Origin: Sulfolobaceae archaeon
GTDB taxonomy: Archaea; Thermoproteota; Thermoprotei_A; Sulfolobales; Sulfolobaceae
Assembly (NCBI GenBank): GCA_038893355.1
Contig: JAWARQ010000001.1
Coordinates: 160,001 to 224,000 of the forward strand
Length of the DNA: 64,000 nt
Direction of reading: 5' to 3'
In this document: in pieces, positions 1-64,000 of the stretch
How positions within the stretch are numbered: the stretch's first letter is position 1
Layout: each line of letters begins with the position of its first letter
Position numbers and translations under genes: made by a program
The notes under the pieces: generated by a model
Told to the model about the DNA's origin: nothing
The model's database searches: none
Seen by the model: the letters and a program-made list of their open reading frames with translations, nothing else

Positions 1-143
1 ATGATAGAATTGTTGGTAATTTATTATTTTATGATGGAACTACACATTTGTCATTATTTAATATTCCTAAGTATATTAGGAAAGTATTAGATGAAGAAAA
101 AAGGATATCTACTGAATCTTCACCAATTTATACTCCAGCATAA
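1..143 (+). CDS. speE: Spermidine synthase, C-terminal end (partial at window edge)
   Basis: Frame from nt 3 reads DRIVGNLLFYDGTTHLSLFNIPKYIRKVLDEEKRISTESSPIYTPA*, resembling the crenarchaeal aminopropyltransferase C-terminus. Confidence 0.7.
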   Translation, partial: DRIVGNLLFYDGTTHLSLFNIPKYIRKVLDEEKRISTESSPIYTPA

Positions 144-173
144 CTTTTTAGTGAATTCCTCTTAAGAATACTT

Positions 174-283
174 GCCGGGGTGCCCGAGTGGTCTAAGGGG
201 GTGGGCTCGAGACCTTTTCCAGCGTGAGGCAAGAGACCCACTGCCTCTTCGGAGGCGCGCGGGTTCGAATCCCGCCCCCGGCG
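174..283 (+). tRNA. tRNA-Ser(CGA) with 24-nt intron (212-235) at position 37/38
   Basis: Acceptor GCCGGGG/CCCCGGC, anticodon stem GTGGG/CCCAC, CGA at 208-210, long variable arm, TTCGAAT T-loop, BHB-like junction. Confidence 0.95.
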
Positions 284-319
284 TTTATTTTAAATTTCCC
301 AAAGTTATATTCTTATTAT

Positions 320-419
320 GCGGGGGTGCCCGAGCCCGGTCAAAGGGGGCGGGCTTAAGACCCTAGCGTAAGGAACCCGTTGGCGTAGGCCTGCGTGGGT
401 TCGAATCCCACCCCCCGCA
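320..419 (+). tRNA. tRNA-Leu(TAA) with 15-nt intron (360-374)
   Basis: Acceptor GCGGGGG/CCCCCGC, TAA at 356-358, BHB central helix CTTA/TAAG, variable arm, TTCGAAT. Confidence 0.95.
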
Positions 420-473
420 TTATGTATAGTAAAACTTATTTTCTACTAATACATTACGCCTTACTTGAATCTT

Positions 474-791
474 ATGGTTAAGCATTCCAAAGGTTTAAGA
501 AGTAGATCTAGGGGTATTTTAAAAAAGAATGTTAGAGAGAGAGGTGCAATACCTAGATTAAGTTACTTAATGATAGATTATAAAGAAGGTGACAAAGTAA
601 TAATAAAAATTAATCCTTCTATTCATAATGGAATGCCTCATAGAAGATATCATGGGAAGGTTGGAACGATTTTAAGGAAAAGGGGAAGAGCTTATGAGGT
701 AAAGGTTAGATTAGGTGATAAGGATAAGATAATTATAGTTAGACCAGAACATTTAGTTCCGTTTCAAATTCAAACAGTAGAGGCGAAGTAG
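474..791 (+). CDS. rpl21e: 50S ribosomal protein L21e
   Basis: MVKHSKGLRSRSR...GMPHRRYHGKVG motif; start moved to ATG 474. Confidence 0.95.
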   Translation: MVKHSKGLRSRSRGILKKNVRERGAIPRLSYLMIDYKEGDKVIIKINPSIHNGMPHRRYHGKVGTILRKRGRAYEVKVRLGDKDKIIIVRPEHLVPFQIQTVEAK

Positions 792-795
792 TAGT

Positions 796-1146
796 ATGTC
801 TTCTTCATCAATAATTATATTGGAGGAGCATTACATACCATATTCAGTAGCAAGAAAGTTGTTAGAAGATGTGATAAAATCTGGGACTTCTTCTGCATTA
901 ATTCAGAGGACTTATGACTATTTATCTAGTATTGAAAAGTGTGATTTCTTAACTGCCCAGAAGATTATGGAAGAACTTAGTTCAATAAATGAATTGAGTG
1001 AAGAGTCAAGGGCTTTAATAGCTAGTTTATGTCCCTCATCAATTGATGAACTTAGGGCTATTTTAGTAATTGAAGGAAATAAATTCATACCTACTGAAGT
1101 TCTAGAGAAGATACTTGCAATTATAAATAAACATGTTAAGAAGTAA
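796..1146 (+). CDS. rpo4: RNA polymerase subunit Rpo4 (F)
   Basis: Size, sequence, conserved position after rpl21e. Confidence 0.9.
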   Translation: MSSSSIIILEEHYIPYSVARKLLEDVIKSGTSSALIQRTYDYLSSIEKCDFLTAQKIMEELSSINELSEESRALIASLCPSSIDELRAILVIEGNKFIPTEVLEKILAIINKHVKK

Positions 1147-1200
1147 GGTATCAGTTGAGATTATTACTTTTAGATACAGACTTATTTATTAGGGGTAAAT

Positions 1201-1854
1201 TTGCAGAGGAAAAGGCCAAGAGAGCGATATGTTTATGTACTAGATTATTTAAGGCAAGGAAATCCTATGGATAAGCATAAATTCCATAAGAATAAACCTA
1301 TTCTTCAGCTTCTAGGTGAGGATTATCTATTGCTACTTGAAGGCGTACCTACTATTTCAAACATCGATTTTCAACTAGAACAGAGAATAGACTTATTAAG
1401 TGATGAAATTCAAGTCGTTAAGATAGAAGTACCAATTACTTTTGAGGATTTAACTACTATGGCTAAGGATACTCTAAATAGGGTATTGATGAAAATTATA
1501 AATGAAAAAGAGAAGTTATTTGTAGAGTTTTTCAATAGGGCTGAACCATTAACGTTAAAGCTTCATGCACTAGAGCTACTTCCAGGGATAGGTAAGAAGA
1601 CTTTAAGGTTAGTATTAGAAGAGAGAAAAAAGAAACCTTTTGAAACTTATAAAGATATAGAGACTAGGGTTGGTATTAAAAACGTACAGAATATAATAAT
1701 GGAGAGAATTAAGAAAGAATTAGAAGGTAATGAAAAATACTATTTATTTGTATTCCCGATAATGGAATCTGAAAAGAAGGCAGGTGAGCTGGTTTACGTA
1801 GGTTATTTGGAAAAGCTAAGAAATATAATAAAAGATATGGGCAACATTTCTTAA
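1201..1854 (+). CDS. DUF655 family putative RNA-binding protein
   Basis: VLDYL, LHALELLPGIGKK helix-hairpin-helix motif; conserved context. Confidence 0.9.
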   Translation: MQRKRPRERYVYVLDYLRQGNPMDKHKFHKNKPILQLLGEDYLLLLEGVPTISNIDFQLEQRIDLLSDEIQVVKIEVPITFEDLTTMAKDTLNRVLMKIINEKEKLFVEFFNRAEPLTLKLHALELLPGIGKKTLRLVLEERKKKPFETYKDIETRVGIKNVQNIIMERIKKELEGNEKYYLFVFPIMESEKKAGELVYVGYLEKLRNIIKDMGNIS

Positions 1855-2489
1855 TAGATGATAGGATAGTTTATGATATAAAATCGTTAGTTTTACAGCA
1901 AGTAAGACCTATTATAGAAGTTGGTTGTGGTAAAGGTAATATTTCACGAATAATAAATCCTGATTTATGTATAGAAATAGATAATAAATTTATTAAATAT
2001 TTAAAAAATTATAATTTGATTTTAGCAGATGCACGTTTTTTACCAATTTTTCGTGGTCAAATTATTTCTTCACTACCCTTCTACATTACCTATGATTTCA
2101 TGTTAGAAGTTTCTTCTCTATCTAAGATAAGTTATTTAGTTCTTATTCTTCAAAAGGATTTTGTTTATAAGATACTTAAAAAACCTACTTTTATTTCATA
2201 TTTATTAAATTATTATTATAAAATTAATTTAATAAAAATAATTCCTCCTAGTTGTTTTGAGCCAAGACCAAAAGTGTTTTCAGCTCTAGTTACAATGCGA
2301 AGAATCAGAGAATATCGTGACACTAAAGTAGAAGAGGTTCTTAGGTGTTTAAGCAGATATAAGAATAAAAGTTTAAGAAAAGCTAGTAAGCTTTGTGGTC
2401 TCATTAGTAATGATGATAGAAAGGTTGAGGAATATCCTCCATGGGAGGTAATAGAGTTATTGAATTCAGTGGGATTAAAATCTGTTTAA
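1794..2489 (+). CDS. ksgA: 16S rRNA adenine dimethyltransferase KsgA; start uncertain (non-canonical)
   Basis: Frame open from 1788 contains GQHFL and EVGCGKG upstream of the ORF-track start at 2016; SLPF and F-x-PRPKV motifs. Confidence 0.85.
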   Translation, partial: LRRLFGKAKKYNKRYGQHFLIDDRIVYDIKSLVLQQVRPIIEVGCGKGNISRIINPDLCIEIDNKFIKYLKNYNLILADARFLPIFRGQIISSLPFYITYDFMLEVSSLSKISYLVLILQKDFVYKILKKPTFISYLLNYYYKINLIKIIPPSCFEPRPKVFSALVTMRRIREYRDTKVEEVLRCLSRYKNKSLRKASKLCGLISNDDRKVEEYPPWEVIELLNSVGLKSV

Positions 2490-3046
2490 ATGAATTTACA
2501 TACGAGCCAGCAGAAGATACTAAGATTCTTCTAGATATGATTAACGTTAAGCTTAACGAGAAAGTTATTGATTTAGGAAGTGGTTCTGGAATACTAGGCA
2601 TTAAAGCATTATTAAGTGGCGGTAAAGTTATTTTCATTGATATTAATCCCTATGCTACAGAAGCTACACTTTGCTCATTAAGGATAAATAAGCTAGATGG
2701 AGAAATTATTAATTGTGATTTACTAAGTTGTTTAAGAGAATACAAATTTGATACTATAATATTTAACCCACCGTATTTGCCATATTCGGAGCTAAGTAAC
2801 TGGTTAGGTTATAGTTGGTCTGGAGGTAAAGGTGGTATAGAAGTTATTGAAAGATTTTTAATGAGCGCTAATTCTAAAAGAATATATCTCGTATACTCTA
2901 CACTTTCTGATTATGAGAAAGTAGAGAGAATACTGAATTATAAGGGATATAATATTATTAAGAAGAGGGAAGTAACTATAGGATTTGAGACTATAATAGG
3001 TATTGAGGCTGTTAAAGATGATAAGAGTAATCTTAGTAGAACCTGA
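2441..3046 (+). CDS. HemK2/PrmC family glutamine methyltransferase
   Basis: YEPAEDT, DLGSGSG, NPPY motifs. Confidence 0.9.
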   Translation: MGGNRVIEFSGIKICLNEFTYEPAEDTKILLDMINVKLNEKVIDLGSGSGILGIKALLSGGKVIFIDINPYATEATLCSLRINKLDGEIINCDLLSCLREYKFDTIIFNPPYLPYSELSNWLGYSWSGGKGGIEVIERFLMSANSKRIYLVYSTLSDYEKVERILNYKGYNIIKKREVTIGFETIIGIEAVKDDKSNLSRT

Positions 3047-3731
3047 GGGGGCATATAACGTAGGTTTCGTAGCTAGATTATGTAAGAACTTTGAGGTAAA
3101 TGAATTATATTTAGTTAGACCTAAAATAAACATTGAAGAAGCTATAAGATTTTCAGCTAAAGGAAGGGAGATTTTAGAGCGTGCAAGAATTGTAAATAGT
3201 TATGAAGAAGCTATATCAGATCTGGATTTAAAAATAGCTACATCAAGTATAGCTGATAATGAGGGTGATGTATTAAGAAGCTCAATTAAACCTTGGGAAT
3301 TAGTCAATCTTATAGACGATAAAAAGAGAGTGGGCTTAATATTCGGTAGAGAGAGTGTAGGTTTAACTCGTGACGAAATATATAAGGCAGATTTTTTACT
3401 ATTTATTCCTGCAAATCCTTCCTATCCTGTATTAAATTTATCTCATGCAGTAGGAATAATATTATATGAAATCTGGAAGAATAAAAATAGTAAAAATACT
3501 ATTGAATTATCTTCAGAATATATATCTTTAATAACTAAATATATAGAATTAATAGTTAATAATATAATAAGCTCTAAAGAACAAAAAGAGATTATGTTTA
3601 CTGCATTAAAAAGAACGATAATTAGAGGCTTAATAAATAATAATGATGCTAAGCATATTGTAAGATTCTTACGTAAGTTATATGTAAGACTTAGTAAGGA
3701 TCAGAGAGTTTTATTAGATAGTGAGAAGTAG
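3018..3731 (+). CDS. trmJ: tRNA 2'-O-methyltransferase, TrmJ family (SPOUT)
   Basis: VEPEGAYNVG, FGRESVGL, YPVLNLSHAV. Confidence 0.9.
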   Translation: MIRVILVEPEGAYNVGFVARLCKNFEVNELYLVRPKINIEEAIRFSAKGREILERARIVNSYEEAISDLDLKIATSSIADNEGDVLRSSIKPWELVNLIDDKKRVGLIFGRESVGLTRDEIYKADFLLFIPANPSYPVLNLSHAVGIILYEIWKNKNSKNTIELSSEYISLITKYIELIVNNIISSKEQKEIMFTALKRTIIRGLINNNDAKHIVRFLRKLYVRLSKDQRVLLDSEK

Positions 3732-3743
3732 TAATAATCAACT

Positions 3744-4352
3744 ATGTCATCACAACAGAAAGGTTCAGCAATCAAGGATAAATGGAAGATGAAGAAATGG
3801 TTTACAGTACAAGCTCCTAAGATATTTGGAGAGGTAAGTTTAGGTTCTATTCCTGCATTTAGTGTTGAGTCAACTATAAATAGAAAGGTAGAGACTACAT
3901 TATATGATTTAACTGGCGATTTTAACTTAGTTCATGTAAAATTATATTTTAAAATTATTGGAAACTCTGGCGATAAGTTACTTACAATATTCTATGGTCA
4001 TGAATTATCGAGAGATTATATTAGATCTCTAATCAGAAGAAAGAGTTCAAAAATAGATGCTATAGCAGATATTACCACTAAAGACGGATTTACTTTAAGA
4101 ATAAAAGGTCTAGTACTTACAACTTATAGGATTCATCATTCACAAAAGACTGCTATAAGAAAGATTATTTGGGATATAATAAGATCTAGGCAAGAAAAAG
4201 GTTTTGATGAGGTAGTACAAGATATGATATTTGGAAATATGAGTAATGAAATTTTTGAAAAAGCTAAGAAGATTTGTCCTATAAGAAAGGCGGAAATAGA
4301 AAAGTCTAAAATACTATCCATACCTTCTACCCTCTTTGCTGGAGGAAAGTAA
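3744..4352 (+). CDS. rps3ae: 30S ribosomal protein S3ae
   Basis: KDKWKMKKWF...RDYIRSLIRRKSSK. Confidence 0.95.
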   Translation: MSSQQKGSAIKDKWKMKKWFTVQAPKIFGEVSLGSIPAFSVESTINRKVETTLYDLTGDFNLVHVKLYFKIIGNSGDKLLTIFYGHELSRDYIRSLIRRKSSKIDAIADITTKDGFTLRIKGLVLTTYRIHHSQKTAIRKIIWDIIRSRQEKGFDEVVQDMIFGNMSNEIFEKAKKICPIRKAEIEKSKILSIPSTLFAGGK

Positions 4353-4356
4353 GTCC

Positions 4357-5577
4357 GTGAAAGCCATAATTTTAGCAGCAGGTAAGGGTGAAAGATTAGA
4401 ACCTATAACTCATACGAGACCTAAAGTTTTTGTTCCAGTACTCAGTAAATCATTAATTGAATATTTAATAGAAATTTTACGAAAATACGTTGATGATATT
4501 ATAATTGTTATATCTAGATTTCAAGAAGATTATTTTAAGAAACTTGAAAATGTAAAATTAGTATTTCAGGATTTAAATGAAAAAGGGACCGCTGCCGCCT
4601 TAAAAGCTACTGAAAGTTATGTTACTAATGGTGAAGAATTTTTAGTTATTTATGGCGATATTTTTTTTGAAGAAAGTTTAATATCAAAATTAGTTTCTCT
4701 TAATGCTTCAAATGTAATTGTGGGCGTAAAGGTAAAAGATCCTAGGGATTATGGTGTGATATTATCTAATCAAGAAGGAGAACTTATTAACATTATAGAA
4801 AAGCCTAAGAGTGAATATTTCTTAGAATCTACTTTAGTAAATTCAGGAATATATAAATTAAACTATGATATATTCCATTATATAGATAAAATTTCATATT
4901 CCCCAAGGGGCGAGTTAGAATTAACTGATGCATTGGTACTATTAGGTAAAGATAAAAAAGTTAAGATAATGGAATACTCTGGAACTTGGATGGATGTAGG
5001 GAAACCTTGGCAGGTAATAGATTTAAATAAGATAGTCTTAGATTCTATTAGTAGCTCTAAAATAATGGGTGAATTAGAAGAGAATGTAAGAATAAAAGGT
5101 AAGGTGATTATAGAGGAAGGTGCAAGAGTTAAGTCTGGAACTTATATAGAAGGACCAGTATATATAGGTAAAAATAGCGAGGTAGGTCCAAATGCATATA
5201 TTAGACCATACTCAGTAATAGGTAAGAATGTTAAAATTGGCTCATTCGTAGAAGTAAAGGAGTCTATAATAATGGATGAAGCTAAAGTACCACATTTAAG
5301 TTATGTAGGTGATTCAGTAATTTGCGAGAATGTAAATCTAGGTGCAGGTACTATTATAGCCAATCTAAGGTTTGACAGAAGGGAGATTATGATGAATATA
5401 AAAGGAGAAAGAGTTTCTACTGGCAGGATAAAATTCGGTGCAGTTATAGGCGGTTTTGCACAAACTGGCATAAATGTTTCTATCTTACCTGGGGTTAAAA
5501 TTGGAGCTTATGCAATTATATACCCAGGAGTTACTGTTAAACGGGATGTGGGATATAAGGAAATTGTTAAGTTTTAG
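4357..5577 (+). CDS. glmU: Bifunctional sugar-1-phosphate nucleotidyltransferase/acetyltransferase (GlmU-like)
   Basis: ILAAGKGERL...RPK domain plus hexapeptide beta-helix with HLSYVGDS. Confidence 0.9.
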   Translation: MKAIILAAGKGERLEPITHTRPKVFVPVLSKSLIEYLIEILRKYVDDIIIVISRFQEDYFKKLENVKLVFQDLNEKGTAAALKATESYVTNGEEFLVIYGDIFFEESLISKLVSLNASNVIVGVKVKDPRDYGVILSNQEGELINIIEKPKSEYFLESTLVNSGIYKLNYDIFHYIDKISYSPRGELELTDALVLLGKDKKVKIMEYSGTWMDVGKPWQVIDLNKIVLDSISSSKIMGELEENVRIKGKVIIEEGARVKSGTYIEGPVYIGKNSEVGPNAYIRPYSVIGKNVKIGSFVEVKESIIMDEAKVPHLSYVGDSVICENVNLGAGTIIANLRFDRREIMMNIKGERVSTGRIKFGAVIGGFAQTGINVSILPGVKIGAYAIIYPGVTVKRDVGYKEIVKF

Positions 5578-6781
5578 CAGTTGATGAAACTATTTTTATA
5601 ACATCTAAATTCTTTAGCCTATACTCTTCTCCTATCCTTAATCTCCTTCTAACATCAATTGCATAGAGAAAGCCTTTAGCAAGCTCTGTATGTATGATCT
5701 CTGCTAAATCACGAGGCGATGAATTACTTTTAATTAATAAAGCATCTGGTAATACATTTCCTTCTTTATCACTTAATTTTTTCTCATCCTCAACTGGGAA
5801 GACAACTAGCATTTGTAGAACGTCAAATACCGCAGTATTTATTGCATCTTGAACTCCAGTTGAACCGTATACATCTAAAACTTTTTCTTTAATATAATTT
5901 AATATATTTAATTGTTTCTCGTTTAAACTTTTTAAAATTTTAAAATCTTTTTCTCCAGGGATATATTTAATGTATCCTGCATTAGAAGCTTTCCTTAATA
6001 CTAATTCTGAAATCGCACTAGTAGGCACTACATACTTGTACTTCTCTTTCATTTTTCTAATGAAATCTTTTGAAATTTCCACATCACATTTATTTGCCGC
6101 TATTAAAATTGGTTTTGAAACTTCTCTAATTTTCTTACTAAACTTTCTTAAATCTTCTTCACTCCATTGCATAAACTTAATACTTTCTAACTTAGTCTGT
6201 TTTAATGCTTCCATTATATGCATCTTATTTATCGAAAGCCCAGAAAGTTTTGATAAGAGTGCATCTACTGGATCTTTACTTGATAAATCAGCACTTCTAG
6301 CAAATTTTTGCCAATCTTTACTCACTATAGAATAAAACCATTCATCTATCTCACTTTCTACAAAAGTAATATCTTCTAAAGGATCTCTAGAGCCTGGCGG
6401 TAAAGGATTTCCATCTTCAGATGTAGATCCACTAGCATCAACTACATGAATAAGTACATCAGCCTTTCTTAATTCATCTAAAAACTTATTACCAAGCCCC
6501 CTACCCTTATGAGCTCCTGGGATTAAGCCTGGAACGTCGATTAACTTGATTGGTATAAATCTAAAACCTTCTATACATGCAGAATTCTTTGGATTACATT
6601 TTACACCGAATTCTTCATGTACACATTTAATCTTCACATATCCTATCCCTATATTAGGCGAAAGGGTAACAAATGGTCTATTTTCTATTGGCACATCAAT
6701 TAAAGTGGCTGCAGAGAAGAATGTACTTTTTCCTACATTTGTCTTTCCTATTATTCCTACACTTAACAATGATTGTTGCAT
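5567..6781 (-). CDS. ychF: Obg-family YchF-like NTPase with TGS domain
   Basis: GKTNVGKST, DVPGLIPGAHKGRGLGNKFL, ANKCD. Confidence 0.9.
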   Translation of the reverse strand: MQQSLLSVGIIGKTNVGKSTFFSAATLIDVPIENRPFVTLSPNIGIGYVKIKCVHEEFGVKCNPKNSACIEGFRFIPIKLIDVPGLIPGAHKGRGLGNKFLDELRKADVLIHVVDASGSTSEDGNPLPPGSRDPLEDITFVESEIDEWFYSIVSKDWQKFARSADLSSKDPVDALLSKLSGLSINKMHIMEALKQTKLESIKFMQWSEEDLRKFSKKIREVSKPILIAANKCDVEISKDFIRKMKEKYKYVVPTSAISELVLRKASNAGYIKYIPGEKDFKILKSLNEKQLNILNYIKEKVLDVYGSTGVQDAINTAVFDVLQMLVVFPVEDEKKLSDKEGNVLPDALLIKSNSSPRDLAEIIHTELAKGFLYAIDVRRRLRIGEEYRLKNLDVIKIVSSTAKT

Positions 6782-6855
6782 GTTTTCTTCTAAATATTAA
6801 TTACTCACCTCACTTTTATTAAGCAGATTCTATAACTACTATCTAGTGGCAATGA

Positions 6856-7503
6856 ATGGCATTATCAATGTATCACTATATTAAAGAAACATGGAAAAGC
6901 GAGGAAGAAAAAAGATTACTTAGGCTTAAAATGATAGAGTGGAGAAGAGAGCCAACTATTGTAAGGATTGATAAACCAACAAGATTAGATAGGGCAAGGG
7001 AGATGGGCTATAAGGCTAAGCAAGGATTTATTGTTGTAAGAGTAAAGGTCAGGAAAGGGGGTTTAAACAGACCGAGACCTAGAAGTGGTAGAAGGCCCAA
7101 GAGAATGGGCGTAGAAGGTTACTCGCCAGGTAAGTCTGCTAGATGGATAGCAGAGGAAAGAGCACAAAGAAAATATCCAAATCTAGAAGTATTAGGAAGT
7201 TATTACGTAGCAGAAGATGGTATGTATAAGTATTATGAAGTAATACTAGTAGATCCTAATCATCCCGTTATAAAGAGTGATCCAGAATTAAAATGGTTAC
7301 AAGATCCTACTAATAGACATAGAGTATTTAGAGGTCTAACTTCACCAGGGAAGAAGGCTAGAGGATTATTAAAGAGTAGGGGTCTAAAGTACACTGTTAA
7401 GCATAAATGGAAAAAGAAGATGAGAGAGAGAAAAGCTAAGAAGCGTCATGAAGCCTCCAAATATTATAGACTCCAGAATTATGAAAAGATCCCAGGAAAG
7501 TAA
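6856..7503 (+). CDS. rpl15e: 50S ribosomal protein L15e
   Basis: [25 protein letters not shown]. Confidence 0.95.
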
Positions 7504-7504
7504 A

Positions 7505-7948
7505 ATGAAGGTTAAAAATTTACATATATCTGTTTTTTCTCATGAAACTGAAAATTTAGATAAGATTCAAAGTTCGATTGAAAGTAATATTCTTTCTGAT
7601 TTTTTCCCATATGTGGAGAAAAATATAACAGAGGTTACTGGGCATTATGGTAATAGAATAAAAATATTGGAATATAAGGTGCTTGATAAAGTTGCAAATG
7701 AAGTGTTCTTTAAGATTCTAAATAATTTAAGCTTAACAGATTTAATATATTTATTATCAACATTAGAAGATAGATTCAGTAAGGGAAAATTATATCTTAG
7801 GCTAGATAAACAACAACTTATTCTTAATAATATCACTTTAAAAGATGGGGATGACGTAGTTAAGGTAACAGTAAGTATAATAGGTGGTAAACAAGCGCTT
7901 AGTGAGAAGTTGAAAGAAATTGTTAATAGTAGAAGCTTGCGTACTTAG
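7505..7948 (+). CDS. Exosome-operon-associated RNA-binding protein
   Basis: HETE, GHYGN, LYLRLDKQ motifs; position after rpl15e. Confidence 0.8.
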   Translation: MKVKNLHISVFSHETENLDKIQSSIESNILSDFFPYVEKNITEVTGHYGNRIKILEYKVLDKVANEVFFKILNNLSLTDLIYLLSTLEDRFSKGKLYLRLDKQQLILNNITLKDGDDVVKVTVSIIGGKQALSEKLKEIVNSRSLRT

Positions 7949-8474
7949 TCATGAGCTTATTCCTATATTAAAAAAAGTAGGATATGATATAGGAATAATA
8001 GAAGGTAATAAAAATTTATTAAGTAGAAAAACAATAGAAGTAAAAGATGATAATATTTTGTCTTCTTTCTTGAGATCAAGCAAAAAGTTTAAGGGAATTA
8101 TAGTTGTTAAACCATTATCTATATCTACTTTAAGATATTCAATATTATCTAAACAAGTAAAGATGTTGCAATTTGATGATGAGAACGCACATCTCTTAAA
8201 GAAGAACATGATAAATTTATTAAAAAATAAAGAAAAATATATTGAAATAAATTTAAATAAGATCTCATTTTTTAATTTATATAAAATTTTATTGAATTTT
8301 AAAATACATAGAAATATAATTTTATCAGCATGTGCTAAGCATTACTCTGAAATATGGCCTCCTCTATCTAAACTTAATTATGTTTCAATTATTGGAATTC
8401 CTGAAGAACTAGGAATACAATGGATTTTTTTAAATCCTAATAGACTTATCATTAGTGTTTCAAGAGGTTATTAA
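7920..8474 (+). CDS. rnp3: RNase P subunit Rpp30
   Basis: Context before pop5; divergent sequence. Confidence 0.7.
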   Translation: MLIVEACVLSHELIPILKKVGYDIGIIEGNKNLLSRKTIEVKDDNILSSFLRSSKKFKGIIVVKPLSISTLRYSILSKQVKMLQFDDENAHLLKKNMINLLKNKEKYIEINLNKISFFNLYKILLNFKIHRNIILSACAKHYSEIWPPLSKLNYVSIIGIPEELGIQWIFLNPNRLIISVSRGY

Positions 8475-8886
8475 TATAATAATATTCGCATGGCTTTTTA
8501 TTCTAACTATTTTCATCTTTTTCATTAGAGATAAAATTAAAATAAGAAAATTTTTTTTAAATAAAAATTATAAATCTAAAAGATACATAATATTCTCAGT
8601 AATAGTAGAGGATTCTAAAATAACTAGAGACGAAATAGAGGAGTGTATTAGATATTCTGTTAAAGAATTATTGGGAAAAGTATGGCTAGAATTATCGAAT
8701 CCAAAAGTAATATATTTTAGAGAAGATACGTATGAAGGAGTAATCTCCACTAATAGGATAGGCTATAAAGTTGTTTTAGCAAGTATGCCATTATGTAAGG
8801 AAATAAGAGGAAAAAAGGTTCTTATATTTTCTAGAAAAATTACCGGTAGTTTAAAAAGAGCTAGAAAAGAAATAGGAATAGGATGA
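8455..8886 (+). CDS. rnp2: RNase P subunit Pop5/Rpp14
   Basis: KRYIIF, SVKELLG, TGSLKRA motifs. Confidence 0.9.
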   Translation: MFQEVINIIIFAWLFILTIFIFFIRDKIKIRKFFLNKNYKSKRYIIFSVIVEDSKITRDEIEECIRYSVKELLGKVWLELSNPKVIYFREDTYEGVISTNRIGYKVVLASMPLCKEIRGKKVLIFSRKITGSLKRARKEIGIG

Positions 8887-8932
8887 TGAAGCCGCTCCAG
8901 ACTGTATTATGATGTTCTCTGCGACGAGCTGA
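8883..8932 (+). ncRNA. Box C/D methylation-guide sRNA
   Basis: C box ATGATGA 8883-8889, D' CTGT 8902-8905, C' ATGATGT 8909-8915, D CTGA 8929-8932; 12-13 nt guides. Confidence 0.8.
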
Positions 8933-8982
8933 GAGAATAACACTTTTTAAATACGAAATCAGAGGTGTAACTGGGATATAAG

Positions 8983-9708
8983 TTGGCATTTGGACCAGCT
9001 GCAATGGGTTATGATAGAGCAATAACAATATTTTCACCAGATGGTTCCCTATACCAAGTAGATTATGCATTTGAAGCTGTAAAGAAAGGATGGACAACAT
9101 TAGGAGTAAGAACTAAAAGCGGAGTGGTAATTGTTGCGGAAAAGAGAAGAACATCGCAATTACTTGATATTGATAGCATAGAGAAGATATTTTTGCTAGA
9201 TGACCATATTGGTTGTAGTTTTGCAGGTTTAGCATCTGATGGTAGAATGCTTATAGATTATGCGAGATCTTTAGCACTTCAGCATAGATTAATATACGAT
9301 GAACCTATTTCCGTAGATTATTTAACTAAATCTATCTCAGATTTAAAACAAGTTTATACTCAGCATGGTGGCGTTAGACCTTTTGGTGTTTCATTAATTA
9401 TCGGTGGTGTTGATAAGAGTGGGCCAAAATTAATGATGACAGAGCCAAGTGGGCAATATATGCCATATTATGCAGTTGCGATTGGACAAGGTGGTTATGT
9501 TGCAACAGAATTTTTAGAGAAGAATTATAGGGCAGACTTAAGTCTACAGGATACTTTAATATTAGCAATAAGGGCATTAATGGCAACTTTAAAGCCAGGA
9601 GAAAAGTTACTTCCATCAAATGCAGAAATAGGTTACATTTCAGTAGAGAAGCAAGTATTTAGGAAATTATCTAATGAGGAGAAGCTAGAATTTTTACAGA
9701 AAGTTTAA
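8983..9708 (+). CDS. psmA: Proteasome alpha subunit
   Basis: GYDRAITIFSPDGSLYQVDYA. Confidence 0.97.
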   Translation: MAFGPAAMGYDRAITIFSPDGSLYQVDYAFEAVKKGWTTLGVRTKSGVVIVAEKRRTSQLLDIDSIEKIFLLDDHIGCSFAGLASDGRMLIDYARSLALQHRLIYDEPISVDYLTKSISDLKQVYTQHGGVRPFGVSLIIGGVDKSGPKLMMTEPSGQYMPYYAVAIGQGGYVATEFLEKNYRADLSLQDTLILAIRALMATLKPGEKLLPSNAEIGYISVEKQVFRKLSNEEKLEFLQKV

Positions 9709-9717
9709 GGTGATATA

Positions 9718-10416
9718 GTGAAGGAGAAGGAGTACATTATAGCTAAATACGAATCTCAGGGCGAGAAGTTTGAGATATTAGTAAAGCCTAAAGAAGCCTT
9801 TGAGTTTAGAAGTGGCAAAAGTATAAGTATTTCTGAAATTGTAGTTTCTGATACTATATATAAAGATGTAAAGAAAGGTCTTAAAGCCTCACCTTCTTCT
9901 CTTAAAAAAGTTTTTGGAACAACTGACTTTGAAAGTATTGCAAGGGAGATTATACTCAAGGGTGAACTTCAGTTGACAGCAGAGCAAAGAAGAGAGATGA
10001 TTGAAGCTAAAAAGAAGCAAATTATTGAATACATTGTAAAGAATGCAATAGATCCTAAATCAAATTTACCAATACCTAGAACTAGAATAGAAATTGCGTT
10101 GGAACAATTAAAAATACATATAGATCCTAATAAAGACCCAGAATCGCAAGCACTACAAATAGTTAAAGAATTAGCGAAAGTAATTCCAATTAAAATTGCT
10201 AAGGCGTTAATAGAGGTTAAAGTCCCGCCTAAGTATAGTTCAAAGTTAAAGCCTCAGCTGTCTAGTATGGGAGAATTAAAGAAAGCTAATTGGCTTTCAG
10301 ATGGTACTTTAATTGCAGAATTAGAAATTCCTGCAGGTGCTCAACAAGAATTGATAGACAAATTAAATAGCCTTACAAAAGGTGAAGTTGAGGTTAAAGT
10401 TATTCAGGTGAAGTAA
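9718..10416 (+). CDS. Ribosome maturation factor SBDS
   Basis: [24 protein letters not shown]; context. Confidence 0.95.
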
Positions 10417-10417
10417 A

Positions 10418-11146
10418 TTGCAATCAAAAATATTCCTTCCAAATAGGAGTATAGTAACACCCGGGGATCTTATAGCTGAGGGTGAGTTTCAGATACCATG
10501 GTCTCCTTATTATTTTAAAGTTGGCCAAAAATACTATTCTACTGTAATAGGAATATTAGAAGTTAATGATAACATCTTTGAAATTATACCATTGGAGAGT
10601 ACCTATTATTATCCTCGAGTAGGCGATATCGTAATAGGATTAGTAGAAGACATTGAAATATATGGCTGGATAGTTGATATAAAAGCCCCATACTCAGCAT
10701 ATTTACCTGCAATTTCTCTACTCGGTAGACCTGCAAATCCTGGAGAGGACTTAAGGAGATATCTCGATAGAGGAGATTACATTATTGCAAAAATAGAGGC
10801 ATTCGATAGGACAATTAATCCTATACTTACTGTTAAGGGAAAAGGTTTAGGAAGAATATCTTCAGGCGCAATAGTCGATATTTTGCCAGTTAAGGTTCCT
10901 AGGGTAATAGGAAAGAATAAAAGTATGCTAGAAACTTTAATGTCAGAGACTAGTTGTAGTATTAATGTTGCACAAAATGGCAGAATATGGATAGAATGTC
11001 CATCTGCAGAAAAGGAAGAGTTATTAATTTCTGCTATCAGAATAATAGAAAAAGAATCACATCAAAAAGGTCTAACTGAAAGAATAAAAAAGTTCCTTAG
11101 GGAAGGATCTCTTGGTGAGAAGAATGGAAGTAATACAAAGACCTAA
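10418..11146 (+). CDS. rrp4: Exosome cap subunit Rrp4
   Basis: S1 and KH domains (VPRVIGKN). Confidence 0.95.
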
Positions 11147-11858
11147 ATTAATTTCAGAAGATGGAAGAAGAGTAGACGGAAGAAAGCCAACTGAATTAAG
11201 ACCTATTAAGATAGAGCTAGGCGTTTTAAAGAATGCAAATGGATCAGCTATATTTGAAATGGGAAATACGAAGGTCGTGGCTGCAGTATACGGCCCTAAA
11301 GAGATGCATCCTAGGCACTTAGCACTACCAGATAGGGCTGTACTTAGAGTAAGATACCACATGGCACCATTTTCTACTGAAGAGCGAAAAAATCCTGCTC
11401 CTTCAAGGAGAGAAATTGAACTATCTAAGGTTATAAGGGAAGCTCTAGAGTCTACAGTAGTAGTAGAAATGTTTCCTAGGACAGTGATTGATATATTCAT
11501 GGAAGTTCTTCAAGCAGATGCAGGAACAAGGCTTGTTGCATTAATGGCTGCTTCTCTGGCACTTGCAGATGCGGGAATACCAATTAAAGATTTAATAGCT
11601 GCAGTAGCTGTTGGAAAAGTAGATGGTGTTCTCGTGGTAGATTTAAATGAAATAGAGGATATGTGGGGCGAAGCAGATATGCCGATAGCTATGATGCCCT
11701 CATTAGGGCAAGTAACTTTGTTTCAACTTAATGGGTCTCTTACTCAGCAAGAATTTAAAGCAGCTCTTGAATTAGCTCAAAAGAGTATAATGGAAATCTA
11801 TAATATAGAAAAGGAGGTTTTAAGGAATAAGTATATAGAATACAAAGAAGAGGGTTAG
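11124..11858 (+). CDS. rrp41: Exosome subunit Rrp41
   Basis: RNase PH fold, QADAGTR. Confidence 0.95.
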
Positions 11859-11861
11859 ATA

Positions 11862-12689
11862 ATGTCCATAACTCCTTCATCAAGTAATATAGTGCCGATA
11901 ATTAAGAAAGAAACAATATTAAATGCTTTAGAAAGAGGCATTAGAATAGACGGGAGAAGATTCAATGATTATAGAAAAATTTCTGTAATTGTAGACTATG
12001 TTAAAAAAGCAGAAGGTTCTGCACTAGTTAAGTTAGGTGATACAACTGTAGTTGCTGGAATAAAGCTTGATGAAGGAAAACCATTTGAGGATACACCTAA
12101 TCAAGGTAATTTATTCGTCAACGTAGAATTCTTACCACTTGCATATGAGTCTTTTGAACCAGGACCTCCCGATGAAAATGCTATAGAATTGGCTAGAGTA
12201 ATTGACAGAAGTCTAAGGGATTCAAAAGCTATTGATCTATCTAAACTAGTAATAATACCTAATACTTTGGTTTGGAATGTATGGATTGATGTATACGTAC
12301 TTGATTATGGAGGTAATGTGACTGATGCAAGTATGTTAGCTTCAATAATAGCGCTTTATAATACTTATTTACCTAAAATTAAAGTTAACGAGAATAAAGT
12401 AGAGATAGATAGAAAGGAAAAAGATCAAAAACTTCCTATGCTAAAGCCCGTACTTACAGTTACAATAGGTAAGATTGGTAAGTTCTTATTTGTTGATCCG
12501 GATTTAGAAGAAGAGGGGATATTAGAAGCTAAAATTTCATTCTCTTATACTAGTGATGGAAATATTGTTGGTATACAAAAATATGGACATGGATCTTTCT
12601 CTATTTCAGAATTAATAGAAGCTGAAAATTTAGGAAGATCGGTTTCTCAAAGACTTTTCGAAGAACTTAAAAAATACATAACATTATAA
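11862..12689 (+). CDS. rrp42: Exosome subunit Rrp42
   Basis: RIDGR, FEPGPPDENAIELARVIDRSLR. Confidence 0.95.
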   Translation: MSITPSSSNIVPIIKKETILNALERGIRIDGRRFNDYRKISVIVDYVKKAEGSALVKLGDTTVVAGIKLDEGKPFEDTPNQGNLFVNVEFLPLAYESFEPGPPDENAIELARVIDRSLRDSKAIDLSKLVIIPNTLVWNVWIDVYVLDYGGNVTDASMLASIIALYNTYLPKIKVNENKVEIDRKEKDQKLPMLKPVLTVTIGKIGKFLFVDPDLEEEGILEAKISFSYTSDGNIVGIQKYGHGSFSISELIEAENLGRSVSQRLFEELKKYITL

Positions 12690-12706
12690 TTTAAGAGTGT
12701 GATAAT

Positions 12707-12925
12707 ATGGGTAGAACTAAGGTTGTTGGTATTGCAGGAAGATTTGGAGCGAGATATGGTAGTTCAGTTAGGAAAAAGTGGAAGGAAGTCATGGAGAAAA
12801 GATATCAAGACCATATATGCATAGTTTGTAAATCAGTTGGTACTGTAAAGAGGATAGCAAATGGAATTTGGTATTGTAAAAAGTGTAATTCAAAATGGGC
12901 AGGACTTGCCTACACGCCCTATTAA
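12707..12925 (+). CDS. rpl37ae: 50S ribosomal protein L37ae
   Basis: GRFGARYG plus C4 zinc ribbon. Confidence 0.95.
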   Translation: MGRTKVVGIAGRFGARYGSSVRKKWKEVMEKRYQDHICIVCKSVGTVKRIANGIWYCKKCNSKWAGLAYTPY

Positions 12926-13421
12926 TATTATTTTTACTAGTAGTCGTGATGCTCCACTTAGGGTAAGAAGATTTTTAAATGAGTTAGTTCGTGTTATACC
13001 TTATTCATTAAAGATAAATAGAGGTAGGCAAAATTTACATCAAATTTTATCAAAGGCAATACGATATAATGCAAAATATGTAGGAATATTTAGAATTGTA
13101 AAGGGTAATCCTGCAGGCTTAAAGGTTATAGATTTAGTTACTAGTACTGTTAAATATGAGTTTAATATAAAAGGGGTTACTTTATATTCAGAGAAAGTTA
13201 AAAATGGCAAAAAAGTTTATGTTGATGAGATTTGTATAAAAGTAGAAAGTTATGGAAATTGTAATGATATTATTGAAATGTTAATAGATATAGGTGCAAA
13301 AGGTTTTGGAGATTGCAAATACTACGCTTTAATAACTAGCTATGATAATAATATCTGTGAACTAAAATTTATCGATAAAAATTATACATTAGTTGGACCA
13401 ATAATAAGGTTTTTAGTATGA
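12906..13421 (+). CDS. Brix/Imp4-domain ribosome biogenesis protein (start uncertain)
   Basis: FTSSR...RRFLNEL...INRG...KGNP. Confidence 0.8.
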   Translation: MPTRPINIIFTSSRDAPLRVRRFLNELVRVIPYSLKINRGRQNLHQILSKAIRYNAKYVGIFRIVKGNPAGLKVIDLVTSTVKYEFNIKGVTLYSEKVKNGKKVYVDEICIKVESYGNCNDIIEMLIDIGAKGFGDCKYYALITSYDNNICELKFIDKNYTLVGPIIRFLV

Positions 13422-13663
13422 TTACAATCGAGGTAGAATTATCAGAATTAGATACCGAGACTCTAGATATCATATTTAATTCTATTCTAATTGAAGATAT
13501 AGATAAAAAATATATTATTATAGAGAGACCATTGAAAGTAAAGATATCAGCACCTAGGATAAGCAGGGGAAAGGCAATCATGAATTCTTATATCTTCTGG
13601 ATCTATTCTATTCTGAGTATCATGAAAAAGGTGAGTGAAAATGACGGAACAAGTTCCACCTGA
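13418..13663 (+). CDS. pcc1: KEOPS complex subunit Pcc1
   Basis: Small size, KAIMNSY motif, position before prefoldin. Confidence 0.7.
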
Positions 13664-14033
13664 ACTTCAAACACAAATAGTAAAGCTACAACAGCTTCAA
13701 GAACAGCTTAATAGGTTATTAGCTGAAAAAAGTATAATAGATAGTGAATTAAGGGAAATAAATTCGATTTTAGAAGAATTATCTAAATTACCACAAGATG
13801 TTACAATATATGAGATTATCGGAAATTTGTTAGTTAGAAAAGAGAGGTCAAATGTAGAGAAGGATCTAAATGAGAGAAAGGAGTTGTTAGAATTAAGAGC
13901 TAAGGTCTACCAACGTAACGAGAGTAATTTAAGAAGACAGTTAGAAGAAGTTCAGAAAAAAGTTAATGAGTTAATGGCAAAATATTATCCACAACTTAAA
14001 GGTGGAGGCACCTCAGCTCCGCAAAAGGCCTAA
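13641..14033 (+). CDS. pfdB: Prefoldin beta subunit
   Basis: Coiled coils with [10 protein letters not shown] hairpin. Confidence 0.92.
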
Positions 14034-14073
14034 TCTTTTTTCTAGAGTAATCCTATTTTATTTAAGTAGCAAA

Positions 14074-14763
14074 ATGATAAGAATTTATGTAGATGAAAGG
14101 GAAAGGGCTAGTGGAGTGCCAGATCTTTTAAAAAGATATAATGATTTAATAATAATTTTTAACAATTTATCTGTTGGAGATTATGTAATTTCTGATACAA
14201 TAGGTATTGAAAGGAAGAGTATTGAAGACTTAGTATCATCAGTATTTGATAAGAGATTTTTTGATCAAACAAAAAGGTTAGCAGAAGTATATTCTAATCC
14301 TATTTTACTAATAGAGGGAGACATTTCAAGAATAAGACTCATAACAGAAAAATGGAAAGCTATTAATGCTGCAATAATTTCAATAAGTATGGATTATGGA
14401 ATTAGAGTTTTCTATTCTAGAGATCAAGAGGATTCTGCTGAGGTTATAAGAAAAATAGCAGAAAAGGCTCATAATGAAAGTAAAAGAGCAATTTCACTTC
14501 ATAAGAAACCTAAATTTGAGTCCATTCATGACGTTCAAAGGTATATTGTAGAATCCTTCCCTGAGATAGGTACAGTGCTCGCAGAAAGATTGTTAGAAAA
14601 ATTCAATACAATATATAATATTTGTAATGCGTCAATCTCTGATTTAGAGAAGGTCATAGGTAGGAAAAAGGCAGAGGAATTATACAAAATCATTAGAACG
14701 CCGTATACGTCCTCTGCAAATCCTAATAAACAAAAATATAAATCACTTACAGATTTTTTATAG
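14074..14763 (+). CDS. xpf: XPF flap endonuclease (ERCC4 plus HhH2)
   Basis: VDERE, GDY, IERKS motifs; C-terminal PIP-like SLTDFL. Confidence 0.93.
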   Translation: MIRIYVDERERASGVPDLLKRYNDLIIIFNNLSVGDYVISDTIGIERKSIEDLVSSVFDKRFFDQTKRLAEVYSNPILLIEGDISRIRLITEKWKAINAAIISISMDYGIRVFYSRDQEDSAEVIRKIAEKAHNESKRAISLHKKPKFESIHDVQRYIVESFPEIGTVLAERLLEKFNTIYNICNASISDLEKVIGRKKAEELYKIIRTPYTSSANPNKQKYKSLTDFL

Positions 14764-14832
14764 TGTATTCTACTCCCCATTACATTTTAATATTTCTGTT
14801 TTTGAATTGTAGGTTAGTTATGGTGAATGTGA

Positions 14833-17046
14833 TTGCCTAGGTATAAGACAGTTGAGCAGGTTCTCAGTTTAATGAAAGATAGAACTAGGGTTAGGAATAT
14901 AGGGATAATTGCACATGTAGATCATGGTAAAACAACGTTAAGTGATACTTTACTGGCTGCAGCAGGGATAATCTCACCAAAAGTTGCAGGAGAAGCTCTT
15001 GCATTAGACTATCTTACAGTAGAACAACAAAGAGGAATAACAGTTAAAGCTGCAAACATAAGCCTTTATCATGAATTTGAAGGAAAAGGTTATGTAATTA
15101 ACCTAATCGATACTCCCGGTCATGTAGATTTTAGCGGTAGAGTGACTAGAAGTTTAAGGGTACTTGATGGCTCAATAGTTGTAGTTGATGCTGTAGAGGG
15201 AGTAATGACACAAACCGAAACTGTATTAAGGCAGAGCTTAGAAGAAAGAGTTAGGCCAATTTTATTTATAAATAAAATAGATAGATTAATTAAAGAACTT
15301 AAATTAAGTGAGCAAGAAATTCAACAAAGACTAACGGATATAATAAGAGAAATAAATAACCTAATAGAGATTTATGGGGAGCCAGAATTTAAAGAAAAGT
15401 GGCGAATAAATCCAACGTTAGGAAATGTTGTATTTGGATCTGCTAAGGATAAATGGGGTTTCAGTGTACCAATGGCACAAAGAAAGGGAATTAAGTTTAA
15501 GGATGTATATAATGCTTATGCTAGCGGGGATAAGTCTAAAGTTGAAGAACTATCTAAGACGGTTCCAGTTCATGAGGCATTATTAGATGCTGTAATAAAA
15601 TTAATTCCTAATCCAATTGAAGCTCAGAAATATAGAATACCAAAAATTTGGAAAGGTGATCTAGATAACGAAGTAGCTAAAGCAATGTTAAATGGTGATC
15701 CTAATGGACCATTAGTCTTTATGGTAACAGATATGAAAGTAGATCCACATGCTGGGCTAGTAGCTACTGGTAGAGTTTTTTCAGGGACTTTGAGGGCAGG
15801 AGAAGAAGTATGGCTCGTTAATGCAAAAACTTCACAGCGTGTTCTTCAAGTAAGCCTTTACATGGGTCCAGTTAGGGAACTCGCAGAAGAAATACCAGCA
15901 GGAAATATAGCAGCCGCTCTAGGTCTAGATAGAGCAAGAAGTGGAGAGACTGTTTTAGGAATAGCAGTTAAAGATATTCAAGGAAGTTTTGAGCAATTAA
16001 GATATATATCTGAACCAGTAGTTACTCTTGCAGTAGAGCCTCGTAATCCTAAAGACTTAACCAAAATGGTAGAAGCATTAAAGAAATTAAGTATTGAAGA
16101 TCCTAACTTAATTGTAAAAATTAATCAGGAGACTGGTGAATATCTAATCTCTGGAATGGGATTCTTACATTTAGAGGTATCCTTACAGTTGCTTAGAGAA
16201 AACTATGGATTAGATGTAATTACAACTCCACCAGTGGTAGTATATAGAGAAAGTATAAGAGGAAAAAGTCAAATATTTGAAGGAAAGTCTCCAAATAAGC
16301 ATAATAAACTCTATATTAGTGTTGATGTGCTTAACGATAGAACTATTGAGTTAATAGCTAATGGTACAATTAAGGAAAATATGGAGCCTAAAGAAATTGC
16401 AAAGATTTTAAGGGATCAGGCAGATTGGGACTATGATGAGGCTAAAAGAATAGTTGCAATTGATGAAAATATAAACGTATTTGTGGATATGACTAGTGGT
16501 GTCCAACATTTAAGGGAAGTTATGGATACTATAATTCAAGGGTTTAGATTAGCAGTGAGGGAAGGTCCTTTAGCACGTGAGCCAGTTAGAGGTTTAAAGG
16601 TAATTTTACATGATGCAGTAATTCATGAGGATCCAGCTCATAGAGGTCCAGCTCAGTTGTATCCTGCAGTAAGGAATGCAATATTTGCAGGATTTTTAAC
16701 TGCTAGACCTACCCTACTAGAACCAATACAAAAATTAGATATTAGAGTACCAATGAATTACATAAGTGAAGTTACTGCAGTATTAACTAGAAAGCGTGGG
16801 AAGATCCTAAATATGATCACTTCTGGTAGTATAGCTAGGGTTTTTGCAGAAATACCAGTCGCTGAATCTTTTGATCTTGCAAGTGAATTAAGAGGTGCTA
16901 CTGGAGGTAGAGCAATTTGGGGTACTGAATTTAGTAGATGGGCTCCAGTACCTGATAGTATGTTAATAGATATTATAATGAAGATAAGGGAAAGAAAGGG
17001 ATTACCAAAGCAACTACCAAAGGTCGAAGATTTCTTATCACCGTGA
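14833..17046 (+). CDS. fusA: Elongation factor EF-2
   Basis: [16 protein letters not shown], diphthamide loop HEDPAHRG. Confidence 0.98.
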
Positions 17047-17780
17047 TAAACTTGGAAGAATATAATATCTTTGAGAATGTGAGAGGATTATTTTTTGATT
17101 TTGATGGTACATTAGTTGATTTTGATACTAATTCAAAGGTGGCATTAAATAAAGTTGCAGAAGAAATTTATAATTATATAATAGAAAATCAAAATAATGA
17201 AAAGAAGCTAAAATTAGATGATGTAAAAAATGTTGTATTTGAGGTTGCAGAAAAATTAGATCAAGATGGTGTTTTTGAAAGAAATTATTGGTGGGAAGAA
17301 GTAATGAAAAAATTGGGTGTAAAATATGAGAGGAATCAAATTTACGAATTTTCTTCATTATATTGGTCTATTGCCTCAGATAATATACCATTTGATGATG
17401 CTATCGAACTTATCAGATATCTAAAGAGGAAGAATCTAAAGTTAGGGATTATAACTAATAGTGATGGTGAAGTAGGAAATAAGAGGCGTAGATTAGAGAG
17501 ATTTCCATTAATTAGTTCTTTCGATGTAATAATTATTGCTGGTGAGGGTGGTATTCGTCCAAAACCGTATCCGGAACCATTTATATTAGGCTGTGAAAAA
17601 CTTGGATTAAAGATAAATGAATGTGCCATGATTGGTGATGATCCGGTTAAGGATTGTCTTGCAGCTAAAAGAGTCGGGATGGTGAGCGTGCTTATTGACA
17701 GGTATAATAAAATCAAATTTGCAGAATTATATGCAGATTTAGTAATAAAGAATCTAGTTGAACTAGAGGAATTCTTTTAA
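17043..17780 (+). CDS. HAD-superfamily hydrolase
   Basis: FDFDGTL, ITNS, KP, GDD..KD. Confidence 0.9.
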
Positions 17781-19196
17781 ATCTAAAAGTAATGAGGAAA
17801 GATACTCATCTTCAACTTCTTTGACAACTTCGTTAAGATACATATTGTAAAATCTATTACATTCCGCACTAAAACAAGTATTTTCCAATAATTCAATATC
17901 TTCAATCATAACTCTATTTCCTTTTATTGCTTCTAATAAACCTATTAATTTATGAAATAGAGAAATTTTTATTTTCATTTCTTTCTCATAAAATATAATT
18001 CCATAGTTCCTTAATAATTTTTTATAAATATTTAGATTTTCTATTATATCATAAAAATTATTTAAATATGATTTTATTCGTAAAGGTAGATTTTTTTGAA
18101 TTTGTTTTAGATCAATTAATACTTCTTTAGAATTTATCTTTATATCTTTTATATTTAATATTAAATTATTTAAAATTTGTAATAAATCTTCGTAATTCTC
18201 TCCTTCATTAATTATATCTAATGAACTTTTCTCTAACTTATTGCTTGATGAAATGTCTATGGAAGGAATGCCATTCTTTATAAAATTAATACTGTCAGAA
18301 TAAGGATTTATTCCTTTTTTACAATTTATATTAATATTAGAAAAATTTTCACATAATCCAGTAGGTGCTATTAATTCATAATTAGAAAATACATTATGTA
18401 TATTTATATTTAATAAAATTTTCCCTCTCTTTTCATTCATTTTGCTCAAGTATTCATAAGAACCATAACTCCAATATATAGTGGCAAAGGCCTTATTTGC
18501 TGTTTCTGTTGCAGTAAAAGAATAGATTCTAGTCTCATATTTAGATTTCGGTTCTATACTGGTTACTAACGCTATACCAATTTTACTAGAATGCTCTCCA
18601 TAAAACCAACAATCATGGTGAGTAGAAATTGAAATTATGTTTTCATCATCATGAGATGGGATTATTGCCTCTAATATATATCCTAATGCGTTAGGATTAA
18701 TAACTACTTTAGCATAAAATCTACATTTACCTTGAAAATTTGATATTAGTTGTTTTGTAGCATAATATGCAGGGACTGGTGGTGGATGAGAAGGTTTCCT
18801 TGATAATTCATGTCCATAGATCATTATATTTTTTCTTTTTATATTATCTTTTGTAAATATTATTATATCACATTTTTTATAATTAAAATTATATAAAAAT
18901 GGAGTTTCATAAATATCATTAAATTCTAATATACAATAATTTTCAGTCTCGATATCATGAGATAGAGAATATGGTAATAATATTATTTCATTAGTATTAA
19001 TTTTCCCTGATTTTTCACATTCTACTTCTATTTCTTTCACTGCCCAGCTGTATACTCTTATAGGATATACGTTATAATCTACTTTTTTTATATCAAAATA
19101 CTTTTTTATTTTATTGACTATTTTTCTTTCAATCTCAGAACCAGAAACTACTTCACCAAAAGTTGAAAGTTCTTTAACTCTCTCTTTTAACATCAA
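17763..19196 (-). CDS. Divergent M28 peptidase-like protein
   Basis: SGSEIE, THHDCW, FTATET resemble the M28 scaffold with degenerate ligands. Confidence 0.6.
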   Translation of the reverse strand: MMLKERVKELSTFGEVVSGSEIERKIVNKIKKYFDIKKVDYNVYPIRVYSWAVKEIEVECEKSGKINTNEIILLPYSLSHDIETENYCILEFNDIYETPFLYNFNYKKCDIIIFTKDNIKRKNIMIYGHELSRKPSHPPPVPAYYATKQLISNFQGKCRFYAKVVINPNALGYILEAIIPSHDDENIISISTHHDCWFYGEHSSKIGIALVTSIEPKSKYETRIYSFTATETANKAFATIYWSYGSYEYLSKMNEKRGKILLNINIHNVFSNYELIAPTGLCENFSNININCKKGINPYSDSINFIKNGIPSIDISSSNKLEKSSLDIINEGENYEDLLQILNNLILNIKDIKINSKEVLIDLKQIQKNLPLRIKSYLNNFYDIIENLNIYKKLLRNYGIIFYEKEMKIKISLFHKLIGLLEAIKGNRVMIEDIELLENTCFSAECNRFYNMYLNEVVKEVEDEYLSSLLLDLKEFL

Positions 19197-19199
19197 TAT

Positions 19200-19787
19200 A
19201 TGAATATTGCCGAAATTATAAACTATATTTTCCCATATGATGGAATTTATGAGGTAATTGTATCGACATATGGTGTTAGTGAAAACATTTCTCCGTTAGG
19301 TTTGATAAGGGATAGTGATAAATTTTACTTTAGATTGTATTCAGATACTTTAACTTATTTTAATTTAGAGAAAAACCCTGAATGTTGTATTCAAGTAACT
19401 AACGAACCATTATATTTTTATTATACATTATTCAATAAAAAAATTAATTATGAAAAAATTAAAGGATTCTTGATTATACCGAATTTAACTACAATATTCT
19501 CAAAATGTGAAATAGTGGATAAGAATTCTGAACCACGAAGGATTTTAGTAAGACCTAGTGAAGTTTTAGGGAAGAATTTATGTAGGGCATATAATAGGGG
19601 TGAATCACTATTTATAGATCTTTTAGTTCATGTTACTAGACTAGGGATATATAGTAAAGAAGAATTGGAGAAATATATGAAAATACTAGATTACGAGATA
19701 TCAGTAATTGAAAGAACTTCTCCTCGATTGAGAGAAGTTATAAATGAGTTAAAGAAGGAAGTAATTTCCCGATTTAAAAGTATTTAA
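19200..19787 (+). CDS. DUF447 family protein
   Basis: GIYEVIVST..NISPLG, TYFNL, NRG..DLLVHVTR. Confidence 0.8.
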   Translation: MNIAEIINYIFPYDGIYEVIVSTYGVSENISPLGLIRDSDKFYFRLYSDTLTYFNLEKNPECCIQVTNEPLYFYYTLFNKKINYEKIKGFLIIPNLTTIFSKCEIVDKNSEPRRILVRPSEVLGKNLCRAYNRGESLFIDLLVHVTRLGIYSKEELEKYMKILDYEISVIERTSPRLREVINELKKEVISRFKSI

Positions 19788-19811
19788 AGATAGTCTTGAA
19801 AGGATATAAGT

Positions 19812-20822
19812 ATGGATTTTAGAGTAGTCATAATTCCAGGGGATGGAATCGGTCCTGAGATAGTTAAAAATTCAAAGAGGATTTTGGGAAAGTTAGTGAA
19901 TAAGTATAATTTAGAAATAGAATTCACGGAAATTGAAGCAGGTGATTCTGCTTTATCAAAATATGGGGAACCGATACCCTCAAATTATTATACAGTTCTT
20001 GACTCTTCAGATATCATACTCAAGGGCCCAGTTGGAGAAACAGCATTTGATGTAGTTGTAAAATTAAGACAAAGATATGACTTATTCGCTAATATAAGAC
20101 CTGCTAAATCTCTACCTAATGTTGCATCTAAGTTTGGTAATGTAGATATTTTGATCGTTAGGGAGAATACTGAAGATTTGTATAAAGGTATTGAATTTAT
20201 GTTAGATGATAATACTAGTATAGGTTTAAAAGTTATAACTAAGAAGGCTTCTAAAAGAATTGCAGAAGTTGCATTAAATTATGCGTTAAAGAGAAGAAAA
20301 AAAGTTGTTTGTGTGCATAAAGCAAATGTTAATAAGCTAACTGATGGTTTATTTGCTAGGGTATGTAAGGAGGTACTTCAGGGGAAGGTTCACTTTGAGG
20401 AGATGTATGTTGATGCAGCAGCAGCCAATTTAGTTAGAAATCCTCAGTATTTTGATGTAATAGTAACTACTAATGTTTATGGTGATATATTAAGTGACGA
20501 AGCGGCACAAATAGCAGGAAGTTTAGGGATAGCACCTTCTGCAAATATAGGGGATAATAAGGCATTATTTGAACCGGTACATGGTGCTGCTTTTGATATT
20601 GCTGGTAAAAATATTGCTAATCCAACTGCTTTCCTATTATCTTGTGTTATGATGTTCGAATACATGTTCGAAAAGAGTAAGAAGGAGAAATATATTTTAG
20701 CAGCAAGTGATTTAGAAAAGGCAATTTATACTGTCTACTCTCAAGGGGAAAAGATAACACCCGATGTTGGAGGTAAAGCCACATTAAGTGAAATGGTTGA
20801 TGCGATCTATAGTCTACTCTAA
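19812..20822 (+). CDS. leuB: Isopropylmalate/homoisocitrate dehydrogenase family, probably 3-isopropylmalate dehydrogenase
   Basis: GDGIGPE, VRENTEDLY, YGDILSD, EPVHGAAFDIAG. Confidence 0.85.
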   Translation: MDFRVVIIPGDGIGPEIVKNSKRILGKLVNKYNLEIEFTEIEAGDSALSKYGEPIPSNYYTVLDSSDIILKGPVGETAFDVVVKLRQRYDLFANIRPAKSLPNVASKFGNVDILIVRENTEDLYKGIEFMLDDNTSIGLKVITKKASKRIAEVALNYALKRRKKVVCVHKANVNKLTDGLFARVCKEVLQGKVHFEEMYVDAAAANLVRNPQYFDVIVTTNVYGDILSDEAAQIAGSLGIAPSANIGDNKALFEPVHGAAFDIAGKNIANPTAFLLSCVMMFEYMFEKSKKEKYILAASDLEKAIYTVYSQGEKITPDVGGKATLSEMVDAIYSLL

Positions 20823-20869
20823 ACTTATTTGTCTTGCATAAATTATCAATAATAAGGTGGTGATGTAAA

Positions 20870-23800
20870 TTATCCAGAATAATACCGCTTAGTACCAGAT
20901 ATGATCCAAGAGAAGTAGAAAAGGAAATATTAAAGTATTGGAGTGAAAATGATATATATAATAAGCTAAAGGAGTATAATTCAACATTTTCCCGAAAGTT
21001 TTTATTTATAGACGGTCCACCATATCCCTCTTCACCAGTTCCACATATAGGTACAGTATGGAATAAAGTAATAAAAGACGCAATATTAAGGTATAAAAGG
21101 CTTGAAGGTTATAGAGTACATGATCAACCAGGTTATGATACGCATGGTCTTCCAATTGAAGTTGCCGTCGAAAAATTATATAATATAAAAAATAAACAAG
21201 AAATATATAATAAGATTACTTTAGAAAATTTCATAGAAAAATGTAAAGAATTCGCCCTTAAGAATGCTAAATCGTTAACGGAAAGCTTTAAGGATGTTGG
21301 AGTATTCATGGACTGGGATAATCCTTATTACACCTTTGATAGGGACTACATTAGCAGTTCTTGGTATATAATTAAAAGGGCTTATGAAAGAGGATTATTA
21401 GAAGTTGGAGAGGAGGTATTACATTGGTGTCCACGATGTGAAACTGTATTAGCTGATTATGAGGTATCTGAATATAGAGAAATACAAGATCCATCGATAT
21501 ATGTTAAATTTAAGATTAAAGGTACAGAGAATAAATACTTATTAATTTGGACTACAACTCCTTGGACGATTCCAGCTAATGTCTTTGTAATGATAAATGC
21601 TAATGTGGATTATGCCGAAGTTAAAGTTGGGAATGAAATTTATGTAGTAGCAGCAAATAGAGTTAATGAATTATTTAAAGAATTAGGAATTCAGGACTAT
21701 AAAGTATTAAGAGTTTTTAATGGTTCTGAACTAATTGGTGTTAAGTATGAGCATCCATTAGAAGATATAGTTACAGCACAGCAGAAAGTTAAAGAATTTC
21801 ATAAGGTATTAGATGCAGGAAATCTAGTTTCTACTTATGAAGGCACTGGACTAGTACATGCAGCACCAGGACATGGTGATGTTGATTTTCAAATAGGAAT
21901 TAGAAATGAAATGCCAATAATCATGTTAGTTGATGACCAGGGTAGATTTACTGAAGATGCAGGAAAGTATAAGGGAATTTACGTAAGAGATGCTTCAGAA
22001 ATAATAATAGAAGACCTTAAAGGAAGAAATGCAATATTATATTCCTCTACAATAATTCACAGATATCCGGTATGTTGGAGATGTAAAACACCCTTAATAT
22101 TAAGATCAGTAAAGCAGTGGTTCATAAGGGTTACGAGGTTAAAGAAAGAACTATTAGATGCTATAAATAAAGTAAAATGGATACCAGATTGGGGTAAGAG
22201 TAGAATAGAGAATTTAGTGAAGGAATTAAGGGACTGGGTAATTAGTAGACAGAGGTTTTGGGGGACTCCGTTACCAATTTGGATTTGTAACAAATGTGGT
22301 AACATTATAGTAGTTGGAAGTATTGATGAATTACATAAGCTATCACTTACTGAAGTTCCAGAAGATCCACATAAACCATGGATAGATGAAGTTATATTAA
22401 GGTGTCCTAAATGTGGAGGAGAAGCAAGGAGAATACCAGATGTTGCAGATGTTTGGTTTGATAGTGGTGTAGCATTTTTTGCATCTTTTGGTAAGGAGTG
22501 GGTTAAAAAATGGCAAGAATTAAAGCCAGTTGATCTTGTGCTTGAAGGTCATGATCAGCTAAGGGGATGGTTCTTTAGTTTACTAAGAACTGCAATCATA
22601 GGATTTGATCAACCCCCATATACTACTGTGTTAGTTCATGGTTTTATGCTTGATGAACAAGGACGAGAAATGCATAAGAGTTTAGGTAATTATGTAGAAC
22701 CTTCAGCAGTTATAGAAAAGTATGGTAGGGATGTACTAAGATTATGGCTTTTAAGGAATACTACATGGGAAGATGCTAAGTTTTCATGGAAGAATATAGA
22801 GTTAACTAAAAGAGATTTACAAATAGTATGGAATGTATATAATTTTGCCTCAACGTATATGAGTTTAGATAATTTCGATCCTACACAAATTAATGAAAAT
22901 GATATTAAAAGATACTTGACCATAGAAGATAAATGGATATTATCAAGGTTTTACTCGCTGCTAAGAAAGGTATATAAGGCTATGGAAGATTATAAGATTC
23001 ATGAACTTGCTAATAATATTTATAATTTTATTATCGCAGATGTGAGTAGATTTTATCTTAGAATAGTAAGGAAAAGGGCCTGGATAGAAGAAAACACCCC
23101 AGATAAGTTAGCACTATACTATACTCTTTATAAAATACTAAGAGATTGGATAATTGTAGCTTCGGTAGTAACTCCGTTTATTGCAGAAAAGATCTATTCG
23201 CAGTTTGTCGTTAATAGAAAACTCTCAGTATCTATGGAGAGTTTGCCTAGAATCGATGAAGAGTTTATAAATTCAGAGCTTGAAGAAGTTATGGAATTAA
23301 TAAAGAGAATATTAGAAGTTTCCTTAAACGTTAGATCAAAAGCCGGCATTAAATTACGTTGGCCTTTAAAAAAGATAGTTATATTTCTAAAAGATGATAA
23401 GTATATTAGAAAATTATCTGACATGAAAGATTTGCTGAAAACTATTTTAAATTGTAAAGAAGTAGAAATATTAGGAATTGAAGGGTATAAATTATTCGGA
23501 AGGATAAGGGCACAACCAAACCCATCAACAATAGGGCCCGATTTTAAAAGGCTTAGTAAGGATGTTATAGAGTATATATTAGCAAATTCATATACCGTTG
23601 CAGAAGATATTACAAGTAAGTCATATCATAAAACTATTATTAGTGGTAATGAAGTAACTATATTACCTAAACATGTTGATATCATTGAAGAACCAATAGA
23701 AGGGTATGTAACATCACGCGATGAATTTGGAGGTATTGCAATAAATAAGGAAATTTCAGAAGAAGAGGAGGAAGAGGGTATAGTGAGAGATATAATAAGG

Positions 23801-24028
23801 CGAATACAATTAATGAGAAAGATGCTGAATTTAAATGTTACAGATTACATAGTAGTTAGCATAAAATTACCAGTAGAAAGGCGTAATGTTTTAAATAAAT
23901 ACGCAGATTACATTAGGAATGAAGTAAGGGCGATAAATATAGAATATAAGGAGGATGTAAAGGGCGATTTAGTAAGAAATTGGGAAATTGAAGGGGAGGA
24001 ATACGTTATAGGAATAAGTAAATCTTAA
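20870..24028 (+). CDS. ileS: Isoleucyl-tRNA synthetase; start non-canonical
   Basis: Frame open from 20864 with HIGH region [27 protein letters not shown]; ORF-track start 21308 omits the HIGH motif. Confidence 0.95.
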
Positions 24029-24029
24029 A

Positions 24030-24791
24030 ATGTTTCCATATCCTAGAAGTAAAAGTTTTGATGTAATTTTATTTCCGGCTATATTTAATGTAGAAAATAC
24101 TTTAAGAGAAATAACTATTAAAACTTCTTTTCTAGTCCGAATACTTACTAATGCAAGGGTTACTAATCTTTACTGGGTTTTACAATCTAAAAACGATGAA
24201 AAAGTTATTAAAGTAGTTAATTCTATTATAAAATATGCATTAACTCCACCTTATCTGAAAAAATATATAAAATTAAATAAAAATTTGAAATATGTAGGAT
24301 TATTAGATCCTGTAAATACACCTTATCATGTAGTTAGTAAGGATTTAATAGAAGGAGAGTTAAGAATGGGGATTAGAAAAAACGATTTTATAGATATTGG
24401 TACTAATTTTCCAATTAAAATAAAAAATGGCAAATTTTTCTTAATAGTAGATAGTAATACTAATTATATTATAAAATATTATAATATATATTATAAAGGA
24501 TTTAATATAAAACATTGTAATATAGATGATTTAAAAAAATTTAGGAATTTAATTATAGGTAGTAGAAATGGTAAAGATCCTATAAAGGAAGCTGAAAAGA
24601 TTAGAAAAATGTATAGAGAGAATGGTATAAGACTCTTAATAGGACCACCGGATAAGGGATGTATTGAGATTTTAGGTGAATGGGCATTAGAAAATGCTTA
24701 TAACTTTTTTCCATATCAAGGCAATAAAGATGTAAGGTCTGAAGAAGCATTAGCTTATGCATTAGCTATACTTAATGCTATTTTAAGTTAA
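24030..24791 (+). CDS. SPOUT RNA methyltransferase (DUF171-like)
   Basis: TPPYLKK, NFFPYQG..DVRSEEA; conserved position before rpl3. Confidence 0.85.
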   Translation: MFPYPRSKSFDVILFPAIFNVENTLREITIKTSFLVRILTNARVTNLYWVLQSKNDEKVIKVVNSIIKYALTPPYLKKYIKLNKNLKYVGLLDPVNTPYHVVSKDLIEGELRMGIRKNDFIDIGTNFPIKIKNGKFFLIVDSNTNYIIKYYNIYYKGFNIKHCNIDDLKKFRNLIIGSRNGKDPIKEAEKIRKMYRENGIRLLIGPPDKGCIEILGEWALENAYNFFPYQGNKDVRSEEALAYALAILNAILS

Positions 24792-24849
24792 CCAGTAGAT
24801 TTATATCCTAAGTTTATAATTGTAAAAGTACGATTGTGAGGTAATCAAA

Positions 24850-25875
24850 GTGGGTCATCGTAAGCTCTCATCGCCTCGTAGAGGTTCATCAGGTCTTAGG
24901 CCTAGAAAACGTGCAAAAAAGATAATACCAACTGTAAAAAGTTGGCCAATAGTTAGCTTAGAGAAACCAACTCTTTTAGGTTTTTTAGGCTATAAAGTTG
25001 GGATGACTCATGTAATTATGATCGATGATTATCCTAATTCTCCGAATTATAATAAAGAAGTTTTCAGGGCAGTAACAGTAATTGAAACGCCACCAGTTAT
25101 ACCCTTAGCATTAAGAGCATACCATATTAATTCTAAAGGCGAACTTTCAGTACTAAGTGAGTACTGGATACAGCCACCTAAGGAATTAGAATTAGAAAGA
25201 AGAATAAAGAGAATAAATATAAATCCTGATGCTATGAAAAAGAAACTAGATGATATAATTTCAAATTTAAATAATATTAAGTACTTTAAAGTATTAATCG
25301 CATCACAGCCTAAACTAATTCCTGCATTAGGTAAAAAAACTCCTGACCTATTAGAAGTAAAGGTTGATGGCGGAGATTTAAAATCACAATTGGATTATAT
25401 TTTAAATATTCTAGGTAAACCATTAAGTATTAGGGAAGTCTTTAGAGAAGGTCAGTTCATAGATATTATAGGAGTTACTAAGGGTAAAGGTTTCCAAGGT
25501 GTAATAAAGAGGTTTGGAGTTCAAGAATTACCACGATGGCATAAGCATAGAAAAGGTAGTAGAAAGGTGGGTGCTAAAGGTCCATCAATCGGAACGCCGA
25601 GCTATGTTCCTCAACCTGGACAGATGGGTTTTCATAGAAGAACTGAGTATAATAAGCGAATTTTAAAAATTTCTGATAATCCTAACGAAATAAATCCTAA
25701 AGGGGGATTCATTAGATACGGATTAGTTAAAAATACCTATATCATTATCGAAGGTTCTACAATTGGTTCTAAAAAGAGACCATTAGTATTAAGATATCCT
25801 ATAAGGCCAGTTCCATTTAATATAAATACTTCACCAAAAATAGTTTATATTAATCTAGAAAGTCAACAAGGGTGA
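24850..25875 (+). CDS. rpl3: 50S ribosomal protein L3
   Basis: GYKVGMTH, GQMGFHRRTE. Confidence 0.97.
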   Translation: MGHRKLSSPRRGSSGLRPRKRAKKIIPTVKSWPIVSLEKPTLLGFLGYKVGMTHVIMIDDYPNSPNYNKEVFRAVTVIETPPVIPLALRAYHINSKGELSVLSEYWIQPPKELELERRIKRININPDAMKKKLDDIISNLNNIKYFKVLIASQPKLIPALGKKTPDLLEVKVDGGDLKSQLDYILNILGKPLSIREVFREGQFIDIIGVTKGKGFQGVIKRFGVQELPRWHKHRKGSRKVGAKGPSIGTPSYVPQPGQMGFHRRTEYNKRILKISDNPNEINPKGGFIRYGLVKNTYIIIEGSTIGSKKRPLVLRYPIRPVPFNINTSPKIVYINLESQQG

Positions 25876-25879
25876 TTAA

Positions 25880-26683
25880 ATGTATATTCAATTAACCCAA
25901 AAAACTGCTAAGGTGCTTAGCTTAGAGGGTAATATAATAAAAGAAATTAAATTACCATTAATTTTCAGTTATCCTGTTAGGAAAGATTTAATAAGAAGGG
26001 CATATCTATCATCATTTACTAAACAACTTCAACCTAAAGGAAGAGATCCAATGGCAGGTAAGAGAACAACTGCAGTCAGCTTTGGTATAAATCTTGGACT
26101 AGCTAGAGTTCCTAGAGTTAAGAACTCTGGAGAAGCTGCATTAGCTCCGAATACTGTAGGTGGAAGACTAGCATTTCCACCAACACCAGAAAAGAGAATA
26201 ATTGAGGAAATTAATAAGAAAGAAATGCAACTTGCAATAATTAGTGCTATTAGTGCTACTGCTGAGGTGAACTTTGTAAGACAAAGAGGACATAGGTTCT
26301 CCATAGATTCACTTCCCATAATAGTTGAAGACAATTTCATAAATCTTCAAAAAACAAAAGATGTAAAGGAAGTTTTAATAAAATTAGGCGTTTATGAGGA
26401 TATTGAAAGAGTGATGGAGAGAATAAGGATAAGGGCTGGAAAAGGTAAAATGAGAGGAAGGAGGTACAAAGTTCCTAAAGGTCCACTAATAGTTGTTCAT
26501 GATTCTAAGTCTAAGATAATAGATGCAGCTAGAAATTTACCTGGCGTTGATGTAGTTGATGCAAAATTACTTTCTGTTATTCATTTAGCTCCAGGTACAC
26601 ATCCAGGGAGGCTCACAATTTATACTGAATCTTCAATAAATATTCTGAAAGAAAGGTTAGAGAAGAGGTTATTATTATGGTAG
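25880..26683 (+). CDS. rpl4: 50S ribosomal protein L4
   Basis: [22 protein letters not shown]. Confidence 0.97.
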
Positions 26684-26931
26684 GTATAATAAAAGAAGTT
26701 TTAGCTACAGAAAAAGCGATAATGTTAGCGGAGAAGAGTAATGTAATAACTTTAATAGTTGATAGAAAAGCTACTAAAAAGGACATAAAGAATGAAGTAG
26801 AGAAGACATTTGGTGTCAAAGTAATTAAGGTTAATACATTAATAACACCTCAAGGGGAAAAGAAAGCATATGTTAAATTAGCTAAAGATTATAAGGCATC
26901 GGAATTGCTTGTAAAATTGAAAATATTATAA
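26677..26931 (+). CDS. rpl23: 50S ribosomal protein L23
   Basis: [17 protein letters not shown]. Confidence 0.95.
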
Positions 26932-26940
26932 GGTGAGAAG

Positions 26941-27657
26941 ATGGGTAAAAGGATTTTAGCCCAAAGAAAGGGAAGAGGTAATATTAACTTTAGAAGCCCA
27001 AGCTGGAGGAGAGTAGGAGAAATAAAATATCCTAATATAGAAGGATATCATGTAGGTAAAATAATAAACATAATTAAAAATTCTGGAATGACGCAACCAA
27101 TAGCTGTAATTAAGTTAGATAATGGTGAGAAGTTTTTTAACGTCGCAGTACAAGGATTAGTTGTAGGTCAAAAAATAGAATTTGGAGCAAATGCTGGGAT
27201 ATCACTTGGAAATATAGTAGAGGTCGGAAATGTACCAGAGGGAACTAATGTTTGTAATGTGGAGATAACTTATGGGGATGGTGGTAAGATAGCTAGGGCT
27301 GCAGGAACATATGCAGTAGTAATAGGTAAATCGGGTGATAAGGTTATTTTAAGATTACCTTCTGGAAAGATAAAGGAAGTAAGTAGTAAAGCAAGAGCAA
27401 CTATTGGAATTGTTGCAGGCGGAGGAGTCTTAAGCAAACCATTACTCAAGGCTGGAAATGCTTATTGGAAGTATAAGTGGAGAGCAGTAAAATGGCCAGA
27501 AGTAAGAGGAGTTGCAATGAATGCAGTATCACATCCTCATGGTGGCGGAGCTCATCAAAGTGTTAGTAGATCTTCAACAGTATCAAGAAATGCACCACCA
27601 GGCAGAAAAGTAGGTCATATAGCTTCAAGAAGGACTGGGAGGAAAGAAGGAAAGTGA
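26941..27657 (+). CDS. rpl2: 50S ribosomal protein L2
   Basis: [16 protein letters not shown]. Confidence 0.97.
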
Positions 27658-27695
27658 GATTTAAGTAATCCTTTCATTAATAATAGGTGATTAGA

Positions 27696-28118
27696 ATGAG
27701 TATAGAATTTCCTCCTGAATGGAAAAATTTTAGGTATAGGGGCAAAACATTAGAGGAATTACTTAATATGCCAATGGATGAATTTATAAAGTTATTACCA
27801 GCTAGGCAAAGAAGGTCTTTAAAAAGAGGTTTTAATGACCGGCAAAGAACTTTATTAGAGAAGATTAGGAAAATTAGAAGAGAGGGTAAAATAAATAAGG
27901 TAATAAAAACACATGTAAGAGATATGATTATACTTCCAGAAATGGTTGGTTTAAAATTTGCAGTATATAATGGAAAAGAATTTATTGAATTCCAAGTACA
28001 ACCAGAAATGATAGGTCACTATTTAGGAGAGTTTTCAATAACAACAAAGAAAGTTGAGCATGGTGAACCAGGGTTAAAAGCTACGAAGTCAAGTCTCTAC
28101 TTGGCACTGAAAGGGTGA
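27696..28118 (+). CDS. rps19: 30S ribosomal protein S19
   Basis: [11 protein letters not shown]. Confidence 0.96.
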
Positions 28119-28122
28119 AAAA

Positions 28123-28593
28123 ATGGGAGATTGGATTTACCCACAAGTTCCATATCCGGAAGATAGAATTTCTAAGGCAGTAATATATAATGTAAGGGCA
28201 TCAATTAAGGATTTATATAATGTATGTAAGGCAATAAAAAATATGAAATTAAGTGATGCAAAAAATTTTTTAAATAGGGTTTTAAAACATGAGGAAGCTT
28301 TACCTTTCTGGAGATATTCAAGTGGGGCTAGTCATAAAAGCAATATATCTAAAAAATGGAAGGTGAAAAGTGGAAGATATCCTAAAAATGCGATAGAATA
28401 TGTATTAAAAGTGTTAGAAAATGCAGAGGCTAATGCAATTAATAAGGGCTTAGATATAGATAGGCTTAAAATAATTCATATTGCTGCCCACAAAGGTATT
28501 ACGTTAAAAAGATATATGCCTAGGGCATTTGGTAGGTCTACTAGAAAGTATAGAAGAACTTCAAACATAGAAGTAATCTTAGCTGAGGTGTGA
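28123..28593 (+). CDS. rpl22: 50S ribosomal protein L22
   Basis: [13 protein letters not shown]. Confidence 0.96.
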
Positions 28594-28595
28594 AT

Positions 28596-29279
28596 TTGGT
28601 AGATATAAAAAGGTACTTCTTACAGAAATCACTGACTAGAACTATGATTGATGAATATTTAGCAAAACAGTTTTATAGTGCAGAGTATGCTGGAGTTGAA
28701 ATTATTAGGACACCGATGGGTAATAGGGTAATAATTTATGCTGGTAGACCGGCCATGATTATAGGAAAAGGCGGAAAGACGATAAAGCAACTTGCATTAA
28801 TTTTTGAAAAGTTTTTTGGGCTTGAAAATCCACAAATTACAGTTACCACAGTAGAAAACCCAGAATTAAATGCAAGAGTAATGGCATTTAGATTAGCCTC
28901 TGCGCTTGAGAAAGGATATCATTTTAGAAGGGCTATGTTTATTACGTTAAGGAGGATTATGAATGCTGGTGCGCTTGGGGCTGAGGTTGTGGTTAGTGGT
29001 AAATTAACTTCAGAAAGGGCAAGGTATGAAAAGCTAAAGGAAGGTACGGTTTTTAAGAGTGGACAACATTTAGAATATAATATTGATAGGGCAGTGGCTA
29101 TTGCAATGCTAAAACCTGGAGTATATGGTGTTGAAGTAATTATTTCAAAACCAATAAAGAAGGTTGATAGTATTAAAATTAGGGAACAACCTATAACTAC
29201 TACAGCTCAACCTCCTCCCTCTGAGGTTGTTGTCACTAACGTAAAATTTATCGATGAAGGTGGTCAAGGTGCCTCTTAA
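28596..29279 (+). CDS. rps3: 30S ribosomal protein S3
   Basis: KH motif [15 protein letters not shown]. Confidence 0.96.
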
Positions 29280-29490
29280 AGCTGAAGAATTAAGAAAGTT
29301 AGACATTCAAGAATTAAAGAAGAAGTTAGAAGAATTAAGGGTTGAGTTAATACGATTAAGAAGTGAAGCTAGAAGAGGTACTTTAAAAAATACTGCAAGT
29401 ATAAGGAATGTTAGAAAAGATATAGCAAGAATACTTACTGTTATTTCTGAAAAACGAAAGCAAGTAAAAGTGAATAATAAAAATGGTTAA
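29269..29490 (+). CDS. rpl29: 50S ribosomal protein L29
   Basis: [13 protein letters not shown]. Confidence 0.95.
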
Positions 29491-29752
29491 ATTAATAGAT
29501 TTTATTGGTTGTTATATTAAAGTTCTATGTCATTCTGATCCAAATTTGATAGGAAAAGAAGGTTTTGTAATTTTAGAAACAAATAAAATGATAATTATAC
29601 AAGATATAGTTTCTAAAAAGAGAATAATGATATATAAGAGGAACGGAATTTATGAGGTAAATTTTAAAGGTAAAGTGGGTATTATTTACGGTCATAAAAT
29701 GGAGAGTAAAATTGCAAAGAGAATTTCTAAAAAGAAGGTGTTTAAGTTATGA
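29483..29752 (+). CDS. rnp1: RNase P subunit Rpp29/Pop4
   Basis: FIG...HSDP.LIGKEG.VI.ET; position in operon. Confidence 0.85.
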   Translation: MVKLIDFIGCYIKVLCHSDPNLIGKEGFVILETNKMIIIQDIVSKKRIMIYKRNGIYEVNFKGKVGIIYGHKMESKIAKRISKKKVFKL

Positions 29753-30096
29753 GTAAAGCTCGTGTAAAAGATGTTGGAATTCCAGGAGTTAAACCACCGT
29801 CAAAGCTCTGTCAAGATGAAAATTGTCCATTTCATGGATCACTAAGGGTAAGAGGAATTATACTTGAAGGTATACTAATAAAGTATAGAGCACAAAAATC
29901 TGGAGTCGTAGAGAGAACGTATTTATTTTATGATAAAAAATATAAAAGGTATGAAAGAAGAAGGAGTAGAATTCATGTTCATATTCCACCATGCCTTGAT
30001 GTAAAGGAAGGAGATAGAGTAATAATAGGTGAAACAAGACCTATAGCAAAATCTATATCCTTTGTTGTACTAGGGAAAATAGAAGGAGGTGGATAG
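29749..30096 (+). CDS. rps17: 30S ribosomal protein S17
   Basis: [13 protein letters not shown]. Confidence 0.96.
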
Positions 30097-30098
30097 TA

Positions 30099-30515
30099 AT
30101 TCCTGAAAAACTGCAGGTAATAGGCTCACGAAAAGGTCTAACACCAGGTATTCAAGTTAATACGAGGGTAGTTGTTGCTGATAATAGTGGTGGAAAGGAG
30201 GCTGCAGTAATTGGAGTTTATGGTTATAAAGGTGTTCTTAGAAGAGTACCATTTGCAAATGTAGGGGACTTAGTTATGGTTTCTGTAAAGAAGGGAACGC
30301 CAGAAGTTAGGAAACAGAAGTTTAAGGCAGTAATTATAAGGCAGAGAATGCCATATAGGAGACCAGATGGTACATGGATAGCTTTTGAAGATAATGCAGT
30401 AGTAATAGTAAATCCAGATGGTACACCTAAGGGTACGGAAATTCATGGACCAGTTGCAAAAGAGGCTGCAGAAAGATGGCCTAAAATAGCCAGTTTAGCT
30501 ACTCTCATAATATAA
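30099..30515 (+). CDS. rpl14: 50S ribosomal protein L14 (ATT start inferred)
   Basis: Frame upstream of 30276 reads (I)[26 protein letters not shown]; SD GGAGGTGG precedes ATT 30099. Confidence 0.93.
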
Positions 30516-30531
30516 AATGAGGTAATGGAAA

Positions 30532-30933
30532 ATGGTGTCTTCAAAACCATCAAAACAAAGATTATTATTATATAATTTACCATATCATCAAAGGAAAAAG
30601 TTACTTACAGCAAGAGTCTCTGAAGAAATAGAAAAGGAATATGGGATTAAGAGAATTCCTATACGCACAGGCGATGTAGTAAGAGTAATGAGAGGAGACT
30701 ATAAGGGCAGTGAAGGAAAAGTAGTTAAAGTTGAAAGGAAAACTGGTAGGATTATGATAGAAGGAATAACGAGAAAACGTTCAGATGGTACTGATGTCTA
30801 TGTTAAGATTCATGCATCTAAAGTTATGATAATTAAGTTAGATACTAGTGATACTAAAAGGATGGAGGCTATAAAAAAGAAGGCAGAGTTAAGAAGAAAA
30901 TATCTTGAAACTATTAAAAAATCTGCAGAATAA
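30532..30933 (+). CDS. rpl24: 50S ribosomal protein L24
   Basis: SSKPSKQR, KOW GDVVRVMRG, IHASKV. Confidence 0.96.
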   Translation: MVSSKPSKQRLLLYNLPYHQRKKLLTARVSEEIEKEYGIKRIPIRTGDVVRVMRGDYKGSEGKVVKVERKTGRIMIEGITRKRSDGTDVYVKIHASKVMIIKLDTSDTKRMEAIKKKAELRRKYLETIKKSAE

Positions 30934-30945
30934 GGGTAAGGAATA

Positions 30946-31677
30946 ATGGCTCATATTACTAGGTTTGAGGCACCATTTTTTCTAGCAATAAGTAAAAAGG
31001 AGTATAAATGGACCGTTAGAGCATCTCCTGGACCTTATAAATTAAGTGAAAGTATTCCCTTAGCAATATTCTTAAGAGATTATCTTAAAATAGCTACCAC
31101 TTTACGTGAGGCTAGAAGAATAATAGCTGAACGTAAAGTGCTTGTAGATGGAAAGATAAGGACAGATTATAAATTTCCAGTAGGTAGGATGGCAGTAGTG
31201 TCTATTCCAGCGGTACATGAATACTATAGGGTTATTCCTCATCCGGTAAAATTCTTATGGCCTATAAAGATTACGTCAGAAGAGGCGAAATATAAGTATG
31301 TAAGGATAATGAATAAGACTATTGTTAAAGGGGGTCTGCTACAACTTAATTTAGAAGATGGTAGGAATATATTAGTACCAAAAGAGAAGTTCTCTGAATA
31401 TAACTTACCTACATTAACTACTTTAAAAATAGAATTACTAAGTCAAAATATTATTGATGTTTTTCCATTAAAGGAGGGGTCTTATGCAATAATAATAGGA
31501 GGTAAAAACGTGGGTATTCATGGAATTATAAAAAGTATACAATATGCTAAATATAAAAGAAAGAAATATAGTATAGTCACATTAGAAACAAAAGATAATA
31601 AGATTTATCAAACAAATTTAATTAATGTTATGTCAATAGGTAAAGAAAAATCGGATATGAGGTTAGAGTCTATATGA
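30946..31677 (+). CDS. rps4e: 30S ribosomal protein S4e
   Basis: [23 protein letters not shown]. Confidence 0.96.
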
Positions 31678-32201
31678 CTGAGGTCCAGAAACAGACTAAT
31701 ATAATGCGAAGAGTGATGTTAGACAAGGTTACAATTAATATTGGAGTTGGGGAGTCTGGGGAAAGATTGCAAAAAGCGTACAGGCTTTTAGAAGAAATAA
31801 CTGGTGCTAAGCCAGTATATACTATTGCTAAAAAGACAATAAAGGAGTTTGGAATAAGAAGGGGTCAACAGATAGGAGTTAAGGTTACGTTAAGGGGTAA
31901 GAAAGCAATTGAAATACTTAATAAGTTATTAGCAGCTGTGGATTACAGAATTAAGGCTTCTTCATTTGATAATTTTGGTAATGTGACATTTGGAATAGCG
32001 GAACATGTTACAATACCTGGTGCTAAATACGATCCAGATATAGGAATATTTGGGATGGATGTAGCGATAACTCTAAAGCGACCAGGTTATAGGGTTATGT
32101 GGAGAAGAAGAAAGAGGTCAAGAATTCCATTAAGACATAGAGTTACTAAAGAAGAGGCAATGGAATTTTTAAGGAGTAATTTTAATGTTAAAATAGTCTA
32201 G
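31674..32201 (+). CDS. rpl5: 50S ribosomal protein L5
   Basis: [22 protein letters not shown]. Confidence 0.96.
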
Positions 32202-32209
32202 GTGATGAA

Positions 32210-32374
32210 ATGGGCAAATATAAACCGCCTGCTGAAAGGAAATATGGAAAAGGTACTCAAGTCTGTAAAAGATGTGGCAGTAGGGATTCTGTAATCCAAA
32301 AATATGGATTATATTTATGTAGGCAATGTTTTAGAGAAATTGCATATAGTCTTGGATTTAAAAAGTATATGTAA
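32210..32374 (+). CDS. rps14: 30S ribosomal protein S14 (not in ORF track)
   Basis: Hand translation [23 protein letters not shown]...LCRQCFRE, 54 aa. Confidence 0.95.
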
Positions 32375-32384
32375 GTGACCTAAA

Positions 32385-32786
<402 letters not shown>

Positions 32787-32798
32787 GTGAGTTTTAAG

Positions 32799-33353
32799 AT
32801 GGTAAGGGCTATATTATTAAGAGAAGAAATAGAAATACCTAAAAATGTAAATGTAAGCATTGAGGGTAATATTATAAGGGTTAAAGGACCTAAGGGGGAA
32901 TTAAAAAGAGATTTAAGTATTCCGATTTCTAAGGGAATATTAGTAACATTGCAAGACCAAAAAATAATCCTGGAAGCGACTTTTGCAGATAGAAGAAAAA
33001 AAGCGTTGTTTTATACAACATTAGCTCATTTAAATAATATGATAGTTGGTGTAACTAAGGGATTTAGGTACTATTTAAAAATAATATATACTCATTTCCC
33101 GATTTCTGTAAAAGTTGTTGGAAATGAAGTTCAAATTTCAAATTTAATTGGAGAGAAAAATATTAGACGTGCAAAAATTGAAGAAGGTGTTAAAGTATCA
33201 GTAAAGGGTGACGAAGTAATTGTTGAGGGAATTGATCTTGAAAAGGTTGCATTAACTGCAGCAAGAATTGAACAAGCTACGAAGATAAGTGGATTTGACA
33301 GAAGGGTATTTTCAGATGGAATTTACATTTATAAGAAAGAGGTGATTTCATGA
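32799..33353 (+). CDS. rpl6: 50S ribosomal protein L6
   Basis: [18 protein letters not shown]. Confidence 0.96.
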
Positions 33354-33766
33354 ATAAATTAAAAAATTTAAATGAAAGGAAAAAAATCTTAAAAAAGATA
33401 TATTTAATAAAATTAAAATATAAATCAAAATTACCGGAGTTTCTCAGATATCATTGGGATAGATACTATAGATTAGAAAGGCAAGAAACATGGAGAAAGC
33501 CTAGGGGTAGAGATAATAAATCTAGACTTAAGCTTAAAGGTTATCCGCCAGTAGTAGATCCAGGGTACAGAAAGCCTAGATTCGTAAGATATTTACATCC
33601 ATCTGGACTTAAACCAGTACTCATAAGCTCGATTTCTGATTTAGAAAAGATTAAGGATAAAAAAGATGAGGTGATTGTATATATTTCTGGGAATATAGGA
33701 TTAAGGAAAAGATTAGAAATTTTAAATAAGGCGAATGAACTTGGAATTAAGATTGCAAATGGGTGA
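33350..33766 (+). CDS. rpl32e: 50S ribosomal protein L32e
   Basis: [15 protein letters not shown]. Confidence 0.95.
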
Positions 33767-33771
33767 AGATA

Positions 33772-34227
33772 ATGAGTGACTTAAAATTACAAAAGAGATT
33801 AGCAGCTCAAGTTGCAGGGGTGGGTATAAAAAGGGTAAAGATTCCTCCTGAATTTGCTGAAGAAGTTGAAGGTGAATTGACTAGAGAAGATATAAGAAAG
33901 TTAATAGAAGAAGGTAAGATAATAATTGAGCAGAAGAAAGGGAATTCTACGAGTAGGATAAAAATAAAAAGGCTTAAGAAAAGGAAGAAGAGTGAAGGCA
34001 AAGGTCATGGTAGCAGAAAGGGCAGTAAAAATGCTAGGGCTGATCTTCATTCACAATGGGTAAATAGGATTAGAAAGATTAGGAGATATTTGAAATATTT
34101 AAGAGATAGTGGAAAAATAGAACCTAAAATTTATAGAAAACTGTATAGAAGAGCAAAAGGTGGGGCTTTTAAGAGTCTAGCTGATGTTAAGTTAGAGCTA
34201 TTACAAATGGGTATAAAGGTGGAATAA
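33772..34227 (+). CDS. rpl19e: 50S ribosomal protein L19e
   Basis: QKRLAA, GHGSRKG, YRRAKGG. Confidence 0.95.
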
Positions 34228-34819
34228 TGGCTACTGGACCACGATATAAGGTTAAATTTAGAAGGAGAAGGGAAGGGAAAACTAATTATTATAAGAGGTA
34301 CATATACGTTTTAAGTAAGGCTATCAGAGCTGTTGTTAGAATAACTAATAAGCATATAATCTTTCAAATTGTAAAATTTGATCCAAAAGGAGATGTAACA
34401 TTAGTTATGGCACATTCTATGGAACTAATAAAAAAATATGGCTGGAAGGGCGATCCCAATAATACTCCAGCTGCATATTTAGTTGGATATTTAGCGGGAT
34501 TAAGGGCACTGAAGGCTAATATAACTGAAGCTGTTGCGGATATTGGCTTGCATAGACCAACAAAAGGAGGAAGAGTATTTGCTGCAATAAAAGGTGCAAT
34601 TGATGCTGGGTTAAAAATTAAAGTTGGTGATGTTCTACCAACTCAAGATAGAATAAGGGGAGAGCATATAGCAAAGTATGCAATAGAATTAGAGTCAACA
34701 AATCCAGAAAAATTTAAGAGATTATTTTCAGGTTATCTTTCCCGTGGTTTACACCCTAAAGATCTTCCCGCTCATTTTGATGAAGTATTAAATAGGATTA
34801 AAGAAGAGGGTAGTAAAAG

Positions 34820-34823
<4 letters not shown>
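34227..34823 (+). CDS. rpl18: 50S ribosomal protein L18
   Basis: [19 protein letters not shown]. Confidence 0.96.
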
Positions 34824-35464
<641 letters not shown>

Positions 35465-35471
35465 AAGGATT

Positions 35472-35948
35472 ATGAAATTGTATGCTATAATCAGGATAAG
35501 AGGTTATGCTGGGACACCATGGTATATTCAAGATCATTTAGAAAAGTTAAGACTAAAAAGGAGGTTTAATGCAATGATATATCCTGAAGATAATGGGATA
35601 TTAGGTAGAGTTAGAACTGTACAAAGTTATGTAACATGGGGAGAGTTAAATTATGAAGGACTTAAATTACTATTAACTAGGCTATATACAATTAATGGAA
35701 TTAGGGTAGAGAGGGATTTAGATCTATTAAAATCTAAATTAAAATTAGAAAATTTTGAATCATTTGTTAACGCAATTTTCGAAGGAAAGTTATTATTGCA
35801 TAAATTAGATGATTATTTTAAACTACCAATAAGACTTCATCCCCCAAGAGGAGGTTTTAAAGGTAAGATTAATAGACCGTATGGACAAAAGGGAGAGTTT
35901 GGATACAGAGGAGAGAAAATAAACGAATTAATAAGGAGGATGGTATAA
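35472..35948 (+). CDS. rpl30: 50S ribosomal protein L30
   Basis: IRIRG, RLHPPRGG, GYRGEKIN. Confidence 0.95.
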   Translation: MKLYAIIRIRGYAGTPWYIQDHLEKLRLKRRFNAMIYPEDNGILGRVRTVQSYVTWGELNYEGLKLLLTRLYTINGIRVERDLDLLKSKLKLENFESFVNAIFEGKLLLHKLDDYFKLPIRLHPPRGGFKGKINRPYGQKGEFGYRGEKINELIRRMV

Positions 35949-35949
35949 T

Positions 35950-36384
35950 ATGGTAGTAAGAAGGGAAAAGAAGTCTAGAAAGATGAGAGGATCTAGGACG
36001 ATGGGATGGGGTAGAAGAGGTCAACATAGAGATAGAGGTTCTCAAGGAAGTAGACAAGTTGGAATGCATAAGGAAAAATGGTCTTGGCTAGTAAAATATG
36101 GAGAAGGATGGTATGGTAAGCATGGTTTTGTTAATCCAACTAGTAAGAAGATAAATTCAATATCATTAAGAAAATTACGAGAATTAATCGAAAATGGTAA
36201 AATAAAACCAAAGGAGGAAAATGGAAAACTAGTTATAGATTTAGAAGAACTCGGATATCAAAAATTATTAGGAAATGGTGAAATTGACAAGCCATATTTA
36301 ATAAGAGTTAGACAAGCAACTCAAAGAGCTATAGAAAGAGTGAAGTCTAAGGGAGGAGAAGTTATATTAATCTCAACGAGTTAG
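35950..36384 (+). CDS. rpl15: 50S ribosomal protein L15
   Basis: RGSRTMGWG, YGKHGF. Confidence 0.95.
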   Translation: MVVRREKKSRKMRGSRTMGWGRRGQHRDRGSQGSRQVGMHKEKWSWLVKYGEGWYGKHGFVNPTSKKINSISLRKLRELIENGKIKPKEENGKLVIDLEELGYQKLLGNGEIDKPYLIRVRQATQRAIERVKSKGGEVILISTS

Positions 36385-36394
36385 GCTTTTTTGT

Positions 36395-38372
<1,978 letters not shown>

Positions 38373-38373
38373 T

Positions 38374-38814
38374 ATGAATTTGCAATTACTTGAAGTGATA
38401 TTAATTTCTTTTATTTCAAATATAATAGTATATATTATTTATTTATTATTTATTAAAAATAAATTATTAAATATTTATAATAAAATAAAAGAGTATGAAG
38501 ATAGAATTAATTCTATAGTCTCCCCTAAGCGTCGATCTAGAACTTTAAAAATGATTTCAAAAGAATTACAAGATTATTATAATAAATTCAGGTTATATCT
38601 TTTTACGCAAACTATGATACTTACATCGCTATATTTAATTAATTTATTTATAATTATTTCTTATTTTTCATTTTCAATTTATTTACCAATAATTATTCCA
38701 TTTATTCAAAGCTCTGCAATCGAGATATCAGGGAGTTCTGGTCCATTGCTAATATATGTACTTTCATTTTTCTTGTTCACGCCAATATCTATGAGAAGGC
38801 CTAAATTTGAATGA
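38374..38814 (+). CDS. Membrane protein, DUF106/EMC3-TMCO1-like
   Basis: TM-coiled coil-TM-TM layout at the conserved adk-rpl34e position. Confidence 0.6.
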   Translation: MNLQLLEVILISFISNIIVYIIYLLFIKNKLLNIYNKIKEYEDRINSIVSPKRRSRTLKMISKELQDYYNKFRLYLFTQTMILTSLYLINLFIIISYFSFSIYLPIIIPFIQSSAIEISGSSGPLLIYVLSFFLFTPISMRRPKFE

Positions 38815-38853
38815 GTATAGTTTTTTATATGAATCATAAGAAAATAAGATATA

Positions 38854-39117
38854 ATGCCGAGACCGGCTTTAAGGTCAAGGTCTTTAAGGAGAATATTTAG
38901 AAGAACTCCATCTGGAAGGACTGTTGTACATTATGAGAGAAAGAGAAATTCTCCAGCTAAATGTGCATTATGTAAATCTGAATTAAATGGTGTAAAGACT
39001 AATAAATTATATAAATATTCTAAGGTAGAAAAAAGGCCAGAAAGACCCTTTGGTGGTTATCTTTGCCATAAATGTCTGGAAAGGATAATTAAATTGAACG
39101 TAAGAGGATTAGTATGA
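38854..39117 (+). CDS. rpl34e: 50S ribosomal protein L34e
   Basis: RTPSGR, RPFGGYLCHKC. Confidence 0.95.
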   Translation: MPRPALRSRSLRRIFRRTPSGRTVVHYERKRNSPAKCALCKSELNGVKTNKLYKYSKVEKRPERPFGGYLCHKCLERIIKLNVRGLV

Positions 39118-39671
39118 TAATAGTAATAAGTGGGCCACCAGGTAGTGGTAAAACAAGTGTTGCAAAAGAATTATCAAGAAGGCTAAATATCCCCTATATC
39201 TCTGCAGGAGGATTATTTAGAAAGATTGCAGAGGAGAAGGGAATCTCTGTGGTGGAGTTAAATATATTAGCTGAGAAGAATTTTGAAATTGATAGATTAG
39301 TAGATTCTGAGATAATTAATACAGTAAAAAAATTTAATGATGTGATAGTTGAATCACACATAGCTGGCTGGATATTAAATGACGTTGCTGATGTAAAAGT
39401 TTATCTTTATGCACCATTTTATATAAGGGCAAAGAGAATTTCAGAAAGAGATAAAATTTCTCTACAAAGAGCTATGGAAGAAATTGTAGCTAGAGAATAT
39501 AGTCATTATACTAGATTTAAAAAGTATTATGGAATTGATATTTTAGATGTATCAAATTTTGATTTAATTATAAATACTGAAAATTTAAATTTAAATGCTA
39601 TAATAGATTTATTAGTAAGTTTTATTAGGAATAAACAAGAACATATTCAGAATCGTGTGTCTACTTTATAG
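39114..39671 (+). CDS. cmk: Cytidylate kinase
   Basis: SGPPGSGKT, ISAGGLFR, YYGIDI. Confidence 0.93.
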   Translation: MIIVISGPPGSGKTSVAKELSRRLNIPYISAGGLFRKIAEEKGISVVELNILAEKNFEIDRLVDSEIINTVKKFNDVIVESHIAGWILNDVADVKVYLYAPFYIRAKRISERDKISLQRAMEEIVAREYSHYTRFKKYYGIDILDVSNFDLIINTENLNLNAIIDLLVSFIRNKQEHIQNRVSTL

Positions 39672-39686
39672 GAAGATTTCACTCAT

Positions 39687-39929
39687 ATGACTATAATTTC
39701 GTTTATTCAAAATCTTACCACAACGGTAACAGAAGTTTCATGGTCTCTGTTTTTACTAGCCTGGGCCATTGGCTGGGCATTAAGGGGTTCTCCCATACCA
39801 ATATTTAGAGTAAAAAGAACCGGTCAAGATTTATTGGAAGATGCTATATTTGCAGCATTTTGGTTAGCGATAGGCTCCACTATCTTTCAAGCGATAACGT
39901 ATATAGCATCCCAAATCCAATTAGGGTGA
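39687..39929 (+). CDS. cedA1: Ced DNA-import pilin-like protein CedA1
   Basis: Two TM helices, GWALRGSPIP..KRTGQDLLEDA; precedes cedA. Confidence 0.85.
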   Translation: MTIISFIQNLTTTVTEVSWSLFLLAWAIGWALRGSPIPIFRVKRTGQDLLEDAIFAAFWLAIGSTIFQAITYIASQIQLG

Positions 39930-39936
39930 AAGTTTC

Positions 39937-40716
39937 TTGTATTCACCAATTGAATTATTATATATAGCACAAAATTTAGCAATTCTTACTTATTTTTTAG
40001 GAGTTTTACTTTATGCATTACCAATACCAATTTACGGGATAAAAAAATGGGCTCCAAAGTTAGTTTCAGATGGAATATATGCTAGTGTGTGGGTTAATAT
40101 ATATGCAGGAATTTTATATATGATTTCATTAATATCTAATATTATCGGAATTTCATGGGATTCTTATTTTTTATGGTTAAGGCAAGTTTTAGGTTTTGAG
40201 CTTAACTTATACCTTATAATTAGAGCTACTGCTGCAACAGCTTCTGTAGACCCAGCATTAAGCGTCCTTGTTGCTCCATTTACTCTATTTATGTCCTTTA
40301 TGACGGGGTTAATAACACTTCTTCAAACCATAATAATTATTTCTGAAATAGTTTATCAGTATACTCCTATATTCATCTCATTAGGCATATTATTACTCTC
40401 AATCCCATTTAGAATAGGAAGGGGAATAGGAGCTTCACTAATTGCCTCCTTCACTATATTTTACATTGGTCTCCCATACTTACCAGAATTTCTAAATAAC
40501 TTAAATATGAATATTTTATCATTACCACCTCCGTCTACAGACCAACCTCAAGATTTAATTAATCTCTTAGCAACGCAAATCGTACCACAAATAATTGCAG
40601 CAACGATAGTTATGCCGTTAATATACATTACAATTTTAGCAGGATTGAGTATAGGATTAGCTTATGCAATAAGTGGAACCGGCGGTAGATTGCCATTTCC
40701 TATAGATATATTATGA
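39937..40716 (+). CDS. cedA: Ced DNA-import membrane channel CedA
   Basis: Multi-TM; YALPIPIYGIKKWAP, IPFRIGRGIG. Confidence 0.88.
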   Translation: MYSPIELLYIAQNLAILTYFLGVLLYALPIPIYGIKKWAPKLVSDGIYASVWVNIYAGILYMISLISNIIGISWDSYFLWLRQVLGFELNLYLIIRATAATASVDPALSVLVAPFTLFMSFMTGLITLLQTIIIISEIVYQYTPIFISLGILLLSIPFRIGRGIGASLIASFTIFYIGLPYLPEFLNNLNMNILSLPPPSTDQPQDLINLLATQIVPQIIAATIVMPLIYITILAGLSIGLAYAISGTGGRLPFPIDIL

Positions 40717-40738
40717 ATAAGTAAATAAGGTGAGAAAA

Positions 40739-40900
40739 GTGAAAAGTTATAAAATAATACCATTACTATTTCTGATAAATTCAATATTAGTATCAATAAT
40801 AACTAAAAACTATATTTATCTTTTATGGGGAATTTCGATTTCAATATTAATTTATATTATAATTAAATTTATTTTGAAGAAGACGATTGAGACTGAGTAG
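40739..40900 (+). CDS. cedA2: Small two-TM protein, probable CedA2 (not in ORF track)
   Basis: GGTGA SD plus GTG; 53-aa hydrophobic ORF directly after cedA. Confidence 0.65.
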   Translation: MKSYKIIPLLFLINSILVSIITKNYIYLLWGISISILIYIIIKFILKKTIETE

Positions 40901-40961
40901 ATTTTTTCTCCTTCCTTACCTCTTTTACCATAAATAACGTTGTCTTCTGTCTACCTCCCAT
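40869..40961 (-). CDS. Candidate 30-aa basic small protein
   Basis: MGGRQKTTLFMVKEVRKEKKSTQSQSSSSK*; TTTAAA 23 nt upstream of ATG. Confidence 0.4.
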   Translation of the reverse strand: MGGRQKTTLFMVKEVRKEKKSTQSQSSSSK

Positions 40962-40997
40962 ATATAACGTTATAACCTCTAAAGTTTAAAGTTTAAT

Positions 40998-41417
40998 GTG
41001 AAACGATTCGAATTCTTTGAACATACTGCAGATATAGGAATTAAGGCATATGGAAGGACATTAGATGAATTATTTGAAAATTGTGCACTAGCAGTCTTTG
41101 AAATTATAACAGATACTAGCAAAGTATTACCAAAGGTTAAAGTTGAAATACAAGAATTTGGATATGATTTAGAGAATTTATTATACAAATGGATCGAAGA
41201 TCTGTTATACTATTATGATTCTCGACTTTTAGTATTCTCAAAATTCAAGGTAAAAGTAGACTCTGAAACTCTATTCTTAGAAGCTGAAGCATATGGTGAA
41301 AGATTTGATCCTCAAAGATTTGAGAAGAGGGTAGTAGTAAAGGCAATGACATATCACGAAATGGAAATTAAGAAGACAGAAGAAGGCTATGAGGCAAAAT
41401 TTGTTGTGGACATCTGA
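40998..41417 (+). CDS. Archease
   Basis: EHTADIG, VKAMTYH, FVVDI. Confidence 0.95.
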   Translation: MKRFEFFEHTADIGIKAYGRTLDELFENCALAVFEIITDTSKVLPKVKVEIQEFGYDLENLLYKWIEDLLYYYDSRLLVFSKFKVKVDSETLFLEAEAYGERFDPQRFEKRVVVKAMTYHEMEIKKTEEGYEAKFVVDI

Positions 41418-41935
41418 AGTTTTAATTTGCATCTTTCACAATAGGTATTACCTTTCTTATCTACCTCTTTTATAGAATTACTAAAGCTCATAACGCAAGA
41501 TTTGTCGTTACAATGCTCTAAGCCCAATGCATGTCCGAGCTCATGAGTTGCTTCTTTTTTTACTCTATCTAAGAATAAAGAAAAGTTAGGCTCTCTACCG
41601 TAAAACTCTTCTTTAAGTCGTGATAAAAATACTATACCTACTCTTGATGTAGCAATTCCAAAAATAAAGTTTAATGAATCTGAGAATCCATCAACATCTG
41701 CAATTCCCAATATAACGCTTTCATTATTTAGGAACTCACTAAGTTTTCTTTTTAAAAATTCGAGTATCTGATCAGCATCATACTGTTTCCTATCCCAGCA
41801 ATAATAGCTAAATGGTATATGAAGTATATCATTTATAATTCTTACATTAAATCCCAAACTTTCAAGATGTGATGCTATACTTTGTAGTACTATATAATCG
41901 ACCTTCGTTAATGGTAAGAGGAATACTTTTATCAT
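41387..41935 (-). CDS. amzA: Archaemetzincin zinc metalloprotease
   Basis: HELGHALGLEHC..CVMSFS..C..C; start moved to ATG 41935 after GGTGA. Confidence 0.92.
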   Translation of the reverse strand: MIKVFLLPLTKVDYIVLQSIASHLESLGFNVRIINDILHIPFSYYCWDRKQYDADQILEFLKRKLSEFLNNESVILGIADVDGFSDSLNFIFGIATSRVGIVFLSRLKEEFYGREPNFSLFLDRVKKEATHELGHALGLEHCNDKSCVMSFSNSIKEVDKKGNTYCERCKLKLQMSTTNFAS

Positions 41936-41965
41936 TTTTTCACCATATAGAATTTTAGGTATATA

Positions 41966-42039
41966 TGCCGCCGCGGGGACTTGAACCCCGGACATCCCGG
42001 TCTTCAGCCGGGCGCTCTCCCGGGCTGAGCTACGGCGGC
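41966..42039 (-). tRNA. tRNA-Phe(GAA)
   Basis: GCCGCCG/CGGCGGC acceptor, CCCGG-CT-GAA-GA-CCGGG. Confidence 0.96.
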
Positions 42040-42083
42040 TCCTCGTAATAGATTTATATTCTTAGCATTAAAAAGATTTACTA

Positions 42084-42157
42084 GGGGGTCTGGCGACCCT
42101 CATCGAGATCCCCATTATTGGGGTAACAATGAAAATGGGGCTCCAGAGGCCCCTACA
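42084..42157 (+). ncRNA. Box H/ACA pseudouridylation guide RNA
   Basis: Lower stem GGGGGTC/GGCCCCT, 7+7 nt pocket, upper stem CCTCAT/ATGGGG, GA/GA K-turn, ACA 14 nt from pocket apex, TTTATA at 42053-42058. Confidence 0.75.
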
Positions 42158-42486
42158 TTTACGATAAGTAAAAAACTCTTTTAGTTTTTATCAAGATAGT
42201 ATTGCTATTGGACTACAAAATCTCTTTTTTCCTCTATAATACGTTATGAAAAATTATATTTTACATTTCTACTTTATGAGAAGAATTTTTCATGTAATAG
42301 TTTATAGCTCAATAACGACACTATCGGCCTTATTTAGAATAATTTAATTACATAATAAGTTTAATAACATGAATTAAAGCAGATAATATAACCATTTCAA
42401 TTCTTATTATGATGAGATTTGATAATGACTCATATTAATATGGAGGAAACTTTAAATGGTTATGTATTAGTAGTTCTATTAGTAGT

Positions 42487-42561
<75 letters not shown>

Positions 42562-42674
42562 CTATTTTTCCTTTAAATTGAAAGAGAGTTACGTTCTCTA
42601 TAGATATAAGGGATTTGCAACAGCGAAGGATATTTTTGCAACATTCTCATTATTTAATGATAGAATGTGATATT

Positions 42675-43607
42675 ATGGTAAGGATTGACGTAAATAAATT
42701 AGATAATGAGCAAAAAATACGAATATTGAAGAAAGCTATAGAAAAATACGGGTTAAGTTATGTTGCACAAAAGCTAGGAATTGACAGAAGTACTTTATAC
42801 AGATATTTTGCAGACAAAGTAAAGAAGGTCCCAGATGAAACAATAAGCATCACTGCAGAGATGCTCAGTTTAGAGGAACTGAGCTATGCACTTTATGGTT
42901 TGAAGACTATAGACGTGGAGCCCACCACGGCATTAAGCGTAATAATAAAGGCTTTGAGGGATCAAGGCTTTCGTAACTTCTTCTTAACGCTGCTTTATCA
43001 GTACATGGGGGATTATTTGAAGACAGCTACTAATACTTATATCGTAAGTGAAGACGACGTGATGAAGTTTGAGGTGTTACTCAATGAGAAAGCTGCAAGT
43101 ACTAAGAAGCAACGAATAAGATATTTGAAGAAAGCCCTATCGGAATTGGGATATCAATTATCACCTGACGGAATTAGAGAGCTACTGAATGAGGCTGAAA
43201 CTCCCAATATCGCTAGGCATACTGCAAATTCGTTAAAGCTCTTCATAAAGACAATTATGAGAGAAAAGAACCCAGAGTTGGCCCATCTGTTATATTCTTC
43301 CTTTAAAGTCCCTCGGGGAAAATATAAGCACAAGCCCGAGTCACTTAGTTTAGAAGTATTGCGAAAAATATTTGAGAATATTGAACACTTGGGAGCAAAG
43401 ACGTATTTCCTACTGTTATGCGAGACCAGTTTAAGAACCGAGGAAGTTTACGGTATAACCCTGGAGCAGATAGACTTAGAGCATAGAATAATCAGGTTAA
43501 TGAAAGAAAGCGAGACTAAGAGGGCGTATATTTCCTTTATTCATCCTAAAATTACAGAATTTCTCAAGAACGTATACTTACCCTACAGGGAAGAGTTCGT
43601 AAAATGA
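42675..43607 (+). pseudogene. C-terminally truncated tyrosine integrase with N-terminal HTH
   Basis: HTH VAQKLGIDRSTLYRY; catalytic Arg in ETSLR; ends before the H-x-x-R and Tyr motifs. Confidence 0.8.
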
Positions 43608-43799
43608 ATAATCTAAGTGACTTTTATCTCGGATTATTGCTGATTAAAATGTTGACAACTATTATGATGAGTTTTTAGTTTTATTATAAAAATTAAAAGT
43701 AAATATAAAATATTTAAAATAAGATATAATTATTTGGTAATTTTTAATCCGTTTTTAATGAGTACTTACATTTATAAACTCTCGCACAAAAACTCTTAT

Positions 43800-44011
43800 G
43801 TGTCTACCGTTTATAGTATACGGATTCCTAAAAAGTTGAAAGAATTAATGGATTCCGTAAATGTTGATTGGCAAAAGGAGATCAGTAATTACATAGAAGA
43901 AAGAGTAAGGAAAGAGTTAATAAAAAGTACATTGAGGAGGGTAAAGAGAATATAAGTAAAATGAAAGTTATAGATAACTCCTCGATAATAAGAGAGGAAA
44001 GAGAAAAGTGA
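43800..44011 (+). pseudogene. vapB: VapB-type RHH antitoxin, frameshifted
   Basis: (M)STVYSIRIPKKLKELMD; adding one A at 43922-43926 restores KYIEEGKEN..IIREEREK* overlapping the vapC start. Confidence 0.75.
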
Positions 44012-44413
44012 TCTTAGATTCATCAGCTATTTCATCATTCTTTTTCAAAGACCACTTTACTGAAAAATAACTGAAATTATATTGAACTTGGACAGTTTCG
44101 AAACGTTAGATTTAGCCTTTGCTGAGGTTTCTAATGTTGCGTGGAAAAGGATAGTTATTTTCCAAGACGATAAAAATGCTGTATTAAGCCAATTACAAAA
44201 AGCCATAGATTTCATAGAAAAATTATGTAAAGTAGTTCAAGTTAGAGAAATTTGGAATAATGCAATTGATCTGGCTATAAATGAAGACTTCCCTTTTATG
44301 ATTCAGCGTTTTTGTATTTAGCTATAAAGGAAAATTCAAAATTACTCACAACAGATCTAAAGTTTTTCAACAAGCTTCCCGATAAATACAAAAAATTTGT
44401 TATAACCCCGTAA
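44008..44413 (+). pseudogene. vapC: VapC PIN toxin, two frameshifts
   Basis: MILDSSA..., AEVSNVAWK, FYDSAFLYLA..LLTTD in successive frames. Confidence 0.8.
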
Positions 44414-44494
44414 TAAACTATTTGTTAAATAAAACTCATTACTAAATTAAAACAAGATTTATGTTTTTTTAAAACAACCCAAGAGCACTCTCTT

Positions 44495-44670
44495 ATGAGC
44501 GAAGAGTCAGAACTTATTGTACAATCCGCAAATGAGATTGTAAAACAATTAGATACAACTTCTGAAGAACAAGGTATTTTCCCAGAAAGAACTTAGCATT
44601 GTTAGTACAACAAGGTTTCATGGGAATTCTAGTTCCTAGTTCAATTAAAAATATTAAGGAGGTCATTTAA
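44495..44670 (+). pseudogene. Acyl-CoA dehydrogenase N-terminal fragment
   Basis: MSEESELIVQSANE..EEQGIFPE/KNLALLVQQGFMGILVP with one frameshift. Confidence 0.55.
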
Positions 44671-44931
44671 GCTAATAACTTCTTTGTACTGAAGGTAGTA
44701 TTAGCAATGCTCTCAATTAATGTTAAGTCTCTATTTCCTTAACCTCACACATTTTAAAGACGGGACAAATAAGCAGAGTAAGGAACCAGAGCTTACAAAT
44801 CTCAGCGTACTTAGATTTACAAGCCCAAATCCCAATAGAGTATTATTAAAATGACGAGTTGACAAGAACTGATCTGTTAGGCAATTCTAACTTTCCCGAA
44901 AATATTTAACTTCTCTCTACAATTCCCTCTT

Positions 44932-46686
44932 ATGTTACCATTAGTATTAGAGAGAGTATGTGAGGACACCTACGATAAGCTCACCAAGGAGTACAAGGAA
45001 ACCTACTTTGAAGAACCATCAATAGAGCAAAGGAACGCGTGGAGAAAACTTCTCTCCATTTTAAAGGAATTGAATACTCCCCACCCAATTATAATGGAAT
45101 ACCCGATATTTACCGAAAGGGTGGACTTAATCTTCGTGGACAAGGATAAAGCCCTAGTCGTTGAGGCTAAGGGTTGGAAAAGCGTAAAGCGGGTTGATGA
45201 CTTAACAGTAATCGCTGATGAAAAACTCAGACAAGATCCTTGTTATCAATTGCAGAACTACGTTACTAAACTCAACACCTACCACTCCTCAAATATAAAG
45301 TTTGAAGGCTTACTATTCCTTTACAATACTTCAGATTACTCTTCAGAGTGTAAGATAGTAAGAAGTGTAAATGAATTAAGAGAGGAACTAAAGAACTATC
45401 CCGCTGGGGATGAAAACGACGTGAGAAGGATTACAGAAGGTAGCCTTGAGTTAAAGCAAGGTTTCACTGACTTTGTGAGAAAGGTAAAGGAGTTAAAACT
45501 CAAAAACGTCGCAAAGGCCTTAGTCTCTCAAGGCTTCGGCTTAACCGAGGAACAGACACTCGTGCTTGAAAACGTTATTAAGGCTTTAGAAAAAGGGGAG
45601 GAAGGGAAGAACTTCTTAATAAAAGGCGAGAGCGGTTCCGGTAAAAGTCTCCTAGCCGTTACCCTTTATCTCGAGGCCTTAAGCAGGGGGTACTTTGCTA
45701 TACTATCTTATAAAAATAATAGATTGATTAACGTTGTGAGACAAGCTTTAGGCAGTGAACTCTCGATGTACGTCCTATTTTATTCCACCGGTCGCGGTTT
45801 TGGTATAGGAGAAAAGAGGTTTGAGGAGTGGTTTAAGAAAAGGTTCGGCAATAGGAGAATTGATTTAATAGTTTTTGATGAGGCGCAAAGAATGACAATT
45901 GACGTAATGAGGAACTCACCTAGGGGTAGGATTAACGTGTACTTTATAGATGATAAGCAAGTGCTTATAGGCAATGAGGCGGGTACTGAGGAAAACTTCC
46001 GAAAGAACGTCCCGAATCTTGAGGTTTATGAACTCTCATCCCCCTTCAGAGAGCCCAAGGTATATGTTAATGCTGTAAAGGATTTGCTTAATGGTAAGAG
46101 GGTTACTATCTCGTCCTTTGAATTTAGAGTGTTTGATGACATAAGGGATATGCTTAGGGAGTTGGAGAATAGGAAGAGGGAGGGGAGGAAAGTAGCACTA
46201 ATTTGCAGTTTCACGGAATCAAGGGGTGATAAAGACAACCCGCAAAGTATTGAAAATGTGAGGATAGGTTACCCTCTTCCTTCTCGTTTCGATTTATATA
46301 AAGAAGTTGGAGTGAACGTTAGGTGGTTAATGGATGAGGAAACTGAATATCCTAAATACTGGAGCGGGGAACTCGACCCCTTAAAGTACTGTTCTTCAGT
46401 TTACGGCGCTCAAGGTTTTGAGGCTGAATACGTTGGGGTTGTTTGGGGGAGGGATTTGGTCTGGAGGGATGGAGGGTGGACTGTAAATTCCGAGCCCATT
46501 ACGGATTACGTTGGGGGTAGGGATTCGTTAATGGATTTGGCTAAGAGTGATAAAAGGAGGGCCCTAGAGCTTCTCAAGAATAGGTATTATATAATGCTCA
46601 CCAGAGCAACTAAAGGGGTTTATGTGTTTTTTGAGGACAAGTTGACTGGGGAGAAGGTTAAGGAGTTGGTTAGTTACAAGAAGTAG
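44932..46686 (+). CDS. DUF2075 (Schlafen group 3-type) helicase with N-terminal PD-(D/E)XK/NERD-like domain
   Basis: EY..RVDLIF..VVEAKGW; GESGSGKS; FDEAQR; SVYGAQGFEAEYVGV; NRYYIMLTRATKG. Confidence 0.85.
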   Translation: MLPLVLERVCEDTYDKLTKEYKETYFEEPSIEQRNAWRKLLSILKELNTPHPIIMEYPIFTERVDLIFVDKDKALVVEAKGWKSVKRVDDLTVIADEKLRQDPCYQLQNYVTKLNTYHSSNIKFEGLLFLYNTSDYSSECKIVRSVNELREELKNYPAGDENDVRRITEGSLELKQGFTDFVRKVKELKLKNVAKALVSQGFGLTEEQTLVLENVIKALEKGEEGKNFLIKGESGSGKSLLAVTLYLEALSRGYFAILSYKNNRLINVVRQALGSELSMYVLFYSTGRGFGIGEKRFEEWFKKRFGNRRIDLIVFDEAQRMTIDVMRNSPRGRINVYFIDDKQVLIGNEAGTEENFRKNVPNLEVYELSSPFREPKVYVNAVKDLLNGKRVTISSFEFRVFDDIRDMLRELENRKREGRKVALICSFTESRGDKDNPQSIENVRIGYPLPSRFDLYKEVGVNVRWLMDEETEYPKYWSGELDPLKYCSSVYGAQGFEAEYVGVVWGRDLVWRDGGWTVNSEPITDYVGGRDSLMDLAKSDKRRALELLKNRYYIMLTRATKGVYVFFEDKLTGEKVKELVSYKK

Positions 46687-47281
46687 TACGATTTCATTAT
46701 TTCTTTTGATAAATTTACACTTTTTGAGAACCCTCTGTTTTTCATAACATCAACTTTTTTACATGCTTGCAGTAAATTATCACGGTTTGAAGATTTATTT
46801 TAAGGATGAGGAGAGCCTAGAATCATTTTTGAGAAAATACGGTATCAGTAGGGAAGAAGTAGAGATAATCTTGGATTCGGAGGAATGGTCGAGATAATTT
46901 AACACGCGGTGGTTATGAACTCACAACTTTCTCTGAAATTTCATACACTTTTTCCGGCTCTAGTTCATCGTTCAGTCTTACGAAATAACCTTCTCCCACT
47001 TGAGCTATCCATGACCCGGTATACTTTCCTTTACACACTCCGTTCAGACTAGTGTGTTCCTAATTTTAAATATATCTATTGGTGTACTTGGTTAAATTAT
47101 AGGTACAAAAATAATAGAATTACTCGATTAGGAGTTATGGTAAACTGAGGAGTTTAACGCTTTGAAACGTCTTACGTTTTCTGCTATCATTTTGTTCTAC
47201 TTTTCTTTAGCATTATGATTCTATTCCTTTAACATGCAACACAAAACGTTTCTTTTACACGTTTTAATGAAACGCTATCTA

Positions 47282-47324
47282 GCCTGCCGAGCCCTTGACC
47301 CGGGTTCAAATCCCGGCCGCGGCG
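47282..47324 (+). repeat. att site: duplicated 3' part of tRNA-Asp
   Basis: 42 of 43 bp identical to 42519-42561. Confidence 0.93.
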
Positions 47325-47453
47325 TAGTATAGATAATATTTATAATAACAACTACAGTATAGTAGAATTTAATTAATAAGAAATTTACTAAAATCTTAAA
47401 TTTTACTCTAATAAACTCTTTTATGCTTCATATCGAGGTTAAAGTATAGAATG

Positions 47454-47528
47454 CGGACCCGCCGGGATTCGAACCCGGGACCTTGGGTTCCGGAGACCCA
47501 CGCTCTATCCTGGCTGAGCTACGGGTCC
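47454..47528 (-). tRNA. tRNA-Arg(CCG)
   Basis: GGACCCG/CGGGTCC acceptor, TGGGT-CT-CCG-GA-ACCCA. Confidence 0.96.
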
Positions 47529-47889
47529 TTTACATTCATTTAACTTTTGGATAAAATAATTAATAATTTCATTCACTCTTGGTTTTGCAAATAGAGAGCT
47601 TCCGTTATACTTGAACGAAATAATCAAATTCGTTGAGTTACCTATAAGTTCGCTGAACATGTCAAATACTATTGTTAGCTTATCTCTTTCCCCCTCTAAT
47701 ATATATTATTCTATCATAATCCGCGTCTATATAGAATCTATATTCTTTTTTTATTTCTTTAATTTTAATAATAACATTGTTTTTATCTTTTCTTTCTATT
47801 ATATCATTAAAAAATCTAAAAGGATTTAATAACATTGTTTTTATCTTTTCTTTCTTGCAATTTATACGAATTCTTATTGTTTTACTCAT
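47529..47889 (-). pseudogene. Frameshifted paralog of the 54445-54780 protein
   Basis: ORF 47680-47889 continues in another frame as LEGERDKLTIVF...IQKLNEC and aligns by eye with 54445-54780. Confidence 0.6.
47769..47855. repeat. Perfect 29-bp direct repeat, two copies
   Basis: TAATAACATTGTTTTTATCTTTTCTTTCT at 47769-47797 and 47827-47855. Confidence 0.9.
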
Positions 47890-48453
47890 TACTTGGCTAC
47901 CTCGTGATGTATACTTACGTAGTCGGTTCTCACAATAAGTATTCTCGTTAAAATTATTGTAATAGATACATGTTTTTATTGCTTATATTATGTCATTTTT
48001 TATAGCATAATGTTTTTAAATCAAATCAAATTTCCATTCTGTTCAAATCTAATATCTAGATATATTTCTATTAAATATTAACGTAATAAATATTAAATTT
48101 TTTAAAAACGAGGAAAATGATAGAAAGAAAATAATATCAGAACGTGTTTATTTCCCATTACTATCTAGTCGTTGTCTAATTTCTTAGTGGTAGTTCTATA
48201 ATAACTTTAGTCGTTAATAACAATCTCGCTTTATTCATATAATAATCTAAAGAGTTGAGGTTTGGAAATTGTCACTATTTTGTTAATAAATTATTAGATT
48301 GTAAAAAGTTACGCTTAATTAAGTGCCGATTTTAGGTAAGACCTATTTACACTTAACTTTTTAGCAGTAAAATTATAAATATATTATCACATGATTTAGG
48401 GGTATTTTTATGTTAGAAAAATTTATATAAAATCTTATGCAATATTATATAAT

Positions 48454-49404
48454 ATGAAAATACCGCTAGTAGGTGGGAGAGAGATAGAACCATCTGAACT
48501 AGGTTTCACATTAATTCACGAGCATCTAAAAGTAGAATCTGAGGCTGTAAAATTTCAATGGCCTCATCTCTATAATGATGAACTCGCATTAAAGCTTGCA
48601 GTTGATGAAGTTAAAAAGGTAATGAGATTTGGAGTAAAGAGTATATGTGATCCTACTGTTATGGGTTTAGGTAGGGATATAAGATTTATGGAGAGAGTAG
48701 TAAAAGAGACTGGAATCCAATTACTTGCAGCAACAGGTATTTATATTTATACTGATCTACCATTCTATTTTGTAGGAAGAAGTGTAGATGAGATAGCGGA
48801 TTTGTTCGTACATGATATTAAGCAAGGCATTCAAGGTACTAAAAATAGGGCCGCATTTATTAAATTTGCAACAGATGAACCTGGTGTAACGCCTGATGTG
48901 GAGAAAGTAATAAGGGCAGCTGCTATAGCTCATAAGGAGACTGGAGTTCCAATAATAACACATTCGAATGCTCATAAGCGTACTGGTTTAGATCAACAAA
49001 GAATCTTGAAAGAAGAAGGGGTAGATTTAGGGAGAGTGTTAATAGGTCATGTGGGAGATAGTGAGGATATAGAATACGTAAAGAAAATTATTGAAAATGG
49101 ATCATATGTTGGTTTAGATAGGTACGGTTTAGATTTATTCCTTCCGATAGAGAAAAGGAATGAAGTAGTTTTAAGGTTGATCAGAGAAGGTTATATAGAT
49201 AAGATCTTTCTCTCTCAAGATTATTGTTGTACGATAGATTGGGGAATTGCAAAACCCGAAAATAAACCTAAATTGGCTCCTAAGTGGTCTATGTCATTAT
49301 TATTTGAGGAGGTTATCCCTACGTTAAAGAGGCATGGTGTTAAAGATGAGCATATATATTTAATATTTGTAGAGAATCCTAAAAGATTCTTTTCTGGTAA
49401 GTAA
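48454..49404 (+). CDS. php: Phosphotriesterase-like lactonase (SsoPox-like)
   Basis: MKIPLVG, LIHEHL, DPTVMGLGRD, THS, GH, SQDYCCTIDWG. Confidence 0.93.
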   Translation: MKIPLVGGREIEPSELGFTLIHEHLKVESEAVKFQWPHLYNDELALKLAVDEVKKVMRFGVKSICDPTVMGLGRDIRFMERVVKETGIQLLAATGIYIYTDLPFYFVGRSVDEIADLFVHDIKQGIQGTKNRAAFIKFATDEPGVTPDVEKVIRAAAIAHKETGVPIITHSNAHKRTGLDQQRILKEEGVDLGRVLIGHVGDSEDIEYVKKIIENGSYVGLDRYGLDLFLPIEKRNEVVLRLIREGYIDKIFLSQDYCCTIDWGIAKPENKPKLAPKWSMSLLFEEVIPTLKRHGVKDEHIYLIFVENPKRFFSGK

Positions 49405-49409
49405 GTAGA

Positions 49410-49429
49410 GCTGGGGGATAACCCCCAGC
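49410..49429. other. Perfect GC-rich hairpin between convergent php and tRNA-Asn
   Basis: GCTGGGGG-ATAA-CCCCCAGC. Confidence 0.6.
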
Positions 49430-49501
49430 GCCGGAGCCAGGATTCGAACCTGGGACCTTCCGGTTAACAGCCGGACGCTCTGCCAGCTAAGCTACTCCGG
49501 C
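49429..49501 (-). tRNA. tRNA-Asn(GTT)
   Basis: GCCGGAG/CTCCGGC acceptor, TCCGG-CT-GTT-AA-CCGGA. Confidence 0.96.
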
Positions 49502-49682
49502 AAATCTCATTATACCATCCCTACTTAAAAAATTTATTTTCATGATAAAAAGTCATGAGATGTTCTTCTTTTTTAAATCTTAACCTAGGTTTGTTGATAT
49601 CTATAAAGTGGTAGCGCTTATTCTTTATATTTCACTTTATTTATAGAGAAGTTTAAATATCTAGCTCTGCCTAATTTTTAAT

Positions 49683-49760
49683 TGGTAGCGGGGCCAGGAT
49701 TTGAACCTGGGACCTCGGGGTTATGAGCCCCGCGGCCTAACCTGGCTGGCCTACCCCGCT
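49683..49760 (-). tRNA. Initiator tRNA-Met(CAT), CCA encoded
   Basis: A1:U72 pair, consecutive G-C pairs in the anticodon stem, CAT anticodon. Confidence 0.95.
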
Positions 49761-49904
49761 AAACTACTAATTGATTTGGTATCATTTAAAGTTATTGCTT
49801 CAATAAACTTATTTTAAATAAATTAATATTTATTTTCCTATTTAATTTTATAAATTGTGACTATACATAAAACTTATAATAGCCTTAATTATAACATTAT
49901 TTAA

Positions 49905-49980
49905 GGAGGGTCTGGTAGGATCACTCCCGGGAGTAGCTATCATAGCTTCGATGAGCGGGAGTCCATAGAATTCCATTATA
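49905..49980 (+). ncRNA. K-turn small RNA (atypical H/ACA-like)
   Basis: Stem ACTCCCG/CGGGAGT, K-turn (GA 49931-32, bulge GAT, GA 49953-54), ATA 15 nt after the stem, TTATAA at 49874-49879. Confidence 0.65.
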
Positions 49981-50016
49981 GAATAGTTTATATCCTAGAT
50001 TTTAAGAATAATTTCT

Positions 50017-50583
50017 GTGCCGAAGAAGAAAGGCGAGAGAGTATTAATAGCTATTAGAGAAGATCTTGTTGAAGAGATAAATAATATTGCAAATAAGCAT
50101 GGAAGAAATTATAGAGATATCATAGAAATGATTTTAGAGCAATTCATAAAAACATATCAATTACTTAATAAAATAGAAAACTTTCATTTATATTTTATAG
50201 TATCTTACGCGTTTTTAAATTCCGGATTTGGGTTCTACCATCCAGCCCTCGGATCTTCATATATTGATGGAAATTATTCAAACTTAGGAAGGATTTTAGG
50301 GAAACATTTTTTATCGATAGGAGTATTTAGTAAAGAATTAATTGAGATTATTTTAAAATTTCTTCTCCCGCCTAATCCTAATATAGTTGTCGAGGAAAAC
50401 AGTAACGAGATTATTTTAAGGCTAAATAGTGTAATAGTAAGTAGGCCAGAAAATTTAATTATGGCCAAGAATATTATTAATGGAATTATGGAGGTTAACG
50501 GTTATAAACTAGTTAAAGAAAATTTAGAAAACATAGGTGCACAATTTTTTACTGGAGAGATTAGGTATGTTAAGCGGGAATAA
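50017..50583 (+). CDS. Putative regulator with N-terminal ribbon-helix-helix
   Basis: RVLIAIREDLVEEINNIANKHGRNYRDIIEMIL pattern. Confidence 0.6.
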   Translation: MPKKKGERVLIAIREDLVEEINNIANKHGRNYRDIIEMILEQFIKTYQLLNKIENFHLYFIVSYAFLNSGFGFYHPALGSSYIDGNYSNLGRILGKHFLSIGVFSKELIEIILKFLLPPNPNIVVEENSNEIILRLNSVIVSRPENLIMAKNIINGIMEVNGYKLVKENLENIGAQFFTGEIRYVKRE

Positions 50584-50624
50584 TAGTGAAAGAATATTAA
50601 TTCTCTTGTTATGATTTCAGAATA

Positions 50625-51173
50625 ATGAGTGGTATATCTAATGCGAGTAAAAGAAGGGCACCTTGTTTTATGGATAGCAACTTATTGGAATTTGTTAAAG
50701 CTGAGTCTAAAAAGAGAAATACGAGTGTATATAGGTACACTAATTATTTGATAGAAAATTCTTTATATATCGAGACAGTAATTGGTATGCCGTTATCTCA
50801 AGTTAGAGAATTTTTAGAGATTCTTAAATCATTAATTGATGCAGGGGGAATGATAGTACCAGTAGTTTTTCTAGGCGAGTATTGTAATGCAGAAATGTGG
50901 AAAATTTATGGAAAATCTGTTATTAGATCTATGAAAAATTCTAAAAAGAATATATCTAAAAATGATCTATTAACGATATTTTTGTATTTCTTAAAACTAA
51001 TTCCAGGAAATTCAATAAGTAGCAGTGATAATAGTTTATCAGTACTCTCAGTATATCTTAAGAAAAAAACAGCAGAATGTATCTCAAATTTCTTTTATTC
51101 AGCAGCAGAGGTTGCAGGATATAATATTAAAATTGATATAGACGAGAATTATATGAAGATAGTAATAGAATGA
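50625..51173 (+). CDS. Putative regulator with N-terminal ribbon-helix-helix
   Basis: PCFMDSNLLEFVKAESKKRNTSVYRYTNYLI pattern. Confidence 0.55.
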   Translation: MSGISNASKRRAPCFMDSNLLEFVKAESKKRNTSVYRYTNYLIENSLYIETVIGMPLSQVREFLEILKSLIDAGGMIVPVVFLGEYCNAEMWKIYGKSVIRSMKNSKKNISKNDLLTIFLYFLKLIPGNSISSSDNSLSVLSVYLKKKTAECISNFFYSAAEVAGYNIKIDIDENYMKIVIE

Positions 51174-52054
51174 TATTTGCGGGTATAGATCCTGGCTCAG
51201 AATCCTATGGTATAGCATTTGTTGATGAGTTAGGCAGAATAATAAAATATATTGAGGTACCAACAGATTTAATTCCAAAGTATGTAATTTATATTATAAA
51301 ACTTATAAGAGATTTAAGGCCTAGTATAGTAGCCTTACCTTCAGGGCACGGTCTCCCTTTTGTAAATTCTAGGCAAATAGGTGATAATGAAATATTTTAT
51401 ATGACTTTAGCTGATCCTAATAAGACTGGACACCTAAGAAGCTTTCTAAGATATTCATTCCTGATAGAGGATGCATATACAATACCGAGTGTAAAAGAAC
51501 TCGAGAGTATAGCAGAGTATAAGAAAATAAATGTAATAGATTTAGGAACTTCAGATAAAGTTGCTTCAGCGTTTTTTTATAGGACATTTTTTGAAAGTTT
51601 TGTATTAGTTGAGTTAGGAAGAAAGTTCAGTAGTATAATAGTTGTTAAGGATGGACGGATTATTGATGGATTTGGAGGAACCTTTATAGGAATACCTGGC
51701 GGAATTGATGGAGAATTAGTATATTTAATTAGTAATTTTTCTAAACAAAAAATTAGTAAAGAAAGCATATATAATGTTTTAGAAAGAAAAAGGGGGTTAG
51801 AGATTATTAGAATTATAGCAGAGTGGTACTCTAGTAAGATTGATGCACCAATAATAGTCTCGGGAAAGAATAAGCATGAATTAGAAATAGGTTTAAAATT
51901 TGAGTTTAAATTTAAAGAAGCTGCAGTTGGTGCAGCATATATAGCTAATGCAATAGGTAGTGGGATTTTTAGAAGATTCTTAGAAATGCTAAAAAGTTCT
52001 GGAAATCCATTAATACATATTAGGTTAAAGGAATGGCAAGAAATTATGTTTTAG
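51170..52054 (+). CDS. DUF1464 family ASKHA-fold kinase-like protein
   Basis: GIDPGSESY, PSGHG, IDLGTSDK, IIDGFGG, EAAVGAA. Confidence 0.85.
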   Translation: MIFAGIDPGSESYGIAFVDELGRIIKYIEVPTDLIPKYVIYIIKLIRDLRPSIVALPSGHGLPFVNSRQIGDNEIFYMTLADPNKTGHLRSFLRYSFLIEDAYTIPSVKELESIAEYKKINVIDLGTSDKVASAFFYRTFFESFVLVELGRKFSSIIVVKDGRIIDGFGGTFIGIPGGIDGELVYLISNFSKQKISKESIYNVLERKRGLEIIRIIAEWYSSKIDAPIIVSGKNKHELEIGLKFEFKFKEAAVGAAYIANAIGSGIFRRFLEMLKSSGNPLIHIRLKEWQEIMF

Positions 52055-52935
52055 ATAGAGATATATTAATTGATGTTAATAATAATATATATGTAGCATT
52101 AACTAACTATAATCCGTATGGATATTATTTTGCATATTTAAAATACACATATACTGGAAGTGGTATATGGAAGGGATATGAGAGAGTATATAGATATTAT
52201 GGTGTCCATAATTTAATTAAATTAAACCAAGAGTTCATGTTCGAACCCTGCTATGATGTAAGTTTTCCTATATTAAGATGGTCAAAAATTAGATATCATT
52301 TGAAACCTGAAGAGTTTGTTGAAAAATTTTTGAAAAAATCACAAAATAATTTACAAGAGGAAATTCTAATAGAAGTTCTAGAAAAGATAGGAACGAAAGG
52401 AGTAGGAGTTACGGGTTCATTATTAGCTGGAATTTCACATAAATTATCCGATGTAGATATAATAATATATGGCTGTAAGAGAAGTATGGAATTTATAGAA
52501 TCTTTTCAAGGTTTCCAGAACGATAATGAATGGATAGTAGAAACTGCAGAAAATTATAAGATTGATATCTCCTTAGCGAAATTACTTTATGATAACAGAA
52601 GAAGAGGAATTTATAAAGGGGTAAAAATTTCAATTCTCTTTAATAGTGGAGAGACTGAAAAATACTGTAAGAAGATTTGTAGAAAATTAGGGAAAGTAAA
52701 ATTCTTAGGTAATATTGAAGGCGATTGTAAAGCCTTGTTTTATCCTGCTGAGGCACTAGTAAATGAAAGTAATGATGTTAAAGTAGATAAGATTATTTCA
52801 TATGAGGGTATATTCTCATCAGCTTTATTTGGTAATAAAAGGGTTTATGTTGAGGGAATGCTAATGGATTGTGAGGATGAGAAGATTGTCATTGTCGGAG
52901 ATAGAGAAATTAGAGGACTTATCAGACCCTTGTGA
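52033..52935 (+). CDS. Nucleotidyltransferase-domain protein
   Basis: AYLKY, GVTGSLLAG..SDVDIIIYG. Confidence 0.8.
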   Translation: MARNYVLDRDILIDVNNNIYVALTNYNPYGYYFAYLKYTYTGSGIWKGYERVYRYYGVHNLIKLNQEFMFEPCYDVSFPILRWSKIRYHLKPEEFVEKFLKKSQNNLQEEILIEVLEKIGTKGVGVTGSLLAGISHKLSDVDIIIYGCKRSMEFIESFQGFQNDNEWIVETAENYKIDISLAKLLYDNRRRGIYKGVKISILFNSGETEKYCKKICRKLGKVKFLGNIEGDCKALFYPAEALVNESNDVKVDKIISYEGIFSSALFGNKRVYVEGMLMDCEDEKIVIVGDREIRGLIRPL

Positions 52936-53767
52936 AATTATAAGTAGCATTCTTTGTAAGGCAAGTATTGATGAGGCTTATGTGTTTAAGCCAGGCAATG
53001 CTTCACGAGATCAAGATATAGAAAGTGTGAGATTTAAAGATATAATTGAAAGCGCTTTACTTCTTAAGACAACATATTATACTTCGTGTAAAAGGGGTAT
53101 AAACAATTCTAGGCCAATCTTTGATCTTTTGTATAATACTGTAATTATAAGCCTTAGGATTGGTATTAGATTTTCATTATTTGGTACTTCAATACTCCTC
53201 TTACCCATAGCATACTTATCTGCAAATGCGAGTAGTATATGGAATTTACTTGAGTTGCTTAAAAAAAATTTTAACAGTCTAGACGAAGTTGAAGGTGAAT
53301 GGTTTATTAAGACACTAAGATTACTCAATCCAAGCTACTTAGGAAAATTAGAAGGTAAGATGGATTATAGGAATATGAGTAAGGTTAAGTTAAGTGAGAT
53401 TCTAGAATATTCTGCGAGAGTTGATAGCGTATCAAGAAATGTAGTACTAGGTTATCCTTTTTCCTTGAAAGTGTATAAGATATTGAAGGAGGGAAGATGT
53501 GGAAGCTTTGAGAGTGATGTACAAAGAGCGTATATTAGTCTATTAAAAGAAATCCCGGATGGGTTAATATATAGAAAGCATGGAGCTAGGGCAGCAATTA
53601 ATGTCGCGAAATATGCTAGAAATATTTCTGAATGCCCTAGTGAGGCAGAGCTTAAGGAATTTAATAAATATCTTTTATCAAATAAGTTCAACCCTGGCTC
53701 TACTGCAGATTTAGTGGCTTCTGGGATAGCGTTATTTTATCTCGAGAGGTACTTTTATCTCAAATGA
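52877..53767 (+). CDS. CitG family triphosphoribosyl-dephospho-CoA synthase-like protein
   Basis: KPGNAS, PDGLIYRKHG, NPGSTADL. Confidence 0.85.
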   Translation: MRRLSLSEIEKLEDLSDPCEIISSILCKASIDEAYVFKPGNASRDQDIESVRFKDIIESALLLKTTYYTSCKRGINNSRPIFDLLYNTVIISLRIGIRFSLFGTSILLLPIAYLSANASSIWNLLELLKKNFNSLDEVEGEWFIKTLRLLNPSYLGKLEGKMDYRNMSKVKLSEILEYSARVDSVSRNVVLGYPFSLKVYKILKEGRCGSFESDVQRAYISLLKEIPDGLIYRKHGARAAINVAKYARNISECPSEAELKEFNKYLLSNKFNPGSTADLVASGIALFYLERYFYLK

Positions 53768-54249
53768 AGCTATTGTTAATTTCTGGCGTGGAGTGTTATA
53801 ATAGACTTCTTGATTGGATAAATTCTCAAACACGAGATTTTAATTATATTATAGGGCTAGGAGATGTCGAATGCCCACAATATATTAATAATTTTTATGG
53901 TATAATTGGTGAGATAGAAAGCGTATTTGTTTTTAAATGGTTAAAAAATAATGGAAGATTATTATATAGGTTAAATAATATTTCTACGGACTTTTCTACT
54001 GAAATTGTAGTAACACACTATCCTCCTAGCAATTTAGGGAAAGTACTTAGATTTGATATAGGTTCGAATGAAGTTTATAAAAAAATGATTTTATATAAGC
54101 CGAAAATTCTTATTCATGGTCATTCTGAGAATGTAGGAATTTCAGAAGTAGAAGGGACTCAAGTTATTTCTATAGGTTTACTAAGAGATGGTAATTATGC
54201 AGTATACGAAAATGGAAAGATATTTTTTAAGCATGTTAGAATTTATTAA
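53764..54249 (+). CDS. Metallophosphoesterase-like protein
   Basis: GLGD, THYPP, IGS, HGHS. Confidence 0.75.
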   Translation: MKLLLISGVECYNRLLDWINSQTRDFNYIIGLGDVECPQYINNFYGIIGEIESVFVFKWLKNNGRLLYRLNNISTDFSTEIVVTHYPPSNLGKVLRFDIGSNEVYKKMILYKPKILIHGHSENVGISEVEGTQVISIGLLRDGNYAVYENGKIFFKHVRIY

Positions 54250-54444
54250 AATATACTATAATAATTTTTTAAAAATTATATAGCTTTATATTAATTTTTA
54301 CTAATATAATAGTTTTTTTATTATATATTATTTAATAAATTATAAATTTCTAAATATATTTTTTGCTAGATATAAATTATTTTATCAATTGAGTTAATTA
54401 TATGAAACACTTTTATACTGTATTGATAATTATTCTATTAGGGA

Positions 54445-54780
54445 ATGTCTAAAGTAAGAGCTTCAATTCAATTTAGTTGTGATAAATATAAGATAATTAC
54501 AAATATCCTTAACGTACCGAAATCGGTAGGAAGAATAGAGGGGAATAAATTACTATTAAACTTCGATAATAATTCTTATTTATTAAGTATTTATGCTGAG
54601 TACAATTATATTATATTTAATTCAGAGGGTGAAAAGTCAAGATTATTATTAGAATTTAAGGTGGCAATGAATACCGTGGATATTAACGTGCAATATGAGG
54701 GTAGAGGTAAATTGTCTAATTATAGAAATTTAAAAGATTTTTTAGATGAAATAATCATAAAAATTCTTCAAAACTGTTAA
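54445..54780 (+). CDS. Hypothetical protein, possibly SRPBCC/START-like fold
   Basis: Upstream TATA (TTTTATA); beta-rich middle with C-terminal helix; paralog at 47529-47889. Confidence 0.6.
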   Translation: MSKVRASIQFSCDKYKIITNILNVPKSVGRIEGNKLLLNFDNNSYLLSIYAEYNYIIFNSEGEKSRLLLEFKVAMNTVDINVQYEGRGKLSNYRNLKDFLDEIIIKILQNC

Positions 54781-54815
54781 TAATAAGACCTCCTCTTAGT
54801 TATTATTAGTAGAAA

Positions 54816-55511
54816 ATGGAAAAGGTTATTGAGTTAATAAATGTTACAAAGATTTACAAATCGAGATCAACAGAATATATAGCACTTAGGGATATTAATC
54901 TAGAAATAGAAAAAGGAGAATTTGTAGCAATAGTTGGACCTTCTGGTTCTGGGAAGACTACTTTACTTAATATTATTGGACTTCTAGACTCTCCAACATA
55001 TGGCAAGGTAATATTAGAAGGTAAAGATGTTACAATGTTAAATGATAACGAGAAGGCAAAGCTAAGGAATAAAAAGATAGGCTTCATATTCCAAACCTAT
55101 AATCTTATTAGTTACTTAACAGTGTACGAAAACGTAGAATTACCTCTTATTATTTCAGGAGTTCCAGAAGGAGAAAGGAGAAAGATAGTTATGAATACTT
55201 TATCAAAAATCCCGGGTTTACTTGATTTAAAGAATAAAAAACCTAATCAACTTTCAGCTGGTCAACAACAAAGAGTCGCAATTGCTAGGGCACTAGTAAT
55301 GAATCCTTCAATTATACTGGCTGATGAACCTACTGCTAATTTAGACACTAAGAATGGCCAAGCTATTATTTCATTATTTAGGGAAATTAATGATAAAATG
55401 GGTGTAACTATAATAATGGCGACCCATGATCCAGAAATGTTAAAGTATTGTAAGAGAATAATAAGAATTAGAGATGGAGTAATAGAGAAGGAGGAAAAGA
55501 TTATAAAGTAA
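54816..55511 (+). CDS. ABC transporter ATP-binding protein (LolD/MacB-like)
   Basis: [29 protein letters not shown]. Confidence 0.92.
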
Positions 55512-55561
55512 TTATTGGGGCATTTAAGTTTAAAGTCATAGAGTATAATCTTGTAATATAT

Positions 55562-58192
<2,631 letters not shown>

Positions 58193-58194
58193 CT

Positions 58195-58620
58195 TTATTC
58201 TTCTTCATTACTTTCTTTTCTTTCAGTTTCTGGGGATGTTATATCCTTTGCATACTCTTCAAGCTCTTTCTTATTATCATCATTAACATAATAAGATACT
58301 ATATAAACCTTTTTATCTATAAAATTATCATTGCTCCATTCATTTTCATAACTGATAATGTATAAAGGTAATTTTGCATGTGCAAAATTTTCATCCCTAC
58401 CTACTAAGAAATTCTTTACCGCCTCGTAAATTTCTGGTTTTAATGGTTTTGGAATTTTTACATCTTGCGTATCCTTCATGATTACAAAATCGGAAGTTGC
58501 TTCATTCCACTCTTTTAATGCTTTTGCAGCAACTTCTTTCAAAACTTCACTGAGTTTTCCTTCAACTATATTCTCAGATGTTATCCTACCATTCTCACTT
58601 TTTAGTATAATAATTTTCAT
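58195..58620 (-). CDS. Conserved crenarchaeal protein (DUF2286-like)
   Basis: KALKEWN..SDFVIMKD, LPLYIISYENEW. Confidence 0.65.
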   Translation of the reverse strand: MKIIILKSENGRITSENIVEGKLSEVLKEVAAKALKEWNEATSDFVIMKDTQDVKIPKPLKPEIYEAVKNFLVGRDENFAHAKLPLYIISYENEWSNDNFIDKKVYIVSYYVNDDNKKELEEYAKDITSPETERKESNEEE

Positions 58621-59117
58621 ATCTTAGCACCCGATTTATGTTCACCTATAACATATAAATAAATTACATGACTCATATTACCCTCTTCTACTTTAACCAC
58701 TTGTTTTGGTATCCAACCCTTTATTTCGAATTCATGTGATACAATCCTAGTCCCTGGTTTTAATTCGCTTTCTAATTTTGGCTTTAACATCTCATTAACA
58801 TTACTAAGTAGAAACATAGTTACTACTGTTGCTTCGGATATCGGTACTTCAAAAAAGTTCCCTTTAAGTATTTGCGCTCTAAACTCAACTCCATTCTTTT
58901 TTATATTTTCTAAAGCTTCTCTTATTCTTTCATCACTAATCTCAATTCCTACTGCCTTCTTTGCATTAAATTTCTTTACTGCAGTTATAATTATTCTCCC
59001 ATCGCCTGCACCTAAATCATAAACAATATCTGATGGTCCCACTCCAGCTATTTCTAACATTTTTTCTACTACTTTTTCTGGAGTGGGAACATAGGGAACA
59101 TGAGGAGTTATACTCAA
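58617..59117 (-). CDS. Crenarchaeal protein lysine methyltransferase aKMT
   Basis: PHVPYVPTP, YDLGAGDGR, VVTMFLL, RIVSHEF. Confidence 0.9.
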   Translation of the reverse strand: MSITPHVPYVPTPEKVVEKMLEIAGVGPSDIVYDLGAGDGRIIITAVKKFNAKKAVGIEISDERIREALENIKKNGVEFRAQILKGNFFEVPISEATVVTMFLLSNVNEMLKPKLESELKPGTRIVSHEFEIKGWIPKQVVKVEEGNMSHVIYLYVIGEHKSGAKI

Positions 59118-59139
59118 TCTTCACCACTTAATAAATGCC

Positions 59140-59457
59140 TTAACTTTCTAAGTTTTTAATTTTATTCAATGCATCTTCTTTTGCTTTAATTGGATCCGGT
59201 TCCAGAGTAGTCGTATTAAATGGCATCTGAGTCAAAATTGGTAGTATTTTATTATTGCTAGTAATTGCAAATAACTGTGGTAAAAATGGCATTCCAAATT
59301 CGTCTTTTTCTCCATATTCACTTAAAAATACATAATCTTCTAATTTAATTTCTTTCTCCACATTTAATTCAATAGAAAGTTCTTCTAAGATTTTTTTAAA
59401 GTACTTGTGATTTGGATGAGACTCTGAACTAACAAGTATTAGTTTTTTTATACTCAT
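59140..59457 (-). CDS. Conserved hypothetical protein
   Basis: EDYVFL..YGEKDEFGMPFLPQL; co-oriented with aKMT. Confidence 0.65.
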   Translation of the reverse strand: MSIKKLILVSSESHPNHKYFKKILEELSIELNVEKEIKLEDYVFLSEYGEKDEFGMPFLPQLFAITSNNKILPILTQMPFNTTTLEPDPIKAKEDALNKIKNLES

Positions 59458-59497
59458 TGAAAAGGAAAAAGTCTTATACTATAATAAATCTAGTGGT

Positions 59498-60097
59498 TTG
59501 ATGATAACAAGATTAAGAAAAATCGCTAAGAGAGTTCTTTCTCCCATAGCATTAGTTTTCATAAGGATAGGATTCTCTGCTAATCAAATAACTATTTTGG
59601 GGCTAATACTTTCATTTTTATATTTTTTGTTCTTATATTTTATAAAATTTTACATTATTTGCTTCATATTAATTCTTTTATCTGCACTTATGGATGCAAT
59701 TGATGGAGAAGTAGCTAGGATTAAGGGTACTGCAGGAGCCTTTGGAAGCTTTTTCGATTCAGTTATCGATAGGGTAGAAGATATAATTTATATTCTCCCT
59801 TTAGGCGTTTTAGGTGTTCCTTGGGAGATAGTATCTGGACTGATTGGTTCATCGTTATTAATTTCATATATAAGGGCTAAGGCAGAATCTTTAGGAATTA
59901 GAATGGAGGGAAAAGGTTTGATAGAGAGGGGAGAAAGAATAATAATTATTGCAATAGCAATACTTGTTTACTCTTATTCAAAAGTTATATTTGATATAAT
60001 ACTATATATTCTTTTATTATTATCTATATTTACAGTAATTCAAAGATTTAAGTACGTAATTAATAATATTAGGAGTAATAAAGCTGTAAGGGGTTAA
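59498..60097 (+). CDS. pgsA: CDP-alcohol phosphatidyltransferase (archaetidylinositol phosphate synthase)
   Basis: DAIDGEVAR..G.FFDSVIDR, SYIRAKAE, ERGER. Confidence 0.88.
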   Translation: MMITRLRKIAKRVLSPIALVFIRIGFSANQITILGLILSFLYFLFLYFIKFYIICFILILLSALMDAIDGEVARIKGTAGAFGSFFDSVIDRVEDIIYILPLGVLGVPWEIVSGLIGSSLLISYIRAKAESLGIRMEGKGLIERGERIIIIAIAILVYSYSKVIFDIILYILLLLSIFTVIQRFKYVINNIRSNKAVRG

Positions 60098-60992
60098 TGA
60101 CATTACATTCACTTACGCACATATTCATTTTCTTCATTATCGAGCAAGAATATACGATGTACTTTCTCCTTCTAAATTCATCTATAATTTCCTCAATATT
60201 CTGAATCCCTATTCTTTCAAAAATTAATTTAATTGTATCCTTTGGATAGCCTATATTAATTAAATAAGTTATATATGTTTTTATTTCTTCCTCTGATAGG
60301 TTTTCATTACTTTCTATTTTTCTTTTTATTTCTTCCATACAAGGGGGTGTGATTTTCCTTGTCTTAATCCCTAGTTTTTCCCTTAACTCCTCTAGTTCTT
60401 TGGATGATTCTAATGGTCTAATTAACTCTTTAAGTCTTTTTATTATTACATGTTTAATTAATTCTAATAATTTTTGTCTATTTAAATAAACTTTACCTTT
60501 ATATAATATTTGATTATATAGCTTTAAATTTTCATTTTTAGTATCTTTTATGATTTTCAAATATCTTATTACGTCTAAAGAATACGGTAATGTAATTACC
60601 TTAATTCTTCTATCCTCTAAGATCTTTATATTGATACTACTTTTAGTTACTGGAACTGATAACATATTACAAAATTCTAGGATATCATCGTCACTCTCTT
60701 GTTCCAATGCTCTTATAAAATTCTCTGCCTCCACAGTTGCAAATAATTCTTTAAGTCTCTCGTTCTGTGAAAGCGAAATAATTGTTACGAGAGTATAAAA
60801 AACTAATATACTCTTATTACCGTACTCTTTATAATTCTTTAAGTTCTTATCGCCCTTTCTGATATGTTCTAGTCGTTCTTTTGCAAGCTCGATTAGTGAA
60901 GAGTTAAGTATATCTGCAAATTTTAAACTACCATACTTCTTTATCTCCTCTTCTAAGTTTTTTAAGAAAGGATATTTATATAGGTCAATCAT
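60069..60992 (-). CDS. priL: DNA primase large subunit
   Basis: KYPFL N-terminus, PPCM and YSC..M..C..C..NP. Confidence 0.88.
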   Translation of the reverse strand: MIDLYKYPFLKNLEEEIKKYGSLKFADILNSSLIELAKERLEHIRKGDKNLKNYKEYGNKSILVFYTLVTIISLSQNERLKELFATVEAENFIRALEQESDDDILEFCNMLSVPVTKSSINIKILEDRRIKVITLPYSLDVIRYLKIIKDTKNENLKLYNQILYKGKVYLNRQKLLELIKHVIIKRLKELIRPLESSKELEELREKLGIKTRKITPPCMEEIKRKIESNENLSEEEIKTYITYLINIGYPKDTIKLIFERIGIQNIEEIIDEFRRRKYIVYSCSIMKKMNMCVSECNVINPLQLYYS

Positions 60993-61055
60993 TTACTATA
61001 TCATTTACTATAAACATTTAATTAAAAGACTAGTCTTTATCATTTGGAGTTAGAG

Positions 61056-62771
61056 ATGAAAATACTTGTAGCATCGGCATGGCCATATGTAAATAGCGTT
61101 CCTCATCTGGGAAATCTAATAGGCTCTATGTTATCTGCGGATGTCTTTGCTAGATATGCTAGATTAAAGTACGGGAGAGAAAATGTTATATTTGTAAGTG
61201 GAAGTGACGAGCACGGTACTCCGATAGAGATCGAGGCAATAAAGAGGAAGGTAGATCCAAAACAACTTACTGACCAGGCACATGAGTATGATAAGACTCT
61301 TTTTACTAAAGTCTGGGAGATTGAAATAGATAATTATAGTAGAACTGAAAGTGAGGTACATAAGGATTTTGTTAGGAAATTCTTGCTTGATATAAAAGAT
61401 TATATAAGGGTAGAGGAGGAAGAGTTACCATACTGTGAGTATGATAAGATATTCTTACCAGATAGGTTTGTGAGGGGTCAGTGTCCATATTGCGGATTTG
61501 AAGATGCTAGAGGTGATCAATGTGATAATTGTGGCAGATTACTGTCTCCAAAGATGCTCATTAATCCAAAATGTGCAATTTGTAACAATAAACCTAAATT
61601 AAGAGTTACTAAGCATTGGTTTTTCGACTTATCAAAATTTTCAGATAAAATAAGAAAATGGATAGAGGATTCACAAATGCCGGAAAATGTTAAAAATTAT
61701 ACTCTAAGCTGGATCGAAGAAGGTTTAAAACCCAGAAGTATAACTCGCGATAATAAATGGGGGATTCCAGCACCATTTGAAGGTGCAGAAGAGAAAACAA
61801 TATATGTGTGGTTTGAGGCGTTATTAGGTTATATTTCAGCTACTATTGAGTACTTTAAACTAATTGGGAAAGAAGATAAGTGGAAAGAATTTTGGTTTGG
61901 TAGTGATGTAAAATCGTACTATTTTATAGGAAAGGATAATATTCCTTTCCATACTATCATTTTACCTGCAATGTTGTTAGCTACTGGTAAGAATTATACT
62001 TTACCTACTATGGTATGTTCTACTGAATATTTACTTTACGAGGGCCAGAAATTTAGTAAGAGTAGGAAGATTGGGATTTGGATTGATGAAGCTCCGAAGA
62101 TAATGGATGTAGAATATTGGCGTTATGTATTAATAAGATTAAGGCCAGAAGAAAGGGATACTAGTTTTACATGGAGAGAAGCAATAAGAATAGTTAATAA
62201 CGAGCTCAACGATGACATAGGTAATTATGCAAATAGGGTATTAGTAATGATTAAAAGGAATTACCAAGGTAAAATACCTTCTACTAATTTACAATTACTT
62301 AAGGAAGAAGATAAGAAATTCATGGAAATTATTAAGGAAGCCCCAAAAAGGATGGGTGAATTATTTGAAAAAGGTAAATTAAAGGCTGGTAGTGAAGAAA
62401 TACTGAAAGTTGCCAGAGAAGGTAATTTATATTTAAATATTAGAAAACCTTGGGATCTTATACACACTTCACGAGAAGAGGCAGGAAATGTGTTAAATAT
62501 TGCTGCTAATTCTTTAAGAACAATCTCGATAATGTTATTCCCTATTATGCCGAGACATGCACAATTATTATATAGTATGCTAGGATTGGATGATATAGGG
62601 CAGGAAAATTGGGATTCTGCTAGCGAATTTAAACTAAAGGGCGGTGAGAGTATTGGTGAGATAAGACCGTTATTTACAAAACTTCCATTAGAGTTTGAAT
62701 CTAACATAAACGATTTATTGGAGAAGGTAAGGAAAGAAGTAGAAAAAAATAGACCTTCTTTATTGAAGTAA
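61056..62771 (+). CDS. metG: Methionyl-tRNA synthetase
   Basis: AWPYVNSVPHLGN, zinc knuckles, GKDNIPFH, KFSKS. Confidence 0.97.
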   Translation: MKILVASAWPYVNSVPHLGNLIGSMLSADVFARYARLKYGRENVIFVSGSDEHGTPIEIEAIKRKVDPKQLTDQAHEYDKTLFTKVWEIEIDNYSRTESEVHKDFVRKFLLDIKDYIRVEEEELPYCEYDKIFLPDRFVRGQCPYCGFEDARGDQCDNCGRLLSPKMLINPKCAICNNKPKLRVTKHWFFDLSKFSDKIRKWIEDSQMPENVKNYTLSWIEEGLKPRSITRDNKWGIPAPFEGAEEKTIYVWFEALLGYISATIEYFKLIGKEDKWKEFWFGSDVKSYYFIGKDNIPFHTIILPAMLLATGKNYTLPTMVCSTEYLLYEGQKFSKSRKIGIWIDEAPKIMDVEYWRYVLIRLRPEERDTSFTWREAIRIVNNELNDDIGNYANRVLVMIKRNYQGKIPSTNLQLLKEEDKKFMEIIKEAPKRMGELFEKGKLKAGSEEILKVAREGNLYLNIRKPWDLIHTSREEAGNVLNIAANSLRTISIMLFPIMPRHAQLLYSMLGLDDIGQENWDSASEFKLKGGESIGEIRPLFTKLPLEFESNINDLLEKVRKEVEKNRPSLLK

Positions 62772-64000
62772 TACATATGTTTTTACTGGTTCATATTTCT
62801 TACCTCTTCCTTCATAAAACTTGCTAAACATTTCGTAAAAGTGTAGTCGCATTGTTTGTATAAATACGACCAGTCCTTCTAAAGCTGTAGTTATTAAGTT
62901 TCCTATTAACAATATGACTATTGAAGCTGGATTAGTTGCAATAGAGAGAAGATTAAATGTAGAACCTGCTGCAATAAATGCTAAATAGGAGAATGCATAT
63001 AATACGTAATAATGTGCAAGTGCGAAAACTAAGATTCTTATAAAGGATATTGTATTAGATAATAATAATATTGCAGATTCAAAAGCACCTTCTATAAATC
63101 CTACTCCAACTGCCATTCCGGTTGTCATTTTTTCATGTTTCTTCAAAAGTATAGTCTTACCTATGAAATTATATAATAAGCCGAATACTGCTAAATATAC
63201 TGTAATCATTGCAATTACATTAGTTTGATTAGATAGATCTATAGAAGTTGGTGAGAAGATTACATCTTTAATTGCACCTAATACCATAACTTCTGTGTTA
63301 AAATAATTGTTCGTGAAGAACCCATATATGAATAGTATAAATGGTGCTGTATAGATTATTAAAATAGGCAATTTCTCTAGTACTGCAACTTCAAAGTCTC
63401 TCTTTCTGGTTACGTTTATCAGTCCCAATAGCGAACTTCCAAATAATGATATGGCACCAAATAATGCTACTAGGATTATAGAATTAATAATACTTTGTTG
63501 CCCACCAAAGGGTATTATTGGCGAGAGTACTTCTCTTATACTCTCAGGAAATGGCCATATATCATGTAAGGGACCATATGGTGCTGCTGGATTATTAAGG
63601 AGTTCTCGTAAGCCACCTACTGGTAATGAACCGAAGAATTCTCCTGCAATTAGACCAGTTATTATTGCGGCAATACTGGAATATATTAAAACTATTCCCA
63701 GATTCTTATTCGCCTCACTACCTTTTCTTTTTCCATAATAGTTATAAAACCATATTGCAAAAGCTAAAAGCAATAATGCATTTCCAACATCAGGGAACAT
63801 GAGCCCAAATATTATTGGGAATGTGAATGTTAGAAAAACTTCTGGTGATATGTCCCAATATGATGGTGTTCCATATAGTTCAAGAATTGATTGTAATGGT
63901 CTTACTAATGGAGGATTAGTAACATATGTTGGCGGTTGTTCTTCTTCATACTTTTTAGGCCAAGTATAACTTACTAATATTCCTTCTCCTTCTAAAGATT
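62760..64000 (-). CDS. atpI: A-type ATP synthase subunit I (5' partial)
   Basis: Frame open to the window edge; PPTY, YGTPSYW, SNTISFIR, RLHFYEMFSKFYEG. Confidence 0.93.
   Translation of the reverse strand, partial: SLEGEGILVSYTWPKKYEEEQPPTYVTNPPLVRPLQSILELYGTPSYWDISPEVFLTFTFPIIFGLMFPDVGNALLLLAFAIWFYNYYGKRKGSEANKNLGIVLIYSSIAAIITGLIAGEFFGSLPVGGLRELLNNPAAPYGPLHDIWPFPESIREVLSPIIPFGGQQSIINSIILVALFGAISLFGSSLLGLINVTRKRDFEVAVLEKLPILIIYTAPFILFIYGFFTNNYFNTEVMVLGAIKDVIFSPTSIDLSNQTNVIAMITVYLAVFGLLYNFIGKTILLKKHEKMTTGMAVGVGFIEGAFESAILLLSNTISFIRILVFALAHYYVLYAFSYLAFIAAGSTFNLLSIATNPASIVILLIGNLITTALEGLVVFIQTMRLHFYEMFSKFYEGRGKKYEPVKTYVLLQ

Follow-up and report, generated by a model that had tools for sequence, protein, structure and literature searches.

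A probable sR109 orthologue in a Sulfolobaceae archaeon: an atypical H/ACA guide RNA predicted to target U8 of 16S rRNA

The window analysed here is the whole stretch of 64,000 nucleotides from the genome of a Sulfolobaceae archaeon. Upstream of the locus of interest lie a tRNA-Met, a tRNA-Asn and a phosphotriesterase-family gene (48454-49404). Two plus-strand ORFs without a Pfam family follow downstream (50017-50583, 188 aa; 50625-51173, 182 aa), and after this pair comes a DUF1464 protein (51170-52054). Between these genes, the plus strand at 49907-49968 forms a hairpin with a textbook K-turn, a 62-nt core whose parts are listed in Table 1. The initial annotation had described this hairpin, and its coordinates were found to be exact. 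An A/T-rich, TATA-like element precedes the homologues of the hairpin as well, at a spacing comparable to that of the putative promoter in the window. The fold energy was not unusual compared with shuffled sequences (z = -0.92), and RNAfold in the window added a weak GGAG/UUCC pairing that has no counterpart in the homologues. Parts of the locus are carried by three DNA sequencing runs from two further studies, with zero differences.

Table 1. Parts of the K-turn RNA locus (window positions)
Feature	Position	Strand	Remarks
Putative promoter, TATA-like box TTATAATA	49874-49881	+	centre ~29 nt 5' of A49907; read from sequence
5' guide AGGGUCUGGUAGGAUC	49907-49922	+	A49907 is the predicted first nucleotide
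16S-pairing part of the 5' guide, GGGTCTGGTAGGATC	49908-49922	+	against nt 10-24 of the genome's own 16S
Conserved 5' guide core GGUAGGAUC	49914-49922	+	
Upper stem P2, 5' strand ACUCCCG	49923-49929	+	pairs with 49956-49962
K-turn module, presumed L7Ae site	49930-49955	+	read from sequence
K-turn G.G	49930/49955	+	
K-turn tandem sheared G.A	49931-32 with 49953-54	+	
C-stem hairpin GUAGCUA-UCA-UAGCUUC	49933-49949	+	
K-turn 3-nt bulge GAU	49950-52	+	
Upper stem P2, 3' strand CGGGAGU	49956-49962	+	pairs with 49923-29
3' guide	49963-49971	+	CC (49963-64), then AUA, then GAAU (49968-71)
Unconserved 3' tail	49972-50003	+	to the first U-runs: GUUUAU 49986-49991, UUUU 50000-50003
3'-tail segment AATTCCATTA	49969-49978	+	

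At gathering thresholds, Rfam matched tRNAs alone in the window and left the hairpin unmatched. With E values relaxed up to 10, a search of 49780-50030 returned two chance-level matches and nothing more. Among the tRNA matches of the window are two of 100-110 nt on the plus strand (174-283 and 320-419, 45-46 bits) that default ARAGORN did not report; these matches probably contain introns.

A BLAST-type DNA search of 47 genomes of the same family recovered only 2-6 recognisable homologues, and covariance models were therefore needed to follow the RNA further. A first model (R1), built from four homologues, found one strong copy in each of 26 genomes, and a second (R2), built from 24 copies, added two genomes. 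Together the models placed one copy each in 28/47 family genomes, covering 9/14 genera. No match was found in the other 19 family genomes, including all seven of the genus g3 and all three of g13, and the 28 rows that an exact-core pattern search returned from those 19 genomes all lacked the hairpin. Among the weak R2 matches in g4 and g5 were one probable divergent copy (G015, in g4) and two doubtful ones. With stricter filters, R2 gave 0 matches in a sample of 116 genomes that represent 15 further families of the class.

The structure was supported by compensatory changes. The alignment comprised 24 rows, 22 of them distinct, and was fitted to the model, which biases it towards the structure; the compensatory changes are nevertheless plain by eye. 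All six modelled pairs of the upper stem changed on both sides while 100% of their cells remained paired. Double changes were seen in 11/12 pairs overall, the C-stem covarying too. Across all pairs, 92.2% of cells were paired, compared with 74.0% in shuffles, and pairing fell to 41-53% in slid controls in which the partner was moved by 1-3 columns. In four of five whole-structure measures, 0/500 shuffles matched the observed value; for the fifth, the count of further standard pair types, 50/500 shuffles reached it. The K-turn was constant too: UGA occupied the 3' strand in 24/24 homologues, and the 5' strand carried GA in 22/24 (AA in 2). A 42-aa minus-strand ORF across the locus (49848-49976) was rejected as coding because the region shows these RNA-type compensatory changes. 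The covariation also bears on which strand is used. A minus-strand match to Rfam sR10 (49911-49947, 11.3 bits, E = 1.4) might suggest a C/D box methylation guide encoded on the opposite strand, but its score is far under the gathering score of 45, the CUGA D box is missing from that strand, and the covariation fits the plus-strand K-turn hairpin. We give such a guide next to no credence.

The single-stranded arms of the hairpin were compared with the genome's single 16S gene (G000:C1:8838-10334, minus strand). Its 5' end reads ATTCCGGTTGATCCTGCCGGACCC, as the initial annotation had given it for archaea, and because the gene starts in this way the 5' arm pairs with nt 10-24. The pairing comprises 15 contiguous pairs, two of them G-U, as the initial annotation had stated, and including A49923-U9 lengthens the run to 16. 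When the mononucleotides of the 62-nt core were shuffled 300 times, a run of >=15 occurred in 3 shuffles and a run of 16 in 1. Taken by itself, the 16S pairing is thus modestly unusual; the strong evidence is its conservation across homologues. The core GGYAGGAUC was exact in 17/24 aligned homologues. Contiguous 5' pairing from G10 outward extended over 8-15 pairs in 20/24, and the other 4 carried a one-base indel. The target is itself constant, with 16S nt 4-22 invariant in 39/39 genomes that gave a pattern match when the 47 family genomes were searched; of the 8 genomes without such a match, several have the rRNA region missing or unassembled. Guide variation was confined to C/U opposite G16, which exchanges G-C for G-U, and to the distal extension. 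A genome-wide search for sites of the form GG-NN-9mer, tolerating G-U, returned 18, one of them within the 16S gene. Among the 18, the 16S site alone was seen to reach 15 bp.

On the 3' side, G6-G7 can be matched by CC and A1-C4 by GAAU, so that U8-U9 remain without a partner, which bears out the pocket that the initial annotation had drawn. The contiguous 3' pairing of the window RNA, 2 pairs, is the weakest class; it ranged over 2-6 bp across homologues, with 3 pairs in 16/24. Directly after the stem, CCG was found in 20/24 homologues and CCA in 4/24, the window included, and the tails past this point were not alignable. Setting the last C of the guide against G10, and CCG against G7-G6-C5, leaves precisely U8 and U9 free of pairing at the foot of the stem. 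Counted from the pocket, the upper stem has 10 stacked layers, both G.A pairs included. This predicted arrangement, with U8-U9 unpaired below a 10-layer stem, is the geometry of an H/ACA pocket. Neither a conserved lower stem nor a conserved ACA box was found in the window RNA or its homologues, where ACA occurs at no fixed place. The lower stem would be missing because the guide begins at the predicted transcript start.

These features match those of a known RNA. In Sulfolobus islandicus, where pseudouridines were mapped and six Cbf5-associated H/ACA RNAs were found, sR109 is described as an atypical H/ACA RNA with a bipartite guide and 16S-U8 as its target (Li, Wu, Ye, NAR 2024, PMC11077068). 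According to that report, sR109 associates with Cbf5, and its deletion abolishes pseudouridine 8 of 16S and slows growth. An sR109 RNP with Cbf5, Nop10, Gar1 and L7Ae was reported to be active in vitro, with L7Ae and Gar1 required (PMC11077068). sR109 fits the window RNA by target and by architecture: both are single K-turn hairpins that lack a lower stem as well as an ACA and carry a bipartite guide aimed at 16S-U8, and both come from the same family of organisms. On the grounds of shared target, architecture and family distribution, we are confident that 49907-49968 (+) encodes an sR109 orthologue, an atypical H/ACA guide RNA of Sulfolobaceae, with orthology, transcription and 16S modification in this genome all being predictions. 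An atypical H/ACA guide for a 5'-terminal pseudouridine was one of the two functions put forward by the initial annotation, and architecture, pocket and target all agree with sR109 as published (PMC11077068). The feature is real and its likeliest function had been guessed, while this kind of RNA is one already described and experimentally validated.

Further, indirect support for homology with sR109 may come from self-modification, which was reported for sR109 at U5 and U14 (PMC11077068). Five homologues in g9 start with AGGGUC(AG/GG)CAGGAUC, which places U at 5 and 14 if that A is the transcription start, a placement that would fit the published sites. The GGA-U-C / UCC elements that would explain self-modification are present in the window RNA as well (U49911, U49921). 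The window RNA differs from the g9 copies in that its 5' guide runs over 15 nt without a bulge, whereas theirs has a 1-nt gap. Its 3' guide is CCA instead of CCG, and its downstream neighbour is a different one.

Based on this identity, a mechanism can be proposed. The RNA would be made from its own promoter and start straight with the guide, and L7Ae would bind the K-turn. Cbf5-Nop10-Gar1 would then assemble on the 10-layer upper stem without the usual anchor of lower stem and ACA. On the target, nt 10-24 of 16S would be taken by the 5' guide and nt 6-7 (plus nt 1-4) by the short 3' guide. U8 and U9 would thereby stay open at the stem base, where Cbf5 could turn U8 into pseudouridine. Genes for Cbf5, Nop10 and L7Ae are encoded in the genome. 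The Gar1 match (26.8 bits) lies under the Pfam cut-off of 29.3, a model that the S. acidocaldarius control fails too. The Cbf5 matches lie outside the window in two adjacent frames (G000:C3:64991-65960, minus strand; profile positions 4-72 and 67-319). This two-piece arrangement would fit a split or intron-containing gene, since Cbf5 of S. islandicus is said to derive from 'two exon-encoded fragments' (PMC11077068).

The proposed enzyme would be the one used by classic archaeal H/ACA guides (Cbf5-Nop10-Gar1-L7Ae), which share with the window RNA the K-turn in the upper stem, the ~10 layers from pocket to G.A and the two unpaired target bases. Classic guides, however, have a lower stem of 5-9 bp and, 14-15 nt 3' of the pocket, an ACA. 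The window RNA has neither, and assignment to the classic type was rejected. Also similar in form are H/ACA-like sRNAs of Pyrobaculum, which Bernick et al., writing in RNA in 2012, reportedly described as K-turn hairpins with a truncated lower stem and frequent loss of ACA (see PMC11077068 and PMC4652768). The window RNA resembles them in all three respects, and one of them is predicted, as cited in PMC11077068, to guide modification of the site homologous to 16S-U8. If the Pyrobaculum RNAs are homologous, they are too diverged for model R2, which found 0/116 outside the family.

The position of the hairpin 48 nt 5' of the 188-aa ORF, on the same strand, and the occurrence of L7Ae-bound K-turns in Sulfolobus mRNA leaders (PMC5539422) raise a different reading, namely that it is an L7Ae-bound leader element controlling translation of 50017-50583. 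Since the downstream neighbour differs among homologues, often being a convergent methyltransferase-like gene (identified by eye), the RNA is not tied to this ORF, which itself has no Pfam family. A leader would also have no need of conserved single-stranded arms that match 16S, and we consider it very improbable that the hairpin is one. The convergent gene, SAM-methyltransferase-like by eye, was seen next to the sR109-type gene in several genera, at L050:885-1574 (+) and also in L036, L037, L045, L047 and L053. The reading frame for its C-terminus (...GSF(I/V)C(V/I)EA...) stops where the RNA gene has its 3' end or overlaps that end; this neighbour is absent from the window.

The other function put forward by the initial annotation was that of a U3-like chaperone pairing with both strands of the 16S central pseudoknot, and here the second strand did not hold up. 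The tail segment AATTCCATTA does match TAAAGGAATT of the genome's own 16S (~nt 875-884), the distal strand of helix 2, at 9/10 positions, but its longest contiguous run is 6, and 84% of shuffled tails equal that run. The match reuses A49969-U49971, three of the four GAAU nucleotides that are needed for 16S nt 1-4. In 26 homologous tails, a conserved match to the distal helix-2 strand was absent: 5/26 reached p <=0.05, at differing places and partly inside the convergent gene, and the match is not retained in close relatives. Because the tail match is at chance level and the 5' extension is variable, a two-site chaperone is not demanded. The window RNA resembles eukaryotic U3 in that it pairs with the 5' end of the small-subunit rRNA, across the pseudoknot's 5' strand, and has a K-turn of the type bound by an L7Ae-family protein. 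U3, in contrast, belongs to the C/D class with boxes A/A', B/C and C'/D, has the 5' ETS and a second 18S site as further pairing partners, and carries out no modification. None of these U3-specific features is present or conserved in the window RNA, and no C/D family match lay above the Rfam threshold. To our knowledge, archaea lack U3.

The pairing of the 5' guide may nevertheless bear on ribosome assembly. Following the E. coli 16S model, we place nt 12-14 in helix 2 and the 5' strand of the central pseudoknot within nt 10-18. Any guide for U8 covers nt 10-18, including this strand, and the RNP would therefore have to act before the pseudoknot forms. This leads to a reading in which the sR109-type RNP is bifunctional: besides or instead of forming pseudouridine 8, it would hold nt 10-24 single-stranded and so set when helix 1, helix 2 (the central pseudoknot) and helix 3 can form, in the manner of box A of eukaryotic U3. 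It would then be an H/ACA-based archaeal counterpart of U3 box A, and the growth defect upon deletion would stem at least in part from a lost chaperone step. In its favour, a guide at this site cannot avoid the 5' strand of the pseudoknot, and a 15-bp arm is a long one by the standard of H/ACA guides; against it, the homologues do not keep the part of the guide outside the 9-nt core, and in 9/24 of them contiguous 5' pairing is 9-10. Eukaryotic H/ACA snoRNPs with folding roles do exist, for example snR30 and snR37; in the window RNA, on the other hand, no C/D-type boxes or 5'-ETS pairing were noticed, and the second contact is the chance-level, unconserved one described above. The published deletion does not separate modification from binding, but its authors ascribe the phenotype to modification (PMC11077068). 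On balance we regard a dual function as unlikely, and favour a guide for pseudouridine 8. If a dual function were true, it would bear on the timing of the central pseudoknot in archaea.

For the guide RNA itself, the analysis yields the correct annotation of a previously unannotated gene of an already known kind of RNA. Rfam 15 is without a model for sR109-like RNA, and genome pipelines therefore miss the gene. What is added is a covariance model, together with the observation that the target geometry of sR109 is kept with compensatory changes in at least 9/14 genera. Over this range the 5' guide forms anything between 8 and 15 contiguous pairs, with no such variation in the 10-layer stem or the CCG 3' guide.

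A second RNA of the window had been linked to this one through the string GGGTCTGG, which the two share. The string is indeed present at 42086-42093, but we judge it a coincidence between two different H/ACA RNAs. The RNA at 42083-42158 (+), for which Rfam gives no match, is a candidate of the classic type: its lower stem is made of GGGG/CCCC and UCUGG/CCAGA, it carries a K-turn hairpin, and its ACA (42155-57) begins 15 nt past the upper stem. A compensatory change from U-A to C-G in the lower stem is seen in the homologues of G002 and G003 (L063, L064). A strict bipartite search of stable RNAs gave no target for it, and a role as guide for U35 of tRNA-Tyr was rejected. In a relaxed scan, the best rRNA fit was U930 of the genome's own 16S (6 + 4 pairs). 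In S. islandicus this site is assigned to the multi-target classic guide sR435, and since the best fit is the site assigned to sR435, the RNA at 42083-42158 is probably an sR435 orthologue.
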